From: an uncultured Mycoplasmatota bacterium
GTDB lineage: Bacteria > Bacillota_I > Bacilli_A > RF39 > UBA660
Length of the DNA: 64,000 nucleotides
Assembly (NCBI GenBank): GCA_946414095.1
Contig: CAMKNB010000002.1
Location: 13,240 to 77,239, forward strand
Direction: 5' to 3'
The position numbers were made by a program, and so were the translations under genes. Shown one piece after another: positions 1 to 64,000 of the stretch. A model generated the notes under the pieces. That model saw nothing but the letters and a program-made list of their open reading frames with translations, searched no databases and was not told the DNA's origin. The first letter of the stretch is position 1; every line of letters starts with the position of its first letter.

Positions 1-117
1 GGAATAAATAATGAAACAGCACTTCTTTGCAAAGAAGCAGGAGTTGATAGATTAGTTTCTGCATCATATTTACATAATAATCTAAAAGAAAACATTAATA
101 TTTTAAAGAATATTTAA
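1..117 (+). CDS. rpe: Ribulose-phosphate 3-epimerase, C-terminal fragment (partial at window edge)
   Basis: Frame 1 reads GINNETALLCKEAGVDRLVSASYL..., matching the Rpe C-terminal (G)GIN.ET...AG.D..V.GS motif. Confidence 0.8.
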   Translation, partial: GINNETALLCKEAGVDRLVSASYLHNNLKENINILKNI

Positions 118-127
118 GAGGTATATT

Positions 128-337
128 ATGGATGATGATTATAAATTATATTTACTTGCTGAACTAAGATATAAAGATGAAAATAAAGATAAAAATGAAT
201 CTGAAATATTTCCAAGTGATTGGTATGGTTCAAAAAATTATAATTTTAAAACTATAATAATTTTAGAAGCAATAAAAAACAATAAGTTAATTAAAGAAAC
301 TGAATTATATAAAGAGTTTCAAGAACATGTGAATTAA
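128..337 (+). CDS. Hypothetical protein (69 aa)
   Basis: GAGGT RBS upstream; hairpin terminator downstream. Confidence 0.6.
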   Translation: MDDDYKLYLLAELRYKDENKDKNESEIFPSDWYGSKNYNFKTIIILEAIKNNKLIKETELYKEFQEHVN

Positions 338-361
338 CATCTTTAAAAAAGATGTTTTTTT
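336..361 (+). terminator. Intrinsic terminator
   Basis: AACATCTTT-aa-AAAGATGTT hairpin followed by a T-run. Confidence 0.65.
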
Positions 362-369
362 ATGTAAAA

Positions 370-412
370 AAAAGAAGTGTTTTGATGTTTCTATGGCTAA
401 TTATATTAATAG
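370..412 (+). promoter_or_regulatory. Promoter-like motif AAAAGAAGTGTTTT-N15-AATTATATT (second copy at 12173-12210)
   Basis: Same two blocks with identical spacing upstream of two unrelated loci. Confidence 0.55.
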
Positions 413-422
413 GAGGATAAAA

Positions 423-2495
423 ATGCAAAATAAAAAACACTTTGTTAAACAATCAGGTTACAAAGACTGTGCATCTGCTTCTTTATTAACAATAATGAAT
501 TACTATGGATTTAATACATCGCTAGATGAAGTATCATATGTATTAAAAACAAATAATTCAGGAACAAATGCTTTAAATATAATAAATGGATGCAAATATT
601 TTGGATTTGATGGATATGGAATACATTATAGTTATGATGAAATAATTAATAATAAAGTAAATATGCCAATAATATGTCATACAATAAAAAATAATATGTA
701 TCATTTTATAGTTGTTTTTTCTTCTAATAAAAAATATTTAATAGTAAATGATCCCTCTTCAAATATAAATAGAATTAGTCATGAATATTTTAAAAAGATT
801 TATTTAAATACTTCACTTGTTATATATCCAGTTAAAATACAAAAGAACACTATAAAGAGTAAATCTTTATGTAATTTTATATTTGATTATATAAAACTAG
901 AAAAGAATACAATAATAAAAAATATAATTATTTCATTTATTTACATATTATTATCAATATTGACAAATTATTATTTATTAATAATATTAGATGTTATTCT
1001 TCCCCAATATAACTATAAATTATTCTTAGTATTAACAATATGCTTTTTAAATATTTATATTATTAAAAACTTATTATATTTTATTAGAGAAAAGAGTACT
1101 TTTAAAATTGAAAAAAATCTGTATAAAAAAATAAACATAAATATTATAAATAGCATTTTTAATCTTCCTTATAATTTCTTTAAATCTAAATCTACTTCAG
1201 AAATACAAACTAGAATTGATGATATTAAAATCATAAAAACTTACTTATCAAAAATAATTGTCACAATTAGTATGGATACTACTTTTATAATTGTTAGTTC
1301 AATAATATTATTAAACATTAATATTAAATTATTTATAATTAGTTTAATAGAAATATTATTATATTTTCTTGTGTACTTGCTATTTAAAAATAACTTCATA
1401 ATTAAAAGTGAGGAGGTGTTAGAGAGTGAAAGTGAATATAACAAAGAGTTATATGAAAGTATAAATGGTTATGAAGTGAATAGAAATTTAAATAATATTA
1501 ATGAACAAAATAAAAAAGTAGAAATTAGTTTTATAAAGTATGTTAATAAAATTAATAATTATGAAAATCTAACTAATAAAGAATTGTTACTAAAAAATAT
1601 AATAACAGATGTATTCTATGTTACATCTATATTTATTGGAATAAGATTTGTTATTGATAATTATATTACACTTGGAAACTTTATTTTATTTAATAGTATA
1701 TTATATTATTTTAGTGAACCAATTAAAAATATGATTGAACTTAAAAATAATTTAATATATTTAAAAACTACATATAGAAGAATGAATGATATATTACTTT
1801 TTAAGAAAAATAAAAGTATAGTAAAAAAACAAATATTAAAAAAAGATATTATTATTAATAATTTAAGTTATAGTATAAATGGAATAGATTATTTGTTTGA
1901 AAATATTAATCTTGAAATAAAATATGGAGATAAAATATTAATATATGGTAAAAGTGGTAGTGGTAAAAGCACATTAATAAAAATAATATTAAAATATTTA
2001 AGTGATTATAAAGGCAATATATATTTTGACAATATTAATCTAAAGGATATGAGTGATTATATTATTAGTGATAATTTTACATATGTATCACAAAACAGTT
2101 TTATTAATAATGATACTTTAATAAATAATATTATTATTAATAAGAATATTAGTGAAGATGAATATGAAAGAGTAATTAATATATGTAACTTAAATACATT
2201 TAGAGATTCTAAATTTAATAGAAACAATTTTGTTATAGAAGAAGATGGTTTTAATATATCAGGAGGAGAAAGACAAAAAATAATACTTGCTAGAAGTTTA
2301 CTAAAAAATAGTAACTATATAGTACTTGATGAAGCATTAAGTGAAGTTGGATTTGATGAAGAGAAAGAAATAATAAATAAGATATTAGAATATTATAATG
2401 ATAAAACAATTATTTATATTTCACATAAAAAAGAAATAATTGATTTATTTACAAGCAAATATAAATTAGAAAGGAGTTGTGGTTATGTTAAGTGA
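423..2495 (+). CDS. Peptidase C39-containing ABC transporter (PCAT; bacteriocin/pheromone processing exporter)
   Basis: QSGYKDC catalytic Cys, HFIVV His and NDP Asp; TM domain; Walker A GKSGSGKS; signature ISGGE; AGGAGG RBS before ATG 423. Confidence 0.93.
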   Translation: MQNKKHFVKQSGYKDCASASLLTIMNYYGFNTSLDEVSYVLKTNNSGTNALNIINGCKYFGFDGYGIHYSYDEIINNKVNMPIICHTIKNNMYHFIVVFSSNKKYLIVNDPSSNINRISHEYFKKIYLNTSLVIYPVKIQKNTIKSKSLCNFIFDYIKLEKNTIIKNIIISFIYILLSILTNYYLLIILDVILPQYNYKLFLVLTICFLNIYIIKNLLYFIREKSTFKIEKNLYKKININIINSIFNLPYNFFKSKSTSEIQTRIDDIKIIKTYLSKIIVTISMDTTFIIVSSIILLNINIKLFIISLIEILLYFLVYLLFKNNFIIKSEEVLESESEYNKELYESINGYEVNRNLNNINEQNKKVEISFIKYVNKINNYENLTNKELLLKNIITDVFYVTSIFIGIRFVIDNYITLGNFILFNSILYYFSEPIKNMIELKNNLIYLKTTYRRMNDILLFKKNKSIVKKQILKKDIIINNLSYSINGIDYLFENINLEIKYGDKILIYGKSGSGKSTLIKIILKYLSDYKGNIYFDNINLKDMSDYIISDNFTYVSQNSFINNDTLINNIIINKNISEDEYERVINICNLNTFRDSKFNRNNFVIEEDGFNISGGERQKIILARSLLKNSNYIVLDEALSEVGFDEEKEIINKILEYYNDKTIIYISHKKEIIDLFTSKYKLERSCGYVK

Positions 2496-2616
2496 AGAAG
2501 AACTAAGAAGTGTACATGGAGGATTTGCAAAAGGAGTAATAGTTAGTATTGCAAGTTATGTAATATCTTTCATAATTGGAGTTTTCGATGGCTATTATAG
2601 ACCACTTGGTTGTTAA
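2485..2616 (+). CDS. Double-glycine leader peptide A (43 aa), MLSEEELRSVHGG|FAKGVIVSIASYVISFIIGVFDGYYRPLGC
   Basis: AAGGAG RBS; LSxxELxxVxGG leader; overlaps the PCAT stop; absent from the ORF track. Confidence 0.88.
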   Translation: MLSEEELRSVHGGFAKGVIVSIASYVISFIIGVFDGYYRPLGC

Positions 2617-2618
2617 AA

Positions 2619-2780
2619 ATGAGTGAAACTGAATTATATGATATAAAAGGTGGAAGTTCATTAAATTCTACAATGTTAAATGCTATTGTAAGAGCTTTTA
2701 ATCTTTCTTTAGAACTTGGAAGAATGTTAGGAAGTTATATAAGAAGAAAAAGAAATAGAATGTTATGCCCAATAAAATAG
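2619..2780 (+). CDS. Double-glycine leader peptide B (53 aa), MSETELYDIKGG|SSLNSTMLNAIVRAFNLSLELGRMLGSYIRRKRNRMLCPIK
   Basis: ELxxIxGG leader; starts 2 nt after the peptide A stop (alternative TTG start at 2610); terminator follows. Confidence 0.85.
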   Translation: MSETELYDIKGGSSLNSTMLNAIVRAFNLSLELGRMLGSYIRRKRNRMLCPIK

Positions 2781-2802
2781 GTTAGAAATAACCTATTTTT
2801 TT
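2774..2802 (+). terminator. Intrinsic terminator of the PCAT-peptide operon
   Basis: AAAATAGGTTA-gaaa-TAACCTATTTT followed by a T-run. Confidence 0.75.
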
Positions 2803-2825
2803 ATGTATATTATAAATGTTATAAG

Positions 2826-2853
2826 TTGACATATATTTTAATATTAGTATAAT
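2826..2853 (+). promoter_or_regulatory. Sigma-A promoter of the ABC transporter pair
   Basis: TTGACA-N16-TATAAT. Confidence 0.7.
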
Positions 2854-2875
2854 TAATTAAGATTGAGGTGAAAAA

Positions 2876-4630
2876 ATGCTTAGCATATTAAAGAATTTTA
2901 ATAAAAAAGAAATTATAGCTATATTTATTTCATTTATATTTATAGTATTACAAGTATTTTTAGAATTAAAAATACCAGATTATATGAGCAATATAACAAC
3001 ACTTGTTCAAACTGGCAGTGAGACATCTAAAATACTAACACAAGGTATATATATGCTTATATGTGCTTTTTTAAGTATGATTTGCGCTATTATAGTTGGA
3101 TATATAATTGCTAATAGTTGTTCATCATTTTCTAAAAATATAAGAGAAAAACTATTTAAAAAAGTTAGTTTATTTAGCATGGAAGAAATTAAGAAATTTA
3201 ATACAAGTAGTTTAATTACAAGAACAACTAATGATGTTACTAATGTTGAAACATTTCTTATCATGGGACTTCAAACTATAATTAAAGCACCAGTTACTGC
3301 GGTATGGGCAATAATGAAAATAATGGGTAAAAATTTTACATGGACTATTATTACTGGAGGAGCTGTCGTTATATTACTAATAGGTGTAGCTTTAATTATG
3401 ACAACAGTATTACCAAGATTTAAATTAATACAAAAAATGATAGATGGTATAAATGAACTTACTCGTGAAAACTTAAAAGGTATTAGAGTTATAAGAGCTT
3501 TTAATGCAGAAAAATATCAAGAAAAGAAGTTTGAACGTCAAAATGAAAAATTAACAAATACATTATTATTTACACAAAAAGTTATTGCTATTATGTCACC
3601 AATGATGTATTTAATTATGAATGGTGTTGCACTTTCTATTTATTTCTTTGGAGCATCTATTATTAATAATTCTCTTATATCACTTAGAATAGATTTATTT
3701 AGTAGTATGATTATATTTACTTCATATGCAACTCAAGTTATAATGTCATTTTTAATGTTTGCATTTATTTTCGCTATGTATCCAAGAGCTGCTATATCAA
3801 TAGATCGTATTAATGAAGTATTAAATACAAAAACAAAAATTAAGAGTGGAAAACTAAGAAAATCTAAAACTAATCATGAAATAGAATTTATTAATGTAAG
3901 TTTTAAATATCCTGATTCAGAAGAATATACTCTTAAAGATATTTCATTTAAAGCAGAAAGGGGTCAGATGGTAGCTATTATAGGTTCTACTGGAAGTGGT
4001 AAAAGTACATTAATAAACTTAGTCCCTAGATTTTATGATGCTACAGAAGGTGTAATATTAATTGATGGAGTAGATGTAAAAGAATATGACTTAGAATACT
4101 TATATGATAAGATTGGTTATGTTCCTCAAAAAGCAGTAATGTTTAATGGAAGCGTTAACTATAATGTTTCATATGGTAAAAAAGATAATTATAATATTAC
4201 AGAAGATACTATTAAAGAAGCAGTTAAAGTAGCTCAAGCAGAAGATTTTGTTCTTAAAATGGAAAATGGTTATGAATCAAATATAGCAGAAGGTGGAACA
4301 AATATATCAGGTGGTCAAAAACAAAGAATAGCAATTGCAAGAGCAATCGCAAGAGACCCAGAAATCTATATATTTGATGATTCATTTAGTGCTCTTGATT
4401 ATAAAACTGATTATACTCTTAGAAGTGAATTAAAGAAATATACAAAAGATGCTATAAGTTTAGTAGTTGCATCTAGAATAGGTACAATTAAAAACGCAGA
4501 CAAAATAATAGTTTTAGATAATGGTAAATGTGTAGGAATGGGCACACATAAAGAACTGCTTAAGAATTGTAAAGTATATAAAGAAATAGCATATTCACAA
4601 CTATCAAAGGAGGAGCTTTCAAATGAATAA
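2876..4630 (+). CDS. Heterodimeric multidrug-type ABC exporter, subunit A (degenerate-site subunit)
   Basis: 6 TM; Walker A GSTGSGKS; ISGGQ; Walker B FDD (Asp in place of the catalytic Glu). Confidence 0.9.
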   Translation: MLSILKNFNKKEIIAIFISFIFIVLQVFLELKIPDYMSNITTLVQTGSETSKILTQGIYMLICAFLSMICAIIVGYIIANSCSSFSKNIREKLFKKVSLFSMEEIKKFNTSSLITRTTNDVTNVETFLIMGLQTIIKAPVTAVWAIMKIMGKNFTWTIITGGAVVILLIGVALIMTTVLPRFKLIQKMIDGINELTRENLKGIRVIRAFNAEKYQEKKFERQNEKLTNTLLFTQKVIAIMSPMMYLIMNGVALSIYFFGASIINNSLISLRIDLFSSMIIFTSYATQVIMSFLMFAFIFAMYPRAAISIDRINEVLNTKTKIKSGKLRKSKTNHEIEFINVSFKYPDSEEYTLKDISFKAERGQMVAIIGSTGSGKSTLINLVPRFYDATEGVILIDGVDVKEYDLEYLYDKIGYVPQKAVMFNGSVNYNVSYGKKDNYNITEDTIKEAVKVAQAEDFVLKMENGYESNIAEGGTNISGGQKQRIAIARAIARDPEIYIFDDSFSALDYKTDYTLRSELKKYTKDAISLVVASRIGTIKNADKIIVLDNGKCVGMGTHKELLKNCKVYKEIAYSQLSKEELSNE

Positions 4631-6794
4631 TGAGAAAATAAATAAAAGACCTGCAAGACCACATGGTCCAGCTGGAAGAGGGGCTCCAGGAGAAAAACCT
4701 AAGAATTTAAAAGAAGCAGTAAAAAAATTAGTATTTTACTTAAAACCATATAGATTCTTTATATTTTTAGCAATAGTACTTGCGGCTTTAAGTAGTGTAT
4801 TATCAATAATTGGACCTGATAAATTAAAAAGTCTGACTGATGAAATATCTAAAGGTCTTGTAATTAATACAAAAAATATTGAAATTATCAAAAATGATAT
4901 AGAAAAGGATATAAAGAATAATATTATATTAGATGAAGAAATCTTAAATAGTTTAACAAAAGAAGAAAAAGAAGAATATAATAGTTTCTTATCAAAAGTA
5001 AATAATCTAAATGATAAAGAAAAACTAGTTTCCATTATCAATTTACCATCAACTATAAAAACATTTATATTTACGGATAGTGAAATAAATGGAAATATGC
5101 TTACAAGTATGGATAAAATTGAATTACTGGATTTTATGATGATAACTGATAATGAAAAAATGTATGAACAAATAGAACAACTTGATGATAATTTAAAAGA
5201 TTTAATTAAACCAACTATGGATTTAAATAAAATAAAAACTATAGCTTTAACTTTAGTTGTAATGTATGTTCTTAGTGCACTATTTAGTTATACACAAAAC
5301 TATTTAATGGTAAAAGTAGCTAATGATTTTTCTAAAACTCAAAGAAGAGACATTACTAGAAAAATAAATAATTTACCTCTTAAATATTTTGATACACATA
5401 GTTATGGAGATATATTATCAAGAGTAACAAATGATGTAGAATCAATTAATATGTCGCTCCATAATAGTTTAGGTTCTTTAGTATCAGCAGTTGCATTATT
5501 AATAGGTTCACTCATTATGATGTTCAAAACTAATGTAATACTAGCTATTATTAGTATTGTTTCATCTTTAATAGGATTTGTATTTATTTCAATTATAACT
5601 ATGAAATCTCAAAAATACTTTATAGCAAGACAAGATGAACTTGGTAAACTAAATGGTCATATAGAAGAAATATATTCAAATCATAATGTAGTAAAAGCAT
5701 ATAATGGAGTAGAAGATGCTAATAAAACATTCGATGAATATAATACAGGACTTTATAATGCAAATAGAATGAGTCAATTCTTATCTGGTATTATGGGACC
5801 GATGATGGGATTTATTGGAAATATTGGATATGTAGCAGTATGTGTAGTAGGTTCAGTTTTAGTATTAAAAGGAAGTATTACATTTGGAGTAATCGTTGCA
5901 TTTATAATGTATGTTAGATTGTTTAGTAGTCCACTTTCTCAAATAGCTTCTTCTATTCAAAATTTACAAACAGCAACAGCCGCAGGAGAAAGGATATTTG
6001 AATTTATAGAAGAGAAAGAATTGAGTGATGAATCAAAGATTGCTAAGTATCTAGATCCATCTAAAGTAAAAGGTAACATAGAATTTAATCATGTTAAATT
6101 TGGCTATGACAAAGATAAAATTATTATTAAAGATTTTAATTGTAAAGTTAAACCTGGACAAAAGATAGCAATAGTAGGTCCAACTGGAGCTGGTAAAACA
6201 ACTATAGTAAACTTACTTATGAAATTCTATGAAATAAATAGTGGTGACATTAAAATAGATGGAGTTTCAACAAAAGAATTAACAAGAGAAAATATTCATA
6301 GTTTATTCATTATGGTTCTTCAAGATACTTGGCTATTTAATGGAACAATTAGAGATAATATCAAATTTAATAATGGAAGTATAAGTGATGAAGAAATATG
6401 GAATGCTCTTAGTGTAGTAGGGGTAGATCATTTTGTTAAAACTCTTCCAAAAACACTTAATTATAAAATAGAGGATAATGAATCTATTTCAAGCGGACAA
6501 AAACAATTATTAACAATAGCTCGTGGTATGATTGAAGACTCACCATTTCTAATTCTTGATGAAGCAACTAGTAGTGTAGATACAAGAACAGAAGAATTAG
6601 TACAAAAAGCTATGGATAAATTAACAGAAGGAAGAACATCTTTCATAATTGCACATAGACTTTCAACAATTAAAAATGCTGATTTAATACTTGTTATGAA
6701 AGAAGGTAATGTAATAGAAACAGGTACACATGAAGAATTACTTAAAAAGAATGGTTTCTATGCAGAGTTATATAATTCACAATTTCAAAATTAA
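4623..6794 (+). CDS. Heterodimeric ABC exporter, subunit B, with a large insertion in the first extracellular loop
   Basis: GPTGAGKT, ISSGQ, ILDEATS, AHRL; overlaps subunit A. Confidence 0.9.
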   Translation: MNNEKINKRPARPHGPAGRGAPGEKPKNLKEAVKKLVFYLKPYRFFIFLAIVLAALSSVLSIIGPDKLKSLTDEISKGLVINTKNIEIIKNDIEKDIKNNIILDEEILNSLTKEEKEEYNSFLSKVNNLNDKEKLVSIINLPSTIKTFIFTDSEINGNMLTSMDKIELLDFMMITDNEKMYEQIEQLDDNLKDLIKPTMDLNKIKTIALTLVVMYVLSALFSYTQNYLMVKVANDFSKTQRRDITRKINNLPLKYFDTHSYGDILSRVTNDVESINMSLHNSLGSLVSAVALLIGSLIMMFKTNVILAIISIVSSLIGFVFISIITMKSQKYFIARQDELGKLNGHIEEIYSNHNVVKAYNGVEDANKTFDEYNTGLYNANRMSQFLSGIMGPMMGFIGNIGYVAVCVVGSVLVLKGSITFGVIVAFIMYVRLFSSPLSQIASSIQNLQTATAAGERIFEFIEEKELSDESKIAKYLDPSKVKGNIEFNHVKFGYDKDKIIIKDFNCKVKPGQKIAIVGPTGAGKTTIVNLLMKFYEINSGDIKIDGVSTKELTRENIHSLFIMVLQDTWLFNGTIRDNIKFNNGSISDEEIWNALSVVGVDHFVKTLPKTLNYKIEDNESISSGQKQLLTIARGMIEDSPFLILDEATSSVDTRTEELVQKAMDKLTEGRTSFIIAHRLSTIKNADLILVMKEGNVIETGTHEELLKKNGFYAELYNSQFQN

Positions 6795-6823
6795 AAAAGA
6801 GTTAATATTTAAAATTAACTCTT

Positions 6824-7417
6824 TTACTTTAATACTCTAATTAGTCTTTGCTCTAAATAAGGCCTTGCAAATTGTTCTTCTAAAAGCAATATACTTTCTT
6901 TATATCTATTATATGCAAATTCATAATCACCATTTTCAATAGCTAGAACACAAGCGTCTACTACATTATCATAAATATAATTATATATTAATTCACTATT
7001 TTCATTTTTGTCTATTGCTTCAACAATATAAGGAGCAGTTTCATAATAATGTTCAATATCTTCTTTACTTACAAAATTATCTCTAAACCATCTTAGAACT
7101 GTAAGTTCATAACATTTGTCATCAAATTTATCTTGAAAAAATTTCATACATGCAGACGTTAAATAACAACCACCATTATTTTGTACTTCACCAATAGAAG
7201 GATTTTTAGAATCATTACTTTCTTGTCTGCTAAAGTCAGGTTCTTTTCCAGAATTGTAATCATCTTTATTATTCCAATGTTCATGACTGTGACCTCCATC
7301 ACCATTGTCATGATATCTATTTACACTTCCATTTTTTTCATAACTTGTATATATTAAACGATCATCTTCACCATAGCTAGCATATCCCCATTCTCTATTT
7401 TTTCCACCATTACTCAT
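6824..7417 (-). CDS. CFI-box-CTERM-like domain protein
   Basis: GGCYLTSAC...ELTVLRWFRD...YYETAP pattern; GGAAAGGA RBS before ATG 7417. Confidence 0.7.
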   Translation of the reverse strand: MSNGGKNREWGYASYGEDDRLIYTSYEKNGSVNRYHDNGDGGHSHEHWNNKDDYNSGKEPDFSRQESNDSKNPSIGEVQNNGGCYLTSACMKFFQDKFDDKCYELTVLRWFRDNFVSKEDIEHYYETAPYIVEAIDKNENSELIYNYIYDNVVDACVLAIENGDYEFAYNRYKESILLLEEQFARPYLEQRLIRVLK

Positions 7418-7730
7418 TTTTATTATTTCCTTTCCAAATATAGAAGAAACTACCATCATCATTAAATTCAAACTTATCTCTTCCAACAATATCAATTAGT
7501 TCTTCAAACTTTTTAATAATTTCATTAGTTTTTTCAATTTTAAATTGATATTCTAAACTATCTTTATTTTGTCTTAAATCATCAATTTCTTTGTATAAAT
7601 CAAGTAGTAATTTTGGCTCTTTACCAGTATCATCCATATAGTTTTCAAACTCTAAACTATAATCAAGTATTAATGACATATTATCATCAAATTCATTATT
7701 ATTAATAATAATCACTCCTTTCAAGAACAT
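7410..7730 (-). CDS. Hypothetical acidic protein (start uncertain, possibly ATT)
   Basis: Open frame overlapping the next gene's start; AAAGGAG RBS near 7715-7721. Confidence 0.55.
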   Translation of the reverse strand: MFLKGVIIINNNEFDDNMSLILDYSLEFENYMDDTGKEPKLLLDLYKEIDDLRQNKDSLEYQFKIEKTNEIIKKFEELIDIVGRDKFEFNDDGSFFYIWKGNNKNE

Positions 7731-7834
7731 TATATTAATAAAAAAAATAATTATCAATAAAATACCTTTGATATAAAAAATTGATATAACGAAAAAAATA
7801 CATTTTATGTTAAATTATTATTGAGGTGTATAAT

Positions 7835-8179
7835 ATGGATAAAGTTAATGCAAAAGATTATTTAAATAAAGAAGTTGAAGTTATTATAGATAGACCATTA
7901 GGATCACGTCATCCTAAGCATAATTTTATGTATATGGTTAATTATGGATATATACCAAATACTATAAGTGGAGATAATGAAGAATTAGATGCATACATTC
8001 TAGGCGTATTTGAACCAATAGAGAAATTTAATGGTAAAGTAATAGCATATATACATAGAACAAATGATGATGATGACAAATTAATAGTAGTACCAAAAGA
8101 TAAAAATTATACTAATGAACAAATAGAAGCATTAACAGAATTTCAAGAAAGATTCTTTAAATCAACAATTATTAGATAG
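7835..8179 (+). CDS. Family I-type inorganic pyrophosphatase (short form)
   Basis: NYGYIPNT.SGD.EELDAY and DDDKL motifs; GAGGTG RBS. Confidence 0.8.
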   Translation: MDKVNAKDYLNKEVEVIIDRPLGSRHPKHNFMYMVNYGYIPNTISGDNEELDAYILGVFEPIEKFNGKVIAYIHRTNDDDDKLIVVPKDKNYTNEQIEALTEFQERFFKSTIIR

Positions 8180-8183
8180 TGTA

Positions 8184-8238
8184 TGTATCAATAATGTATC
8201 ACAAAATGTAAACTACGTATCACATTTGATACGTAGTT
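8184..8238. repeat. Phased GTATCA direct repeats plus a perfect 12-bp inverted repeat
   Basis: GTATCA at 8185, 8196 and 8217; AACTACGTATCA-catt-TGATACGTAGTT at 8211-8238. Confidence 0.75.
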
Positions 8239-8347
8239 ATTGTCTTATATAAATCAATTTGATAAATTGGATAGGTAATACAAAAAATATAAAATTGATT
8301 TTTTATACAACATGTGTTATAATATACGACCAATAAAGGGGAGCGTT

Positions 8348-10189
8348 ATGAAAAAAGAAGATTTAATTAATTTAAAAAAGCAAATTTCAGAATTATCTGA
8401 TGAAGAGAAAAAACAAAGAGATTTATATTTAAGAGAATTAGCAAATGGAACTTTACAAGGACCACCAACAGGTTATGCAAGTATTGATAAGCCTTGGTTG
8501 AAGTATTATGATAAGAATGATATTGTTACTGATATACCAAAACTTAAAGCTTATGAATATATGCTATTAAATAATGCTGAACATCTTGATAAAACTGCAA
8601 TTAATTTTTTGGGTAAAAAAATAACTTATAGAGAAATGATAGTTAATGTTGATAAAATTGCAAAAGCATTAGTAGCAAATGGTGTAAAAGAAGGAGATGT
8701 TGTAACTGTTGCTATTGCTAATATACCTGAAAATATATATCTTTTATATGCAATTAATAAAATAGGAGCAATTTATAATGTTATAGATCCTAGATATACA
8801 TCAGAGGAATTTTTAAGAGAAATAAATGCTGTTAATTCTAAATTGGTTATTTGTTTGGATATGTGTTATGAAAATATTTTGCCTATTTTAAAAGAAACTA
8901 AAGTAGAAAAATTAATATGTCTTAGTCCTATTGAATCATTACCATTTTTAAATTCCATAAATAAAATTAAAAATAATATTTCTGGAAATTTTTATAAATG
9001 GAATCAGTTTATAAAATCTGGGAATAGTATTTCAAAAGAAGTAAACTCAAGTTTTGTTGCAAATCAGCCTATTGTTGTTGTTCATACTGGTGGTACTACT
9101 GGTGAGCCTAAAGGAGTAATATTAACTAATGAAAATTTTGTGGCAATGGCACAAATGCATAAGAATGGCGGACTAGATTATACTATTAATGACACATTTT
9201 TAAATGTTTTACCTCCATTTGTAGCATTTTGTTTGAGTAATGGTATAAATATGCCTTTAACTTTAGGATTAGAGGTTTCCATTATTCCAAAATTTGATGT
9301 TCCAAAATTTGCTGAGTTGTTAGACAAATATAAACCTAATCACGTTTTAGCTGGGCCAATATTATGGGAATATGTAATTAAAAGCAATATTAAAGATTTA
9401 AGCTATCTTAAAACACCTGTTTCTGGTGGAGATTCCTTAAATGAAGCAACAGAAAAATCAATTAATGATTTTTTTGCAAAACATGGTTGCAAATTTAAAG
9501 TTGCTCAAGGATATGGTATGTCTGAAGTTTCATCAGCTGCATCTTTTTCAACAGAAAATTCAAATAAGTTAGGTAGTGTAGGAATACCTTTTATCAAAAA
9601 TTCCATTTCTATTTTTGATCCGGATGATTGTAGCGAAAAATTATACAATGAAGAAGGTGAAATATGGATAAATACACCTACTATGATGAAAGAATATTTG
9701 AATAATAAAAAGGCTACTAATGATTTAAAATATGTTGAAAAAGATGGAAAAATATGGATTAGAACAGGAGACATTGGAAAAATTGATTCAGAAGGCCATT
9801 TATATATAGTCGGTAGAATGAAAAGAATGATAGTCAGAAATGGAAATAAAATATTTCCTGCTAATATTGAAAGTATAGTGTTAGAAAATTCTGATATTGA
9901 AAATTGTTCAGTAGTTTCTATGCATGATGATGTTGAAAGATCTGTACCTGTCATACATATTATAATGAATGAAGCTGCCAAATCAACTAGAGAAGAAATC
10001 GTTGAATATATTAAGAATAAAATAGGCACATGTTTACCTGATTACAATATACCAGTTAAATTTGTTTTTAGAAGTAGTTTTCCATTAACAAAGATCAATA
10101 AAATTGATTATAAAGCATTGGAATCTGAAGAATTGGGAAATGATGAAATTATTAATAAAAAAGAAAAAGAATTAATAAAAAATATATAA
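8348..10189 (+). CDS. AMP-binding enzyme / long-chain acyl-CoA synthetase-like, with N-terminal extension
   Basis: HTGGTTGEPKG, QGYGMSE, RTGDIG, GRMK and C-terminal TKINKID motifs. Confidence 0.88.
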   Translation: MKKEDLINLKKQISELSDEEKKQRDLYLRELANGTLQGPPTGYASIDKPWLKYYDKNDIVTDIPKLKAYEYMLLNNAEHLDKTAINFLGKKITYREMIVNVDKIAKALVANGVKEGDVVTVAIANIPENIYLLYAINKIGAIYNVIDPRYTSEEFLREINAVNSKLVICLDMCYENILPILKETKVEKLICLSPIESLPFLNSINKIKNNISGNFYKWNQFIKSGNSISKEVNSSFVANQPIVVVHTGGTTGEPKGVILTNENFVAMAQMHKNGGLDYTINDTFLNVLPPFVAFCLSNGINMPLTLGLEVSIIPKFDVPKFAELLDKYKPNHVLAGPILWEYVIKSNIKDLSYLKTPVSGGDSLNEATEKSINDFFAKHGCKFKVAQGYGMSEVSSAASFSTENSNKLGSVGIPFIKNSISIFDPDDCSEKLYNEEGEIWINTPTMMKEYLNNKKATNDLKYVEKDGKIWIRTGDIGKIDSEGHLYIVGRMKRMIVRNGNKIFPANIESIVLENSDIENCSVVSMHDDVERSVPVIHIIMNEAAKSTREEIVEYIKNKIGTCLPDYNIPVKFVFRSSFPLTKINKIDYKALESEELGNDEIINKKEKELIKNI

Positions 10190-10237
10190 TGCTTTTTTAA
10201 TTCAAATATGATATTATTAAAATAGAGGTGTTTTAGA

Positions 10238-12139
10238 ATGTCTGATATATCTTATTATATAATGAGTTTTATATATTTGCTTGTTGTCATTGTAGCATAT
10301 TTTTCAAAGAAAAAAATAAAGAGTCCCGAGAATTCAATATTTTCTTCAACGCTTATTATTACCATTGTAGGGTTAATATTTAGTTTTATAAGTTATTTTT
10401 TAGTTAAATCTGGGATAAAATCTAATGATGCGTTATATATTTGGTCAAATAGATTAATATTATTATATTATAATTTGTGGGGAGTAATATTTACTTCATA
10501 TATTGCTATACTTTCAACAAATAGTAATAAAGAACAAAAATATATTAGGAATAGAAAGATAACTTTAGTAGCCATGGTTATATCAGCAATTTTAGCATTG
10601 GTATTGCCATTTGAAATTAAGGAAATAGATGGATTGTTGTTACCAACGGGACTTTCGGTAAATTGTACTTATATAATATCTGGTATTGCAGTTTTTATAA
10701 TGATTATTTTATTGATTGGAGATTATCAAAATTTTAAAAGCAAAAAATATATACCATTATATTCATTTTTAGTAATGGGTATGTTTTGTCTTATGGCACA
10801 GTATGTTAATCCAAAGTTAATGTTATTTACACCATTGCAAGTGTTTATCTGTGTAATAATATACTTTACAATTGAAAACCCTGATGCTAAGCTTGTTGAG
10901 TATGAGAAGACTGAGAAAGAGAGAGCTGAGGCTGCTAGCCTTGCTAAGAGTGAATTCTTAAGTAGTATGTCTCATGAACTTAGAACTCCTTTGAATGCTA
11001 TTGTTGGTTTAAGTGAAGATATTGAATCATTTAATGATAAAGTACCAAAGGAAGTTAGGGAAGATACTGTTGATATTGTTAATGCATCAAATACTTTACT
11101 TGAAATAATTGGTAGTATCTTAGATATAAGTAAGATTGAAAGTGGAAAGCTTGATATAGTTGAAAGTGATTATGCACCTAAAGATGAATTTGAAAGTATT
11201 GCTAAAATACTTAGAACTAAAGCAAGTGAAAAGAATTTAGAATTTAATGTATCTATTAGTGATAGAATACCTGATGTATTATTTGGTGATAGACTTAGAA
11301 TTAAACAAATTATTAACAATTTGCTTTCTAATGCTATTAAATATACTGATCATGGTAGAGTAAATTTCTTTGTTAATTGGTTAGATGCATCTGGAGCATT
11401 ATCTATTACAGTAGCAGATACTGGTAGAGGTATTAAAGAGGAAGATATAGATAAATTATTTAGTAAGTATGATAGACTTGGTGTTGAAAAAACAAGTAAT
11501 GTTCAAGGAACTGGTTTAGGTCTTGCTATTACTAAGACACTTATTGATTTAATGGGTGGAACAGTAGAAGTAAAAAGTGAATATTTAATTGGAACAACAT
11601 TTAGTGTAACAATACCTCAAAAACTTGGAGATGCTGAGAGACTTGAATCTATTAAGATGGCTCAAATGTATGTTCCTAAAGACCTAGACTTTAAAGGTAA
11701 AAAGTTACTTGTTGTTGATGATAACTTACTTAATATTAAAGTGTTTAAGAAAGCTATTAAGGATTTAAATTTTGAAGTAGATGAATGTTATAATGGACAA
11801 GAAGCGCTTGATAAAATAGAACTAAAAAATGATTATGATATTATATTTATGGATATTAAAATGCCTGTTATGGATGGAGAAGAAGCAATTGGACATTTAA
11901 TTAATATGCCAAACTTTAAAACTCCTGTAGTAGCACTAACAGCAGATGCAATGACAGGATCAAATAACAAGTATATTAATATGGGATTTAGTGATTATAT
12001 GTCTAAACCATTCTCAAGAAAAGTTATAGCTGTAAAATTAGACGCTATATTAAATAAAGGAGAAGTTGCTAATAAAAATTTAAATACTGAAGAAGAGAAG
12101 AAAGAAGAAACACAATCAGAAGAATTTAAAGAATCATAA
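10238..12139 (+). CDS. Orphan hybrid sensor histidine kinase/response regulator with multi-TM N-terminus
   Basis: MSHELRTPL H-box, NAIKYT, DTGRG, GTGLGL; receiver VVDD...FMD.KMP...SKP. Confidence 0.93.
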   Translation: MSDISYYIMSFIYLLVVIVAYFSKKKIKSPENSIFSSTLIITIVGLIFSFISYFLVKSGIKSNDALYIWSNRLILLYYNLWGVIFTSYIAILSTNSNKEQKYIRNRKITLVAMVISAILALVLPFEIKEIDGLLLPTGLSVNCTYIISGIAVFIMIILLIGDYQNFKSKKYIPLYSFLVMGMFCLMAQYVNPKLMLFTPLQVFICVIIYFTIENPDAKLVEYEKTEKERAEAASLAKSEFLSSMSHELRTPLNAIVGLSEDIESFNDKVPKEVREDTVDIVNASNTLLEIIGSILDISKIESGKLDIVESDYAPKDEFESIAKILRTKASEKNLEFNVSISDRIPDVLFGDRLRIKQIINNLLSNAIKYTDHGRVNFFVNWLDASGALSITVADTGRGIKEEDIDKLFSKYDRLGVEKTSNVQGTGLGLAITKTLIDLMGGTVEVKSEYLIGTTFSVTIPQKLGDAERLESIKMAQMYVPKDLDFKGKKLLVVDDNLLNIKVFKKAIKDLNFEVDECYNGQEALDKIELKNDYDIIFMDIKMPVMDGEEAIGHLINMPNFKTPVVALTADAMTGSNNKYINMGFSDYMSKPFSRKVIAVKLDAILNKGEVANKNLNTEEEKKEETQSEEFKES

Positions 12140-12168
12140 AATACGAATTAAAAGATTCGTATTTTTTT
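12138..12168 (+). terminator. Intrinsic terminator
   Basis: AAAATACGAAT-loop-ATTCGTATTTT followed by a T-run. Confidence 0.7.
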
Positions 12169-12172
12169 ATAA

Positions 12173-12234
12173 AAAAGAAGTGTTTTATATAAATTATAAC
12201 GAATTATATTTATAGAAGAAAAAACACTTCTTTT
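12173..12234. repeat. 14-bp perfect inverted repeat with 34-nt spacer upstream of the YhcG pair
   Basis: AAAAGAAGTGTTTT (12173-12186) and AAAACACTTCTTTT (12221-12234). Confidence 0.8.
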
Positions 12235-12248
12235 ATTATGGAGGAAAC

Positions 12249-13142
12249 ATGAATTACTACGAAGAAATTAAAAATGAACTTATAAATAATGAAGTATATA
12301 AGAAAGTAAAAGATTATTCGAAAAATAAAAATGATCTAATGACTTATTATAATGTGGGTAAATTATTATTTAAAGCTGGTAAGCATTATGGAAATGGAAT
12401 AATAAAACAATATTCAATTAAATTAGTTGAAGAATTTAGTAATGCTAAATACGGATATAGAAATCTATTTAATATGAGAAAATTTTATATATTATTCCAA
12501 AATGAAAAAATGAACGCACTGCGTACACAATTGTCTTGGACACATTATAGAGAGTTATTAGTATTAAAAGACATGAATGAAATAAACTATTATATTGATA
12601 TTTCAATTAAGGAGAATCTTTCTTATAGAGAACTTCATAATAAAATAAAAAGTAAAGAGTATCAAAGATTAGATGAAGACGTAAAAAAGAAACTTATATT
12701 AAAAGAAGAAACTAAAATAGAAGATTTTATAAAGAACCCTATTGTTATTAGAAATACTAATAATATTGAAAATATAAGTGAAAAAGTGTTGAAAAAACTT
12801 ATACTTGAAGATATAGAGCACTTTATGAATGAACTAGGGTTTGGATATTGTTTTGTAGGAAGTGAGTATAGAATAAAGATAGGAAATAATTACAATTATA
12901 TAGATTTATTATTGTTTAATATTAAGTTTAATTGCTATGTTGTAATTGAACTCAAAGTAACAGAATTAAAGAAGGAACATATTGGTCAAATAGAAGTATA
13001 TATGAATTATGCAGATAAAAATTTAAAAGAGAGTGGTCAAGATAAAACAATAGGCATTATTATTTGTAAGAAAGAAAACAAGTTTATTATGGAATATGCT
13101 AGTGATGAAAGAGTTTATAGTAGAAGTTATGAGTTATTGTAG
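12249..13142 (+). CDS. YhcG/DUF1016 family PD-(D/E)xK nuclease, copy 1
   Basis: LSWTHY, ELGFGYCFVGSE, YIDLLLF...VVIELK, GQIEVY and TIGIIIC motifs. Confidence 0.9.
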   Translation: MNYYEEIKNELINNEVYKKVKDYSKNKNDLMTYYNVGKLLFKAGKHYGNGIIKQYSIKLVEEFSNAKYGYRNLFNMRKFYILFQNEKMNALRTQLSWTHYRELLVLKDMNEINYYIDISIKENLSYRELHNKIKSKEYQRLDEDVKKKLILKEETKIEDFIKNPIVIRNTNNIENISEKVLKKLILEDIEHFMNELGFGYCFVGSEYRIKIGNNYNYIDLLLFNIKFNCYVVIELKVTELKKEHIGQIEVYMNYADKNLKESGQDKTIGIIICKKENKFIMEYASDERVYSRSYELL

Positions 13143-13150
13143 GAGAAAAT

Positions 13151-14045
13151 ATGGATTACTATGAAGAAATTAAAAATGAACTTATAAACAATGAAGTATA
13201 TAAGAAAGTAAAGGATTATTCTAAAAATAAGAATGATCTAATGACTTATTATAATGTAGGAAAACTGTTAATTGAAGCACAGGGTGGTGAAGAAAGAGCA
13301 AAATATGGAAATAAATTAATTAAAGCATATTCTAAAAAACTAGAAATAGAGTTAGGTAAAAAATATAATGAAAGAACACTAAGAAGAATGAGGCAATTAT
13401 ATATATTGTTTAAAAATATAAAATGGTCGACAGTGTCGACCAAATTAAGCTGGTCACATTACCAAGAACTATTAGTATTAGTAGATAAATATGAGATAGA
13501 TTATTATATTCAAGAAACCATTAAACATAATTTAACTATAAGACAATTAAGAGAAAAAATAAAAAGTAAAGAATATCAAAGATTAGATAAGAACACTAAA
13601 CAAAAACTAATTCTAGAAGAAAGAACCGATATTGATGATTTTATAAAGAATCCTATTGTTATTAGAAATACTAATAATATTGAAAATATAAGTGAAAAAG
13701 TATTAAAGAAACTTATACTTGAAGATATAGAGCACTTTATGAATGAACTTGGAAGTGGATACTCTTTTATTGGTAGTGAGTATAGAATAAAGATAGGAGA
13801 TAATTACAATTATATAGATTTATTGTTATTTAATATTAAGTTTAATTGCTATGTTGTAATTGAACTCAAAGTAACAGAATTAAAGAAGGAACATATTGGT
13901 CAAATTGAAGTGTATATGAACTATTTAGACAAGAATTTAAGAAATGCGAGCCAAAATAAAAATAATATGTAAAAAAGATAATAAGTTTGTAATGGAATAT
14001 GCTAGTGATGAAAGAGTATATAGTAGAAGTTATGAATTAGTATAA
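13151..14045 (+). pseudogene. YhcG/DUF1016 nuclease, copy 2, frameshifted near the 3' end (ORF stops at 13972; ancestral stop 14045)
   Basis: 11-nt deletion relative to copy 1 at about 13961; IICKKDNKFVMEYASDERVYSRSYELV continues in another frame. Confidence 0.8.
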
Positions 14046-14072
14046 AAAATAAAATATTTAATAATATTTAAT

Positions 14073-14303
14073 ATGATAAAGAATATTATTAAAAATGATG
14101 ATTATGAAATAAACATTAGAAATAATTGTCTTCATATTAAATACTATATTAATGTTATTGATATATCTAGCAATAGAATGAGTGTTTTAATTAAGAATAA
14201 TAAGCTTGTAATTAAGGGTTCATCTCTAATAATTACCTGTCTAGATGAATATGAACTTTTGATTAAAGGATATATTAGGAGCATCGAATTTATTGGTGAA
14301 TAA
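14073..14303 (+). CDS. yqfC: YabP/YqfC family sporulation protein
   Basis: IKG..L.I..LDEYELLIKGYI.SIEF pattern; directly upstream of yqfD. Confidence 0.7.
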   Translation: MIKNIIKNDDYEINIRNNCLHIKYYINVIDISSNRMSVLIKNNKLVIKGSSLIITCLDEYELLIKGYIRSIEFIGE

Positions 14304-15450
14304 GGTTAGTATTATAGTATATGAAGAATCATCTAAATTTTTAGATTATCTTGTTTATAATAATATTTTTTATGAAGATTTAAGAAAATATGATAATGTT
14401 TATTATTTGATAGTAAGTTATGACAATTTTAATAAAATATCTAAAAGATATAAAACTAAAATAATAAAGTATTTTGGTAAGAAGGGTTTAATTAATTTTA
14501 TTAATTATCATAGATATATGATTATTTCATTTCTTATATGTTTGTTTATATTAAAACTATTAACTATGACTATTTTTGATATAAAAATATATAGCGATGA
14601 TGAGAATATTAAAAGTGTAATAATGAGTTCTTTAAATGATAATGGTATAAGTATAAATAAGAGAAAGAAGTCGTTTGATGAAATAAGTGTTATTAAAAAT
14701 AAAATATTATCTTCTAACAAAGATACACTTGAATGGATTGAAATTAAAGAGCGAGGTTGTATTTATGAAGTTTATGTTACACCTAGGGTAATAAATAAAA
14801 ATAATAATGTTTCAAATGAAGCAAGTAGTATCTATTCATCATCTAATGGGGTGATTAAACATATTGTTGTATCTTCTGGTACTAAGATGGTTGATAATGG
14901 AGACTATGTTAAAAAAGGAGATTTGTTAATAAGTGGTAATATTTTTAAAAATGATGAAATAGTTGATAGCAAAGAAGCATTAGGAAGTGTGTTTGCTGAG
15001 GTATGGTATATAGCGTATGTAAATGTCCCTTTTGAGTTTGTTGAAACTATTAATACACGTAAAGTAATTAATCATTATTATTTAGATATTCTTAATCATA
15101 AATTTACTTTAATTGGGAAATATGATAGTGATGACACTGTTAATAAAACAAAAGTAGTTCTTGATAAGCCTTATTTACCATTTAAATTATATAAAGAAGA
15201 GAAAACTATATATAAATATAATAAGAAACATTTGAGTGAAAATGAGGCTTTAATGATAGGTGTAGACGAAGCAACTTATAAACTTGGCTATGACTTAAAA
15301 GAAGGGGAACGTATTATTTCTAAAAAAGTTTTGAAAAAAGAGGTGAATAGTAGTAAAATGTATATAGAAGTATTCTTCAAGGTTTATAAGAATATTGGAG
15401 TTACTTCTAATATAGATAAAGGAAAAATAGAATATGGAAGCATCAATTAA
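14293..15450 (+). CDS. yqfD: Sporulation protein YqfD
   Basis: TM, WIEI...G, GVI...V..G...V..GD.VKKGDLLISG, A.G.VFAEVWY. Confidence 0.85.
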   Translation: MVNKVSIIVYEESSKFLDYLVYNNIFYEDLRKYDNVYYLIVSYDNFNKISKRYKTKIIKYFGKKGLINFINYHRYMIISFLICLFILKLLTMTIFDIKIYSDDENIKSVIMSSLNDNGISINKRKKSFDEISVIKNKILSSNKDTLEWIEIKERGCIYEVYVTPRVINKNNNVSNEASSIYSSSNGVIKHIVVSSGTKMVDNGDYVKKGDLLISGNIFKNDEIVDSKEALGSVFAEVWYIAYVNVPFEFVETINTRKVINHYYLDILNHKFTLIGKYDSDDTVNKTKVVLDKPYLPFKLYKEEKTIYKYNKKHLSENEALMIGVDEATYKLGYDLKEGERIISKKVLKKEVNSSKMYIEVFFKVYKNIGVTSNIDKGKIEYGSIN

Positions 15451-16036
15451 AGGAGTTATTATAGATACTTGGCCATCTTTAGCCGTATTACTTTCAATTG
15501 TTATTATTATGAGGGTAACAATCTTTTTTAAGGGTGAAAGAAGAAAAGCAGTAATTCATGAAGAAATATTTAATTTGTTTTTTATAACATATTTACTTAT
15601 TTTGTTTAGACTTGTTACTAGTCAAGATATATCTGCATATAATTCAACTAATTTGATGCCATTTAGAGAAATACTTAGATATGATATTGGAACTACTGGT
15701 TTTTATAAACAAGTAGTTGGCAACATTTTACTGTTTATTCCATTTGGATATTTTGTAACATCATATTGTAATATTAAGAATTTGGGAACTATTACTATTG
15801 TTTCAATGTTATCTAGTTTTGTAATTGAAATTGTACAACATTTTATTGGTAGAAGTTTTGATGTTGATGATATTATTTTAAATGTAGTAGGTGGTATTCT
15901 TGGATTCTTACTATATGTATCACTTAATGCAATTAGAACACATATGCCAAAGATATTAAGACGTGATTGGTTCTTAAATTTACTAAGTATTATTGTTTTA
16001 GTGTTATCAGTTTTATATTTAATTAAGATATTGTAA
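15434..16036 (+). CDS. VanZ-like membrane protein
   Basis: NLMPF, GNILLFIPFG, IE..Q...GRSFDVDDIILN. Confidence 0.85.
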   Translation: MEASIKGVIIDTWPSLAVLLSIVIIMRVTIFFKGERRKAVIHEEIFNLFFITYLLILFRLVTSQDISAYNSTNLMPFREILRYDIGTTGFYKQVVGNILLFIPFGYFVTSYCNIKNLGTITIVSMLSSFVIEIVQHFIGRSFDVDDIILNVVGGILGFLLYVSLNAIRTHMPKILRRDWFLNLLSIIVLVLSVLYLIKIL

Positions 16037-16049
16037 TTAGGAGAAGTTT

Positions 16050-16490
16050 ATGAAAGATTTTATATTTAATACAACAGATGAAGAAATAGATACTACTGAA
16101 CTTGCAGATGTATTAACATTTGCATGCTCTCACTTAAAAATAGAAAATCCACTTTTAAATGTAGTAATTGTAGATAATGAAAAAATTAGAGAAATAAATA
16201 AAGAATATAGAAATAAAGATGCTGTTACTGATGTAATAAGCTTTGCTTTTGAAGAAGTTAATGATGTAGAATATGAAGATGTTAGATTTTTAGGTGAAAT
16301 ATATATTTCTTATGAAAGATGCAAGAGTCAAGCTAGCGAATATGGGCATAGTGTAAGAAGAGAGTTTTCATATTTAGCAGTTCATGGACTACTACATTTA
16401 CTTGGCTATGATCATATGACTGAAGAAGATAAAAAAGTAATGAGAGCTCTTGAGGAGGAAATATTAAATGAATATGATATCAAGAGATGA
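16050..16490 (+). CDS. ybeY: rRNA maturation endoribonuclease YbeY
   Basis: TDVISF and HGLLHLLGYDH. Confidence 0.95.
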   Translation: MKDFIFNTTDEEIDTTELADVLTFACSHLKIENPLLNVVIVDNEKIREINKEYRNKDAVTDVISFAFEEVNDVEYEDVRFLGEIYISYERCKSQASEYGHSVRREFSYLAVHGLLHLLGYDHMTEEDKKVMRALEEEILNEYDIKR

Positions 16491-16866
16491 GAGAAAAAAA
16501 GAAAAAGGTTTAAAGAAGTTTATTAATAGTTTTAGTTATCCAATTAAGGGTCTAAAATATGCATATAGAAATGAACAAAATTTAACTGTTGATGTTGGAA
16601 TTGCTTTAATTGTTGTAATATTTGGATTTATTTTTAAAATTAATAAATATGAATGGGCAATATTAGCACTTACTATTGGACTTGTTATTTCATGTGAACT
16701 TATAAATACTGCAATTGAAGCTACTGTTGATTTAGTAACAGAAGAATATCATCCACTTGCTAAGGTTGCAAAAGATACTTCTGCAGCTGCAGTTTTCGTA
16801 TTTGCCATAGTCGCAGTAATAGTGGGTATAATAATCTTTTTACCTAAAGTGATATCTTTGTTTTAG
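16468..16866 (+). CDS. dgkA: Diacylglycerol/undecaprenol kinase
   Basis: ELINTAIE..VD, AKD..A; conserved synteny. Confidence 0.9.
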   Translation: MNMISRDERKKEKGLKKFINSFSYPIKGLKYAYRNEQNLTVDVGIALIVVIFGFIFKINKYEWAILALTIGLVISCELINTAIEATVDLVTEEYHPLAKVAKDTSAAAVFVFAIVAVIVGIIIFLPKVISLF

Positions 16867-16874
16867 GAGTTAAG

Positions 16875-17255
16875 ATGAAGGAAAAATTAATAAAATTACT
16901 TGATAATAGTTATGCACCTTATTCTAAAATGCATTTTGCTTGTATTGTTGAAACTAAGAGTGGTAACTTTTATGAAGGAGTAAATGTAGAAAATGCATCT
17001 TTTGGTGGAACAATATGTGCTGAAAGAAATGCTATTAATAATGCTATTAGTCATGGAGAAAGAGAATTTAGTAGTTTGTATTTAATGACTGATAGTAAGG
17101 ATATTTGTTATCCATGTAATATATGTAAACAAACTTTTTTAGAGTTTTTTGATAATGATGTTATTTTTAATATAATGACTAAAGATGGAAAAATGAAAGT
17201 TATGGATTTCACATCTATAATGAAAACAATTTTTACAAAGGAGGATGTAATATGA
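16875..17255 (+). CDS. cdd: Cytidine deaminase
   Basis: YAPYS, NVENAS, CAER, PC..C. Confidence 0.93.
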   Translation: MKEKLIKLLDNSYAPYSKMHFACIVETKSGNFYEGVNVENASFGGTICAERNAINNAISHGEREFSSLYLMTDSKDICYPCNICKQTFLEFFDNDVIFNIMTKDGKMKVMDFTSIMKTIFTKEDVI

Positions 17256-18139
17256 AAAGTGGATTTGTTACTTTAATTGGAAGACCAAATACTGGAAAAA
17301 GTACTTTATTAAATTCAATTATAAGTGAAAAAATTGCAATTATTTCACCAAAACCACAAACAACAAGAAATTTAATACAAGGAATATATAATGAAGATGA
17401 TACTCAAATAGTTTTTGTGGATACTCCTGGTATTCATAAGCCTATTGATAAACTTGGAGTAGCACTTAATTCACAAGCATATTATTCTATTAATGATGTA
17501 GATATTGTTTTGCTTGTAGTGGATGCTAGTGTTCCATATGGAAAAGGTGATAAATTTATTTTAGATAAATTAGTAGGTCTTGATAAGCCAGTATTTCTTA
17601 TCTTAAATAAAATTGACAAGCTTACTGATAATGAAATATTGCTTAAAATAAATGAATATAAAGATTTATATGAATTTGCTGAAATAATACCACTATCTGC
17701 TTTAAAAAATGATAATGTTGATAAACTAATTAAAGTATTAAAAAATTATTTACCAGATAATGTAAGATACTTTATGGATGGAGAAACAACTAGTGCTGAT
17801 ATGGAGTTTAGATTATCTGAACTTGTACGTGAAAAGATATTCATTCATACAAATGATGAAGTACCACATTCTATATCTTGCAAATTAATTGGTTTTGAAA
17901 ATGATGACAAAATTGCAAAAGTATATGTAGACATAATTGTAGATAGAGATAGTTTAAGAAAAATAATAGTTGGGCATAATGGTAGTATGATTAAAACTAT
18001 TGGACATGAAGCTAGAATTGAGATGGAAGAGTTACTAGGCAAAAAAGTATATCTTGAACTATATTGTAAAACAATTAAGAAGTGGAGAGAAAAAGATAAA
18101 TTTATTAAAGATTTAGGATATTTAGTAAATAATGAATAA
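17252..18139 (+). CDS. era: GTPase Era
   Basis: GRPNTGKS, QTTR, DTPG, NKID; KH domain. Confidence 0.97.
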   Translation: MKSGFVTLIGRPNTGKSTLLNSIISEKIAIISPKPQTTRNLIQGIYNEDDTQIVFVDTPGIHKPIDKLGVALNSQAYYSINDVDIVLLVVDASVPYGKGDKFILDKLVGLDKPVFLILNKIDKLTDNEILLKINEYKDLYEFAEIIPLSALKNDNVDKLIKVLKNYLPDNVRYFMDGETTSADMEFRLSELVREKIFIHTNDEVPHSISCKLIGFENDDKIAKVYVDIIVDRDSLRKIIVGHNGSMIKTIGHEARIEMEELLGKKVYLELYCKTIKKWREKDKFIKDLGYLVNNE

Positions 18140-18183
18140 TATTTTTTAAAAACCTACAATATATTATTGTAAGGAGAAAAAAT

Positions 18184-18264
18184 ATGAATAAAAAAGATGC
18201 TTGGAAATTATTTAAAGAAACAGGAAGAATTGAATATTATTTAGAATATAAGAAAGGAAAATAA
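18184..18264 (+). CDS. yqzL: YqzL-like small protein (26 aa, MNKKDAWKLFKETGRIEYYLEYKKGK)
   Basis: W..F..TG.I..YL.YK pattern; AAGGAG RBS; era-yqzL-recO synteny. Confidence 0.78.
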   Translation: MNKKDAWKLFKETGRIEYYLEYKKGK

Positions 18265-18296
18265 GCATAAAGAAAATCTTTATGCTTTTAACTAGT

Positions 18297-19034
18297 ATGA
18301 AGATTATAAGTGTTGAAGGAATTGTTGTTGGAAATACACCATTTAAAGAAAACAGTAAAATAATTAGCATATTTACAAAAGATATGGGAATTATATCTTG
18401 CGTTTCAAAAGGGTGTAAGAATTTAAAAAGTAAGTTGAGACTTCCTAGTGAAAAGTTTGCTTATGGTACTTTTCATATGTATTACAAAGAGGAAGGCCTT
18501 TCAACACTAATTGATGGGGATATAAAGGATTATTTTATTAATATTAAAAGTGATATTATTAAAATTAGTTATTTAACATATATTTGTGAATTAGGGGCAA
18601 ACGTTTATAAAGAATCGGGTAGTGAAGATGTATATACATTAATGGAAAGTGCAATATTAAAAATAGAAGAAGGTCATAATCCTAAAATAATTACTAATGT
18701 TTTAGAGCTTCAATATCTTAATTATTTGGGTATTAATCTAAATTTAGATAATTGTGTTAAATGTGGAAATAATAAAGTAGTAACATTGTCTTTATCTAAG
18801 GGTGGGTACATTTGTTCTAATTGTAGAACTGATGAACCAATTGTTAGCGAAAAGGTTATGAAAATGTTGAGGCTTTATTATTATGTCGATATTTCTAAAA
18901 TAAGTAATATTGATATTGATGAAGAAGTTAGTGATACAATTAATCATATAATAGAAGAATACTATGATGAATATTCAGGAGTTTATATAAAAAGTAAAAA
19001 GATGTTGAAAGATTTAGGAGAAAAAGATTTTTAA
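18297..19034 (+). CDS. recO: DNA repair protein RecO
   Basis: OB-fold start, C..C...C..C zinc finger, synteny. Confidence 0.92.
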   Translation: MKIISVEGIVVGNTPFKENSKIISIFTKDMGIISCVSKGCKNLKSKLRLPSEKFAYGTFHMYYKEEGLSTLIDGDIKDYFINIKSDIIKISYLTYICELGANVYKESGSEDVYTLMESAILKIEEGHNPKIITNVLELQYLNYLGINLNLDNCVKCGNNKVVTLSLSKGGYICSNCRTDEPIVSEKVMKMLRLYYYVDISKISNIDIDEEVSDTINHIIEEYYDEYSGVYIKSKKMLKDLGEKDF

Positions 19035-19086
19035 TATAATAAAAATCTTTTTTATAATATGTGCTATAATAATGATAGGTGATAAT

Positions 19087-20562
19087 ATGAATGATAGTAA
19101 AGGTTTTACTTTAGTAGAATTGCTTGCGGTAATAGCAATACTTGCAATATTAGTGATAATAGCTTTACCTAATGTAATGGGAATGTTTAATAGTGCAAAA
19201 GAAAGTACGTTTATTACTGAACTAAAAAAACTATATAGAGGTGCAGAAGAAAAATATGTAAGTGATGCGTTTAATACTTCTGGAACTAAAATATATTCAA
19301 AGTGTAGCGGATGTACAAATGAACTAGATATGCAAGTTAGAGATGATCTTGAGTATTATATAGAAGTTGATAGTACTGGAAAAATAGTAAAATATTATGC
19401 TAGAGATAATTCTTATCAATTTTCATATGATGGAGAAATGAGTATAAATGATATTGATAAAGTAGAGGTAATAGGTAATTTAGATGCAGAAAATATTATT
19501 AATATAGCTGATATTTTTAAAGAGAGCAATGCTGAAATGGCAACCTCTTTTATTAAAAAAATTGTTGATGGTAGCGATGATACTTTAATAGATGTAATTG
19601 ATAAAGGAACGAGTGAAGATGGAAGTTGTACTTATACATTAGCCTATGATTTGACTGAAGATAATAGTTTAAGGTATGTTGGTAATAATCCATGTAATTA
19701 TGTGAGATTTAATGATGAATTATGGCGTATTGTAGGAGTTATTAACAATGTATCAAATGGTAATGGAAAAACTGAGCAGAGAATTAAAATAGTTAGAAAC
19801 GATTCTATTGGTAAATATTCATATGACTCAAGTTCTGAAGATGTAAATGGAGGATTTGGAGTTGGTGAGTGGAGTCAATCTAAACTTAAAAATCTTTTAA
19901 ATGATTTATATTACAATAGTAGTTCTGGAGAGTGTTATGTAGGATCAAAACTTACTAAAGAAGCATGTGACTTTTCTAATGTTGGTTTAAAAAGTAAAGC
20001 AAAAAATATGATTGAAGATGCACTTTGGTACACAGGACCACTTCCAGTATACTTTTCTCAAATGAATTCTAATCGTACATTAAATGTTGATCAAATATAT
20101 GAAAAAGAGAAACATGGAAGATTCATTTTTAGTGGTGGTGCATCTACTTATGATAATGATACAGTTGAAAGAACAACATCATGGGTAGGTAAAGTTGGAT
20201 TAATTAGTGCTAGCGATTGGGGGTATTCAACTTCTGGTAAAGATAGTGCAACAAGAAAAACTTGCATTTATTCAGTTGGTGAATATTATGCACCAGGCTC
20301 AGCATGGAATAGTTATACTGGATGGGAAAATAATTCATATTGTCCTAACAACACTTGGTATAAGGCATTTGCATATGATACTTCATCTTGGGTTATTACA
20401 TCTATTTCATCAAAATATCAAGGTGTATCATTGTTTCAAAGTGGTTCTAAAGGAACAAGTGCATATTTGCAAAAGTATGTTTATCCATCTGTTTATTTAA
20501 AAAGTAGTGTAAAAATAACATCAGGTGATGGAACAATTAGTAATCCTTATATATTAAAATAG
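19087..20562 (+). CDS. Large type IV prepilin-like protein with a C-terminal extracellular (DUF6273-like) domain
   Basis: KG|FTLVELLAVI class III signal; NYVRFNDELWRIVG...GKVGLISASD...VYPSVYLK...GDGT..NPY. Confidence 0.82.
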   Translation: MNDSKGFTLVELLAVIAILAILVIIALPNVMGMFNSAKESTFITELKKLYRGAEEKYVSDAFNTSGTKIYSKCSGCTNELDMQVRDDLEYYIEVDSTGKIVKYYARDNSYQFSYDGEMSINDIDKVEVIGNLDAENIINIADIFKESNAEMATSFIKKIVDGSDDTLIDVIDKGTSEDGSCTYTLAYDLTEDNSLRYVGNNPCNYVRFNDELWRIVGVINNVSNGNGKTEQRIKIVRNDSIGKYSYDSSSEDVNGGFGVGEWSQSKLKNLLNDLYYNSSSGECYVGSKLTKEACDFSNVGLKSKAKNMIEDALWYTGPLPVYFSQMNSNRTLNVDQIYEKEKHGRFIFSGGASTYDNDTVERTTSWVGKVGLISASDWGYSTSGKDSATRKTCIYSVGEYYAPGSAWNSYTGWENNSYCPNNTWYKAFAYDTSSWVITSISSKYQGVSLFQSGSKGTSAYLQKYVYPSVYLKSSVKITSGDGTISNPYILK

Positions 20563-20582
20563 ATTTAGCAAGAGGTGAAATT

Positions 20583-21260
20583 ATGAGTGACGAAGAAATA
20601 TTAAAGTTATTTTTTCAAAATAAGGGGTCAAATAGAGTTAATTATAATTTTGATTTAAAAGAACTTACAAATAATTTTTCTTTATTTGATTTTATTAAAA
20701 ATGGAAATGTAGCATGTAGAGAAAACATAGGCGATGATTTTGGTGGATTTTTAGTATGTACACCTAAGCAATATCTTTTTGGCTATAATTCAGGATTTGG
20801 TGTTGGACCTCATATAGCATCATTTGCTCGTACTATGAAAGATATATTAGGTGGAGGAGAAATTACATCAATAGATGAATTTACTAAAATGGGAACAATG
20901 TGTTCTAATAAATATTTATGTGGAAGACTTGTATATGAAAATGTTGGATTAGATGAATATGGAATGCCAAGGCTAACAGGGACATTAAATATACTAGTTA
21001 AAGGAAATATTGATTCAAATACATTTTTAACATTTAAAAAGTTTTATGAGGATTATAATAATGAAATTAGGTTGGTATGTAAAAGATCAAATGGAAGATT
21101 CAATGTAACATATTTTGATAAAGATACTCATAAAAAAATTGAATCTGGTGATTTAGATTCAATTTATAATTATTTAGAAAGACATATTGACAATAGTTTT
21201 ACTAGTGAAGAAGATGAAGTTATAGTTGGTATTTCTACTAATAATAAAGCATTAAATTAG
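20583..21260 (+). CDS. Hypothetical protein
   Basis: 225-aa ORF with GAGGTG RBS. Confidence 0.7.
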   Translation: MSDEEILKLFFQNKGSNRVNYNFDLKELTNNFSLFDFIKNGNVACRENIGDDFGGFLVCTPKQYLFGYNSGFGVGPHIASFARTMKDILGGGEITSIDEFTKMGTMCSNKYLCGRLVYENVGLDEYGMPRLTGTLNILVKGNIDSNTFLTFKKFYEDYNNEIRLVCKRSNGRFNVTYFDKDTHKKIESGDLDSIYNYLERHIDNSFTSEEDEVIVGISTNNKALN

Positions 21261-21295
21261 AAATATATTTTTCTAATTTTTATTTTTTAAAAAAA

Positions 21296-21369
21296 TTAGC
21301 ACTCATATCTTGACATTGCTAAATCATAATATTATAATAGTGTTAGCACTAAAAAGAGAAGAGTGCTAA
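21296..21369 (+). promoter_or_regulatory. Two CIRCE operators flanking a sigma-A promoter
   Basis: TTAGCACTC-N9-CATTGCTAA (21296-21322), TTAGCACTA-N9-GAGTGCTAA (21343-21369), TTGACA-N17-TATAAT (21310-21338). Confidence 0.93.
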
Positions 21370-21380
21370 AAAGGAGGTAT

Positions 21381-22409
21381 ATGATGATAGGAACAAGACA
21401 AAAAGAATTACTTAAAGAAATTGTAGAAGAGTATGTAAAAACTGCAAGACCTGTAGGTAGTAAAGCCTTGTGTAAGAAATTTAAATGTTCTAGTGCTACT
21501 ATTAGAAATGATATGGCTACATTAGAAAATTTAGGTTATCTTGAAAAGACTCATATATCTTCAGGAAGGATTCCATCAGAAGAAGGTTATAGATATTATG
21601 TTGATAATTTAATGGAAGCTAAAAAAATTAGTGGTGAAGATATGTTAAAACTTCAAACTATATTTAATAACAAAGAATTAGAACTTAATGATGCTATTAG
21701 TAAAAGTTTGGAGATAATAAGTGATATCACTAATTATACTTCTGTTATATTAGGAAAAGAATCTAGTGATAATCGCTTGCAAAAGGTAGAAGTTGTACCA
21801 ATAAATAGTCGACAATTAATAGCTATTGTTATAACTGATACTGGTCATGTTGAAAATAAAAATATTATCCTAGAAGAAAATATACCAGCAGAAGAAATAT
21901 CTAAAACTACTGAGTTACTTAATAAGATGCTCATTGGGACGCCAATAGATGAAGTTCCAAGTAAACTAGAGTTTGAAATTAAACCTATAATTAGAAATTA
22001 TATTGAAAATTATGAGGTTGTGTATAATGCGTTTTATAATGCACTTTCAAACTTTACTAGTGAAAGGGATGTTAGATTTACTGGTAAAGCCAATATATTA
22101 AAACAACCGGAATTTTCAACAGTTGATGATGTTAAAAACATTATAAGTAAATTTGAAAGCAAAGATATGGTGAGTAAAATTGAAGAAACTGATGATGAGG
22201 TTAAGGTATATATTGGTAGCGAGAGTGAAATTGATGATAATGTAACTGTAGTGAAAACAAAATATAAAGTGGGTGGTCGTGAAGGATCAATCGCTATTAT
22301 AGGACCTAAAAGAATGGAATATGAAAGAGTTGTTAGTATGCTTGAATATATAAAGGAGCATATTGAGAACCAAGGAAAGGAAGATAAACTTGAAAAAGAA
22401 GAACAATGA
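21381..22409 (+). CDS. hrcA: Heat-inducible transcription repressor HrcA
   Basis: PVGSK, SSATIRNDM, HISSGRIPS, IGPKRM; CIRCE upstream. Confidence 0.96.
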   Translation: MMIGTRQKELLKEIVEEYVKTARPVGSKALCKKFKCSSATIRNDMATLENLGYLEKTHISSGRIPSEEGYRYYVDNLMEAKKISGEDMLKLQTIFNNKELELNDAISKSLEIISDITNYTSVILGKESSDNRLQKVEVVPINSRQLIAIVITDTGHVENKNIILEENIPAEEISKTTELLNKMLIGTPIDEVPSKLEFEIKPIIRNYIENYEVVYNAFYNALSNFTSERDVRFTGKANILKQPEFSTVDDVKNIISKFESKDMVSKIEETDDEVKVYIGSESEIDDNVTVVKTKYKVGGREGSIAIIGPKRMEYERVVSMLEYIKEHIENQGKEDKLEKEEQ

Positions 22410-23006
22410 AAAAGTAAATGATGAAAATTTAAATAAAGAGGTACATGAAGTTGATAATAAAGATGCTGCAAATGAAGTATTTGAAGAAGCTGGAGGATGT
22501 AGTCCAGATGGATGTGCATCATGCGGTGGATGTGGAGGAGGAATAGATCCTGAAACTATGGTTCAAATCCTAGGAAGCAGAAATCAAGAATTAGAAGATA
22601 AATATATTCGTTTACAAGCTGAATATTTAAACTTCAAAACTAGAACACAAACTGAAGTATCTAGAATGCTTCAATATGAAGGTGAAGATTTCATTAAAGA
22701 AATACTTGTTATTAAAGACAACTTAGAAAGAGCAATTATGATGGATGATAATGATTTATCAGATGAAGTTAGTAAATTCTTAAGTGGATTTAAGATGATA
22801 CTTGGAAATTTAACTAGTTTACTTGATAAATTTGAAGTTCATGAAATTGAATGCTTGGGACTTGAATTTGATCCAAATGTAGCTGAAGCAGTTCTTACTG
22901 AACATGATGAAAATAAACCTGAAAATGTTGTTTTAGAAGTACTTACTAAAGGATATAAATATAAAGATAAAGTAATTAGACATGCAATGGTTAAGGTAAA
23001 TAAGTA

Positions 23007-23007
<1 letters not shown>
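22390..23007 (+). CDS. grpE: Nucleotide exchange factor GrpE with a Cys-rich N-terminal insert (TTG start probable)
   Basis: RLQAE..N, DNLERA, FDPN, KGY...DKVIR.AMVKV. Confidence 0.93.
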
Positions 23008-25204
<2,197 letters not shown>

Positions 25205-25209
25205 TTAGT

Positions 25210-25235
25210 TTAAGGGCTCTTATTTGAGCCCTTAA
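25210..25235 (+). terminator. Hairpin after dnaK (terminator or mRNA stabiliser)
   Basis: TTAAGGGCTC-ttattt-GAGCCCTTAA. Confidence 0.6.
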
Positions 25236-25253
25236 ATAATATAAGGAGATAAT

Positions 25254-27017
25254 ATGGATAAATATAATTGGGATTTAACAAGAATGTATAAAGATGAAGA
25301 TGATTACAAAAAAGACATTAAGGAAGTAAATGATTTACTTACTGAAATAGTAAAATACAAAGGTAAATTACTTAGTAGTAGTGATAATCTTTTAAAATCT
25401 CTAGAAATTAGTGAAAGAATTGATTATCTTACTGAAAGATTATACGTTTATTCACACTTAGGTTACTATGAAAACATGGGAAATGTTAAGTTTCAAGAAT
25501 ATAAAGAAGAAATACTATCTTTAGTAGACAAATGTAGTAGTACTACAAGTTTTATGACTCCTGAATTGTTATCTTCAGATTATAATGAAGTTTTAAAATA
25601 TATTAATGAAAATAAAAAATTAGAAAAATATAAGAAAATGCTTGAAGATACTTTTAGATATAAAAGTCATGTATTAAGCGAAAGTGAAGAAAAACTATTA
25701 AGTGATTTATCTGAAGTTATGAGAGTACCTAAAAGTACATATGATGCAGTTAATAATATAGATGTTAAATTTGATAAAATTAAAGATGAGGAAGGTAAAA
25801 AAGTAGAATTAACTTCTTCTAACTTTAGTAGATATTTATCTTCAAGAGATAGAAAAGTAAGAAAAGATGCTTTTAATAAAAAATATAAATATTATAAAGA
25901 ACATATAAATACAATAAGTTCATTATATATTGGAAAAGTCAAAGCAAATAGTATTATTGCTAAGATAAGACATTATGATAGTGCGCTTGAAATGAAATTA
26001 TTTCCAGATAAAGTTAGTAAAAAATTATATGACAATCTAATTAAGATAACTAATAAGAATACTAAATACTTAAAAGATTATTATAAAATTAAAGAATCCA
26101 CTTTAGGATATAAACTTCATATGTATGATTTATATGTTAATACTTCTAAAGTACCTGAAAAGAAAGTAGAGTATGAAGAAGCTAAAAAGATTGTTAATAA
26201 AGCTTTAAAACCACTTGGAGAAGAATATTTAAGTAAGTTTAATTATTTACTTGATAATAGATGTGTAGATGTTTATCCAAAAGATAAAAAGAGAAGTGGC
26301 GCTTATGAATGGGGTAGTTATAAAGTACTTCCATATGTTTCATTAAATTATGAAAATAATATTGATTCAGTAAGCACACTTATTCATGAGATGGGACATG
26401 CTATGCATACATATTATAGTAATGAAAATCAAGAATTTATTTATGCAGGATATCCAATATTCCTAGCAGAAATAGCATCTACTGTTAATGAAGTATTATT
26501 GAGTGAGTATTTGTATAATAATACAAATGATAAAAATGAAAAGATATATTATTTAGTAGAATTTTTAGATAAATTTAAAGCTACAGTTTATAGACAAGTA
26601 ATGTTTGCTGAATTTGAAAGCACTATTCATAAAAAATATGAAAGTGGTGAAAGTTTAACTATGGAATCACTATGTGATACATATTTAAAACTTAATAAAA
26701 AACATTTTAGTCCTGTTGTTAAAGTTGATGATACTATTAAATATGAATGGGCAAGAATTCCACATTTTTATGATTCATTCTATGTATATAAATATGCTAC
26801 TGGATTTATTTGTGCATTAATAATTGCAGATAAACTATTGCATACAAAAGACTTTAAGGATGAATATATAAGATTCTTAAGTAGTGGTGGTAGTGAATAT
26901 CCACTTGAATTATTAAATAGTATTGGAATAGATTTAACAGATGAAAAAGTACTTTCAAGAGCGTTTGAAATATTTAATGAAAAGAAAGAAGAACTAAAAA
27001 AGTTAGAAAGTGAGTAG
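25254..27017 (+). CDS. pepF: Oligoendopeptidase F
   Basis: WDL start, KRSGAY, HEMGH, EIAS, WARIPHFY. Confidence 0.94.
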   Translation: MDKYNWDLTRMYKDEDDYKKDIKEVNDLLTEIVKYKGKLLSSSDNLLKSLEISERIDYLTERLYVYSHLGYYENMGNVKFQEYKEEILSLVDKCSSTTSFMTPELLSSDYNEVLKYINENKKLEKYKKMLEDTFRYKSHVLSESEEKLLSDLSEVMRVPKSTYDAVNNIDVKFDKIKDEEGKKVELTSSNFSRYLSSRDRKVRKDAFNKKYKYYKEHINTISSLYIGKVKANSIIAKIRHYDSALEMKLFPDKVSKKLYDNLIKITNKNTKYLKDYYKIKESTLGYKLHMYDLYVNTSKVPEKKVEYEEAKKIVNKALKPLGEEYLSKFNYLLDNRCVDVYPKDKKRSGAYEWGSYKVLPYVSLNYENNIDSVSTLIHEMGHAMHTYYSNENQEFIYAGYPIFLAEIASTVNEVLLSEYLYNNTNDKNEKIYYLVEFLDKFKATVYRQVMFAEFESTIHKKYESGESLTMESLCDTYLKLNKKHFSPVVKVDDTIKYEWARIPHFYDSFYVYKYATGFICALIIADKLLHTKDFKDEYIRFLSSGGSEYPLELLNSIGIDLTDEKVLSRAFEIFNEKKEELKKLESE

Positions 27018-27023
27018 TAATAT

Positions 27024-28157
27024 ATGGCAAAAAGAGATTATTATGAAGTCTTAGGTGTTTCTAAAGATGCAACTGAAGATGAAATTAAAAGCGCATTTAG
27101 AAAAAAAGCCAAAGAATTCCATCCAGATATAAATAAGAGTCCAGATGCTCCTGAGAAGTTTAAAGAAGCACAAGAAGCTTATGCATGTCTTTCTGACAAA
27201 GATAATAGAGCAAAATATGATCAATTTGGTCATGCTGCTTTTGAAAATTCATATGGTGATGCCGGAGGTGGAAGTTATCAAGGTGGAAACCCATTTGGTA
27301 ATTTTGATTTTGGTGATATATTTGATGACTTATTTTCAGGTGGATTTGGTGGCTTTGGAGGATTTGGATCTTCTTCTAGAAATACAACACGTGCTAGAAA
27401 AGGCGCTGATACACTATATGGCATGAAGATAGATTTTATGGATGCTGTATATGGTACTAAGAAAGATATAGAATTAGAATACTATGAAAATTGTGATGAT
27501 TGTGATGGAAAAGGTGGACATGGTGAGACTATTTGTTCAGAGTGTAATGGTAAAGGTACTGTTATTAGACAAACAAATACAATATTAGGAACAATTCAAA
27601 CAAGAAGTACATGTCCAGAATGTAATGGTAAAGGTAAAACATATAAATCAAGATGTAATACTTGTAAAGGTAATGGAAAGGTTAAAGTTACAAAAACACT
27701 TACAATAGATATTCCAGCAGGTATTGATGATGGAGAACAATTAAGAGTTAGTGGAAAAGGTGAACCTGGTTTAAATGGTGGACCTAATGGAGACTTATAT
27801 ATTGAAATAAGAATAACTCCTCATGAATTCTACAAACGTGAAGGAAATGATGTCTATGTTGATATGCCTGTTACAATTACAGATTTATGTTTAGGATGTA
27901 AAAAGACAGTTAAAACAATGGACGGATATGTTGATATTAAAATTAAAGAAGGTAGTCAACCAGGTGATATTTTAAGAGTAAAAGGCAAAGGTATTAATAA
28001 TCCTGACTCTTGGAAAAAGGGAGATTTCTATTTAGTTTTAAAATTAATAATTCCTACTAGTCTTTCTCGTAAACAAAAGAGTATTCTAGAAGATTTAGAA
28101 GATACTGATTTAGAAGATTCTATTGAATTTAAGAAGTTTGATAAATTAAATAAATAA
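27024..28157 (+). CDS. dnaJ: Chaperone DnaJ
   Basis: HPD J-domain, G/F region, four CxxCxGxG repeats. Confidence 0.98.
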
Positions 28158-28210
28158 ACAGATTGTTTATTTATTTTTTTTAGACTATAATTATAAAAGG
28201 AGGCTATAAT

Positions 28211-28939
28211 ATGAGTAAAAAAACTGAAATGTTAAAAAAAGAAAAGAATAAAAAGAAAATAATTATGTGGTCCATATTTGGATTGCTAGTTTTAGCTTTT
28301 ATTATATGGGTAATAATTATTAATATTAAGGCAAATGGTTTAAACTATACAATTAGTAAAGAAGAAGGAAAGACAATTTATACCATTGAAAACTATAATT
28401 ATGCAGAAAGTGAAGAAGAAACTAATTATGTTTTAATTGAAGTTGAAAAATATGGAATAATGATTGCTGAACTATATCCTGATATTGCTCCAATTACTGT
28501 TAAGAATTTTAAGAAATTAGTTAAAGAAGGTTTTTATAAAGATTTAACATTTCATAGAGTTATTAAAGACTTTATGATTCAAACAGGAGATCCAACTGCT
28601 AGTGGAAGTGGTGGAAGTGATGAAACAATTAAAGGTGAATTTAAAATAAATGGTGTAACAAATGATTTATCTCATACAAGAGGAGTTTTATCAATGGCAA
28701 GAGCTGGTGCAACTCCAGAAACAGAATTCACTATGAATTCTGCTTCAAGTCAATTTTTTATAGTTCATAAAGATAGTACATATTTAGATGGTAATTATGC
28801 AGCTTTTGGTAAATTATTAAATGGTTATGATGTACTTGATAAAGTTGCAAGTGTACAAACAGATGAAAACGATAAGCCATTAAAAGATCAAGTATTAAAA
28901 AGCATTAAATTTGTTAGTAAATTTGAGGGAGATTATTAA
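28211..28939 (+). CDS. Membrane-anchored cyclophilin-type peptidyl-prolyl isomerase
   Basis: N-terminal TM; FHRVIKDFMIQTGDP, SMAR, SQFFI. Confidence 0.9.
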   Translation: MSKKTEMLKKEKNKKKIIMWSIFGLLVLAFIIWVIIINIKANGLNYTISKEEGKTIYTIENYNYAESEEETNYVLIEVEKYGIMIAELYPDIAPITVKNFKKLVKEGFYKDLTFHRVIKDFMIQTGDPTASGSGGSDETIKGEFKINGVTNDLSHTRGVLSMARAGATPETEFTMNSASSQFFIVHKDSTYLDGNYAAFGKLLNGYDVLDKVASVQTDENDKPLKDQVLKSIKFVSKFEGDY

Positions 28940-28940
28940 A

Positions 28941-29780
28941 ATGGAAATATTAGATGGTAAGAGTTTAAGTGCTAAAATTAAAGATGAAGTTAAAGCTGGT
29001 GCTGATTCATACAAACAAACGCCAATACTTGCAGTTTTAACAATAGGTGATGATGAAGCAAGTAAAGTATATGTTGAAAATAAAAGAAAAGCATGTGAAT
29101 ATTGTGGAATGAGTATGATGCATTTTGATTATGCAGATTGTGTAAAAGAAAGCGTAGTTATTAAAAAGATTAAGGAACTTAATAAAGATAAAAGCGTTAA
29201 TGGTATTATTTTACAATTACCTATACCTAAGAAATTTAATACTAAGAAATTATTAAATACAATTAGTCCAGATAAAGATGTTGATGGACTTACAGATATT
29301 TCTCAAGGTAAAATACTTGGAGGAAATGCTACATTTATTCCATGTACACCAAAAGGTATTCTTGAAATATTTGATCACTATAAAATAGATTTAGAAGGAC
29401 GTCATGTAGTTGTAATTGGAAGAAGTGATTTAGTTGGAAAACCAATTATGCTTGAATGTATTAATAGAAATGCAACAGTTACTATGTGTCATTCTAAAAC
29501 AAAAGACTTAGAGAAATATACTAAAGATGCAGATGTTTTAATAGTAGCAGTTGGACACAAACATTTAATAGATTCATCTATGATTAAAGAAGGTGCAATT
29601 ATTATTGATGTAGGTATTACTCGTATTGATGGTAAAATATATGGTGATGTTAATCCAAATGTTGAAAGTAAAGCCTCTTATGTTACTCCAGTTCCAGGAG
29701 GAGTAGGACCTATGACAGTTGCTATGCTCCTTAAAAATACATTTATAGCATACAAATTACAAAACAAAATTGAAGATTAA
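28941..29780 (+). CDS. folD: Methylenetetrahydrofolate dehydrogenase/cyclohydrolase
   Basis: KDVDG, PCTP, GRSDLVGKP, TPVPGGVGPMT. Confidence 0.96.
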   Translation: MEILDGKSLSAKIKDEVKAGADSYKQTPILAVLTIGDDEASKVYVENKRKACEYCGMSMMHFDYADCVKESVVIKKIKELNKDKSVNGIILQLPIPKKFNTKKLLNTISPDKDVDGLTDISQGKILGGNATFIPCTPKGILEIFDHYKIDLEGRHVVVIGRSDLVGKPIMLECINRNATVTMCHSKTKDLEKYTKDADVLIVAVGHKHLIDSSMIKEGAIIIDVGITRIDGKIYGDVNPNVESKASYVTPVPGGVGPMTVAMLLKNTFIAYKLQNKIED

Positions 29781-29790
29781 AATGCAAATA

Positions 29791-29823
29791 AAAAAATCTT
29801 GAGTAATCAAGATTTTTTATTTT
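29791..29823. terminator. Bidirectional terminator between folD and rpsD
   Basis: AAAAAATCTTGA-gtaa-TCAAGATTTTTT. Confidence 0.75.
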
Positions 29824-29824
29824 A

Positions 29825-30424
29825 CTATCTGTTGTAGAATTCAACGATAAGTGCTTCATTAATATCTGAATTTAATTCTTCACGTTCTGGATATCTTACA
29901 TAAGTACAAGTCTTTTTAGTTTTATCAACATTTAAGAATGCTGGAATATTAATATCCATATTTACACATTCATTAATTACTGGATGTTCTAGAGAAGCTT
30001 CTTTTACAGAAATAACACTTCCAACTTTAACTCTAAATGATGGAATGTCAACTCTTTTACCATCTACTAAAATATGTCCATGGTTAACGATTTGTCTTGC
30101 AGCTCTTCTAGTTTTAGCAAATCCAGCACGATAAACTAAGTTATCAAGTCTGCTTTCTAAAAGAATAAGTAAGTTGAAACCATGAATACCTTGCATTTTA
30201 CCAGCTGCTTCGAAAGTCTTTCTCATTTGTTTTTCAGAAAGTCCATATAAAAATCTAACTTTTTGTTTTTCTTGTAATTGAACACCGTATTCACTAAGTT
30301 TCTTTCTACTTGTTCCATGAATTCCAGGAGCAGTAGGTTTACGTCTTAATTCTTTACCAGTTTCAAGAGTAGAAAAACCATATCTTCTAGATTTTTTGAA
30401 CGCAGGTCCTGTGTATCTTGACAT
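29825..30424 (-). CDS. rpsD: 30S ribosomal protein S4
   Basis: MSRYTGP, LESRLDN, S4 domain, LIVEFYNR. Confidence 0.98.
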
Positions 30425-30576
30425 AGTATTTATACCTCCTTTTTGTAATATTGTACTAAAAGGCTTCTATATTCCATTATAGGGAGTTTCTATTTGAATT
30501 TTCACCTTGGCAGAGGTTACTTATTATTTTCAAGAAACACGTTATAATTTCTTATAGCACTGCCACTTAAATACTT
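30425..30576 (-). ncRNA. Putative S4 autoregulatory leader RNA (Bacilli type)
   Basis: About 150-nt 5'UTR after a TTGATT-N17-TATAAT promoter (30610-30582); GGCAG...GUAACCUCUGCC stem with GUAA. Confidence 0.6.
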
Positions 30577-30668
30577 AGTAAATTATATAATAACTTTTAA
30601 GAAAAATCAACAAATAATTGATACAAATACTTATTTTATGCTATAATTTTAATTACGGAGATGAAATT

Positions 30669-31196
30669 ATGGCAAAAAAAGGAATGCAAATTAAGTACAA
30701 AAGTAAAAAGAGAGAAAGAAATAAGAATAAAATTGAGGATGATAGTGCATTAAAAAATCTATTAAAGCCAGTTATAATTGTAGCTGTATTTTTAGGAGTA
30801 ATGTATCTAATGGCAATAGGTCTTGAAAAATTAGGTACATTTGAAAAAGGATATACAGCACCTACTAAAGAAACAGAATTTGATTATAAAAATATTACAA
30901 TATCTACTGTGTTTAATAGAAGTGAAAAAGCATATTATGTAATATTTGATAATTTTAAAAGTAATTATACAAGTAATTCATATGTTAATTTACTTTTAGA
31001 AAGTCAAGATACTCCATATTATAAAGTTGATATGAGTGTTAAAGAAAATGCTAAATATGCTAGTGAAGAATCAAATAAAAAGGCTACAAAGCCTAGTGAA
31101 CTTAAAATAAATGGAATTACACTTATTAAGATAAAAAATGGAAAAATTGTTGACTACATTGAAGGTAGTGACAAAATTGAAGAGTATTTAAAATGA
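30669..31196 (+). CDS. Hypothetical membrane-anchored protein (possible degenerate thioredoxin-like fold)
   Basis: Basic N-terminus, one TM, TLIKIKNGKIVDYIEG tail. Confidence 0.65.
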   Translation: MAKKGMQIKYKSKKRERNKNKIEDDSALKNLLKPVIIVAVFLGVMYLMAIGLEKLGTFEKGYTAPTKETEFDYKNITISTVFNRSEKAYYVIFDNFKSNYTSNSYVNLLLESQDTPYYKVDMSVKENAKYASEESNKKATKPSELKINGITLIKIKNGKIVDYIEGSDKIEEYLK

Positions 31197-32074
31197 TAAA
31201 TGATTTAAATAAAATTTGTACAGTAAAAGAAGATGTAGATTTAAAAGACTATAATACATTTAGATTGGAATCAAAATGTATGGCGATGGTTTTTCCTGAT
31301 AATTTTGAAGGATTGTTAGAAACTATTGAGATATTAAAAAAACATAAAGCATCTTATTTTGTAATTGGTAATGGATCAAATATAATATTACCTGAGTATT
31401 ATGATGGAGTAATTATTAATTTATCTAATTTCAATAAATATGAAATAAAAAATGATATACTTACTGCAGATTGTGGATGTATGTTAAATAATCTTGCTAG
31501 TAAAGTAACTAATCTTGGTTACGCTGGTTTGGATTTTGCTACTGGAATTCCTGGTACAATTGGTGGAAGCATATATGGCAATGCGGGTTGTTTTGGTAGT
31601 TCAATGTCTAATGTGGTAGAAAGTGTTACTATTTTTGATGGAAAAGAAGTTAAAATAATAAAAAATTCAGATATGAAATTTGGATATAGAACTTCAATTG
31701 TAAAAGAAAGCAATAATAATTGGATAATACTATCATGTACAATTAAACTTACTAAAGGTGACAAGGATGAATTAAAGGCATTAGTTTTAGAGCGAACAAA
31801 TAAAAGATTAGCAACTCAAGATTTAAAACATCCATCAAATGGAAGTATGTTTAGAAATCCTGAAGGGTATGCCGCTGGAAAATTAATTGATGATTTAGGA
31901 CTAAAGGGATATAAAATAGGCGATGCAATGGTTAGCAATATTCATGCAAACTTTATAATTAATGATGGACATGCTACAAGTAAGGATATAATTAAATTAG
32001 TAAATAAAATTAAAAGAGATGTTAAAAAGACTTATAATATAGATTTAGTTTTAGAACAAGAAATTATTAAGTGA
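31193..32074 (+). CDS. murB: UDP-N-acetylenolpyruvoylglucosamine reductase
   Basis: GNGSN, GIPGTIGG...NAG, GSMFRNP, HANFIIN. Confidence 0.96.
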   Translation: MINDLNKICTVKEDVDLKDYNTFRLESKCMAMVFPDNFEGLLETIEILKKHKASYFVIGNGSNIILPEYYDGVIINLSNFNKYEIKNDILTADCGCMLNNLASKVTNLGYAGLDFATGIPGTIGGSIYGNAGCFGSSMSNVVESVTIFDGKEVKIIKNSDMKFGYRTSIVKESNNNWIILSCTIKLTKGDKDELKALVLERTNKRLATQDLKHPSNGSMFRNPEGYAAGKLIDDLGLKGYKIGDAMVSNIHANFIINDGHATSKDIIKLVNKIKRDVKKTYNIDLVLEQEIIK

Positions 32075-32157
32075 CAATTTTGTCACTTTTTTTGTAAAAT
32101 TAAATCATATAATAAAAAAATACTATTATTTGATATATAATTATTTTAGGTGATAAC

Positions 32158-33402
32158 ATGAAAAAGTGTATAAAATTATTGTTTGGATTATTATTCTTTA
32201 GTTTTTTTGTACCTTATATTTATGCTGACTCTTATGGTTTTTATATTGATACAGATACAAAAGAAGTAAAAAGTGGTGGAATAGTTAAGGTTAATGTATA
32301 TGTTGATTCTATTTCAGAAAATGGAGAATCTATAGATTATTTTAATACAGGTATTGCATTTGATAAAAATGTATTTGAACTTGCTAATGATTCAAGTGAT
32401 TTTGAAGTTAAGAAAGATTGGTTTGTAGGCGAATTAAAGAAACTAGATGAAGGTGTCTTCTTTAATGTATTTTCATATAAAGATGCATATGTTTATGATG
32501 AAGGGTGGTCAATATATGGAGATGGTAAATATGATTTACTTGTTTCAAATATTAAGCTTAGAGTAAAAGATGTTGAAAATCAAACAGCTAGTATTTATGT
32601 TACAACTGGATATGATGATGAGGGTGATGAAAGACAAGTATACTATGATACTAGTGTTAATATAAAAATAAACAATAGTTTAAAAGAAAAAGATAATGAC
32701 ACTTTACTTAGTACATTTGAAATAGATGGAGTAGAATTAGACCCTAAATTTAATAAAGAGATAACAGATTACTATGCAAAAGTACCATATGATAAAGAAA
32801 GTGTAGTTATTGACTGTACATGTGAGGGAAATTACTGTGAAACTGATAATCAAAAAGATTATCCATTAGAAGTTGGATATAATAATATTAAAATAACGGT
32901 AAAGGCGGAAGATGAAAGTACTAGAGTTTATTCATTTGTAATTATTAGAGAAGGTAAGAGCGATGATTCAAGTCTAGCTAGTATTACACTTAAAGATATG
33001 CTAGGAAGTCCAATAAAATTTGATTTTAATCCTAAAGTAGTAAAGTATGATATTAATGTTAAAAATGTTATAAATAAAGTTTCTTATACAAGTATTTGTT
33101 CTGGAGTTAATTGTTCTATTGATAACGAAACAGGAGAAAAAGAATTAATTGTTGGAAAAAATGAATTAATTATAACAGTAACAGCAGAAGATGGAAATAC
33201 AACTAAATATACATTTAATATTGAAAGAGAAGAAGAAGAAAAAAGTTTTATTGAAAAGAACTTAATATTAATAGTAATTATTATAGTATTAGTAATAGGA
33301 ATTATAGTCACAGTAATACTCCTTATTAAAAATAACAAAAAACAAGATCAAATGATTGACCTTATTGATGAAGAAGATGAAAATGAAAAAATAGAAGAAT
33401 AA
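32158..33402 (+). CDS. Surface protein: signal peptide, cohesin-like domain, two cadherin-like beta-sandwich repeats, C-terminal TM
   Basis: L.VG.N...ITV.AED..T..Y.F.I.RE repeated twice. Confidence 0.78.
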   Translation: MKKCIKLLFGLLFFSFFVPYIYADSYGFYIDTDTKEVKSGGIVKVNVYVDSISENGESIDYFNTGIAFDKNVFELANDSSDFEVKKDWFVGELKKLDEGVFFNVFSYKDAYVYDEGWSIYGDGKYDLLVSNIKLRVKDVENQTASIYVTTGYDDEGDERQVYYDTSVNIKINNSLKEKDNDTLLSTFEIDGVELDPKFNKEITDYYAKVPYDKESVVIDCTCEGNYCETDNQKDYPLEVGYNNIKITVKAEDESTRVYSFVIIREGKSDDSSLASITLKDMLGSPIKFDFNPKVVKYDINVKNVINKVSYTSICSGVNCSIDNETGEKELIVGKNELIITVTAEDGNTTKYTFNIEREEEEKSFIEKNLILIVIIIVLVIGIIVTVILLIKNNKKQDQMIDLIDEEDENEKIEE

Positions 33403-33421
33403 AAAAAGTCATTTAAATGAC

Positions 33422-33589
33422 TTATTTATTCTTTTTATTTGTTCTAATTTCTTTAGTAGATAATCTAACTTTTTTACCATCAACTATTGTAGCTTGTAAA
33501 TTTACTTTTTGAGTTTTTTTAGTAGCCTTTTCTGAAAAAGGTCTATTTTGAGAACTCATATTTTTTCTATTTGATACATTTTTTGCCAT
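33422..33589 (-). CDS. rpmB: 50S ribosomal protein L28 (55 aa, Cys-free)
   Basis: MAKNVSNRKNMSSQNRPFSEKATKKTQKVNLQ...VRLSTKEIRT; AGAGGAGG RBS; absent from the ORF track. Confidence 0.85.
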   Translation of the reverse strand: MAKNVSNRKNMSSQNRPFSEKATKKTQKVNLQATIVDGKKVRLSTKEIRTNKKNK

Positions 33590-33716
33590 ATTATAACTTG
33601 CCTCCTCTTTTTAAGCCAAATATAATTTAACATAATTTTTCACTTAAGTAAAGCAAAAATTGACTTTTTAGTGTTTTTTTGGTATAATATTCACGAATTT
33701 AAGGGGGACTTTAAAT

Positions 33717-34571
33717 ATGAAAAAAGAGAAAAAAAGATACTTTTTAATAGAATATTATGATTCAATTAGAACTAAAACTGTTTCTTCTTATGAGAAAGTA
33801 TTATATTTTCTTCATGAAATAAAGAAATATAATAACAGAAAAACTAGTAAATATTTATTTGGTAATGTTGAAATTATAAAACTTGAAAATGAATATTTAA
33901 TGCAAGCACATGTTTATAGAAAGTATACGGATAGATTAACAATTAGTGAAATAGATAGTTTAACATCATCTCTTAGTGAAAAAGAACTTGCTAGTATGTT
34001 TAAAGATAAATCTAAAATGATTGATGGTGCAGAGCCTGATATAAATATAGCTTATTTTGAAACACAAGATAAAGATGAGAATGGTAGAACAAAATTTGAA
34101 AGAGGTATTAAATATTTACCAGTATTATATAAAGAAGATTTAAAATATATGGATAAACAATACATAAAAGAGTGTTTGTATTATCATGCTAGTACAAGAG
34201 ATTTTGATTTCTTTAGAGACTTAGCTAATGAATTTAGTTTTTATCATTTTATTGGTGATGAAATAGATAAATTAAGAAGCGTAAATGATAAGTGTGAAAA
34301 CCAAGGATATGACTTAAATCAGTTATATATAGCAGCAAATAAATTATATGAAAAATTTATTTGTGAGTATGAAAAAGATGAAAGTCTATCTAGAGACAAA
34401 GATGGTAAATATATTATTAGTAGAAGAAGACTAAGAGACTTTGGATTCTTTATTAAAAATTATAATATTAGAGATGTAAAAAGAAAGTCACCATTTGTTT
34501 ATAATAAGCCACTTCCAAAACCTGAATATATTGAAGAAGAAAGTGGACAATTAAAATTAAGATTAAAATAA
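33717..34571 (+). CDS. Hypothetical protein
   Basis: 284-aa ORF with promoter TTGACT-N17-TATAAT and AAGGGGG RBS. Confidence 0.75.
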   Translation: MKKEKKRYFLIEYYDSIRTKTVSSYEKVLYFLHEIKKYNNRKTSKYLFGNVEIIKLENEYLMQAHVYRKYTDRLTISEIDSLTSSLSEKELASMFKDKSKMIDGAEPDINIAYFETQDKDENGRTKFERGIKYLPVLYKEDLKYMDKQYIKECLYYHASTRDFDFFRDLANEFSFYHFIGDEIDKLRSVNDKCENQGYDLNQLYIAANKLYEKFICEYEKDESLSRDKDGKYIISRRRLRDFGFFIKNYNIRDVKRKSPFVYNKPLPKPEYIEEESGQLKLRLK

Positions 34572-34587
34572 TTAAAAAGATATATAT

Positions 34588-34594
34588 TTCGACA
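34588..34594 (-). promoter_or_regulatory. Spo0A box upstream of spoIIGA
   Basis: TTCGACA, the reverse complement of consensus TGTCGAA, 21 nt upstream of a TACAAT -10 (34616-34621). Confidence 0.7.
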
Positions 34595-34637
34595 AAAAAT
34601 ATATATCTTTTTTTGTACAATAAAAAAGGTGATTAAA

Positions 34638-35360
34638 ATGATATATATAGATGAATTAATTATTTTGAATTTTATTATTGATTATATTTTACTTTATAGT
34701 TTATCAGAACTATTAAAAATAAATACTAGAAGATATAAATTATTTTTATCATCTTTAATAGGAGAATTATCACTGATAACATTACTATTAAAAATTAACA
34801 ATTATCTATCATTTGCATTAAATATTATTGTTAGTTTAATAATGATTTCTATTGCTTTTGGATATAATGATATAAAAACTCTTATAAAAAACACTATTTA
34901 TTTTTATATAATTAATTTTTTTATAGGTGGAACTTTATTTTATTTTAAGAATGAAAATTTAATTAAATATAAATATGTATTATTATTGATTCCATTTTTT
35001 ATGAAAATTTATAAATATTTTGCATATAATTTAAAGAATATATTTTCTTTAAAACATAAAGTTACAATATATTTGAATAATGGTAAAGTATTATATCTAA
35101 ATGGTTATATGGATACAGCAAATACATTAATAGAGCCATATCAAAATAAAAAAGTGATAATAATTAATAAAAAAGTAAATGAAAACTTTTTTTATGTTCC
35201 ATATAAAACGATTGATAATACTTCACTTATAAAGTGTTTTAATCCAAAAAGGGTATATATTGATGGACTAGGTGAGAGAAATGACATATGTATTGGAATA
35301 ATTAATCAAAAATTTATAGGTTATAATTGTTTATTAAATTATAAATTGATGGAGGAATAA
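34638..35360 (+). CDS. spoIIGA: Pro-sigma-E processing aspartic protease
   Basis: IYID....NF..DY, 5 TM, DTAN.L.EP active site; coupled to sigE. Confidence 0.9.
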   Translation: MIYIDELIILNFIIDYILLYSLSELLKINTRRYKLFLSSLIGELSLITLLLKINNYLSFALNIIVSLIMISIAFGYNDIKTLIKNTIYFYIINFFIGGTLFYFKNENLIKYKYVLLLIPFFMKIYKYFAYNLKNIFSLKHKVTIYLNNGKVLYLNGYMDTANTLIEPYQNKKVIIINKKVNENFFYVPYKTIDNTSLIKCFNPKRVYIDGLGERNDICIGIINQKFIGYNCLLNYKLMEE

Positions 35361-36040
35361 TGATAGAAAAAATACTAGATAAATTTTTTAAAAATGATGG
35401 AGTATTCTTTGTAGGAAGTACTGATATTTTGCCACCACCTCTTTCTAAAAGTGAAGAAGAAGATTTGGTAAGAAAATCTAATATAGGGGACTTAAAAGCA
35501 AGAAATAAACTTATTGAACATAATTTAAGATTAGTAGTTTTTCTTTCTAAAAAATATGATAATACAATGTATGATTTAGAAGATTTAGTTAGTATTGGAA
35601 CTATAGGATTAATAAAGGCTATAAAAACATATAAATTAGATAAAAATATAAAATTAGCTACTTATGCATCTAGATGTATTGATAATGAGATATTAATGTT
35701 TCTAAGAAAAAATAAAAAAAGAATGAGTGAAGTTAGTTTTGAAGATTCAATAAATTTTGATAATGAAGGAAATGAACTTAAAATAGAAGATGTGTTTGGA
35801 ACAGAAGATGATATAGTAGAAAAATCTATTGAAAGTAAAGATAACAAATTGTTACTTGAAGATGAAATAAAAAGATTAAATAAAAGAGATAGAGAAATAA
35901 TAGAAGAAAGATATGGACTATTTGGTAAAAAAGAACTTACTCAAAAAGAACTTGCTTGTAAATTAGATATTTCTCAATCATATATTTCTAGAATTGAAAA
36001 AAAGGTAATAGGTAAATTAAAAACTTTAATGAAAATATGA
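35360..36040 (+). CDS. sigE: Sporulation sigma factor E (pro-form)
   Basis: LPPPL, EHNLRLVV, KLATYASRCIDNEILM, ISQSYISRIEK. Confidence 0.95.
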   Translation: MIEKILDKFFKNDGVFFVGSTDILPPPLSKSEEEDLVRKSNIGDLKARNKLIEHNLRLVVFLSKKYDNTMYDLEDLVSIGTIGLIKAIKTYKLDKNIKLATYASRCIDNEILMFLRKNKKRMSEVSFEDSINFDNEGNELKIEDVFGTEDDIVEKSIESKDNKLLLEDEIKRLNKRDREIIEERYGLFGKKELTQKELACKLDISQSYISRIEKKVIGKLKTLMKI

Positions 36041-36141
36041 ATATTTAATTCATATTTTTTTAATTTATATCTTGTTTTTACTTACATTATTGTGATAAAA
36101 TTGATAATAGAATAGACATTGAGGTGTGGAGGTTATTTTTT

Positions 36142-37842
36142 ATGGCAAAAAACTATGATGATTATGGCTATGAAAAAAGCTATAGAAGTAGTGGCTCAAG
36201 TATATTTAAAAGAATTCTTATTGTATTAATGGTTTTAGTTGCTATTATATTAATATTCTTTTTGATTAAGGGTTGCACTAAGAAGAAAGAAAACAAAAAA
36301 GAAGAGGTTAAATTTGATTATGAATCAGTATTATTAGAAGCAGGCAAAACATATTTTGGAAATAATATTGATGAAGCTCCAAATGCTCCAGGTGAGTGTT
36401 CTGTTGTTGAACTTCAATCATTAATTAACTATAATTTAGTAGATCCAAACAAATTTGGAAATTGTAATGTTACTACTACATATGTAAGAACATGTATTCT
36501 AGATGATGGTACAAGACATTATACACCATGGTTAGTTTGTACAGAAAAAAATTCTGAAACAGAGTATTCAGACTTAGTTGAAGGAACTACTAGTCAAGTT
36601 ATTCCAAATCAAACTTATACAGAATTTAAGTTCTTACCACAAGTTGTTAAACAAGGTGGTGAAAGATATGGTGATGTTGAAGAATTATGGCAGGATGAAA
36701 TTACTTATCCATCATTTAAAACATTAGCTTCAACAACTTACTATAGATATAGAGATAAATTATTTACTTGGAATTTAACAAAGAGAACATATTATTCTAG
36801 AAAGGGAGAACAAACAAAAGCAAGTAATGTTAATGATTACTATACAACTTCTCCTGCAAGTGGATATAACAAAACAAGTAATAAAACTACAGAAGCTTAT
36901 AAATGGTATACAACAACTTCTGAAAAAGTTTATTACTCAAAGAATGGAGCTAAAATGCCAAGTGTAACAGAACCAGATGGATATCCAAATAGAGATCCAC
37001 AAGGAATTGATGTTACAAGATATAGAACAAGAACAGTTACTAGTACATTTAAACCAACTAAATATTATGTTTGTGCAACTAGTGCTAGTTCACCAATTTA
37101 TGTTTATCAACCAAATACTGAATGTGGAAAAGGAACAAATAAATCTTACAATTATCAAAGAGAAATAGTTTATAGCTGTGTTGACGGTTCAACCTCAACA
37201 GATATGGTTATTCAAAATATAGTACCAAATGCAAATTATAATTGTAAAAAATATTCTGCTTGGTCAGATGTTACAGAAAAGAAATGTACAGGAGCAAGCG
37301 ATGTATGTCAAAGTGTTACATTAACATTCTATTATTGGTATAAATTACAAGGTGGAGTAAATACTTATTATCCATCAGGTGCTAATAAAGCAAGCGGTGA
37401 AAAAGTATATTATATAGAAGCTCCTATTAAAGGCGCAATTAAAGATAAATCAACTAAAACAACTGCTTATAAGTGGTATAAGGAAAGTAAAACTACTACA
37501 ACCAAGTATACTGCTCTTCCACCATCTGGATATTATTCAGCAACTAAGTCAAATGAATATAATTGGTCAGATTGGTCAGATTGGAGTACTAAGAATCCAA
37601 AAGTTAGTGATGGAAGAAGTAGAACAATTGAGAAGAGAGTAAAAATTAAACTACAACAAAATCTTGGAAGTGAAGCTAGCGGATGGGAAAGCTTAACATC
37701 AAGTTACTTAACAGAGAATGAAATGATAAATCTATTTAAGGAAAAAGGATATAAAATAGAAACTTTAGAAGATATTACTAACAATGGTGAAACTAAATAC
37801 GAGTTACAACTATATATTAGAAATAAAAAGGAGACTAATTAA
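36142..37842 (+). CDS. Membrane-anchored Tyr/Thr/Cys-rich surface protein with a pilin-like proximal domain
   Basis: N-terminal TM; EAGKTYFGNN...LQSLINYNLV; repeated AYKWY, YRxR and WSDW motifs. Confidence 0.75.
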   Translation: MAKNYDDYGYEKSYRSSGSSIFKRILIVLMVLVAIILIFFLIKGCTKKKENKKEEVKFDYESVLLEAGKTYFGNNIDEAPNAPGECSVVELQSLINYNLVDPNKFGNCNVTTTYVRTCILDDGTRHYTPWLVCTEKNSETEYSDLVEGTTSQVIPNQTYTEFKFLPQVVKQGGERYGDVEELWQDEITYPSFKTLASTTYYRYRDKLFTWNLTKRTYYSRKGEQTKASNVNDYYTTSPASGYNKTSNKTTEAYKWYTTTSEKVYYSKNGAKMPSVTEPDGYPNRDPQGIDVTRYRTRTVTSTFKPTKYYVCATSASSPIYVYQPNTECGKGTNKSYNYQREIVYSCVDGSTSTDMVIQNIVPNANYNCKKYSAWSDVTEKKCTGASDVCQSVTLTFYYWYKLQGGVNTYYPSGANKASGEKVYYIEAPIKGAIKDKSTKTTAYKWYKESKTTTTKYTALPPSGYYSATKSNEYNWSDWSDWSTKNPKVSDGRSRTIEKRVKIKLQQNLGSEASGWESLTSSYLTENEMINLFKEKGYKIETLEDITNNGETKYELQLYIRNKKETN

Positions 37843-37844
37843 TT

Positions 37845-39515
37845 ATGGAAGATTTTCAAAATTTAAAAAATGAATTTGAAGCTCTTAAAAACAGTTTAAG
37901 TGGTAGAAATATCGATGAAATTGGAATAATAGAGTTAAGAAGAATTAAAGGCGACTTAGAAAGACTTCATGCTAGAAATCTTGAGGTACAAGAAAATTTA
38001 AGATTCGATAGAACTATCGATACTGCAGATTTAGTTAGCATTCTAAATGATGGTGATAAATTATATGATGAAATGGCAAACTTATTAAGACCAGTTTCAG
38101 AAACAGTTAAAGCAAAAGCCACATTAGGAATGTCTAAAGTTAGAACTCGTAGAGATTTAGTTAATGCTAGAACTAGAAATCAAGAACTAATCAATATGTT
38201 TACTTCAAATCTTGAAAGAGTAAAAGAACTTTCTAAAAATATTAGTGATGAGACTGTAAAAAAATTATATGATCAAAATATAACTAATCTTCAAGAAAAT
38301 ATAAATAGATTAAGCGAAGTTGATGCTTACTATGCAGGATTAATTGCTAATTTAGATAAAGAAATTGAAATTCTTAGATTTGGTGGAAAGGTTCCGGAAT
38401 TAGAAAATATTGAAGAAGAAACAAAAGGTATTTCTAAGGAAGAAGAAGAAGCATTAAAGAAAAAAGCTGAAGAAGAAAAAGCTTCAACTGAAGAAAAACC
38501 TTCTACAAAAGAAGAGGATTCAGATGAATTAAAAATGCAACCTAGAAGTGCTTTTGGATTGGAAGATAAAGAAGAACCTTCAAATGGAGAAAATACATCA
38601 ACTGAAGAAGAGCCTTCAACAAAAGAAGAAGATTCAGATGAATTAAAAATGCAGCCTAGAAGTGCTTTTGGATTGGAAGATAAAGAAGAACCTAAAGAAG
38701 AAAATAAAGAAGAAAATAAAGAAGAAAATCCTTCTACAGAGGAAAATAAAGAAGAAGAAAAATCTTCTGGTGAAGAACCTAAAGAAGAAAATCCTTCTGC
38801 TGATGAAAATAAAGATAAAGAAGAACCAAAAGATGATGAAGAAGTTGTTGATGCTGTTGTTAAGCAACCTAAATCAACTTTATGGCAAAAACTTCAACCA
38901 ATTATTGAGGGTGTAAAAGTATTCTTATTAACTGCTATTGCTGTGCATACTGGTCTTGGAGCACATGCATTAATAAATAATAATAATAATAATAATATTG
39001 AAACAACTACTGAAACTGAGAATGATAAAACTACTGATGATGAGCAAGACAAAGAACAAAAGGACGATCAAGAAAGTCATGACCAAGATGATAATCATGA
39101 ATTGCCTCCATCTCCATCTCCATCACCAGATAAAGGTGATCAAGGACAAGGAGAGAGTTCACAACAAGAAGAAGAGAAAATTACAATAGAACTAGCTCCA
39201 GGAGAAGTTGCATTTAATGCTGAAACTGGAGTAGAAATAAATAATGCTGGAAATGCTGTTGTTCATAATCAAGATGGTACTACAGAAAGACTAACGGATA
39301 GAACTCTAGAACAAACTGATCATGGTACATCTATTGTAACTGGTTCTGATCTTGAAAATACTGGTGCAGTAGTAGTTGGAACTTTACCAAGAACTGGACA
39401 AGAAATTACAGAAGAACAAGCAAGAGCCAATATGAATACTCAAGAAGAAGCTAACTTTAATGAAGCATTAGGTCAAGCTTTTCAAGATTTCTTCTCTAAT
39501 GGACCAACATTATAA
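37845..39515 (+). CDS. Acidic low-complexity protein: coiled-coil N-terminus, internal duplication, one hydrophobic segment
   Basis: 556-aa ORF directly after the upstream gene. Confidence 0.75.
   Translation: MEDFQNLKNEFEALKNSLSGRNIDEIGIIELRRIKGDLERLHARNLEVQENLRFDRTIDTADLVSILNDGDKLYDEMANLLRPVSETVKAKATLGMSKVRTRRDLVNARTRNQELINMFTSNLERVKELSKNISDETVKKLYDQNITNLQENINRLSEVDAYYAGLIANLDKEIEILRFGGKVPELENIEEETKGISKEEEEALKKKAEEEKASTEEKPSTKEEDSDELKMQPRSAFGLEDKEEPSNGENTSTEEEPSTKEEDSDELKMQPRSAFGLEDKEEPKEENKEENKEENPSTEENKEEEKSSGEEPKEENPSADENKDKEEPKDDEEVVDAVVKQPKSTLWQKLQPIIEGVKVFLLTAIAVHTGLGAHALINNNNNNNIETTTETENDKTTDDEQDKEQKDDQESHDQDDNHELPPSPSPSPDKGDQGQGESSQQEEEKITIELAPGEVAFNAETGVEINNAGNAVVHNQDGTTERLTDRTLEQTDHGTSIVTGSDLENTGAVVVGTLPRTGQEITEEQARANMNTQEEANFNEALGQAFQDFFSNGPTL
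38484..38693 (+). repeat. Intragenic tandem duplication, 114-bp period (38 aa)
   Basis: STEExPSTKEEDSDELKMQPRSAFGLEDKEEP occurs twice. Confidence 0.9.
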
Positions 39516-39534
39516 TTTTTAGGAGGAAAAAAGA

Positions 39535-39774
39535 ATGGAAAATTTAACAAATCAAGTATTAGATTTAGCAAATGGAAAAAAATATTTTGTATTAAGACAA
39601 GCAGTTTATAAAGGTGTTACATATTTCTTAGGAGCTGAACTTTCAGAAGATGAAGAAAATTTCACAAATGAATTTGCTTTCTTAGAACGTGTTGGTAATG
39701 AGGGTTTGAAAATTAAAAAGGTAACTGATCCTTCTATAATTGAAGTTTTGGCAAAAAATATTAAAATAGATTAA
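39535..39774 (+). CDS. Small hypothetical protein (DUF1292-like)
   Basis: AGGAGG RBS; NGKKYFVL....YKG.TYFL pattern. Confidence 0.65.
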   Translation: MENLTNQVLDLANGKKYFVLRQAVYKGVTYFLGAELSEDEENFTNEFAFLERVGNEGLKIKKVTDPSIIEVLAKNIKID

Positions 39775-39788
39775 TGAATAAAAATAAT

Positions 39789-39825
39789 AAATTCCTTTCA
39801 ATATAATATAGAAAGGAATTTTTTT
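39789..39825 (+). promoter_or_regulatory. Hairpin sequestering the sigG RBS (may also act as a terminator)
   Basis: AAATTCCTTTC pairs with GAAAGGAATTT and is followed by a T-run. Confidence 0.75.
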
Positions 39826-40596
39826 ATGGCGAAAAATAGAGTAGAAATAAATGGTATTAATACTGGAAAATTAAATGTTCTTAATCATAATGAAATGTTA
39901 GATTTATTTCAACAGTTAAAAAGTGGTAATAAAGCTGCTAAAAATAAGTTAATAGAAGGCAATTTAAAGTTAGTTTTAAGCATTTTAAGAAAGTATCAAA
40001 ATAAGTGCGATAATTTAGATGATTTATTTCAAATTGGTGTTGTTGGTCTTATAAAAGCTGTTGATAATTTTGATTTATCATTTGGTGTTAAATTTAGTAC
40101 TTATGCTGTATTAATGATTGAAGGTGAAATAAAAAGATATTTAAGAGATGATGATAGTATTAGGATATCAAGAAGTATTAAAGAATTATCTTATCAAGTT
40201 GTAAGTTATAGGGAAGACTACTTAAGTAAGTATTATAAATACCCAACTAATGAAGAAGTATGTAAATATTTTAATATTAGTGAATATGAATTATATAATG
40301 TTTTAAGTTCTCTTACAGATACTGTAAGTATTTTTGAACCAATATTTAATGATAATGGAGATGCTGTCTATCTAATAGATCAAATTGAAGATAAAAGTGT
40401 TAAAGATTTGGATAATTTACTAGCTTTAAGGGAAGCATTATCCAAAATAAAAGATAGGGAAAAAACAATTATTATGAAAAGGTATATCGATGGATTGTCA
40501 CAATCTGAAATAGCTTCAATGCTAAATATAAGTCAAGCACAAGTATCAAGAATAGAAAATAATGCATTAGATAGTATTAAAAAGCTAATTTTATAA
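39826..40596 (+). CDS. sigG: Sporulation sigma factor G
   Basis: NRVEINGINTGKL N-terminus, DDLFQIG, FSTYAV, ISQAQVSRIE; ylmC follows. Confidence 0.93.
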   Translation: MAKNRVEINGINTGKLNVLNHNEMLDLFQQLKSGNKAAKNKLIEGNLKLVLSILRKYQNKCDNLDDLFQIGVVGLIKAVDNFDLSFGVKFSTYAVLMIEGEIKRYLRDDDSIRISRSIKELSYQVVSYREDYLSKYYKYPTNEEVCKYFNISEYELYNVLSSLTDTVSIFEPIFNDNGDAVYLIDQIEDKSVKDLDNLLALREALSKIKDREKTIIMKRYIDGLSQSEIASMLNISQAQVSRIENNALDSIKKLIL

Positions 40597-40607
40597 TATA
40601 ATTTAAT

Positions 40608-40838
40608 ATGAAATTATCAGAGTTACAAAGAAAAGATATTATTAATATAAAAGATGGAAAAAAAATAGGTAAAATAGTTGATGTTGAATTTGATATTAAA
40701 TCTGGATATATGATTCATTTTGTTATAGAAAAATATAATTTTGTTAGAAGTTTATTTTCTACTACAGATGATTTAACAATTAAATTTACTCAAATAAAAA
40801 AATTAGGTGAAGATGTAATACTAATAGATATATCTTAA
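40608..40838 (+). CDS. ylmC: YlmC/YmxH PRC-barrel sporulation protein
   Basis: KLSELQ.KDIINI.DGKKIG.I.D...IKKLGEDVILI. Confidence 0.9.
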   Translation: MKLSELQRKDIINIKDGKKIGKIVDVEFDIKSGYMIHFVIEKYNFVRSLFSTTDDLTIKFTQIKKLGEDVILIDIS

Positions 40839-40859
40839 ATAATTTGATAAAATAATAAT

Positions 40860-41339
40860 ATGAAAAAAAGATTATTTATTTATATTTTTATTTTAATTGC
40901 GTTAGTATCATTTGATCAAATAACGAAATATATAGTTATTAATTCATTCAATGTTAATGATAAATTGATATTAATCAATAATTTTTTAAAGTTTTACTAT
41001 ATACGAAATACTGGTATATCGTTTGGAATGTTAAGCAATCAAAAGTATATTATTATTTTGTTAACATTATTAGTTATTGCTTATGTAATATATGAAACTA
41101 TTAAGAATAAAAAAAACAAGTTAATGATTATATCATCATCTTTAATTATAAGTGGAGCAATTGGAAATTTAATAGATAGAGTATTTAGAGGATATGTAGT
41201 AGATTTTATATCTTTTACTTTATTTAAAAAGGAAATGGCAATATTTAACATAGCAGACATATTAATTACGTTTGGCATAATTTTATATATTTATATTATA
41301 TTAATGGAAGGTAAAAATGAAAGAAATAGTAGTAAATGA
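40860..41339 (+). CDS. lspA: Lipoprotein signal peptidase II
   Basis: DQITK, NTGISFG, GNLIDR, VVDF, FNIAD. Confidence 0.95.
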   Translation: MKKRLFIYIFILIALVSFDQITKYIVINSFNVNDKLILINNFLKFYYIRNTGISFGMLSNQKYIIILLTLLVIAYVIYETIKNKKNKLMIISSSLIISGAIGNLIDRVFRGYVVDFISFTLFKKEMAIFNIADILITFGIILYIYIILMEGKNERNSSK

Positions 41340-42216
41340 AGAAAATAGTTTGAAAAGATTAGATGTATTTTTAACAAATGAATTAGGTGAAAGTAGAAAT
41401 TTTATAATTAAAAATATTAAGAGTGGTAATATCACTATAAATGGAAATGTTGTTAAAAGTGGTTATTCACTTAAAACTGGAGATATTATTAAAATAGGAA
41501 ATCTAAAAGTGGATACCAGTGTTAAAGCAGAAGATATACCAATTGACATCTTATATGAAGATGATGAGATAATGGTTGTTAATAAAAAAAGTGGAATGGT
41601 TGTTCATCCCGGCAATGGAAATTATTCGCATACTTTAGTTAATGCACTTATGAATTATACTGATGATTTAAGCGATGAGGGTGGTAGTGAGAGATGTGGC
41701 ATTGTTCATAGAATTGATAAAGATACATCTGGTATATTACTAATTGCTAAAACAAATGAATCTCACAGAATTTTATCAGATGATTTTAAAAATAAGAGAG
41801 TTAAAAGAAAGTATATTGCTCTTGTTCATGGAGTAATAGAAAATAATAAAGGTAAAATAAATGCTCCGATTGGTAGAAGTAAAATAGATAGAAAGAAAAT
41901 GTGTGTGACTGATGAAAATAGTAAGAGTGCTGTTACAAATTTTACAGTTATAGAAAGATATAAAAATGCAACATTAATTGAACTTATTCTTGAAACTGGT
42001 AGAACTCATCAAATTAGAGTACACATGGAGTATATAAATCATCCTGTTGTAAATGATCCAGTATATGGAAAAAGAAAGATTATAAATGATTATGGTCAAA
42101 TGCTACATGCTAAATATTTAGGGTTTAATCATCCAAAAACACATGTGTTTATGGAATTTTCAGTTGAACCTGAAAAAGAATTTATGGAAATATTAGAGAT
42201 GTTTAAAAATTCATAA
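41317..42216 (+). CDS. rluD: RluA-family pseudouridine synthase (RluD-like)
   Basis: S4 domain, HRIDKDTSG, TGRTHQIR. Confidence 0.9.
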   Translation: MKEIVVNEENSLKRLDVFLTNELGESRNFIIKNIKSGNITINGNVVKSGYSLKTGDIIKIGNLKVDTSVKAEDIPIDILYEDDEIMVVNKKSGMVVHPGNGNYSHTLVNALMNYTDDLSDEGGSERCGIVHRIDKDTSGILLIAKTNESHRILSDDFKNKRVKRKYIALVHGVIENNKGKINAPIGRSKIDRKKMCVTDENSKSAVTNFTVIERYKNATLIELILETGRTHQIRVHMEYINHPVVNDPVYGKRKIINDYGQMLHAKYLGFNHPKTHVFMEFSVEPEKEFMEILEMFKNS

Positions 42217-42673
42217 AATATACAGTTGTCATTAATATAAATGCATATATACCATATATAATATAAGGTATCAAAAAATAAGAAGCAGTTTTTGATATCT
42301 TTTTTGTTTCTATATACAAAAATATAGTTGATAAACTAACTATAGTTGTAATTGCAAAACCTAAGAATGGACTCATTAATTTAAAGAAAAAGAATACAAA
42401 TAATTGATTAGCTAAATAATTAGTAAGCAGAATATACAAGTAGTCATTATTCTTAAGTATATTTGTTTTTTTAGATACTAATATTATACTAATAGTATTT
42501 AATATATAAATAATAAACCATATGATACTTATTATTTTTCCATCAAGAGCAAAACTAGGTAGTTTTAATAGAGAATAATAATCCTTATTAAATTTGAATA
42601 ATAAGCCGCTTATAAGCCAAAATAATAGTATTATAATAAATAAAAGTACATCTTTAAAATATTTTTTTATAAT
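42203..42673 (-). CDS. TspO/MBR family membrane protein (start uncertain, possibly ATT/ATA)
   Basis: Y..LKLPSFA, W..IY, FF.L.SP, L.PY..Y..YA; 5 TM. Confidence 0.72.
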   Translation of the reverse strand: MIKKYFKDVLLFIIILLFWLISGLLFKFNKDYYSLLKLPSFALDGKIISIIWFIIYILNTISIILVSKKTNILKNNDYLYILLTNYLANQLFVFFFFKLMSPFLGFAITTIVSLSTIFLYIETKKISKTASYFLIPYIIYGIYAFILMTTVYFMNF

Positions 42674-42736
42674 TATCACCTCTTTACTAATATTATGATT
42701 AATAGTAAAATAATATTATTGGAAAGGAATAAAATA

Positions 42737-43873
42737 ATGAATATAAAGATTAATAAAAAGGATGATATAGTACTTAAAATATTACATTATTTTATAACAG
42801 AAGAGGATTATAAACCTGTTATAATTAATGGACTTGATAATGAAATATGGCTTGAGAATATGGAAAAGGATTTAAAACTTATTAGAATAAATAATAATTA
42901 TATACATAATAATGAACAATTAAAAACAGATACGTTTAAGGCAAAAAGTATCATGAAGAGTATTAAAAAAAGCACATTTTCATTTAATATGAATATGTTA
43001 AATTTGCTTCTTGATACTGGAGATGCTGTTAAAATAGTTGACAATAAGAATATTGAGACAATTAAAGTAGACAAGATTAGTGATTTTAAAACAAACAAAG
43101 TAGTTAGTGAATTTTTTCCTAAAGTAAAAGAATCTGTTTTAACTGAAAAGATTGATCCTATTGAATTTTTTAAGTTAACTGAAGATATGAATCAAAAAAC
43201 CATTAAGAATGAAAAGAAATTACAAAAGATATTTAGCCAAAAGAAACCAACTGCTACTTATACATTAATCGTTATTAATGTAATGATTTATTTGTTCTTA
43301 ACATTATATGATAAAAGTGGTACGATTGGGTATTTACTTGCTAACAATAGAATACTTGTTAAATCTGGTGAATTTTATAGATTATTTACTTCTATGTTTG
43401 AACATGTTGATTTTTGGCATTTAGTATTTAATATGTATGCATTGTTTGTAATAGGTCCTCAAGTAGAAAGATATTATGGTAAATTAAAATACTTACTTAT
43501 ATATTTTGTAAGTGGATTACTTGGAAGTTTATTCTCGTGTGTATTTATGGGAGATTTGTCATTTAGTTTAGGAGCATCAGGTGCAATATTTGGTTTGCTA
43601 GGAAGTATCGCATACTTTACTTATTATTATAGAGCTACTTTACAAGGATTACTTAGAAGCCAAGTTATTCCAGTTATAATATTAAACCTATTTATTGGAT
43701 TTATAATACCAAGCATAGATGTATCTGCACATTTAGGAGGACTTTTTGGAGGACTTTTAACATCTATGGCAATTGGAATAGGTGATAAGGGTAGAAAGAC
43801 TGATCAAATTAATGGAGTGGTTGTTCTCTTATTAATGACAGCATTTATGATATATTTATTAATAACTAGGTGA
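42737..43873 (+). CDS. Rhomboid intramembrane serine protease (GluP-like)
   Basis: HLVFNM, GASG, AHLGG. Confidence 0.92.
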   Translation: MNIKINKKDDIVLKILHYFITEEDYKPVIINGLDNEIWLENMEKDLKLIRINNNYIHNNEQLKTDTFKAKSIMKSIKKSTFSFNMNMLNLLLDTGDAVKIVDNKNIETIKVDKISDFKTNKVVSEFFPKVKESVLTEKIDPIEFFKLTEDMNQKTIKNEKKLQKIFSQKKPTATYTLIVINVMIYLFLTLYDKSGTIGYLLANNRILVKSGEFYRLFTSMFEHVDFWHLVFNMYALFVIGPQVERYYGKLKYLLIYFVSGLLGSLFSCVFMGDLSFSLGASGAIFGLLGSIAYFTYYYRATLQGLLRSQVIPVIILNLFIGFIIPSIDVSAHLGGLFGGLLTSMAIGIGDKGRKTDQINGVVVLLLMTAFMIYLLITR

Positions 43874-43878
43874 GAGTT

Positions 43879-44349
43879 ATGAGGGGGTATAAGGCATTAA
43901 GAGAAGGATTAATAAATAGATATGGATATCAATATTTATTAAATAAGAAATATAGATTGAATGGTAATCTTAAATGGAGAGAGAATGGTTTTCATTTTTG
44001 TACAAGACCAGAAGATACACTAAGATATGTTGATTCATGGAATGATAATATAGTAGTAACTGAAGTAGAAGCAAGCGGTGATTTAGTACTATATGAAGAC
44101 GAATACTATGGATACTATGATATGTATGCATCAAGTGAAATGAAAATACTTAGAGTTCTTTCTAGAGAAGAATTATTTGAAATTATTTATAATAGTAATA
44201 ATGATGATAGAGTAAGAAGACTTGTTAGTTCAATTGAATTAACTTCTAATGAAATAAATCTTATAAAAGAAAAATATCCAAGAGTTATACCAACTATTGA
44301 ATATTATCAAAATGAAGAAATGATTTTAAAATTAAAAAAGCAGAATTAA
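43879..44349 (+). CDS. Hypothetical protein with a phage-associated GYK...GFHFC domain
   Basis: GYKA...ENGFHFC..PED.L.Y...EVEASG...S.MKILR. Confidence 0.6.
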   Translation: MRGYKALREGLINRYGYQYLLNKKYRLNGNLKWRENGFHFCTRPEDTLRYVDSWNDNIVVTEVEASGDLVLYEDEYYGYYDMYASSEMKILRVLSREELFEIIYNSNNDDRVRRLVSSIELTSNEINLIKEKYPRVIPTIEYYQNEEMILKLKKQN

Positions 44350-44361
44350 TTGTTCTGCTTT

Positions 44362-44979
44362 TTATATCTTTCTATAAAGCCCAATTGCTTTACCAAGGAT
44401 AGTTACATTATTTAATATGATTGGTTCTAATAAGTCGTTTTCAGGTTGTAGTCTAATATGACCATTTTCTTTATAAAATCTCTTTAATGTTACTTCATTG
44501 TCATCTGTCATTGCAACAACAATTTCACCATTATTAGCATTAGGTTGTTTTTTAACAATAACAATATCATTATCAAGTATCCCAGCATTAATCATACTTT
44601 CACCATTTACTTCTAATGTAAATACCTCAGTATTATTTGGCACTAATTCTTTTGGTAAGTTAAAAAACTCATTAGGATTTTCGATTGCTTCAATAGGATT
44701 ACCAGCTGCTACTTTTCCAAGTAGTGGAACTTCAATTACGTTGTCATTCTTTTTGATATACTCATTTTCTACATTTAACTCAATTGTTCTAAATTTGCTT
44801 TCAGTTTGACTAATATATCCTTTGTTAGTTAGATTTTTTAAATGTACAAACATAGTTGCAGTACTACTTAAATTACATAATTTACATAGTTCTCTTATAG
44901 TAGGTGCATATCCTTTTTCTGCAATAAATTTCTTGATTACCTTCAAAATTTCTTCTTGTTTACTAGTTAATTTTTCCAT
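44362..44979 (-). CDS. lexA: SOS repressor LexA
   Basis: PTIREL, VAAG cleavage site, GESM Ser, TLKR Lys. Confidence 0.96.
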   Translation of the reverse strand: MEKLTSKQEEILKVIKKFIAEKGYAPTIRELCKLCNLSSTATMFVHLKNLTNKGYISQTESKFRTIELNVENEYIKKNDNVIEVPLLGKVAAGNPIEAIENPNEFFNLPKELVPNNTEVFTLEVNGESMINAGILDNDIVIVKKQPNANNGEIVVAMTDDNEVTLKRFYKENGHIRLQPENDLLEPIILNNVTILGKAIGLYRKI

Positions 44980-45036
44980 ATAATCACTTCCTAATACAAT
45001 AATAGCACACAAACAAATGATTGTAAATATTGTTTT

Positions 45037-46935
45037 TTAATTTAATAAAACTTTTATTATTGAGCCTTGTTTAGCTCTTGTATTAAATCTAGGATTTGAG
45101 TCAATTACTTTATCTCCATTGCCTACAAATTCTACTTTAAAATCTTTTAAAAGTGATTTAGCTTCTTTTTTAGTTGCACCAATTAAATTAGGAATCATTA
45201 TATAAATAGTATCATCCCATCTATACGATTTAGGAAGACCAGTAGTATCTTCTTTAATATCATAAATAGATATTATATCTTCTAATACTTTTTTTGCTAT
45301 TGGAGCACTTGCAACACCACCATATTGTGTAACTCCATGTGGATTATCAAGTGCAATATATATTACATATTCAGGATTATTTGCACTTAAAAATCCAATA
45401 AAAGACAAAACATAGTTTCCACTCATATAAGTTCCATTATCACCAACTTTTTGGGCAGTTCCTGTTTTTCCTCCAACTCTATAATTTTCTATATATGCAT
45501 TTCTACCACTACCATTAGCAACAACACTTTCAAGAGCATATCTAACTAATGAACTTGTTTCTTCACTAATTATATTTTCTTTTTTAATTCTGGGATAATT
45601 CTTATTTTCACCAACTTTTGAAACTATATATGGAGTATATAAAGTACCACCGTTAATTATTGCAGATACTGCAGTTACTTGTTGAATTGCTGTAACACTA
45701 ATACCTTGACCAAATGCTGTAGTAGCAAGTTCTACTGGACCAATTTTCTCCATATCAAATAATATTCCTGTTGCTTCGCCTGACAAATCTATACCAGTTT
45801 TTCTTCCAAATCCAAGTTCACGAATGTATTTAAATAATTTTTCTTTTCCTAATTTTTGTCCTAAAGTAACAAAACCTGGATTGCATGAATTTTCTACAAC
45901 TTGCACATATGTTTGAAGTCCATGTCCTTTTCTTTTCCAACAATGTAGAGTAGAAGAAGCAACTTTTATTTTTCCTGTATCATTATAAGTATCTTCAAAA
46001 ATATTAACAACATTTTCATTAATAGCAGAAGCCAGTGTAACAATTTTAAAAGTTGACCCAGGTTCAAAGTTAGACCATATTGCCAAGTTTCTATTTATTA
46101 TTTCTTCACTATAATTTTTATAGTTATTTGGATCAAATGATGGCAAAGAACTCATTGCAATTATTTCACCAGTTTTAGCTTTCATAACAATACCAATTGC
46201 CCCTTTAGCATTATATTTTTTGTATGCGTTATAAAGTTCATTTTCTAGTGATAATTGAACATCCAAATCAATAGTTAAATTAATATCTTTTCCAGAAATA
46301 GGGGTTTCATATATTTCAGATAGTTTTAATCTTTTTCCTTTACCATCACTATAATACTTAACATTACCATTTTTACCTGTTAAATCTTTATTATATTTAA
46401 GTTCAAGTCCACTTAATCCTTGATTATCTATTCCGGTAAATCCAATTACATGTGATAATAAATTATTATATATATAATTACGTTTACTTTCTTTTAGAAG
46501 GTAAACTCCATCAAAGTTTAAATTATTAATTTTGTCAGCGATGTCAAAACTCAAATTTCTTCCTTCTGGATGAACTCTTTCAATTGAAGTTTTTTTTGCA
46601 ACATGTCTATACATTTCTTCATAGCTAACATTTAGTATACTGCTTAATTCTTTTGCTACTTCTTCTTTATTTATTATTTGATTTGGAACTAAATATAATC
46701 CAACTGTTGTAATATTATCAACAATAATTTTACCATTTCTATCTAGTATTTTACCTCTATCAGCTTGTACCGTTAAATTTCTACTCCATAGTTCATTAGC
46801 AAGTTTATTTAACTTTTTATATTCTATAACTTGAATATAAAAAATCTTTATTATTACAAAAATAAAGATTAATATGCAAAATAAGAATACATATTTTATT
46901 CTTATGTTTTGTTTAGTTTGAAACATATTATTCAC
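45037..46935 (-). CDS. spoVD: Class B penicillin-binding protein, SpoVD type
   Basis: WSRNL...RGKILDRNG, EPGSTFK, NSCNPGF, KTGTAQK; PASTA tail. Confidence 0.82.
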   Translation of the reverse strand: MNNMFQTKQNIRIKYVFLFCILIFIFVIIKIFYIQVIEYKKLNKLANELWSRNLTVQADRGKILDRNGKIIVDNITTVGLYLVPNQIINKEEVAKELSSILNVSYEEMYRHVAKKTSIERVHPEGRNLSFDIADKINNLNFDGVYLLKESKRNYIYNNLLSHVIGFTGIDNQGLSGLELKYNKDLTGKNGNVKYYSDGKGKRLKLSEIYETPISGKDINLTIDLDVQLSLENELYNAYKKYNAKGAIGIVMKAKTGEIIAMSSLPSFDPNNYKNYSEEIINRNLAIWSNFEPGSTFKIVTLASAINENVVNIFEDTYNDTGKIKVASSTLHCWKRKGHGLQTYVQVVENSCNPGFVTLGQKLGKEKLFKYIRELGFGRKTGIDLSGEATGILFDMEKIGPVELATTAFGQGISVTAIQQVTAVSAIINGGTLYTPYIVSKVGENKNYPRIKKENIISEETSSLVRYALESVVANGSGRNAYIENYRVGGKTGTAQKVGDNGTYMSGNYVLSFIGFLSANNPEYVIYIALDNPHGVTQYGGVASAPIAKKVLEDIISIYDIKEDTTGLPKSYRWDDTIYIMIPNLIGATKKEAKSLLKDFKVEFVGNGDKVIDSNPRFNTRAKQGSIIKVLLN

Positions 46936-46978
46936 CTAAATAATTATATTCAAAAAAAAGAAACTAAATACTTAGTTT

Positions 46979-48931
46979 CTATGCTCCAACTTTTGGTTGT
47001 TCCACTATTACATTTGAATTTACTGTTGGCTCTGGTGGAACTAAAGTTTCAAAATTAACATTTGCTGTAGGACCAATAGGTTCAAATCCAGGAGGAGTAG
47101 GTGATAATATCTCATTACTACTACTTCCTGATGTTGGTAGTACAGGTAATTCTTGAGAAATAGTAGCTGCTACAGGTTTAGCAGTAGCTACAGGTTTAAC
47201 TTCTTCAGGTTTAGCAACAGTAGCAGGTTGAATAGTAGCTACAGGTTTAACTTCTTCAGGTTTAGCAACAGTAGCAGGTTGAATAGTAGCTACAGGTTTA
47301 ACTTCTTCAGGTTTAGCAACAGTAGCAGGTTGAGCAGTAGCTACAGGTTTAACTTCTTCAGGTTTAGAAGCAGTAGCAGATTGAGCGGTAGCTACAGGTT
47401 TAACTTCTTCAGGTTTAGCAGCGGTTACAGGTTGAGCAGTAGTTACAGGTTTAACTTCTTCAGGTTTAGTAACAGCAGCAATTTGAGCGGTAGCTACAGG
47501 TTTAACTTCTTCGGGTTTAGCAGTAGTAGTAGGTTGAGCGGTAACTACAGGTTTAACTTCTTCGGGTTTAGCAGTAGTAGTAGGTTGAGCGGTAACTACA
47601 GGTTTAACTTCTTCAGGTTTTGTTTCAGCTTTAACTATTTCTTGATTTTCTTCTTTAGGCTTTATCTCTTCACCATCTATATTTTTACCTTCTTTTAAAT
47701 TCTTTTCAACTTCATCATAGAATGCATTATGAATTGCTAAGTCATTTTCTAAATCAACTAATTTTAATATTTCATCAAAATTAGTTTCACCTAAAACTAC
47801 TTTTTCAAGGCCATCTTCTAAAAGAGTATGAGTATGAGCATCAATATATACTTGCTTTCTCATAACATCTTTTGGTTCGGCGTTTGTGATACCTGTTCTA
47901 ACTTCATCTGTAATTACCAAAACTTCAGCAATACAAATTCTTCCTTTATAGCCTTTAAAGCAATGTTCACATCCATCAGGATTTATATCATATATTTTAT
48001 CTACATCTTTGTGTAGTACTTTTCTAAATAATTGTTTTTCATAGTCGTTTGTTTCTCTTGTTATTCTACAATTAGGGCATAATTTTCTTGCAAGTTTTTG
48101 AGAAATAACACCATTAAGTGAAGTACCAATTAAATATCTTTCTACACCCATATCAGTAAGTCTTTCAATAGTATTTAATGCACTATTTGTGTGGATTGTA
48201 GATAATACTTTGTGTCCAGTAATAGAAGCTCTAACTGCAATACTTGCTGTTTCACCATCACGAATTTCTCCGATCATTATGATATCTGGGTCTTGACGAA
48301 GGATACTTCTTAAAACAGTTGCAAAATCTAAACCAATTTCCTGTTGCGCTTGAACTTGGTTTAATCCTTCAACTTCCATTTCGACTGGATCTTCAACAGT
48401 GATAATATTAACTTCACGAGTATTTAATCTTTGTAAGATAGAGTAAACGGTAGTAGATTTACCAGAACCAGTAGCACCAGTAACAAGTACTATACCATTT
48501 GGCATATCTATCATTTTCATTATTTTCTTTAAATTATGTTCAGAAAACCCTAAAGTTTCTAAACCTTGTAAACTTTTTGAATAGTCTAAAATACGAAGAA
48601 CGACTTTTTCTCCTGTATGAGTAGGTAAACTTGAAACACGAAGGTCAAGCATCTTATCGCCAATTTTACTTTTGATAGCTCCATCTTGAGGTAATCTTGT
48701 TTCCATGATGTTCATACTAGCTATCATTTTGATACGTGAAATCATATTTCTCTTGAAATCAGCAGGTACTTTAGCATAATCATATAAAACACCATCGACA
48801 CGCATTCTAATGTTAATTCCATCTTTAGTAGGGTCGAAGTGAATATCGCTGGCACCTTTTTTTACGCCATCAAGAAGGATTTCGTTGGCAATCTCTACAA
48901 TAGGCACTTTCTCGAAATCAAATTCCTTCAT
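46979..48931 (-). CDS. pilB: Type IV pilus/GspE-family assembly ATPase (PilB-like) with a repetitive C-terminal tail
   Basis: ASDIH, GATGSGKST, TVEDPVE, LRQDPD.IMIGEIRD, STIHTN, CPNC...CEHC. Confidence 0.85.
   Translation of the reverse strand: MKEFDFEKVPIVEIANEILLDGVKKGASDIHFDPTKDGINIRMRVDGVLYDYAKVPADFKRNMISRIKMIASMNIMETRLPQDGAIKSKIGDKMLDLRVSSLPTHTGEKVVLRILDYSKSLQGLETLGFSEHNLKKIMKMIDMPNGIVLVTGATGSGKSTTVYSILQRLNTREVNIITVEDPVEMEVEGLNQVQAQQEIGLDFATVLRSILRQDPDIIMIGEIRDGETASIAVRASITGHKVLSTIHTNSALNTIERLTDMGVERYLIGTSLNGVISQKLARKLCPNCRITRETNDYEKQLFRKVLHKDVDKIYDINPDGCEHCFKGYKGRICIAEVLVITDEVRTGITNAEPKDVMRKQVYIDAHTHTLLEDGLEKVVLGETNFDEILKLVDLENDLAIHNAFYDEVEKNLKEGKNIDGEEIKPKEENQEIVKAETKPEEVKPVVTAQPTTTAKPEEVKPVVTAQPTTTAKPEEVKPVATAQIAAVTKPEEVKPVTTAQPVTAAKPEEVKPVATAQSATASKPEEVKPVATAQPATVAKPEEVKPVATIQPATVAKPEEVKPVATIQPATVAKPEEVKPVATAKPVAATISQELPVLPTSGSSSNEILSPTPPGFEPIGPTANVNFETLVPPEPTVNSNVIVEQPKVGA
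47179..47620 (-). repeat. 51-bp (17-aa) tandem repeat, 9 copies, in pilB
   Basis: KPEEVKPV(A/V/T)T(A/I)Q unit; ACAGGTTTAACTTCTTC recurs every 51 nt from 47190 to 47598. Confidence 0.95.
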
Positions 48932-49052
48932 ATCTAACCTCTTTCTATTCTATTTAATTATATAATATAATTAATGTTAATTCAAGATAAAAATATTGTT
49001 ATTATTTAGTAAAATATGGTATACTACATTTAGTAGAATAAAGAGGTTAATC

Positions 49053-49547
49053 ATGAATAGAAATGGATTTACATTAGTAGAATTAATCGCAGTAATTGCT
49101 ATAATTGGTATTCTTGCATTACTTGTTACACCAGGAATAATAGCTCTTAGGAATAATGTTTTAAATAGAACTTTAGAAACAAAGGAAGCAACAATTGAAA
49201 ATGCTGCTAAAGATTATGCTATGGATAACTTACAATTATTAAAAAGGCAAGTAACAAACGAAATTAATGTTGGTGATATGGATTTAAATAAATTCAAAGA
49301 ATTATATGAAAAGAATTTAACTGAACTATCAAAAGATTGTACATGGATAACAGTTAATGGTCTTATAAATGGTGGTTATCTAAATGGTAGTACTTCATAT
49401 GTAAATACAGAGGATTATGAGAAAGAGGAACAAATTATTAATCCTGTTAATGGTGAGAGTATGAATGATGTTTTAGTGTGTGTAAGATATGATAATAATG
49501 ATGCGATGAATAGAACTATAGTTTCAATTATTTATAGGGGTGCGTAA
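49053..49547 (+). CDS. Type IV prepilin-like protein
   Basis: NG|FTLVELIAVI; divergent from pilB. Confidence 0.85.
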   Translation: MNRNGFTLVELIAVIAIIGILALLVTPGIIALRNNVLNRTLETKEATIENAAKDYAMDNLQLLKRQVTNEINVGDMDLNKFKELYEKNLTELSKDCTWITVNGLINGGYLNGSTSYVNTEDYEKEEQIINPVNGESMNDVLVCVRYDNNDAMNRTIVSIIYRGA

Positions 49548-49549
49548 TA

Positions 49550-51253
49550 ATGAGAATGAGTAATAGTTTCTTTATTACTAGAAGAGAGAATCCTAAAGAT
49601 GAAGTAAGTGATTCATCTAAACTACTTATAAAAAGTGGAATGATTTTAAAAAATTATAATGGAATTTATTCATACTTACCAATTGGACTTAAAGTAATAG
49701 AGAATATTAAAAAAATAATTAAAGAAGAAATGAAAAGTATTTCTGCAAAAGAAGTATTAATGCCTACACTTGTAAGCAGTGAAATGTTTGAAAATAATAA
49801 TAGAGAAAAATTATTCAAAGATGAAATTTATTCCTTAGTAGATAGAAATAATAAAAAAATGAATTTAGCTCCTTCTAGTGAGGAGTTATTTGCGTATCTT
49901 GCGTCACAAAAAATAAAGAGCTATAAAGATTTACATTTTTCATTATTTCAAATTAACAATAAGTATAGAGATGAAGAACATCCTGAGTTTGGGTTAGTAA
50001 GAAAAAAAGAATTCATTATGGCAGAAGCTTATAGTTTTGATGCTGATGAAGGTGGACTTGATGTTAGTTATGACAAAATGTTTATGATTTTCAAGCATAT
50101 TTTTAGTAGGGTTGGAATAGATACTTTGATTGTTGATAGTAATGATGATAGTATATATGGACTATCAAGTGAAGAATTTCAAGTAATATCTAACTATGGA
50201 GACAATGAAGTAGTAAAATGTAATAATTGTACATATGCATGTAATATTGAAGATGCTTGTTCAAAGTCTATAATTACTAACAAAGAGGTACAACATAAAG
50301 AGAAAAAAATGGTTGATACTCCTAATGTTAAATCTATAAAAGAAGTAAGTGATTTTTTAAATGTATTTGAAGGTAATATATTAAAATCTTTAATATGCAA
50401 AGTAGATGGAATATATAAGATGATTCTTTTAAGAGGTGAAAGTGAATTAAATGTTAAAAAATTAAAGGTTTTATTTAATACAAATAACATTGAAATTCCA
50501 AGTGTATATGAACTTGAAAAAATAGGTACATCTGTAGGATATGTAGGCCCAATTGGGTGTACTATGGAAATAATTGCTGATAATGAAGTTAAAAGTATGC
50601 ATAATTTTGTATGTGGAAGTAATAAAAAGAATTATCATTATATAAATGTTAACTATGGAAGAGATTTTAAAATTAATAGATTTGCTGATTTAAAACTATT
50701 TGATAAAAATTCATTATGTCCAAAGTGTAAAAATAGATGTAGTATAGTTAAAGGAATAGAAGTAGGACAAATATGTAAATTAGGTCCTAGATATAGTGAA
50801 TTATATAATTTAAAATATACAGATGAAATTAATAAAAAATGTGATGTTCATATGGGTTCTTATCAAATAGGTATAGATAGATTAATAAGTGCAATTGTTG
50901 AAAATAATCATGATGAAAAAGGTATCATATGGCCAATTTCTGTAGCTCCATACAAAGTAGCAATCATTGTGTCTAATGTAAATGATGAAAATATAAAAAA
51001 ATATTCAAATAATATCTATGAAAAACTGAATAATTTAAAAATAGATACAATTATAGATGATAGAAAAGAATCAATTGGAGTAAAATTTAATGATATTGAT
51101 TTAATGGGAATACCAATTAGGGTAACAGTGGGAAATTTACTAAATGATAGTATTGTAGAAGTAAAACTAAGAAATGAAGAAAAATCAGTAAAAGTAGAGT
51201 CATCTAAGTTAATTGAATATATAGAAAATATTATTGAAAGGAAAACTATATGA
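49550..51253 (+). CDS. proS: Bacterial-type prolyl-tRNA synthetase homolog with INS editing domain; active-site motifs diverged
   Basis: GIYSYLP, KYRDE..P.FGL.R..EF, GIEVG, GIIWP..VAP, IDDR...GVKF. Confidence 0.72.
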   Translation: MRMSNSFFITRRENPKDEVSDSSKLLIKSGMILKNYNGIYSYLPIGLKVIENIKKIIKEEMKSISAKEVLMPTLVSSEMFENNNREKLFKDEIYSLVDRNNKKMNLAPSSEELFAYLASQKIKSYKDLHFSLFQINNKYRDEEHPEFGLVRKKEFIMAEAYSFDADEGGLDVSYDKMFMIFKHIFSRVGIDTLIVDSNDDSIYGLSSEEFQVISNYGDNEVVKCNNCTYACNIEDACSKSIITNKEVQHKEKKMVDTPNVKSIKEVSDFLNVFEGNILKSLICKVDGIYKMILLRGESELNVKKLKVLFNTNNIEIPSVYELEKIGTSVGYVGPIGCTMEIIADNEVKSMHNFVCGSNKKNYHYINVNYGRDFKINRFADLKLFDKNSLCPKCKNRCSIVKGIEVGQICKLGPRYSELYNLKYTDEINKKCDVHMGSYQIGIDRLISAIVENNHDEKGIIWPISVAPYKVAIIVSNVNDENIKKYSNNIYEKLNNLKIDTIIDDRKESIGVKFNDIDLMGIPIRVTVGNLLNDSIVEVKLRNEEKSVKVESSKLIEYIENIIERKTI

Positions 51254-51978
51254 ATAAAAAAGTAATTAATATCCTTGTAATTATATTATTATTAATTTGT
51301 ACTAGTATAGTTATTTTTTCAATTGTTAATAAAAAAGATGATAATAATATTGAAAATAATGATGGTAATGATAATCAAACTATAGTAATAGATGATGATA
51401 AGAATATAATTAATACTTTTTCAAATGAAATAACATTTAATCAAGTAGAACATACTATAAAAATAAATTACTATAAAGATAAAGAAAAAGATAAATTACA
51501 CTATGAAATATTAATTGATGAAAATATAGTAGTGCAAAGTAGTGAAATTGAAGATATTGTATTTCCAAGTGAAGATGATATATTTTTAATAAATGGTAGT
51601 GATGAAAAGGAATATTTGATTATTAAGATACATGAAGAAGATGAAATAGAAAAAATATATGTAGTAAATGAAACAAATCTTTTAGGAGAACTTGATTTTG
51701 ATTTATCTTTTCAAATTGGTAACTTAGAAGGAGAAAATAAAGAATTATATTACATAAGTGAAAATTTATACTCACAATTTGTTATTGAAGAAAATGATAT
51801 TAGATATCTTTTAGTAGAAGATTGTGAAAGTAGTAAAGATACATATAATTTTATTGAAAATGTTTTAAGTATTAATGATAATAAAATAGTAGTAGAGAAA
51901 AGAAGTACTCATGTAGGAAACAATTTTACTAATGGTAATAATCTATGCAATGATAGTTTCAAAATAATAATATATTAG
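51250..51978 (+). CDS. Hypothetical acidic membrane-anchored protein
   Basis: N-terminal TM; overlaps the proS stop. Confidence 0.7.
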   Translation: MNKKVINILVIILLLICTSIVIFSIVNKKDDNNIENNDGNDNQTIVIDDDKNIINTFSNEITFNQVEHTIKINYYKDKEKDKLHYEILIDENIVVQSSEIEDIVFPSEDDIFLINGSDEKEYLIIKIHEEDEIEKIYVVNETNLLGELDFDLSFQIGNLEGENKELYYISENLYSQFVIEENDIRYLLVEDCESSKDTYNFIENVLSINDNKIVVEKRSTHVGNNFTNGNNLCNDSFKIIIY

Positions 51979-52024
51979 TAAAAATAAATGTTGAAATTTT
52001 AAATTATTAGTGCTAAAATTGATT

Positions 52025-52240
52025 TATCTTTTGTGAAGAAATAGTAATGATAATCATTTATTTTAAGAGAGTTGATAATATGGTGTAATATCAATAAATA
52101 AATAGTCATGAATTCACCTTCATATAAAAAGAACGTATTTATTTCGGCGTTAACGAAAACAAAGAGCATGTTAGTCATGAATTAAGGTGGTACCGCGGGT
52201 TATCTCGTCCTTTAATTTATGGCTTTTTTATTTAGGAGGA
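52025..52240 (+). ncRNA. Phe T-box riboswitch
   Basis: AGAGA and GGTG boxes; specifier TTC at 52113-52115; T-box AAGGTGGTACCGCG at 52184-52197; promoter TTGAAA-N17-TAAAAT at 51991-52019. Confidence 0.92.
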
Positions 52241-52244
52241 TAGT

Positions 52245-53285
52245 ATGATAGAGAGTCTAGAAAAAATTAAAGAAGAAGCACTTCTTAGTATTGAAGAATG
52301 TACTGATGAAAATGCACTTAATAATGTTAAATCTAAATATATTGGTAAGAAAAGTGTATTTAATGAAATAATGGCTAAGATGGGTAGCTTATCAAATGAA
52401 GAAAGAAAAGAAGTAGGAAGTAAAAGTAATGAAGTAAGATCTTCTATTACAGAAGCATTAGATAATAAATTAAAGAGTATTAAGGATAATGAACTTAATA
52501 AAAAACTTGAAAATGATAAGATTGATATTACACTTCCAAGTAAAAAGGTAAGAAAAGGAACTCGTCATCCACTTACAATTGTAAGAGAAGAAATAGAAGA
52601 TTTATTTATTTCTATGGGATATGATGTGGTTTCTGGTCCTGAAGTAGAAACAGATAATTATTGTTTTGAAATGTTAAACTTACCTAAAGGACATCCAGCA
52701 AGAGATGCTCAAGATAGTTTTTATATTACAGATGAAATACTTCTTAGACCTCATACAAGTCCAGTACAAATAAGAAGTATGCTTGCAAATGCAGAAAAGA
52801 AACCATTTAAATTAATATGTCCTGGTAAAACATATAGAAGAGATGATGATGATGCAACTCATTCTCATCAATTTAGTCAAGTTGAAGGACTTGTTGTTGG
52901 TGAAAATATTTCACTTTCAGATTTAAAAGGAACTTTAGAATTATTTGCTAAGAAAATGTTTGGTGAAGATAGAAAAATTAGATTTAGAGCAAGTTTTTTC
53001 CCATTTACTGAACCAAGTTATGAAGTAGATGTATCATGTTTTAAATGCAATGAAAAAGGATGTAATATTTGTAAAGGAACTGGATGGATTGAGATATTAG
53101 GTTGTGGTATGGTTCATCCAAATGTACTTGAAAATTGCGGATTTGATCATACTAAATACCAAGGATTTGCATTTGGAGTAGGAATTGAAAGAGTAGCGTC
53201 ACTAAAATATGGTGTTACTAATATGAGAGATTATTTTACAAATGATTATAGATTCCTACGTAATTTTGATAGAAAGGAGATATAG
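52245..53285 (+). CDS. pheS: Phenylalanine-tRNA ligase alpha subunit
   Basis: HPAR.AQD, HTSPVQ, FPFTEPS, GFAFG.GIER. Confidence 0.98.
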
Positions 53286-53287
53286 CC

Positions 53288-55654
53288 ATGAAGTTAAGTA
53301 AAAAATTTGTTAATGATTATACACCACTTGATAAAATAGATATTCATGAACTAGCAAATGGAATGTTAAAACTTGGAAATGAATATGAAAGTATAACATC
53401 TCTTGTAAGTGGAAATAAATTGGTTATTGGTGAAGTAATAGAATGTGAGAATGTTAGTGGAAGTGATCATTTACATGCGTGTAAAGTTAATGTTGGAAGT
53501 GAAGTGTTAAATATTGTTTGTGGCGCTCCTAATGTTAAAAAAGGTATCAAAGTCATAGTTGCACTAGATGGATGTGTTTTGCCTGGTGGTACTATTAAAA
53601 AGACAATAGTAATGGGACATGAATCAAATGGAATGATTTGTGCTTTATTTGAATTAGGTATTGATAAAAAATTCTTAAAAGAAGAAGATATCAATGGCAT
53701 ACATATATTAAATAAAGATGCTAAAGTAGGAGAAAATCCAATCTCTTATTTAGAACTTGATGATGAAATAATTGATTTCGAATTAACAGCAAATAGGGCA
53801 GATGAATTAAGTATGTTAGGTCTTGCATATGAAAGCGCTGTTATTACGGGTGAAGATGTAACTTTACCAGAATTAACATATAAAGAAGACAAAGAAGATA
53901 TAAAAGATTTGTTGGAATTAAAAGTTGAAACTCCTAATGTATATACATTTATATTAAAAAGAGTAAATAATGTTCTAATTGAAGAAAGTCCAACATTTAT
54001 AAAAAATAGATTAATGGCTTGTGGAGTTCGTTCAATTAATAATGTAGTTGATATTTCAAATTATGTAATGTTAGAGACAGGTCAACCACTTCATTTTTAT
54101 GATGCTGACAAATTAGGTAAAACAATAGCAGCTAGAAATGCTAATAATAATGAGAAATTGGTTACACTTGATAATCAAGAAAGACTACTTAGTGAAGAAG
54201 ATATAGTTATTACAAATGGTAAAGATCCAATTGGTCTTGCTGGAGTAATGGGAGGTCTTACTACTGAAATAGATGAAAATACTAAAAATGTAGTAATTGA
54301 ATGTGCTATATTTAATCCAATTAGTATTAGAAAAACATCTAAAAAATTAATTAGAAGTGAAGCAAGCATTAGATATGAAAAAGGTCTTGATGTTAATAGA
54401 TGTTATATGGCTATTGAAAGAGCATGTAATATGTTAGAAAAGTATGCAAGTGGTAAAGTATTAAAGGGAAAATTAGAATACAATACACTTGATAGAAATG
54501 AAAAAGTTATTAACATAAAGTTAGATAAGATTAATAGTGTTCTTGGATATAATTTAACAGTAGAAGATGTAAGAGAAGTATTTAAAAAATTAAAATTCAA
54601 TGTTGAAGTTAAGGATAAATTATTTAAAGTAACTGTTCCAACTAGAAGAATGGATATATCTATACCAGAAGATTTAATTGAAGAAGTATCTAGAGTATAT
54701 GGTGTTGATAATATTGAAAGTACTTTACCAATATTTGAAAGTTCTCCAAGTAAACACAATATTAAAGATAGAATTGTTAGAGATAAAATGGTAAGTTTAG
54801 GATTAAATGAAGTTATCACATATTCACTAATTAATATAGATGATGTATTTAAATTTACAAATGATGAATTTGGTTTAATTAAAATACTTGATCCACTAAC
54901 TGAAGAAAGAACTGTTCTTCGACATAGTTTAATTACTTCATTATTAGATGTTTATAAATACAATAAGAGTCGTAATATAAAAGATTTATCTATATTTGAA
55001 ATAGCAAGAGGTTTTAGTTTAATTAATGGAGAATATATAGAAGAAAATAAACTTGCTTGTTTACTTACTGGTGCATATACAGAAGGACTTAATAAAGAAT
55101 ACCATGATTTTTATACAGTAAAAGGTATTGTAGAAGAATTACTTGAATATTTAGGATATCAAAATAGATATTCATTTGTAGTAAAAGAATTTCCAGAAGA
55201 AATGCATCCAACAAAAAGTGCATATATAGTAGTATCAGGAAAGGTAGTTGGTCTTATGGGACAAGTTCATCCAAGACTTACTAAAGATGAAGTATATGTA
55301 GTGGAAATTAATTTAGATTTATTATTTGAGAATAAAGCAGGAAGGCTTAAATATAGGGAAACTTCTAAATTCCCAGGAATATCTAAAGATGTTGCATTTG
55401 TTCTTCCATTAGATGTTAGAAATGAGGATGTAATTGCATCAATTAAACAAGGTGGAGGAAAACTTCTTTCTAAAGTAGAAGTATTTGATTATTATGAAGG
55501 AGATAAAATAGAAAAAAATAAAAAATCAATTGCATATAATCTATATTTTGAAAGTAATGAAAAAACGTTATCAGATGAAGAAATTAATCCAGCATTTGAT
55601 AAAATTATTGAACTTGTTGTTAAAAGACATAATGCTATATTAAGAGATAAATAA
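53288..55654 (+). CDS. pheT: Phenylalanine-tRNA ligase beta subunit
   Basis: IVCGAPN, NVVDISNY, DLIEEV.R, FDX-ACB tail. Confidence 0.97.
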   Translation: MKLSKKFVNDYTPLDKIDIHELANGMLKLGNEYESITSLVSGNKLVIGEVIECENVSGSDHLHACKVNVGSEVLNIVCGAPNVKKGIKVIVALDGCVLPGGTIKKTIVMGHESNGMICALFELGIDKKFLKEEDINGIHILNKDAKVGENPISYLELDDEIIDFELTANRADELSMLGLAYESAVITGEDVTLPELTYKEDKEDIKDLLELKVETPNVYTFILKRVNNVLIEESPTFIKNRLMACGVRSINNVVDISNYVMLETGQPLHFYDADKLGKTIAARNANNNEKLVTLDNQERLLSEEDIVITNGKDPIGLAGVMGGLTTEIDENTKNVVIECAIFNPISIRKTSKKLIRSEASIRYEKGLDVNRCYMAIERACNMLEKYASGKVLKGKLEYNTLDRNEKVINIKLDKINSVLGYNLTVEDVREVFKKLKFNVEVKDKLFKVTVPTRRMDISIPEDLIEEVSRVYGVDNIESTLPIFESSPSKHNIKDRIVRDKMVSLGLNEVITYSLINIDDVFKFTNDEFGLIKILDPLTEERTVLRHSLITSLLDVYKYNKSRNIKDLSIFEIARGFSLINGEYIEENKLACLLTGAYTEGLNKEYHDFYTVKGIVEELLEYLGYQNRYSFVVKEFPEEMHPTKSAYIVVSGKVVGLMGQVHPRLTKDEVYVVEINLDLLFENKAGRLKYRETSKFPGISKDVAFVLPLDVRNEDVIASIKQGGGKLLSKVEVFDYYEGDKIEKNKKSIAYNLYFESNEKTLSDEEINPAFDKIIELVVKRHNAILRDK

Positions 55655-55709
55655 TATTGATTTATTGAATATATTTATTATATAATTAGTTTATAAGTGA
55701 GGAATATTT

Positions 55710-56252
55710 ATGATAGATGAAATTGAGATTAAAAATAAGATGAGTAAAGTAATTGAAACTCTAGAAAGTAGATATACTACTATTAGAGCTGGTAGAGCAA
55801 ATCCAAATATTTTACATGGAGTTATGGTAGATTATTATGGTGCTCCAACACCAATTCAATCACTTGCTACTATATCAATTCCAGAAGCAAGAGTTCTTTC
55901 TATTAAGCCATTTGATAAGAGTTCTTTAAAAAATATTGAAAAAGCTATTTATGAAGCAAACTTAGGTATTGCTCCAACTAATAATGGTGAAGTTATTATG
56001 CTTACTATTCCAGAGTTAACTGGAGAAACAAGAAGAGAATATGTTCGTCAAGCAAGTCAAATGGCAGAAGAAGCTAAAATAGCTTTAAGAAATATTAGAC
56101 AAGATGAAAATAACAAGATTAAAAAAGATGAAGAATTAAGAGAAGATGAAAGAGATATGTGCTTAGAAATAGTACAAGAGTTAATTGAAAAATATAATAA
56201 AATTGTTGAAGATAAATTCAAAGAAAAAGAAACAGAACTTACTAGTATCTAG
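55710..56252 (+). CDS. frr: Ribosome recycling factor
   Basis: IRAGRANP, YYGAPTP, LRNIR. Confidence 0.97.
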   Translation: MIDEIEIKNKMSKVIETLESRYTTIRAGRANPNILHGVMVDYYGAPTPIQSLATISIPEARVLSIKPFDKSSLKNIEKAIYEANLGIAPTNNGEVIMLTIPELTGETRREYVRQASQMAEEAKIALRNIRQDENNKIKKDEELREDERDMCLEIVQELIEKYNKIVEDKFKEKETELTSI

Positions 56253-56310
56253 TAAGTTTTTATTTTTTATGTTATAATAACTAAAAATTTTATTTTTGGA
56301 GGGGTATAGT

Positions 56311-56970
56311 ATGGAAAATAAAATTGAAGCACTTTTACTTGATTTAGATGGAACGTTGATTAATAGTGAAAAAGCATTCTTTGAAAGCTTTAAGGAAATA
56401 CTTGAAAGGTTTGGAATAACTATTACAAAAGAGGAATATAAAAGATATGAACTTGAACAAAATGCAATGTTGCTAAAAGTATTAAGAGCTAGTTGCAATA
56501 ATTTAGATAGTGTAACTGATACTGAAGTAATGGCACAAATATATGAAAATTATACAGATCAATTCTTAAAAGTTATTGAAGAAAGTGAAGCTAAAGATAA
56601 CTTTGATTTGTTAACAAAACTAAAATTACAGGGGTATATTCTTGCTTTAGTATCTACTTGTAGAAGAAGTTACATAAACATGTTATTAAAAGCACACAAC
56701 ATAGAAAATTTATTTGACTTTATTGTAGCAAGAGAAGATGCTAAAAAATTAAAACCTGATCCAGAAGCATATTATATGGCTCTTAATTATTTAAATTTAA
56801 ATCCAAATAATTGCTTAGCAATAGAAGACTCTAAAAGAGGAATTGATGCAGCAATCGCAGCAAATATTAAAACTATAAAAGTTGATAATTTCACTGAAAT
56901 AAAATATCATGATGATAGAGTTATTGAAGAAACTTCTTGTAATGAAGTATTAAGAAAACTATTAAAATAG
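56311..56970 (+). CDS. HAD-superfamily hydrolase
   Basis: DLDGTL, KPDPE, IEDS..GI. Confidence 0.9.
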   Translation: MENKIEALLLDLDGTLINSEKAFFESFKEILERFGITITKEEYKRYELEQNAMLLKVLRASCNNLDSVTDTEVMAQIYENYTDQFLKVIEESEAKDNFDLLTKLKLQGYILALVSTCRRSYINMLLKAHNIENLFDFIVAREDAKKLKPDPEAYYMALNYLNLNPNNCLAIEDSKRGIDAAIAANIKTIKVDNFTEIKYHDDRVIEETSCNEVLRKLLK

Positions 56971-56998
56971 TATAAATAATTTATTATTTAACATAATA
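56970..56998 (+). promoter_or_regulatory. Putative sigma-G (forespore) promoter
   Basis: GTATA-N17-CATAATA matches the sigma-G consensus GHATA-N17/18-CATWHTA. Confidence 0.6.
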
Positions 56999-57014
56999 TA
57001 TATTGGTGAGTATT

Positions 57015-57158
57015 ATGTTAATGAATAATAAATTTAGTACTAAAAATTCTCTTCTTTATAAGATGAAATGCATTAATTCTAGAAATAATGAATATTATGA
57101 ACTTGAAAATAAAGAAATTAATAAAATTGAGAAATATACTGATAAAACTAAAAAGTGA
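57015..57158 (+). CDS. Small hypothetical protein (47 aa), MLMNNKFSTKNSLLYKMKCINSRNNEYYELENKEINKIEKYTDKTKK
   Basis: GGTGA RBS; own promoter and terminator (57150-57179); absent from the ORF track. Confidence 0.6.
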   Translation: MLMNNKFSTKNSLLYKMKCINSRNNEYYELENKEINKIEKYTDKTKK

Positions 57159-57227
57159 AAAATGTTTTCACTTTTTTTTATATATTTGTTATAATAATTA
57201 CGTTAATAGAAAGAAGGAAAAAAATAT

Positions 57228-58406
57228 ATGAAAATATTAAGTGTTAATGCTGGTAGTTCTTCATTAAAATTTACTTTATTAGAATTACCTGAAGAGAAAG
57301 TTATTATTAGTGGTAACTTTGAAAAAATAGGTTTGCCAGATAGTTTTTATTCTGTTAAGTATAATGGCAATAAAGATAGAAAGGAAACTTTATTAAAAGA
57401 TCATACTGATGCTGTTAAAATTCTATTAAAAGAATTAAAAAATTATAAAGTTATCAAATCTTATGATGAAATAGATGGTATTGGACATAGACTTGTTCAT
57501 GGTGGAGATAAATATACTGAAAGTGTTATTATTGATGAAGATGTACTTAAGACTGTTGAATCTTTAGTACCACTTGCACCTATTCATAATCCAGCTAATT
57601 TAATTGGAGTTAGAAGTTTTATGGAAGTTCTTCCTAAAACACCTATGGTAGCAGTATTTGATACAGCATTCCATCAAACAATGAAAGAAGAAGAATTCTT
57701 ATATGCTCTACCATATGAATGGTATGAAAGATATGGGGTTAGAAGATATGGATTCCATGGTACTTCTCATAGATTTATTGCAAATAAGATGAAAGAAATT
57801 TTAGGAGAAGATAAGAAAATTATTAGTTGCCATATTGGAAATGGTGCTAGTCTTTGTGCTATTAAGAATGGTAAGAGTATTGCTACATCTATGGGATTCA
57901 CACCAAATGCAGGTGTAATCATGGGTAGTAGATGTGGAGATATTGATGTAGGACTTCTTCCATATGTAATTAGTCAAACAGGTAAAAAGTTTGATGAAGT
58001 TATGAATGAGTTAAATAAAAAAAGTGGTGTTCTTGGAATAACTGGTATTTCAAGTGACATGAGAGATGTAGAAGAAGGATACAATAATAAAGATTCAAGA
58101 TGTGTTACAGCAATGAATATGTATGCTAATAAAATAGTAGATTATATTGTTTCATACAATGCTAAATTAGAAGGTGCTGATTATATTGTATTTACAGCTG
58201 GTGTAGGTGAAAATAGTGATGTAATGCGTGATATGATTATTTCAAGATTAAACTTTATGGGAGTTAAACTTGATAGTGAAAAGAATTCTACACGTGGAAT
58301 TAAAGGTGTTATTAGTACAGATGATTCTACAATTAAAGTATGTGTATTACCTACTGATGAAGAATTAATGATAGCTAAAGATACTTATGATTTAATAAAT
58401 AAATAG
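57228..58406 (+). CDS. ackA: Acetate kinase
   Basis: NAGSSSLK, GHRLVHGG, DTAFH, YGFHGTSH, TDEE. Confidence 0.98.
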   Translation: MKILSVNAGSSSLKFTLLELPEEKVIISGNFEKIGLPDSFYSVKYNGNKDRKETLLKDHTDAVKILLKELKNYKVIKSYDEIDGIGHRLVHGGDKYTESVIIDEDVLKTVESLVPLAPIHNPANLIGVRSFMEVLPKTPMVAVFDTAFHQTMKEEEFLYALPYEWYERYGVRRYGFHGTSHRFIANKMKEILGEDKKIISCHIGNGASLCAIKNGKSIATSMGFTPNAGVIMGSRCGDIDVGLLPYVISQTGKKFDEVMNELNKKSGVLGITGISSDMRDVEEGYNNKDSRCVTAMNMYANKIVDYIVSYNAKLEGADYIVFTAGVGENSDVMRDMIISRLNFMGVKLDSEKNSTRGIKGVISTDDSTIKVCVLPTDEELMIAKDTYDLINK

Positions 58407-58419
58407 AAAAGAGAATATA

Positions 58420-59394
58420 ATGAATAGTATTTATAAAGCAATTTATAATGAAATTAAGAAATATAAAAAGATATATATTGCAAGACATATAGGTCCAGAT
58501 CCAGATGCTTTTGGCAGTCAAATGGCATTAAAAGAATCTATCAAACTTACTTTTCCATCAAAAGAAGTTTATGCAGTAGGGACAAGTGTATCTAGATTTA
58601 AATATTTTGGAAGAATTGATAAAATTGATAACTATGACTATGAAAACTCACTTTTGATAGTTACTGATACTCCTGATAAAAAGAGAGTGGATATTGAAAA
58701 TTTTACATCATTTAAAAATGTATTAAAGATAGACCATCATCCTAAAGTAGATGTATTTGGAGAAGTTGAATATATAGATGAAGATGCTAGTTCTGCAAGT
58801 GAATTAGTATATAAAGTTATCGAAAATACTAAATTAAAAATGAATACAGAAATAGCTGGATTTATATATATGGGAATTGTTAGCGATACTAATAGATTTT
58901 TATATAATTGTAATTTTAAAACATTTGAAAGCGTTTCTGCATTAATAAAAAAATATAAACTAGATATAGAAGATTTATATAGAAAGGTATACGCTAAACC
59001 GCTTAGTGAAATGAGACTTATGGGTCATATAGCTTCATCTTTAAGAGTTGATAAATATGGTTTTGCTTATATTGAAATAGATGAAGAAATAATAGAATCT
59101 TTAGGTGCAGATTTATCAAGCGCATCAAATATGATAAATGACTTTAATAATATTAATGAGATAATTGTATGGACATTTGTATCATACGACAGAAAAAATA
59201 ATCAATTTAGAGTTAATATTAGAAGTAGAGGGCCTGTTATTAATGATATAGCAGCTTCATTTGGCGGTGGTGGTCATAAATTTGCAAGTGGTGTTAGAAC
59301 TGATAGTAGAGAAGTAATAGATAAATTGTTAGCTTCATTATCAAACTGTTGTAAAGAATATAAAGAAGGAGCCAATAAAAATGGAAGTAATTAA
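58420..59394 (+). CDS. nrnA: DHH-family oligoribonuclease / pAp phosphatase
   Basis: H..PDPDA.GS, IDHH, GGGGH..ASG. Confidence 0.9.
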   Translation: MNSIYKAIYNEIKKYKKIYIARHIGPDPDAFGSQMALKESIKLTFPSKEVYAVGTSVSRFKYFGRIDKIDNYDYENSLLIVTDTPDKKRVDIENFTSFKNVLKIDHHPKVDVFGEVEYIDEDASSASELVYKVIENTKLKMNTEIAGFIYMGIVSDTNRFLYNCNFKTFESVSALIKKYKLDIEDLYRKVYAKPLSEMRLMGHIASSLRVDKYGFAYIEIDEEIIESLGADLSSASNMINDFNNINEIIVWTFVSYDRKNNQFRVNIRSRGPVINDIAASFGGGGHKFASGVRTDSREVIDKLLASLSNCCKEYKEGANKNGSN

Positions 59395-59974
59395 TGTTGA
59401 AGAACCAATTATTGCTGTTAGAATAAGTCAATATCCAGAAGATAGAAAAGATGAATTCTTAATTCTTGGAAGAAGTAATGTTGGTAAAAGTAGTTTTATT
59501 AACACAATAATTAACAGGAAAAATTTGGCAAGAACAAGTTCAAAACCAGGTAAAACTCAAACACTTAATTTTTATCAAATTAATAAAGAATTTTATATAG
59601 TAGATGTTCCAGGATATGGTTATGCACAAACAAGTAAAAAGCAACAAGAAAAATTTGGCATAATGATAGAAGAATATTTAAAACAAAGACCATATTTAAA
59701 ACATGTATTTTTACTTGTAGATTATAGACATAAACCAACTGAAGATGATATTTTAATGTATAAATTTTTAAAATATTATAATTTGTCTGTTACAATAGTT
59801 TGTACTAAATATGATAAAGTAAATAGATCATTAAGAAACAAACAAGATGATGTTATTAAAAAAACATTAAATCCTGCTTTAGGAGATGAGATAGTAAACT
59901 TCTCTAGTATAACAAAAATTGGAAAAGATAGAATATATGAAATTATAGAAAATATATTGAATAAAAATGCTTGA
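59381..59974 (+). CDS. engB: Ribosome biogenesis GTPase YsxC/EngB
   Basis: GRSNVGKSS, PGKTQ, DVPGYG, TKYDK. Confidence 0.95.
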   Translation: MEVINVEEPIIAVRISQYPEDRKDEFLILGRSNVGKSSFINTIINRKNLARTSSKPGKTQTLNFYQINKEFYIVDVPGYGYAQTSKKQQEKFGIMIEEYLKQRPYLKHVFLLVDYRHKPTEDDILMYKFLKYYNLSVTIVCTKYDKVNRSLRNKQDDVIKKTLNPALGDEIVNFSSITKIGKDRIYEIIENILNKNA

Positions 59975-60023
59975 AAATAACAAGCATTTTTATTATAATT
60001 ATTTTAGAATAGAGGTTAGTTAT

Positions 60024-60755
60024 ATGAAAAAAGGATTTACATTAGTTGAATTACTTGCAGTAATTGCTATAATTGGTATTCTTAGTGTTTTAGTAGTTCC
60101 AAGTATTATTAATATAAATAAAGGTATTAATGAAAGATTATTAGCTTCAAAAAAAGAAGAAATATCATCTAATGCTGAACTATATGCTAATAATAATGAA
60201 GACTTATTTAATGGTACCAATGAAGCATATATTTATGTATGGGAATTAATAGATGCAAATTATGTAAGCGTTGATACTAAATATGGATCAGATAATTGTA
60301 CTGAATCAAGAACTACAAAAGGATGTGTAATAAATCCAGTTAGCAAACAATCCATGAATGAAGATTATGTTATATTAACAAGACAAGGTGCTGGAGTTAC
60401 ATCTGAATATGTAAGTATGGGAGATGGGACAACATCTCAAGGGGTAAATGGAGATACGCTTGTAAATGCAGTATGTAAATTGCTTGAAAAACACAATGGA
60501 AATGCATATGTAGGTGATTCAATTGTTCCATGTAAATGTAATGATACTGCAGATTCACAATATCCTAATAATCCAGCTAAACTTGTAGATAATAATGGTC
60601 ATGATGTTTCTGCATGTCTTCTAAGTGGAACTGATGTAAATAATCATTTAAGATATGGAAATTTAAATAGTAATAATCCTAACTGGAGAGTTTTAGGATT
60701 ATATATGGTTGATGGTCATATAACTGCTAAAATGATAACAAGTGGTGCTGTTTAA
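60024..60755 (+). CDS. Type IV prepilin-like protein
   Basis: MKKG|FTLVELLAVI; several Cys residues. Confidence 0.85.
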   Translation: MKKGFTLVELLAVIAIIGILSVLVVPSIININKGINERLLASKKEEISSNAELYANNNEDLFNGTNEAYIYVWELIDANYVSVDTKYGSDNCTESRTTKGCVINPVSKQSMNEDYVILTRQGAGVTSEYVSMGDGTTSQGVNGDTLVNAVCKLLEKHNGNAYVGDSIVPCKCNDTADSQYPNNPAKLVDNNGHDVSACLLSGTDVNNHLRYGNLNSNNPNWRVLGLYMVDGHITAKMITSGAV

Positions 60756-60830
60756 TAGTAATAAAAACAATATAGTTTATATATTGTTTTTTTATGCTTA
60801 AAAAAGTATAATTGTTAATAGGAGAAAAGT

Positions 60831-61595
60831 ATGAAAGATTATTTTAAATATAGATATGGTAAAGGCATAGAATTTAATTTAAGTGAGAAAACACACTTGA
60901 TAATACTAGGTAATTCAAGTGACTTTTTTATTGATACATTAATTAATTATAATGATAAATGTAATATTTTTATTGGAGACAAAGAATTAAACAATGAAAA
61001 TATTCAAACAATAAGAAAAAGAATGTGCGTAGTTTTAAATAAACATTTAAATGTATTTGTAGGTGAAACAGTTAAAGATGAAATTGCTTTTGGTTTAGAA
61101 AGTCTTGCTATGTCTAAAAATGAAATACATGAATTAATAGAAGTTGAGAGCAAAAGATTTAAAATAGATAAAGTACTTGAAAAAGATCCAAATAGTTTAG
61201 GTAGTAGTGATAAAGCTAAAATGAAAATATTATCTTCACTTATAATAAATCCAAATGTATTAGTACTTGATAATATTATTAGTGAACTTGATTATAATGA
61301 CAAACTATTAGTATTAAATATATTGAAAGAATATCAAAATGATGGTGGAATTATTATTAATGTTACTAATAATGTAGAAGAATCATTATATTCAGATAAA
61401 ATAATAATTTTGTATGATAAAAAGCTTGTTTGTGAAGGAAAAACATTAAGTGTTTTAAATGAAGAAAAACTACTTAAAAGATTAGGTATTGGTCTTCCAT
61501 TTATAATTGAATTAAATAAATATTTTATGGATTATGGAATGATTAGTAAATATCAATTAAGTAATGAAAAGTTAGTAGGTGCTTTATGGAAATAG
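60831..61595 (+). CDS. ecfA1: ECF transporter A component homolog (degenerate ATPase)
   Basis: FVGETVKDEIAFGLE and GIGLPF motifs; synteny with ecfA2-ecfT-truA; Walker A absent. Confidence 0.75.
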   Translation: MKDYFKYRYGKGIEFNLSEKTHLIILGNSSDFFIDTLINYNDKCNIFIGDKELNNENIQTIRKRMCVVLNKHLNVFVGETVKDEIAFGLESLAMSKNEIHELIEVESKRFKIDKVLEKDPNSLGSSDKAKMKILSSLIINPNVLVLDNIISELDYNDKLLVLNILKEYQNDGGIIINVTNNVEESLYSDKIIILYDKKLVCEGKTLSVLNEEKLLKRLGIGLPFIIELNKYFMDYGMISKYQLSNEKLVGALWK

Positions 61596-62428
61596 TATTT
61601 GATAAAGTAACTTTCGTTATAAATAAAAATACTCCTCTTGAAAAGACAATATTAAATGATATTTCATTTAGTATTAGCGACTCTGGAATATATTCATTTA
61701 TTGGTGCTTCAAATAGTGGAAAAACTGCTATTGGAGACTTAATTAATGCGTTAGTTAGTCCTACTAAAGGAAGAGTAAAAATAGGAAGATTTTTAAATAA
61801 TGGAAGAAAAGTTAGAAATGTTAATAAATTAAGATTTGAAACTGGTTATGTATACAAGAATCCATATGACATGTTTTTTAATAAGACAGTAGAAGAAGAA
61901 CTTTCTTTTGGAATGAAATATTTTAAGTATAAAACTGATAAAATGTCTCTAAGAGTAAATGATGCATTAAAACTAGTTGGATTAAATGAATCTTATTTAG
62001 AGTTAGATCCACTTGAGTTAAATCTTATTGATGCTAAAAAATTAGCTTTAGCTTGTGTATTAATTTATAATCCTAAAATAATTATATTAGATGAATATAC
62101 AAATGGACTATCTAATAATGATAAAAATGATTTGATTAGACTTCTTAGAATATTAAAAACTAAATATAAAAAAACGATAATATTACTTTCAAAAGATACA
62201 TCTTTTTGTTATCAAGTAACAGATTATGTATATTTACTTAGTCTAACTAGATTAATTAAAGAAGGCAAAAAAGATATTCTTCATGATGAAGAATTACTTC
62301 ATAGTATTAATCTAGAAACACCAAGAATAGTCTCTTTTGTAAATGAATGTAATAAGAAAGGCCATGAAATAAGCTATTATACAAACATCCTTGATTTAAT
62401 TAAGGGGGTGTATAGAGATGTATTCTAG
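61586..62428 (+). CDS. ecfA2: ECF transporter A' component homolog (partly degenerate)
   Basis: NTPLEK..L.DISF, GASNSGKT, TVEEELSFG, IILDE. Confidence 0.8.
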   Translation: MEIVFDKVTFVINKNTPLEKTILNDISFSISDSGIYSFIGASNSGKTAIGDLINALVSPTKGRVKIGRFLNNGRKVRNVNKLRFETGYVYKNPYDMFFNKTVEEELSFGMKYFKYKTDKMSLRVNDALKLVGLNESYLELDPLELNLIDAKKLALACVLIYNPKIIILDEYTNGLSNNDKNDLIRLLRILKTKYKKTIILLSKDTSFCYQVTDYVYLLSLTRLIKEGKKDILHDEELLHSINLETPRIVSFVNECNKKGHEISYYTNILDLIKGVYRDVF

Positions 62429-63173
62429 GAATTCATTTGGATCATATTATCCAATAGATTCATGTATGAGTAGATTAAATCCAGTTATTAAACTAATAAA
62501 TTTTTTAATAATTGTATTACTTGTAATATTTAGCATGTCAACATATGTGAATATATTTATGCTAATGCTAGTGATTATAATGATGCTACTTAGTTTTGTA
62601 CCAATTAAATATTATTTAAGTACATTTTATTCATTAAGATATGTTTATGTTTTAATAATGCTATTATGTTATTATTTTCACACATCTTTAGAAGAATGTA
62701 TTGTTTATATGTCTAAAGTAGTAGTTGTTGTTGAGTATTTAAATATACTTGCATATACAACATCTCCAAGTGAAAGTATATATGGTATTGAAAAGTTTTT
62801 ATCATTTTTTAATTTTTTATATTTACCAATATCAAATATTGCATTTAAAATTAATTCTATACTAAGATATTTTCCATTATATTTAACTGTTAAATATAAA
62901 ACGTTAAAAGCATCTTCTTCAAGAGGAATAGATTATAATAGTTTAAATATATTTAAAAGATTTTTATTATTATTTAAAATTCGCAAAAATATAAGAAGAC
63001 TTACAAATTATAAAAGTAATGAAATTAGTAAATGCAGTGAATTAAGACTATATGATATTAAAAAATATAGAACTAATTATAGAACTAATAAAGTAGGATT
63101 CTATGATATATTCTTTTTATTATTTCATATAGTATTGCTTTATGCTCATGCTATAGAAGGAGGACTTATATGA
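62418..63173 (+). CDS. ecfT: ECF transporter T component homolog
   Basis: G.YYP.DS...RLNP..KL, TTSP, LRYFP, SRG. Confidence 0.8.
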   Translation: MYSRNSFGSYYPIDSCMSRLNPVIKLINFLIIVLLVIFSMSTYVNIFMLMLVIIMMLLSFVPIKYYLSTFYSLRYVYVLIMLLCYYFHTSLEECIVYMSKVVVVVEYLNILAYTTSPSESIYGIEKFLSFFNFLYLPISNIAFKINSILRYFPLYLTVKYKTLKASSSRGIDYNSLNIFKRFLLLFKIRKNIRRLTNYKSNEISKCSELRLYDIKKYRTNYRTNKVGFYDIFFLLFHIVLLYAHAIEGGLI

Positions 63174-63892
63174 GATATTTAATTAATATGTCTTACGATG
63201 GCTCTAAATTTTATGGATATCAAATTCAAAAAAATAATAAAACAGTTGAAGGTGAATTAGAAAGAGTATTATCAAAGATTTTAAATGCTAACATTAATAC
63301 GTTGGGTGCTTCAAGAACAGATAAGGGTGTGCATGCAAATAATCAATATTGTCATTTTGATTATGATAAAAATATTAATGTAAAAAAACTAGCTCATAGT
63401 ATTAATTCTTTAATAGATGAAAGTATTTATATAAAAAAAATAAAAAAAGTAAATGATGATTTTCATGCAAGATTTAATGTATTAAACAAAGAGTATATTT
63501 ATAAAATTAATATGGGAGAATATAATCCTATAGAAAAAGACTATACTCTTCAATATAACAAAAGTATAGATAAAAAATTAATAGATGATTTTGTTAAACT
63601 AATGAGTGGTAAACATAATTTTAAAAGTTTTACTTCTGATAAAGAGAGTAATGAATATGAAAGAGATTTAACTATTGATTATAAAATTAGTAATAAAGTA
63701 TTATATTTAAGATTCTACTCAAGTGGTTTTTTAAGATATATGATTAGAAACATAGTTGGCTTATTATTAGATATTAATGATGGTAAAAAGAGTTTATCTG
63801 ATATAGAATTTATATTTAATAGTAAAAGTCGATGTAGTGCTGGTTCATGTGCAAGTGGATGTGGGCTATATTTGAATAAAGTAGAGTATTGA
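63170..63892 (+). CDS. truA: tRNA pseudouridine(38-40) synthase
   Basis: YDGS.FYGYQ.Q, SRTDKGVHA, FHARF, GFLRYMIR. Confidence 0.96.
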   Translation: MRYLINMSYDGSKFYGYQIQKNNKTVEGELERVLSKILNANINTLGASRTDKGVHANNQYCHFDYDKNINVKKLAHSINSLIDESIYIKKIKKVNDDFHARFNVLNKEYIYKINMGEYNPIEKDYTLQYNKSIDKKLIDDFVKLMSGKHNFKSFTSDKESNEYERDLTIDYKISNKVLYLRFYSSGFLRYMIRNIVGLLLDINDGKKSLSDIEFIFNSKSRCSAGSCASGCGLYLNKVEY

Positions 63893-63936
63893 CATAAAAA
63901 ATAAAAAGTAGTATAAGATTAAAAAAGGAGGTTTTT

Positions 63937-64000
63937 ATGCAAATATATAATACACTTACAAGAAAAAAAGAAGAATTTATAGAAAATGAAAAAGGTAAGG
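63937..64000 (+). CDS. cysS: Cysteine-tRNA ligase, N-terminal fragment (partial at window edge)
   Basis: MQIYNTLTRKKEEF; AAGGAGG RBS; TTGACA upstream at 63889. Confidence 0.85.
   Translation, partial: MQIYNTLTRKKEEFIENEKGK

Follow-up and report, generated by a model that had tools for sequence, protein, structure and literature searches.

A conserved operon encoding two double-glycine-leader peptides and their C39 exporter in an uncultured gut and rumen bacterial family

The exporter–A–B locus and its boundaries

The analysed stretch of DNA, 64,000 nucleotides from an uncultured Mycoplasmatota bacterium of the RF39/UBA660 lineage (hereafter the window), contains a three-gene operon consisting of a PCAT exporter gene and two short genes for the precursors of peptides A and B, closed by a single terminator. 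The exporter gene (423..2495, + strand) encodes a protein of 690 aa with a C39 peptidase, a 6-TM domain, and an ATPase. Its open reading frame covers positions 393-2495, of which ATG 423 is the most plausible start, with an AGGAGG ribosome-binding site recognized by eye at 411-416. The Pfam domains Peptidase_C39 (82.9 bits), ABC_membrane (82.6 bits), and ABC_tran (86.9 bits) were all found above the Pfam cut-offs. The score against TIGR01193 is 375 bits, below the cut-off of 523.85, and the exporter is therefore a divergent member of the PCAT group. The closest solved relatives are Streptococcus pneumoniae ComA (E 1.7e-83) and then PCAT1 (E 1.5e-76). The protein aligns end to end with both of them and retains the Cys and His motifs, DCASASL corresponding to DCGVASL of ComA, and HFIVV to HYYVV. 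All the features by which a PCAT is recognized, i.e., the C39, ABC membrane, and ATPase domains together with the catalytic Cys and His residues, are present, and the description of the exporter as intact, given in an earlier note on this DNA, was confirmed.

The precursor of peptide A (2485..2616, + strand; 43 aa) starts within the final 11 nt of the exporter gene. The Shine-Dalgarno sequence GAAAGGAG, read from the sequence at 2469..2476 (+ strand), lies 8 nt upstream of this start, and an identical GAAAGGAG precedes A in the related loci that were inspected. The precursor consists of the leader MLSEEELRSVHGG (13 aa, ending with GG; 2485-2523) and the core FAKGVIVSIASYVISFIIGVFDGYYRPLGC (30 aa; 2524-2613). 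The core is hydrophobic (GRAVY 1.21, net charge +1), contains GVFDG inside and RPLGC at its end, and includes the residues G32xxxG36, D35, R39-P40, and C43. The precursor of peptide B (2619..2780, + strand; 53 aa) is composed of the leader MSETELYDIKGG (12 aa, also ending with GG; 2619-2654) and the core SSLNSTMLNAIVRAFNLSLELGRMLGSYIRRKRNRMLCPIK (41 aa; 2655-2777), which is amphipathic and cationic (GRAVY -0.04, net charge +7, helical hydrophobic moment 0.59) and contains GRMLG, RRKRNR, and a single Cys, with the residues G34xxxG38, R42-R43, and C50. Two GG-leader ORFs with these cores, motifs, and very short leaders had been proposed previously, and all of these elements are in place. Because B starts 2 nt past the A stop codon and has no Shine-Dalgarno sequence of its own, translational coupling of A and B is suggested; it is this coupled gene arrangement alone that points to equal amounts of both peptides.

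The 5' boundary of the operon is formed by a hairpin followed by a T-run (330..362, + strand; dG -9.2 kcal/mol, z -3.11, with 1 of 200 shuffled sequences folding equally well), which closes an upstream 69-aa ORF (128-337). At the other end, an intrinsic-terminator-like hairpin with a T-run (2774..2802, + strand) overlaps the B stop codon. The hairpin itself (2774-2799) has a dG of -10.5 kcal/mol and a z of -3.35, and 2 of 200 shuffles fold equally well, in agreement with the earlier assignment of a single terminator; a consensus terminator scan omitted it because the scan demands at least three G-C pairs. Further downstream, a perfect TTGACA-16-TATAAT promoter (2826..2853, + strand; 12 of 12 matches) precedes a separate unit, a pair of ABC exporter genes recognized by domain matches (2876-4630 and 4623-6794). 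This pair was considered as a part of the operon or as its immunity determinant and was rejected, since it is located behind the terminator under its own promoter and since in other genera rpsU or different genes come next instead. No modifying enzyme is encoded in the operon, and a RiPP reading was ruled out on this ground.

Conservation of the peptides and distribution in the host family

Related loci were collected with the exporter protein as a query, and 20 genera were examined in detail. The order exporter-A-B was present in all 20; of the 48 family genomes having both A and B, 47 have A immediately before B in the same orientation. When 46 A and 43 B sequences were aligned, no columns were invariant except G13, G32, G36, and C43 of peptide A and G12, G34, G38, and C50 of peptide B, which in both cases correspond to the cleavage-site Gly, the GxxxG motif, and the Cys. 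The check suggested in the earlier note, concerning the conservation of GG, GxxxG, and Cys and the linkage to the PCAT, was thus positive. Exactly one Cys occurs in 45/46 A and 41/43 B sequences. Counted from the second Gly of GxxxG, the Cys is at +7 in all 41 A rows and at +12 in all but one of 41 B rows. Over the 12 pairs compared, dN/dS ranges from 0.04 to 0.30 in A, apart from a single value of 0.61, and from 0.04 to 0.42 in B. This purifying selection, together with the conservation of both ORFs behind orthologous exporters, shows that A and B are real genes and rules out chance ORFs. Leader lengths in the relatives, which depend on the chosen start codons, are 12-15 aa for A and 12-19 aa, mostly 12-16, for B; the cores have 29-34 and 36-44 aa, respectively. 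The analysis of mutual information between A and B (41 pairs) revealed that A without R39 is accompanied by an aromatic residue at B31 in 5/5 genomes, versus 7/36 of the others, and this covariation, coming from related genomes and small numbers, is a hint only.

The relatives of the operon contain additional genes. In 10/20 related genera, a gene for a membrane-anchored, adaptor-like accessory protein is located between the exporter and A. The best structural matches of its barrel (VIA-align) are membrane-fusion proteins, among them BesA (Z 8.4); adaptors take 10 of the top 14 rows, at middling Z values of 6.4-8.4, and the search of the accessory model against the PDB with Foldseek gave no match at E <= 0.001. 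A leaderless membrane-anchored paralogue of B, named C, follows B in 8/20 genera (hhalign probability 94%, E 1.2e-7) and is a candidate immunity factor. No accessory gene was found in the window or the host genome (best E-value 0.029); there is also no ORF between B and the terminator, and no C-like ORF in the genome (best E 0.018). The earlier claim that the operon has no immunity or HlyD-like gene consequently holds for the window but not for the system as a whole, where such an absence is a peculiarity of the genus.

What a single window could not reveal, and what is new here, is the near-universal distribution of these genes across the family. B was detected in 287/299 sampled genomes of the host family (~96%), representing 126/127 genera, usually in one copy, and in 43/49 other genomes of the host genus, and a search of 384 genomes from other families of the host phylum did not detect it. 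The operon is therefore a near-universal, mostly single-copy core locus of the whole host family. Clustering of the A/B relatives gave 408 clusters (90% identity) and 433 representatives (50% identity), and each of the 408 clusters related to B is unnamed or annotated as "hypothetical". B is positioned directly upstream of rpsU in 11/20 genera (9 confirmed with Pfam, 2 by eye). One of these 11 rpsU-adjacent loci comes from outside the host family. In the host genome, rpsU-yqeY is on a different contig from the operon. The near-universal presence of B in the family, usually in one copy and often upstream of rpsU, makes this distribution atypical for a bacteriocin. The sequence was found in DNA of bovine and sheep gut metagenomes, with no RNA among the 23 runs; in three metatranscriptome contig sets, matches were limited to fragments of 35-43 nt, carrying 3-6 mismatches, in the AT-rich exporter gene, with none on A/B. 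A search of the literature on bacteriocins, double-glycine peptides, and PCAT of RF39/UBA660 gave nothing on the A/B family. RF39 and Mollicutes are absent from the searched passages of PMC12648112, whose supplementary tables may list such peptides.

Relation to known two-peptide and pheromone systems

Peptide A matches the NCBIfam model TIGR03949 (class IIb, lactobin A/cerein 7B) with 24.1 bits, just above the cut-off of 21.5, and 35/46 A sequences have hits to this model at E <= 0.01. NCBI-style annotation would consequently use that name; however, only the leader and the Gly-containing helix are matched by this 45-position model, and the DGYxRPLxC tail as well as peptide B are outside the family. 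The score of A against the lactococcin G-beta model NF038034 is 23.3 bits, below the cut-off of 37, and 30/46 A sequences reach E <= 0.01, every score being below that model's cut-off. The score against Pfam PF10439 (Bacteriocin_IIc) is 15.4 bits, under the gathering score of 27.1. For B, no match was obtained in Pfam, including PF10439, or in NCBIfam, including TIGR03949, NF038034, and NF038035, and only 2/43 of its relatives match NF038035 (lactococcin G alpha; cut-off 37 bits) at E <= 0.01. In a protein atlas, B falls among "hypothetical protein" clusters; a Bacteriocin_IIc/ComC cluster, appearing at rank 29 with a score of 0.85, is treated as a lead only.

Class IIb bacteriocins, as described in passages of a review (PMC2850506), have adjacent genes, GG leaders of 15-30 residues, a dedicated ABC transporter, and GxxxG in all members; an inter-peptide disulfide is not mentioned there. 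In the A/B locus, the genes are adjacent within one operon, GxxxG is present in both peptides, and ELxx(I/V)xGG leaders with a predicted cleavage site are accompanied by the PCAT directly upstream. A leader of 15-30 aa, an immunity gene in the operon, and an accessory protein are not found in the window. The assignment to class IIb is thin, since B has no family, A fails PF10439 and NF038034, and the leaders are short. The likeness to lactococcin G and enterocin 1071, following the same review (PMC2850506), comprises adjacent, coexpressed GG-leader genes and a dedicated C39 ABC exporter in the operon. It extends to the pairing of a hydrophobic peptide with one having a strongly cationic C-terminus, GxxxG being present in both; many relatives also have an accessory protein together with a further small membrane protein. 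Compared with lactococcin G and enterocin 1071, the A/B system has shorter leaders, one invariant Cys close to the C-terminus of either peptide, and, in the window, no immunity gene; it is also a core, mostly single-copy locus of the whole family rather than a strain-variable one. Known class IIb immunity proteins are multi-pass membrane proteins, whereas the candidate immunity gene of the relatives is a B paralogue.

In Streptococcus pneumoniae, a PCAT occurs together with a GG peptide conserved throughout the species, and CibAB is a two-peptide fratricide bacteriocin. ComAB/ComC and CibAB are precedents for core GG-peptide systems, and the A/B operon resembles the former in its exporter, for which ComA is the closest solved relative, and in a conserved GG peptide. 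In contrast to ComAB/ComC, no ComD/E-type sensor adjoins the operon, and A and B exceed CSP considerably in length and hydrophobicity.

Proposed function, alternative readings, and significance

The reading that we consider probable on balance is that the operon encodes a putative class-IIb-type, lactococcin-G-like two-peptide membrane-active agent, which is now a core trait. It is proposed that the exporter gene, A, and B are cotranscribed and that coupled translation of A and B would give about equal amounts of the two. The C39 domain would recognize the short ELxx(I/V)xGG leaders and cut after GG, and the exporter would then secrete both cores as helices, that of A hydrophobic (30 aa) and that of B cationic and amphipathic (41 aa). 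In the membrane, A and B might pack in parallel via their invariant GxxxG motifs, and the invariant C-terminal Cys may lock one to the other. Such a pair would permeabilize or disturb the target membrane, with competing or sibling bacteria as the most likely target. In contrast to ordinary bacteriocins, the operon would by now belong to the core genes of an uncultured gut and rumen family with small genomes and would be inherited vertically. The class IIb two-component peptide of the earlier note is upheld as far as the conserved GG, GxxxG, and Cys, the exporter linkage, and the TIGR03949 score are concerned.

The covalent form of the pair, in which mature A and B would be joined by a C43(A)-C50(B) disulfide, is possible but rather doubtful. 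It would agree with the single, invariant Cys of each chain and its fixed spacing from GxxxG. By a rough geometry, B has ~12 helical residues (~18 A) between these points, and A has 3 helical and, after P40, 4 extended residues (~17 A); as the two distances match, the thiols would be level in a parallel GxxxG-registered pair. However, the invariant thiols might have a different function, e.g., in metal, target, or lipid binding, and the bovine and sheep gut is a reducing habitat. No DsbB, VKOR, or DsbA-like gene was found in the host genome (86% complete), which, together with the habitat of an anaerobe, weakens the disulfide step. Among the 10 of 221 papers listed in a literature search on two-peptide bacteriocins with an inter-chain disulfide, none dealt with bacteriocins. 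For a complex of mature A (14-43) and mature B (13-53), predicted from an alignment of each, the score was 0.04 versus a mark of 0.32, with the tool giving no call either way.

Two further readings can be considered. According to one of them, exported A and B enter the membrane or envelope of the producer itself and act, for example, in sporulation, envelope homeostasis, or nutrient or DNA acquisition. This self-directed role, which we regard as unlikely, would account for a core, mostly single-copy operon that frequently has no immunity gene; it is consistent with the near-universal presence in the host family and the failure to find B in the 384 genomes of other families, with purifying selection, with the lack of a candidate immunity gene in 12/20 genera, and with the retention of the operon even after relocation, as in the host, where rpsU-yqeY is elsewhere. 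The neighboring genes are also of the housekeeping and sporulation type (S21, YqeY, YabP/YqfC, YqfD, GerM, SpoIIIAH, YlbD, and RsmD), although proximity to sporulation genes may just reflect gene-dense small genomes. The architecture and motifs are, however, those of secreted two-peptide bacteriocins, PCAT export releases the peptide outside the cell, and we know of no housekeeping role of this sort for GG-leader peptides. The other reading takes A and B for quorum-sensing or developmental pheromones, exported like ComC/BlpC. The competence-pheromone exporter ComA as the closest solved relative, the core conservation of the operon, compatible with a regulatory role, and a hybrid histidine kinase 7.5 kb downstream (10238-12139) could speak for it, but five unrelated genes lie between that kinase and the operon, and the cognate kinase and response regulator that adjoin ComC/BlpC-type peptides are missing from the operon. 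Pfam named no kinase or response regulator among 35 ORFs (two upstream of the exporter in 19/20 loci); of 38 such ORFs, 3 on the opposite strand were left out, for locus L049 the sequence does not extend upstream, and Pfam gave no family for 5 of the 35. The small ORFs downstream in the 20 loci, inspected mostly by eye, show no apparent kinase or regulator. The cores of A and B are long, hydrophobic or amphipathic, and carry GxxxG invariantly, unlike the known GG pheromones, which are shorter and do not have the motif. We consider the pheromone reading very unlikely.

It can also be speculated, at a level we consider unlikely, that the pair is a membrane-active heterodimer, perhaps with a Cys-Cys link, which is needed constitutively and defines the lineage; it would not be a weapon of competition and would serve the extraction of nutrients or DNA from neighbors or a sporulation-linked lysis of siblings. 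If true, this would explain the core and mostly single-copy retention in more than 120 genera, often without an immunity gene; the host group would be one of reduced-genome, probably partner-dependent gut bacteria, and the B paralogue would be a decoy or an anchor in some genera.

Returning to the favored two-peptide membrane-active agent, A and B are short enough for synthesis and, if active, would provide novel membrane-active agents of narrow spectrum; to judge from record titles, the group they come from has no cultured model. They define a large uncharacterized family of two-peptide GG-leader precursors, in which B has no Pfam or NCBIfam model and which brings testable invariants, namely the GG site, GxxxG, and one Cys per chain. 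It is rare for a bacteriocin-type locus to be fixed in the core gene set of a whole uncultured gut and rumen family, as is the case here, and the locus makes testable the question of whether such peptides are always weapons or may be part of the basic physiology of a lineage.

Organization of the operon and its two small genes

A single compact transcription unit is contained in 330-2853 (+). Just 5' of it lies a 69-aa hydrophilic ORF of unknown family (128-337, +), which has its own terminator, a hairpin followed by a T-run (330-362, +; dG -9.2 kcal/mol, z -3.11). The exporter, a C39 peptidase ABC transporter (PCAT) of 690 aa (423-2495, +), has its likely start at ATG 423, with AGGAGG upstream, and its Peptidase_C39, ABC_membrane and ABC_tran domains all score above the Pfam cut-offs. 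The gene of peptide A (2485-2616, +) overlaps the 3' end of the exporter gene by 11 nt and starts 8 nt 3' of GAAAGGAG. The gene of peptide B (2619-2780, +) begins 2 nt past the A stop codon and lacks its own Shine-Dalgarno sequence. A hairpin with a T-run (2774-2799, +; dG -10.5 kcal/mol, z -3.35) overlaps the B stop codon. Beyond it, a perfect sigma-70 promoter, TTGACA-16-TATAAT (2826-2853, +), precedes a distinct unit, a pair of ordinary, MsbA-like ABC exporter genes (2876-4630 and 4623-6794, +) whose stop and start overlap; their synteny with the operon is limited to the window's genus.

The best solved relatives of the exporter are ComA (E 1.7e-83), the pneumococcal pheromone exporter, and PCAT1 (E 1.5e-76). 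The exporter motifs DCASASL and HFIVV align to DCGVASL and HYYVV of ComA, and their Cys and His are the catalytic residues. Since the score on TIGR01193, the NCBIfam PCAT model, is below the cut-off (375 bits vs 523.85), the exporter is classed, by sequence, as a divergent PCAT member.

The small ORFs A and B are genes. Orthologues or fragments of the exporter were found in 20/24 same-genus genomes; one further genome, assembled as a single contig and 45% complete, gave a match full of stop codons, and in 3/24 only generic ABC matches were found. Within the genus both A and B lie 3' of the exporter wherever downstream DNA existed, and the order exporter-A-B is kept in 20/20 further genera (14-kb loci; 19 genera of the window's family and one of another family). 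In pairwise Nei-Gojobori analysis of 12 genome pairs (21 comparisons; B missing in three pairs), dN/dS of A lay at 0.04-0.30 except in one pair (0.61), and that of B at 0.04-0.42; comparison of the window with its nearest relative gave 0.043 (A) and 0.237 (B).

The database ORFs P0206 (99 aa) and P0139 (101 aa) have A and B fused in one frame with the B leader kept, and the W at the junction of P0139 is possibly a TGA that gene calling translated as Trp. In the protein P0123 (1340 aa), 12 separate stretches match B-profile positions 7-27 (leader end and core start). At G025:C25:21605-24412, in a genome of a sister family in the same order, B is intact (E 1.9e-19) and the exporter match upstream of it contains 10 stop codons, read through, in its first two thirds; this may be a decaying gene or an assembly problem.

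Conserved signature of the peptides and their relation to known families

All motifs named in the earlier note are present in A and B when the sequence is read. In alignments of relatives the invariant columns are G13 (the cleavage site), G32, G36 and C43 among 46 distinct A sequences, and G12, G34, G38 and C50 among 43 distinct B sequences. Conservation of at least 90% was found in the same sets for L7, G12, F29 and P40 of A and for E5, L6, R42 and R43 of B. Selection thus keeps precisely the GG site together with a single GxxxG and a single Cys in each chain. Exactly one Cys is found in 45/46 A cores and 41/43 B cores. The spacing from the second Gly to the Cys is 7 residues in 41/41 rows of A and 12 residues in 40/41 rows of B. 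The Cys is followed by 0-4 residues in A and by 0-6 in B, a variation that speaks against a signal for C-terminal processing of the CaaX type. The cores of A are hydrophobic, with a mean GRAVY of 1.03, and 39/43 B cores have a net charge of +3 to +7.

Peptide A passes the cut-off of TIGR03949, "class IIb bacteriocin, lactobin A/cerein 7B family" (24.1 bits, cut-off 21.5), and scores below those of the lactococcin G-beta/enterocin 1071B model (23.3 bits, cut-off 37) and Pfam Bacteriocin_IIc (15.4 bits, cut-off 27.1); at E <= 0.01, 35/46 and 30/46 A sequences match the first two models, respectively. On this sequence match, NCBI-style annotation would already name A a class IIb bacteriocin. For B, no family was found in Pfam or NCBIfam, and only 4/43 of its relatives touch any bacteriocin model. 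Its relatives comprise 408 clusters (90% identity, E <= 0.01) among 8000 candidates scored and 433 representatives at 50% identity and E <= 0.001, 137 of them at E <= 1e-10; those with names are all "hypothetical protein" from "Bacilli bacterium" MAGs. In the literature as available to the search, no description of the A-B family was found, and the supplementary tables of a gut bacteriocin survey (PMC12648112) may list members.

Distribution, genomic position and additional genes of relatives

The following counts describe samples of related genomes, not independent events. In a class-wide draw of 400 genomes, B was found in all 49 members of the window's family and in G030, the only genome drawn from a second family, with weak leader-level matches (E 2e-4 to 1e-3) in 3/24 genomes of a third family and none elsewhere in the draw. 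Of these 49 family genomes, 48 also have A; in 47/48 it immediately precedes B in the same orientation, and the exception is a contig break. An order-wide draw of 300 genomes gave B in 287/299 family genomes (126/127 genera) and in the only sister-family genome drawn; the family genomes without B, 12 in all, are MAGs of 91-95% completeness. Within the genus, B occurs in 43/49 other genomes and in 20/22 high-quality ones (counting G000). A phylum-wide draw gave 16/16 family genomes and, at E <= 1e-4, 0/384 non-family genomes. Matches to B are usually one per genome, and A and B are each single-copy in the window's genome.

In 11/20 genera the ribosomal protein S21 gene (rpsU) lies directly 3' of the operon (nine Pfam-confirmed, two by eye). 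These 11 include G030, from outside the family, which suggests that the position is old and was inherited vertically. The window's genome (25.7% G+C, 1.56 Mb) has rpsU-yqeY on another contig and the operon stands behind rpe; the operon is therefore retained through relocation.

The titles of related records name MAGs of uncultured Bacilli, Mollicutes or "Clostridium sp." that come from the human gut and the goat caecum, and the DNA of the stretch also occurs in bovine and sheep gut metagenomes (12 studies). Sporulation-type genes are found near the operon in the family: YabP/YqfC, YqfD, GerM (Germane), SpoIIIAH and a YlbD coat protein (L049:6368-6619 and L049:6106-6381, -, plus upstream ORFs in loci L037, L042, L043, L045, L047 and L050). 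The genomes concerned are only 0.7-1.6 Mb, and the lineage may form spores. In the window, a hybrid histidine kinase of 633 aa (HisKA, HATPase_c, receiver domain; 10238-12139, +) lies 7.5 kb 3' of the operon, with no link to it seen. Beyond it stand two paralogous genes in tandem (12249-13142 and 13151-13972, +), both of the YhcG/DUF1016 PDDEXK nuclease family; locus L035 has a further copy, upstream of its operon.

Two additional genes occur in relatives. An accessory gene of 130-162 aa, membrane-anchored and without a Pfam match, stands between exporter and A in 10/20 genera (in locus L037, for example, at 7357-7809, -). The AlphaFold model of its product (mean pLDDT 83.7) consists of an N-terminal transmembrane helix and a beta-barrel. 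The top structural match is BesA (Z 8.4, rmsd 3.1 A, 85 residues aligned), followed by ZneB, AcrA, MexA, MacA, EmrA, CusB and Spr0693; membrane-fusion or periplasmic adaptors make up 10 of the top 14 rows, at middling Z. The model points to a probable minimal accessory protein, possibly HlyD/ComB-like. The other gene, paralogue C, is a third small ORF (44-58 aa) overlapping the B stop in 8/20 genera (L035:6826-6990, L037:6863-7039, L042:6902-7063, L043:6904-7068, L051:6929-7063, L052:6910-7059 and L053:6872-7042, all -; L044:7197-7364, +), and it is the second weak B match in genome G138. C is without a GG leader and has a Lys-rich start, then an N-terminal transmembrane helix. Its C-terminal half is homologous to that of B (hhalign probability 94%, E 1.2e-7, 29 columns), with GxxxG and Arg invariant and Cys in 6/8 sequences. 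By its sequence, C is a candidate immunity factor mimicking B (a decoy), or a membrane anchor. Neither gene was detectable in the window's genome (best E 0.029 for the accessory gene, 0.018 for C), and C is absent from the window's genus.

Proposed action of the pair and alternative roles

The review PMC2850506 gives as class IIb criteria adjacent genes in one operon including an immunity gene, GG leaders of 15-30 residues, an ABC transporter dedicated to the peptides and frequently accompanied by an accessory protein, and GxxxG in every member. Because of its architecture, its motifs and the fuller loci of relatives, the pair is somewhat probably a two-peptide agent of class IIb type. Coupled translation would yield equal amounts of both precursors, the C39 domain would cleave after GG and the transporter would export the cores. 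The hydrophobic helix of A and the amphipathic helix of B, with its cationic tail, might then pack in parallel via GxxxG in the membrane, as PMC2850506 proposes for lactococcin G and plantaricins, and the outcome would be membrane permeabilisation. The invariant Cys residues could link A and B by the disulfide raised in the earlier note. With the motifs in register, by our own estimate, 12 helical residues of B would reach about the same height as 3 helical and 4 extended residues of A after Pro40. However, DsbB, VKOR and DsbA-like genes were not found in the window's 86%-complete genome by a search that detected control genomes, and the habitat is reducing; both speak against the bond.

A self-directed physiological role of the pair is rather unlikely, although it draws on features atypical of bacteriocin loci: the operon is a core trait across the lineage and mostly single-copy, its neighbours are housekeeping or sporulation genes, and an immunity candidate is often wholly absent. 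That A and B act as a pheromone, as the earlier note allowed, is less likely and appears quite improbable: the cores are long and membrane-like, and neither the window nor the 20 related loci showed a sensor next to the operon (Pfam on 35/38 listed upstream ORFs, from 19 loci; remaining neighbours by eye). The novel elements are the B family, the signature of Cys and GxxxG, the leaderless paralogue that resembles B, and the status of the operon as a core trait throughout the family.
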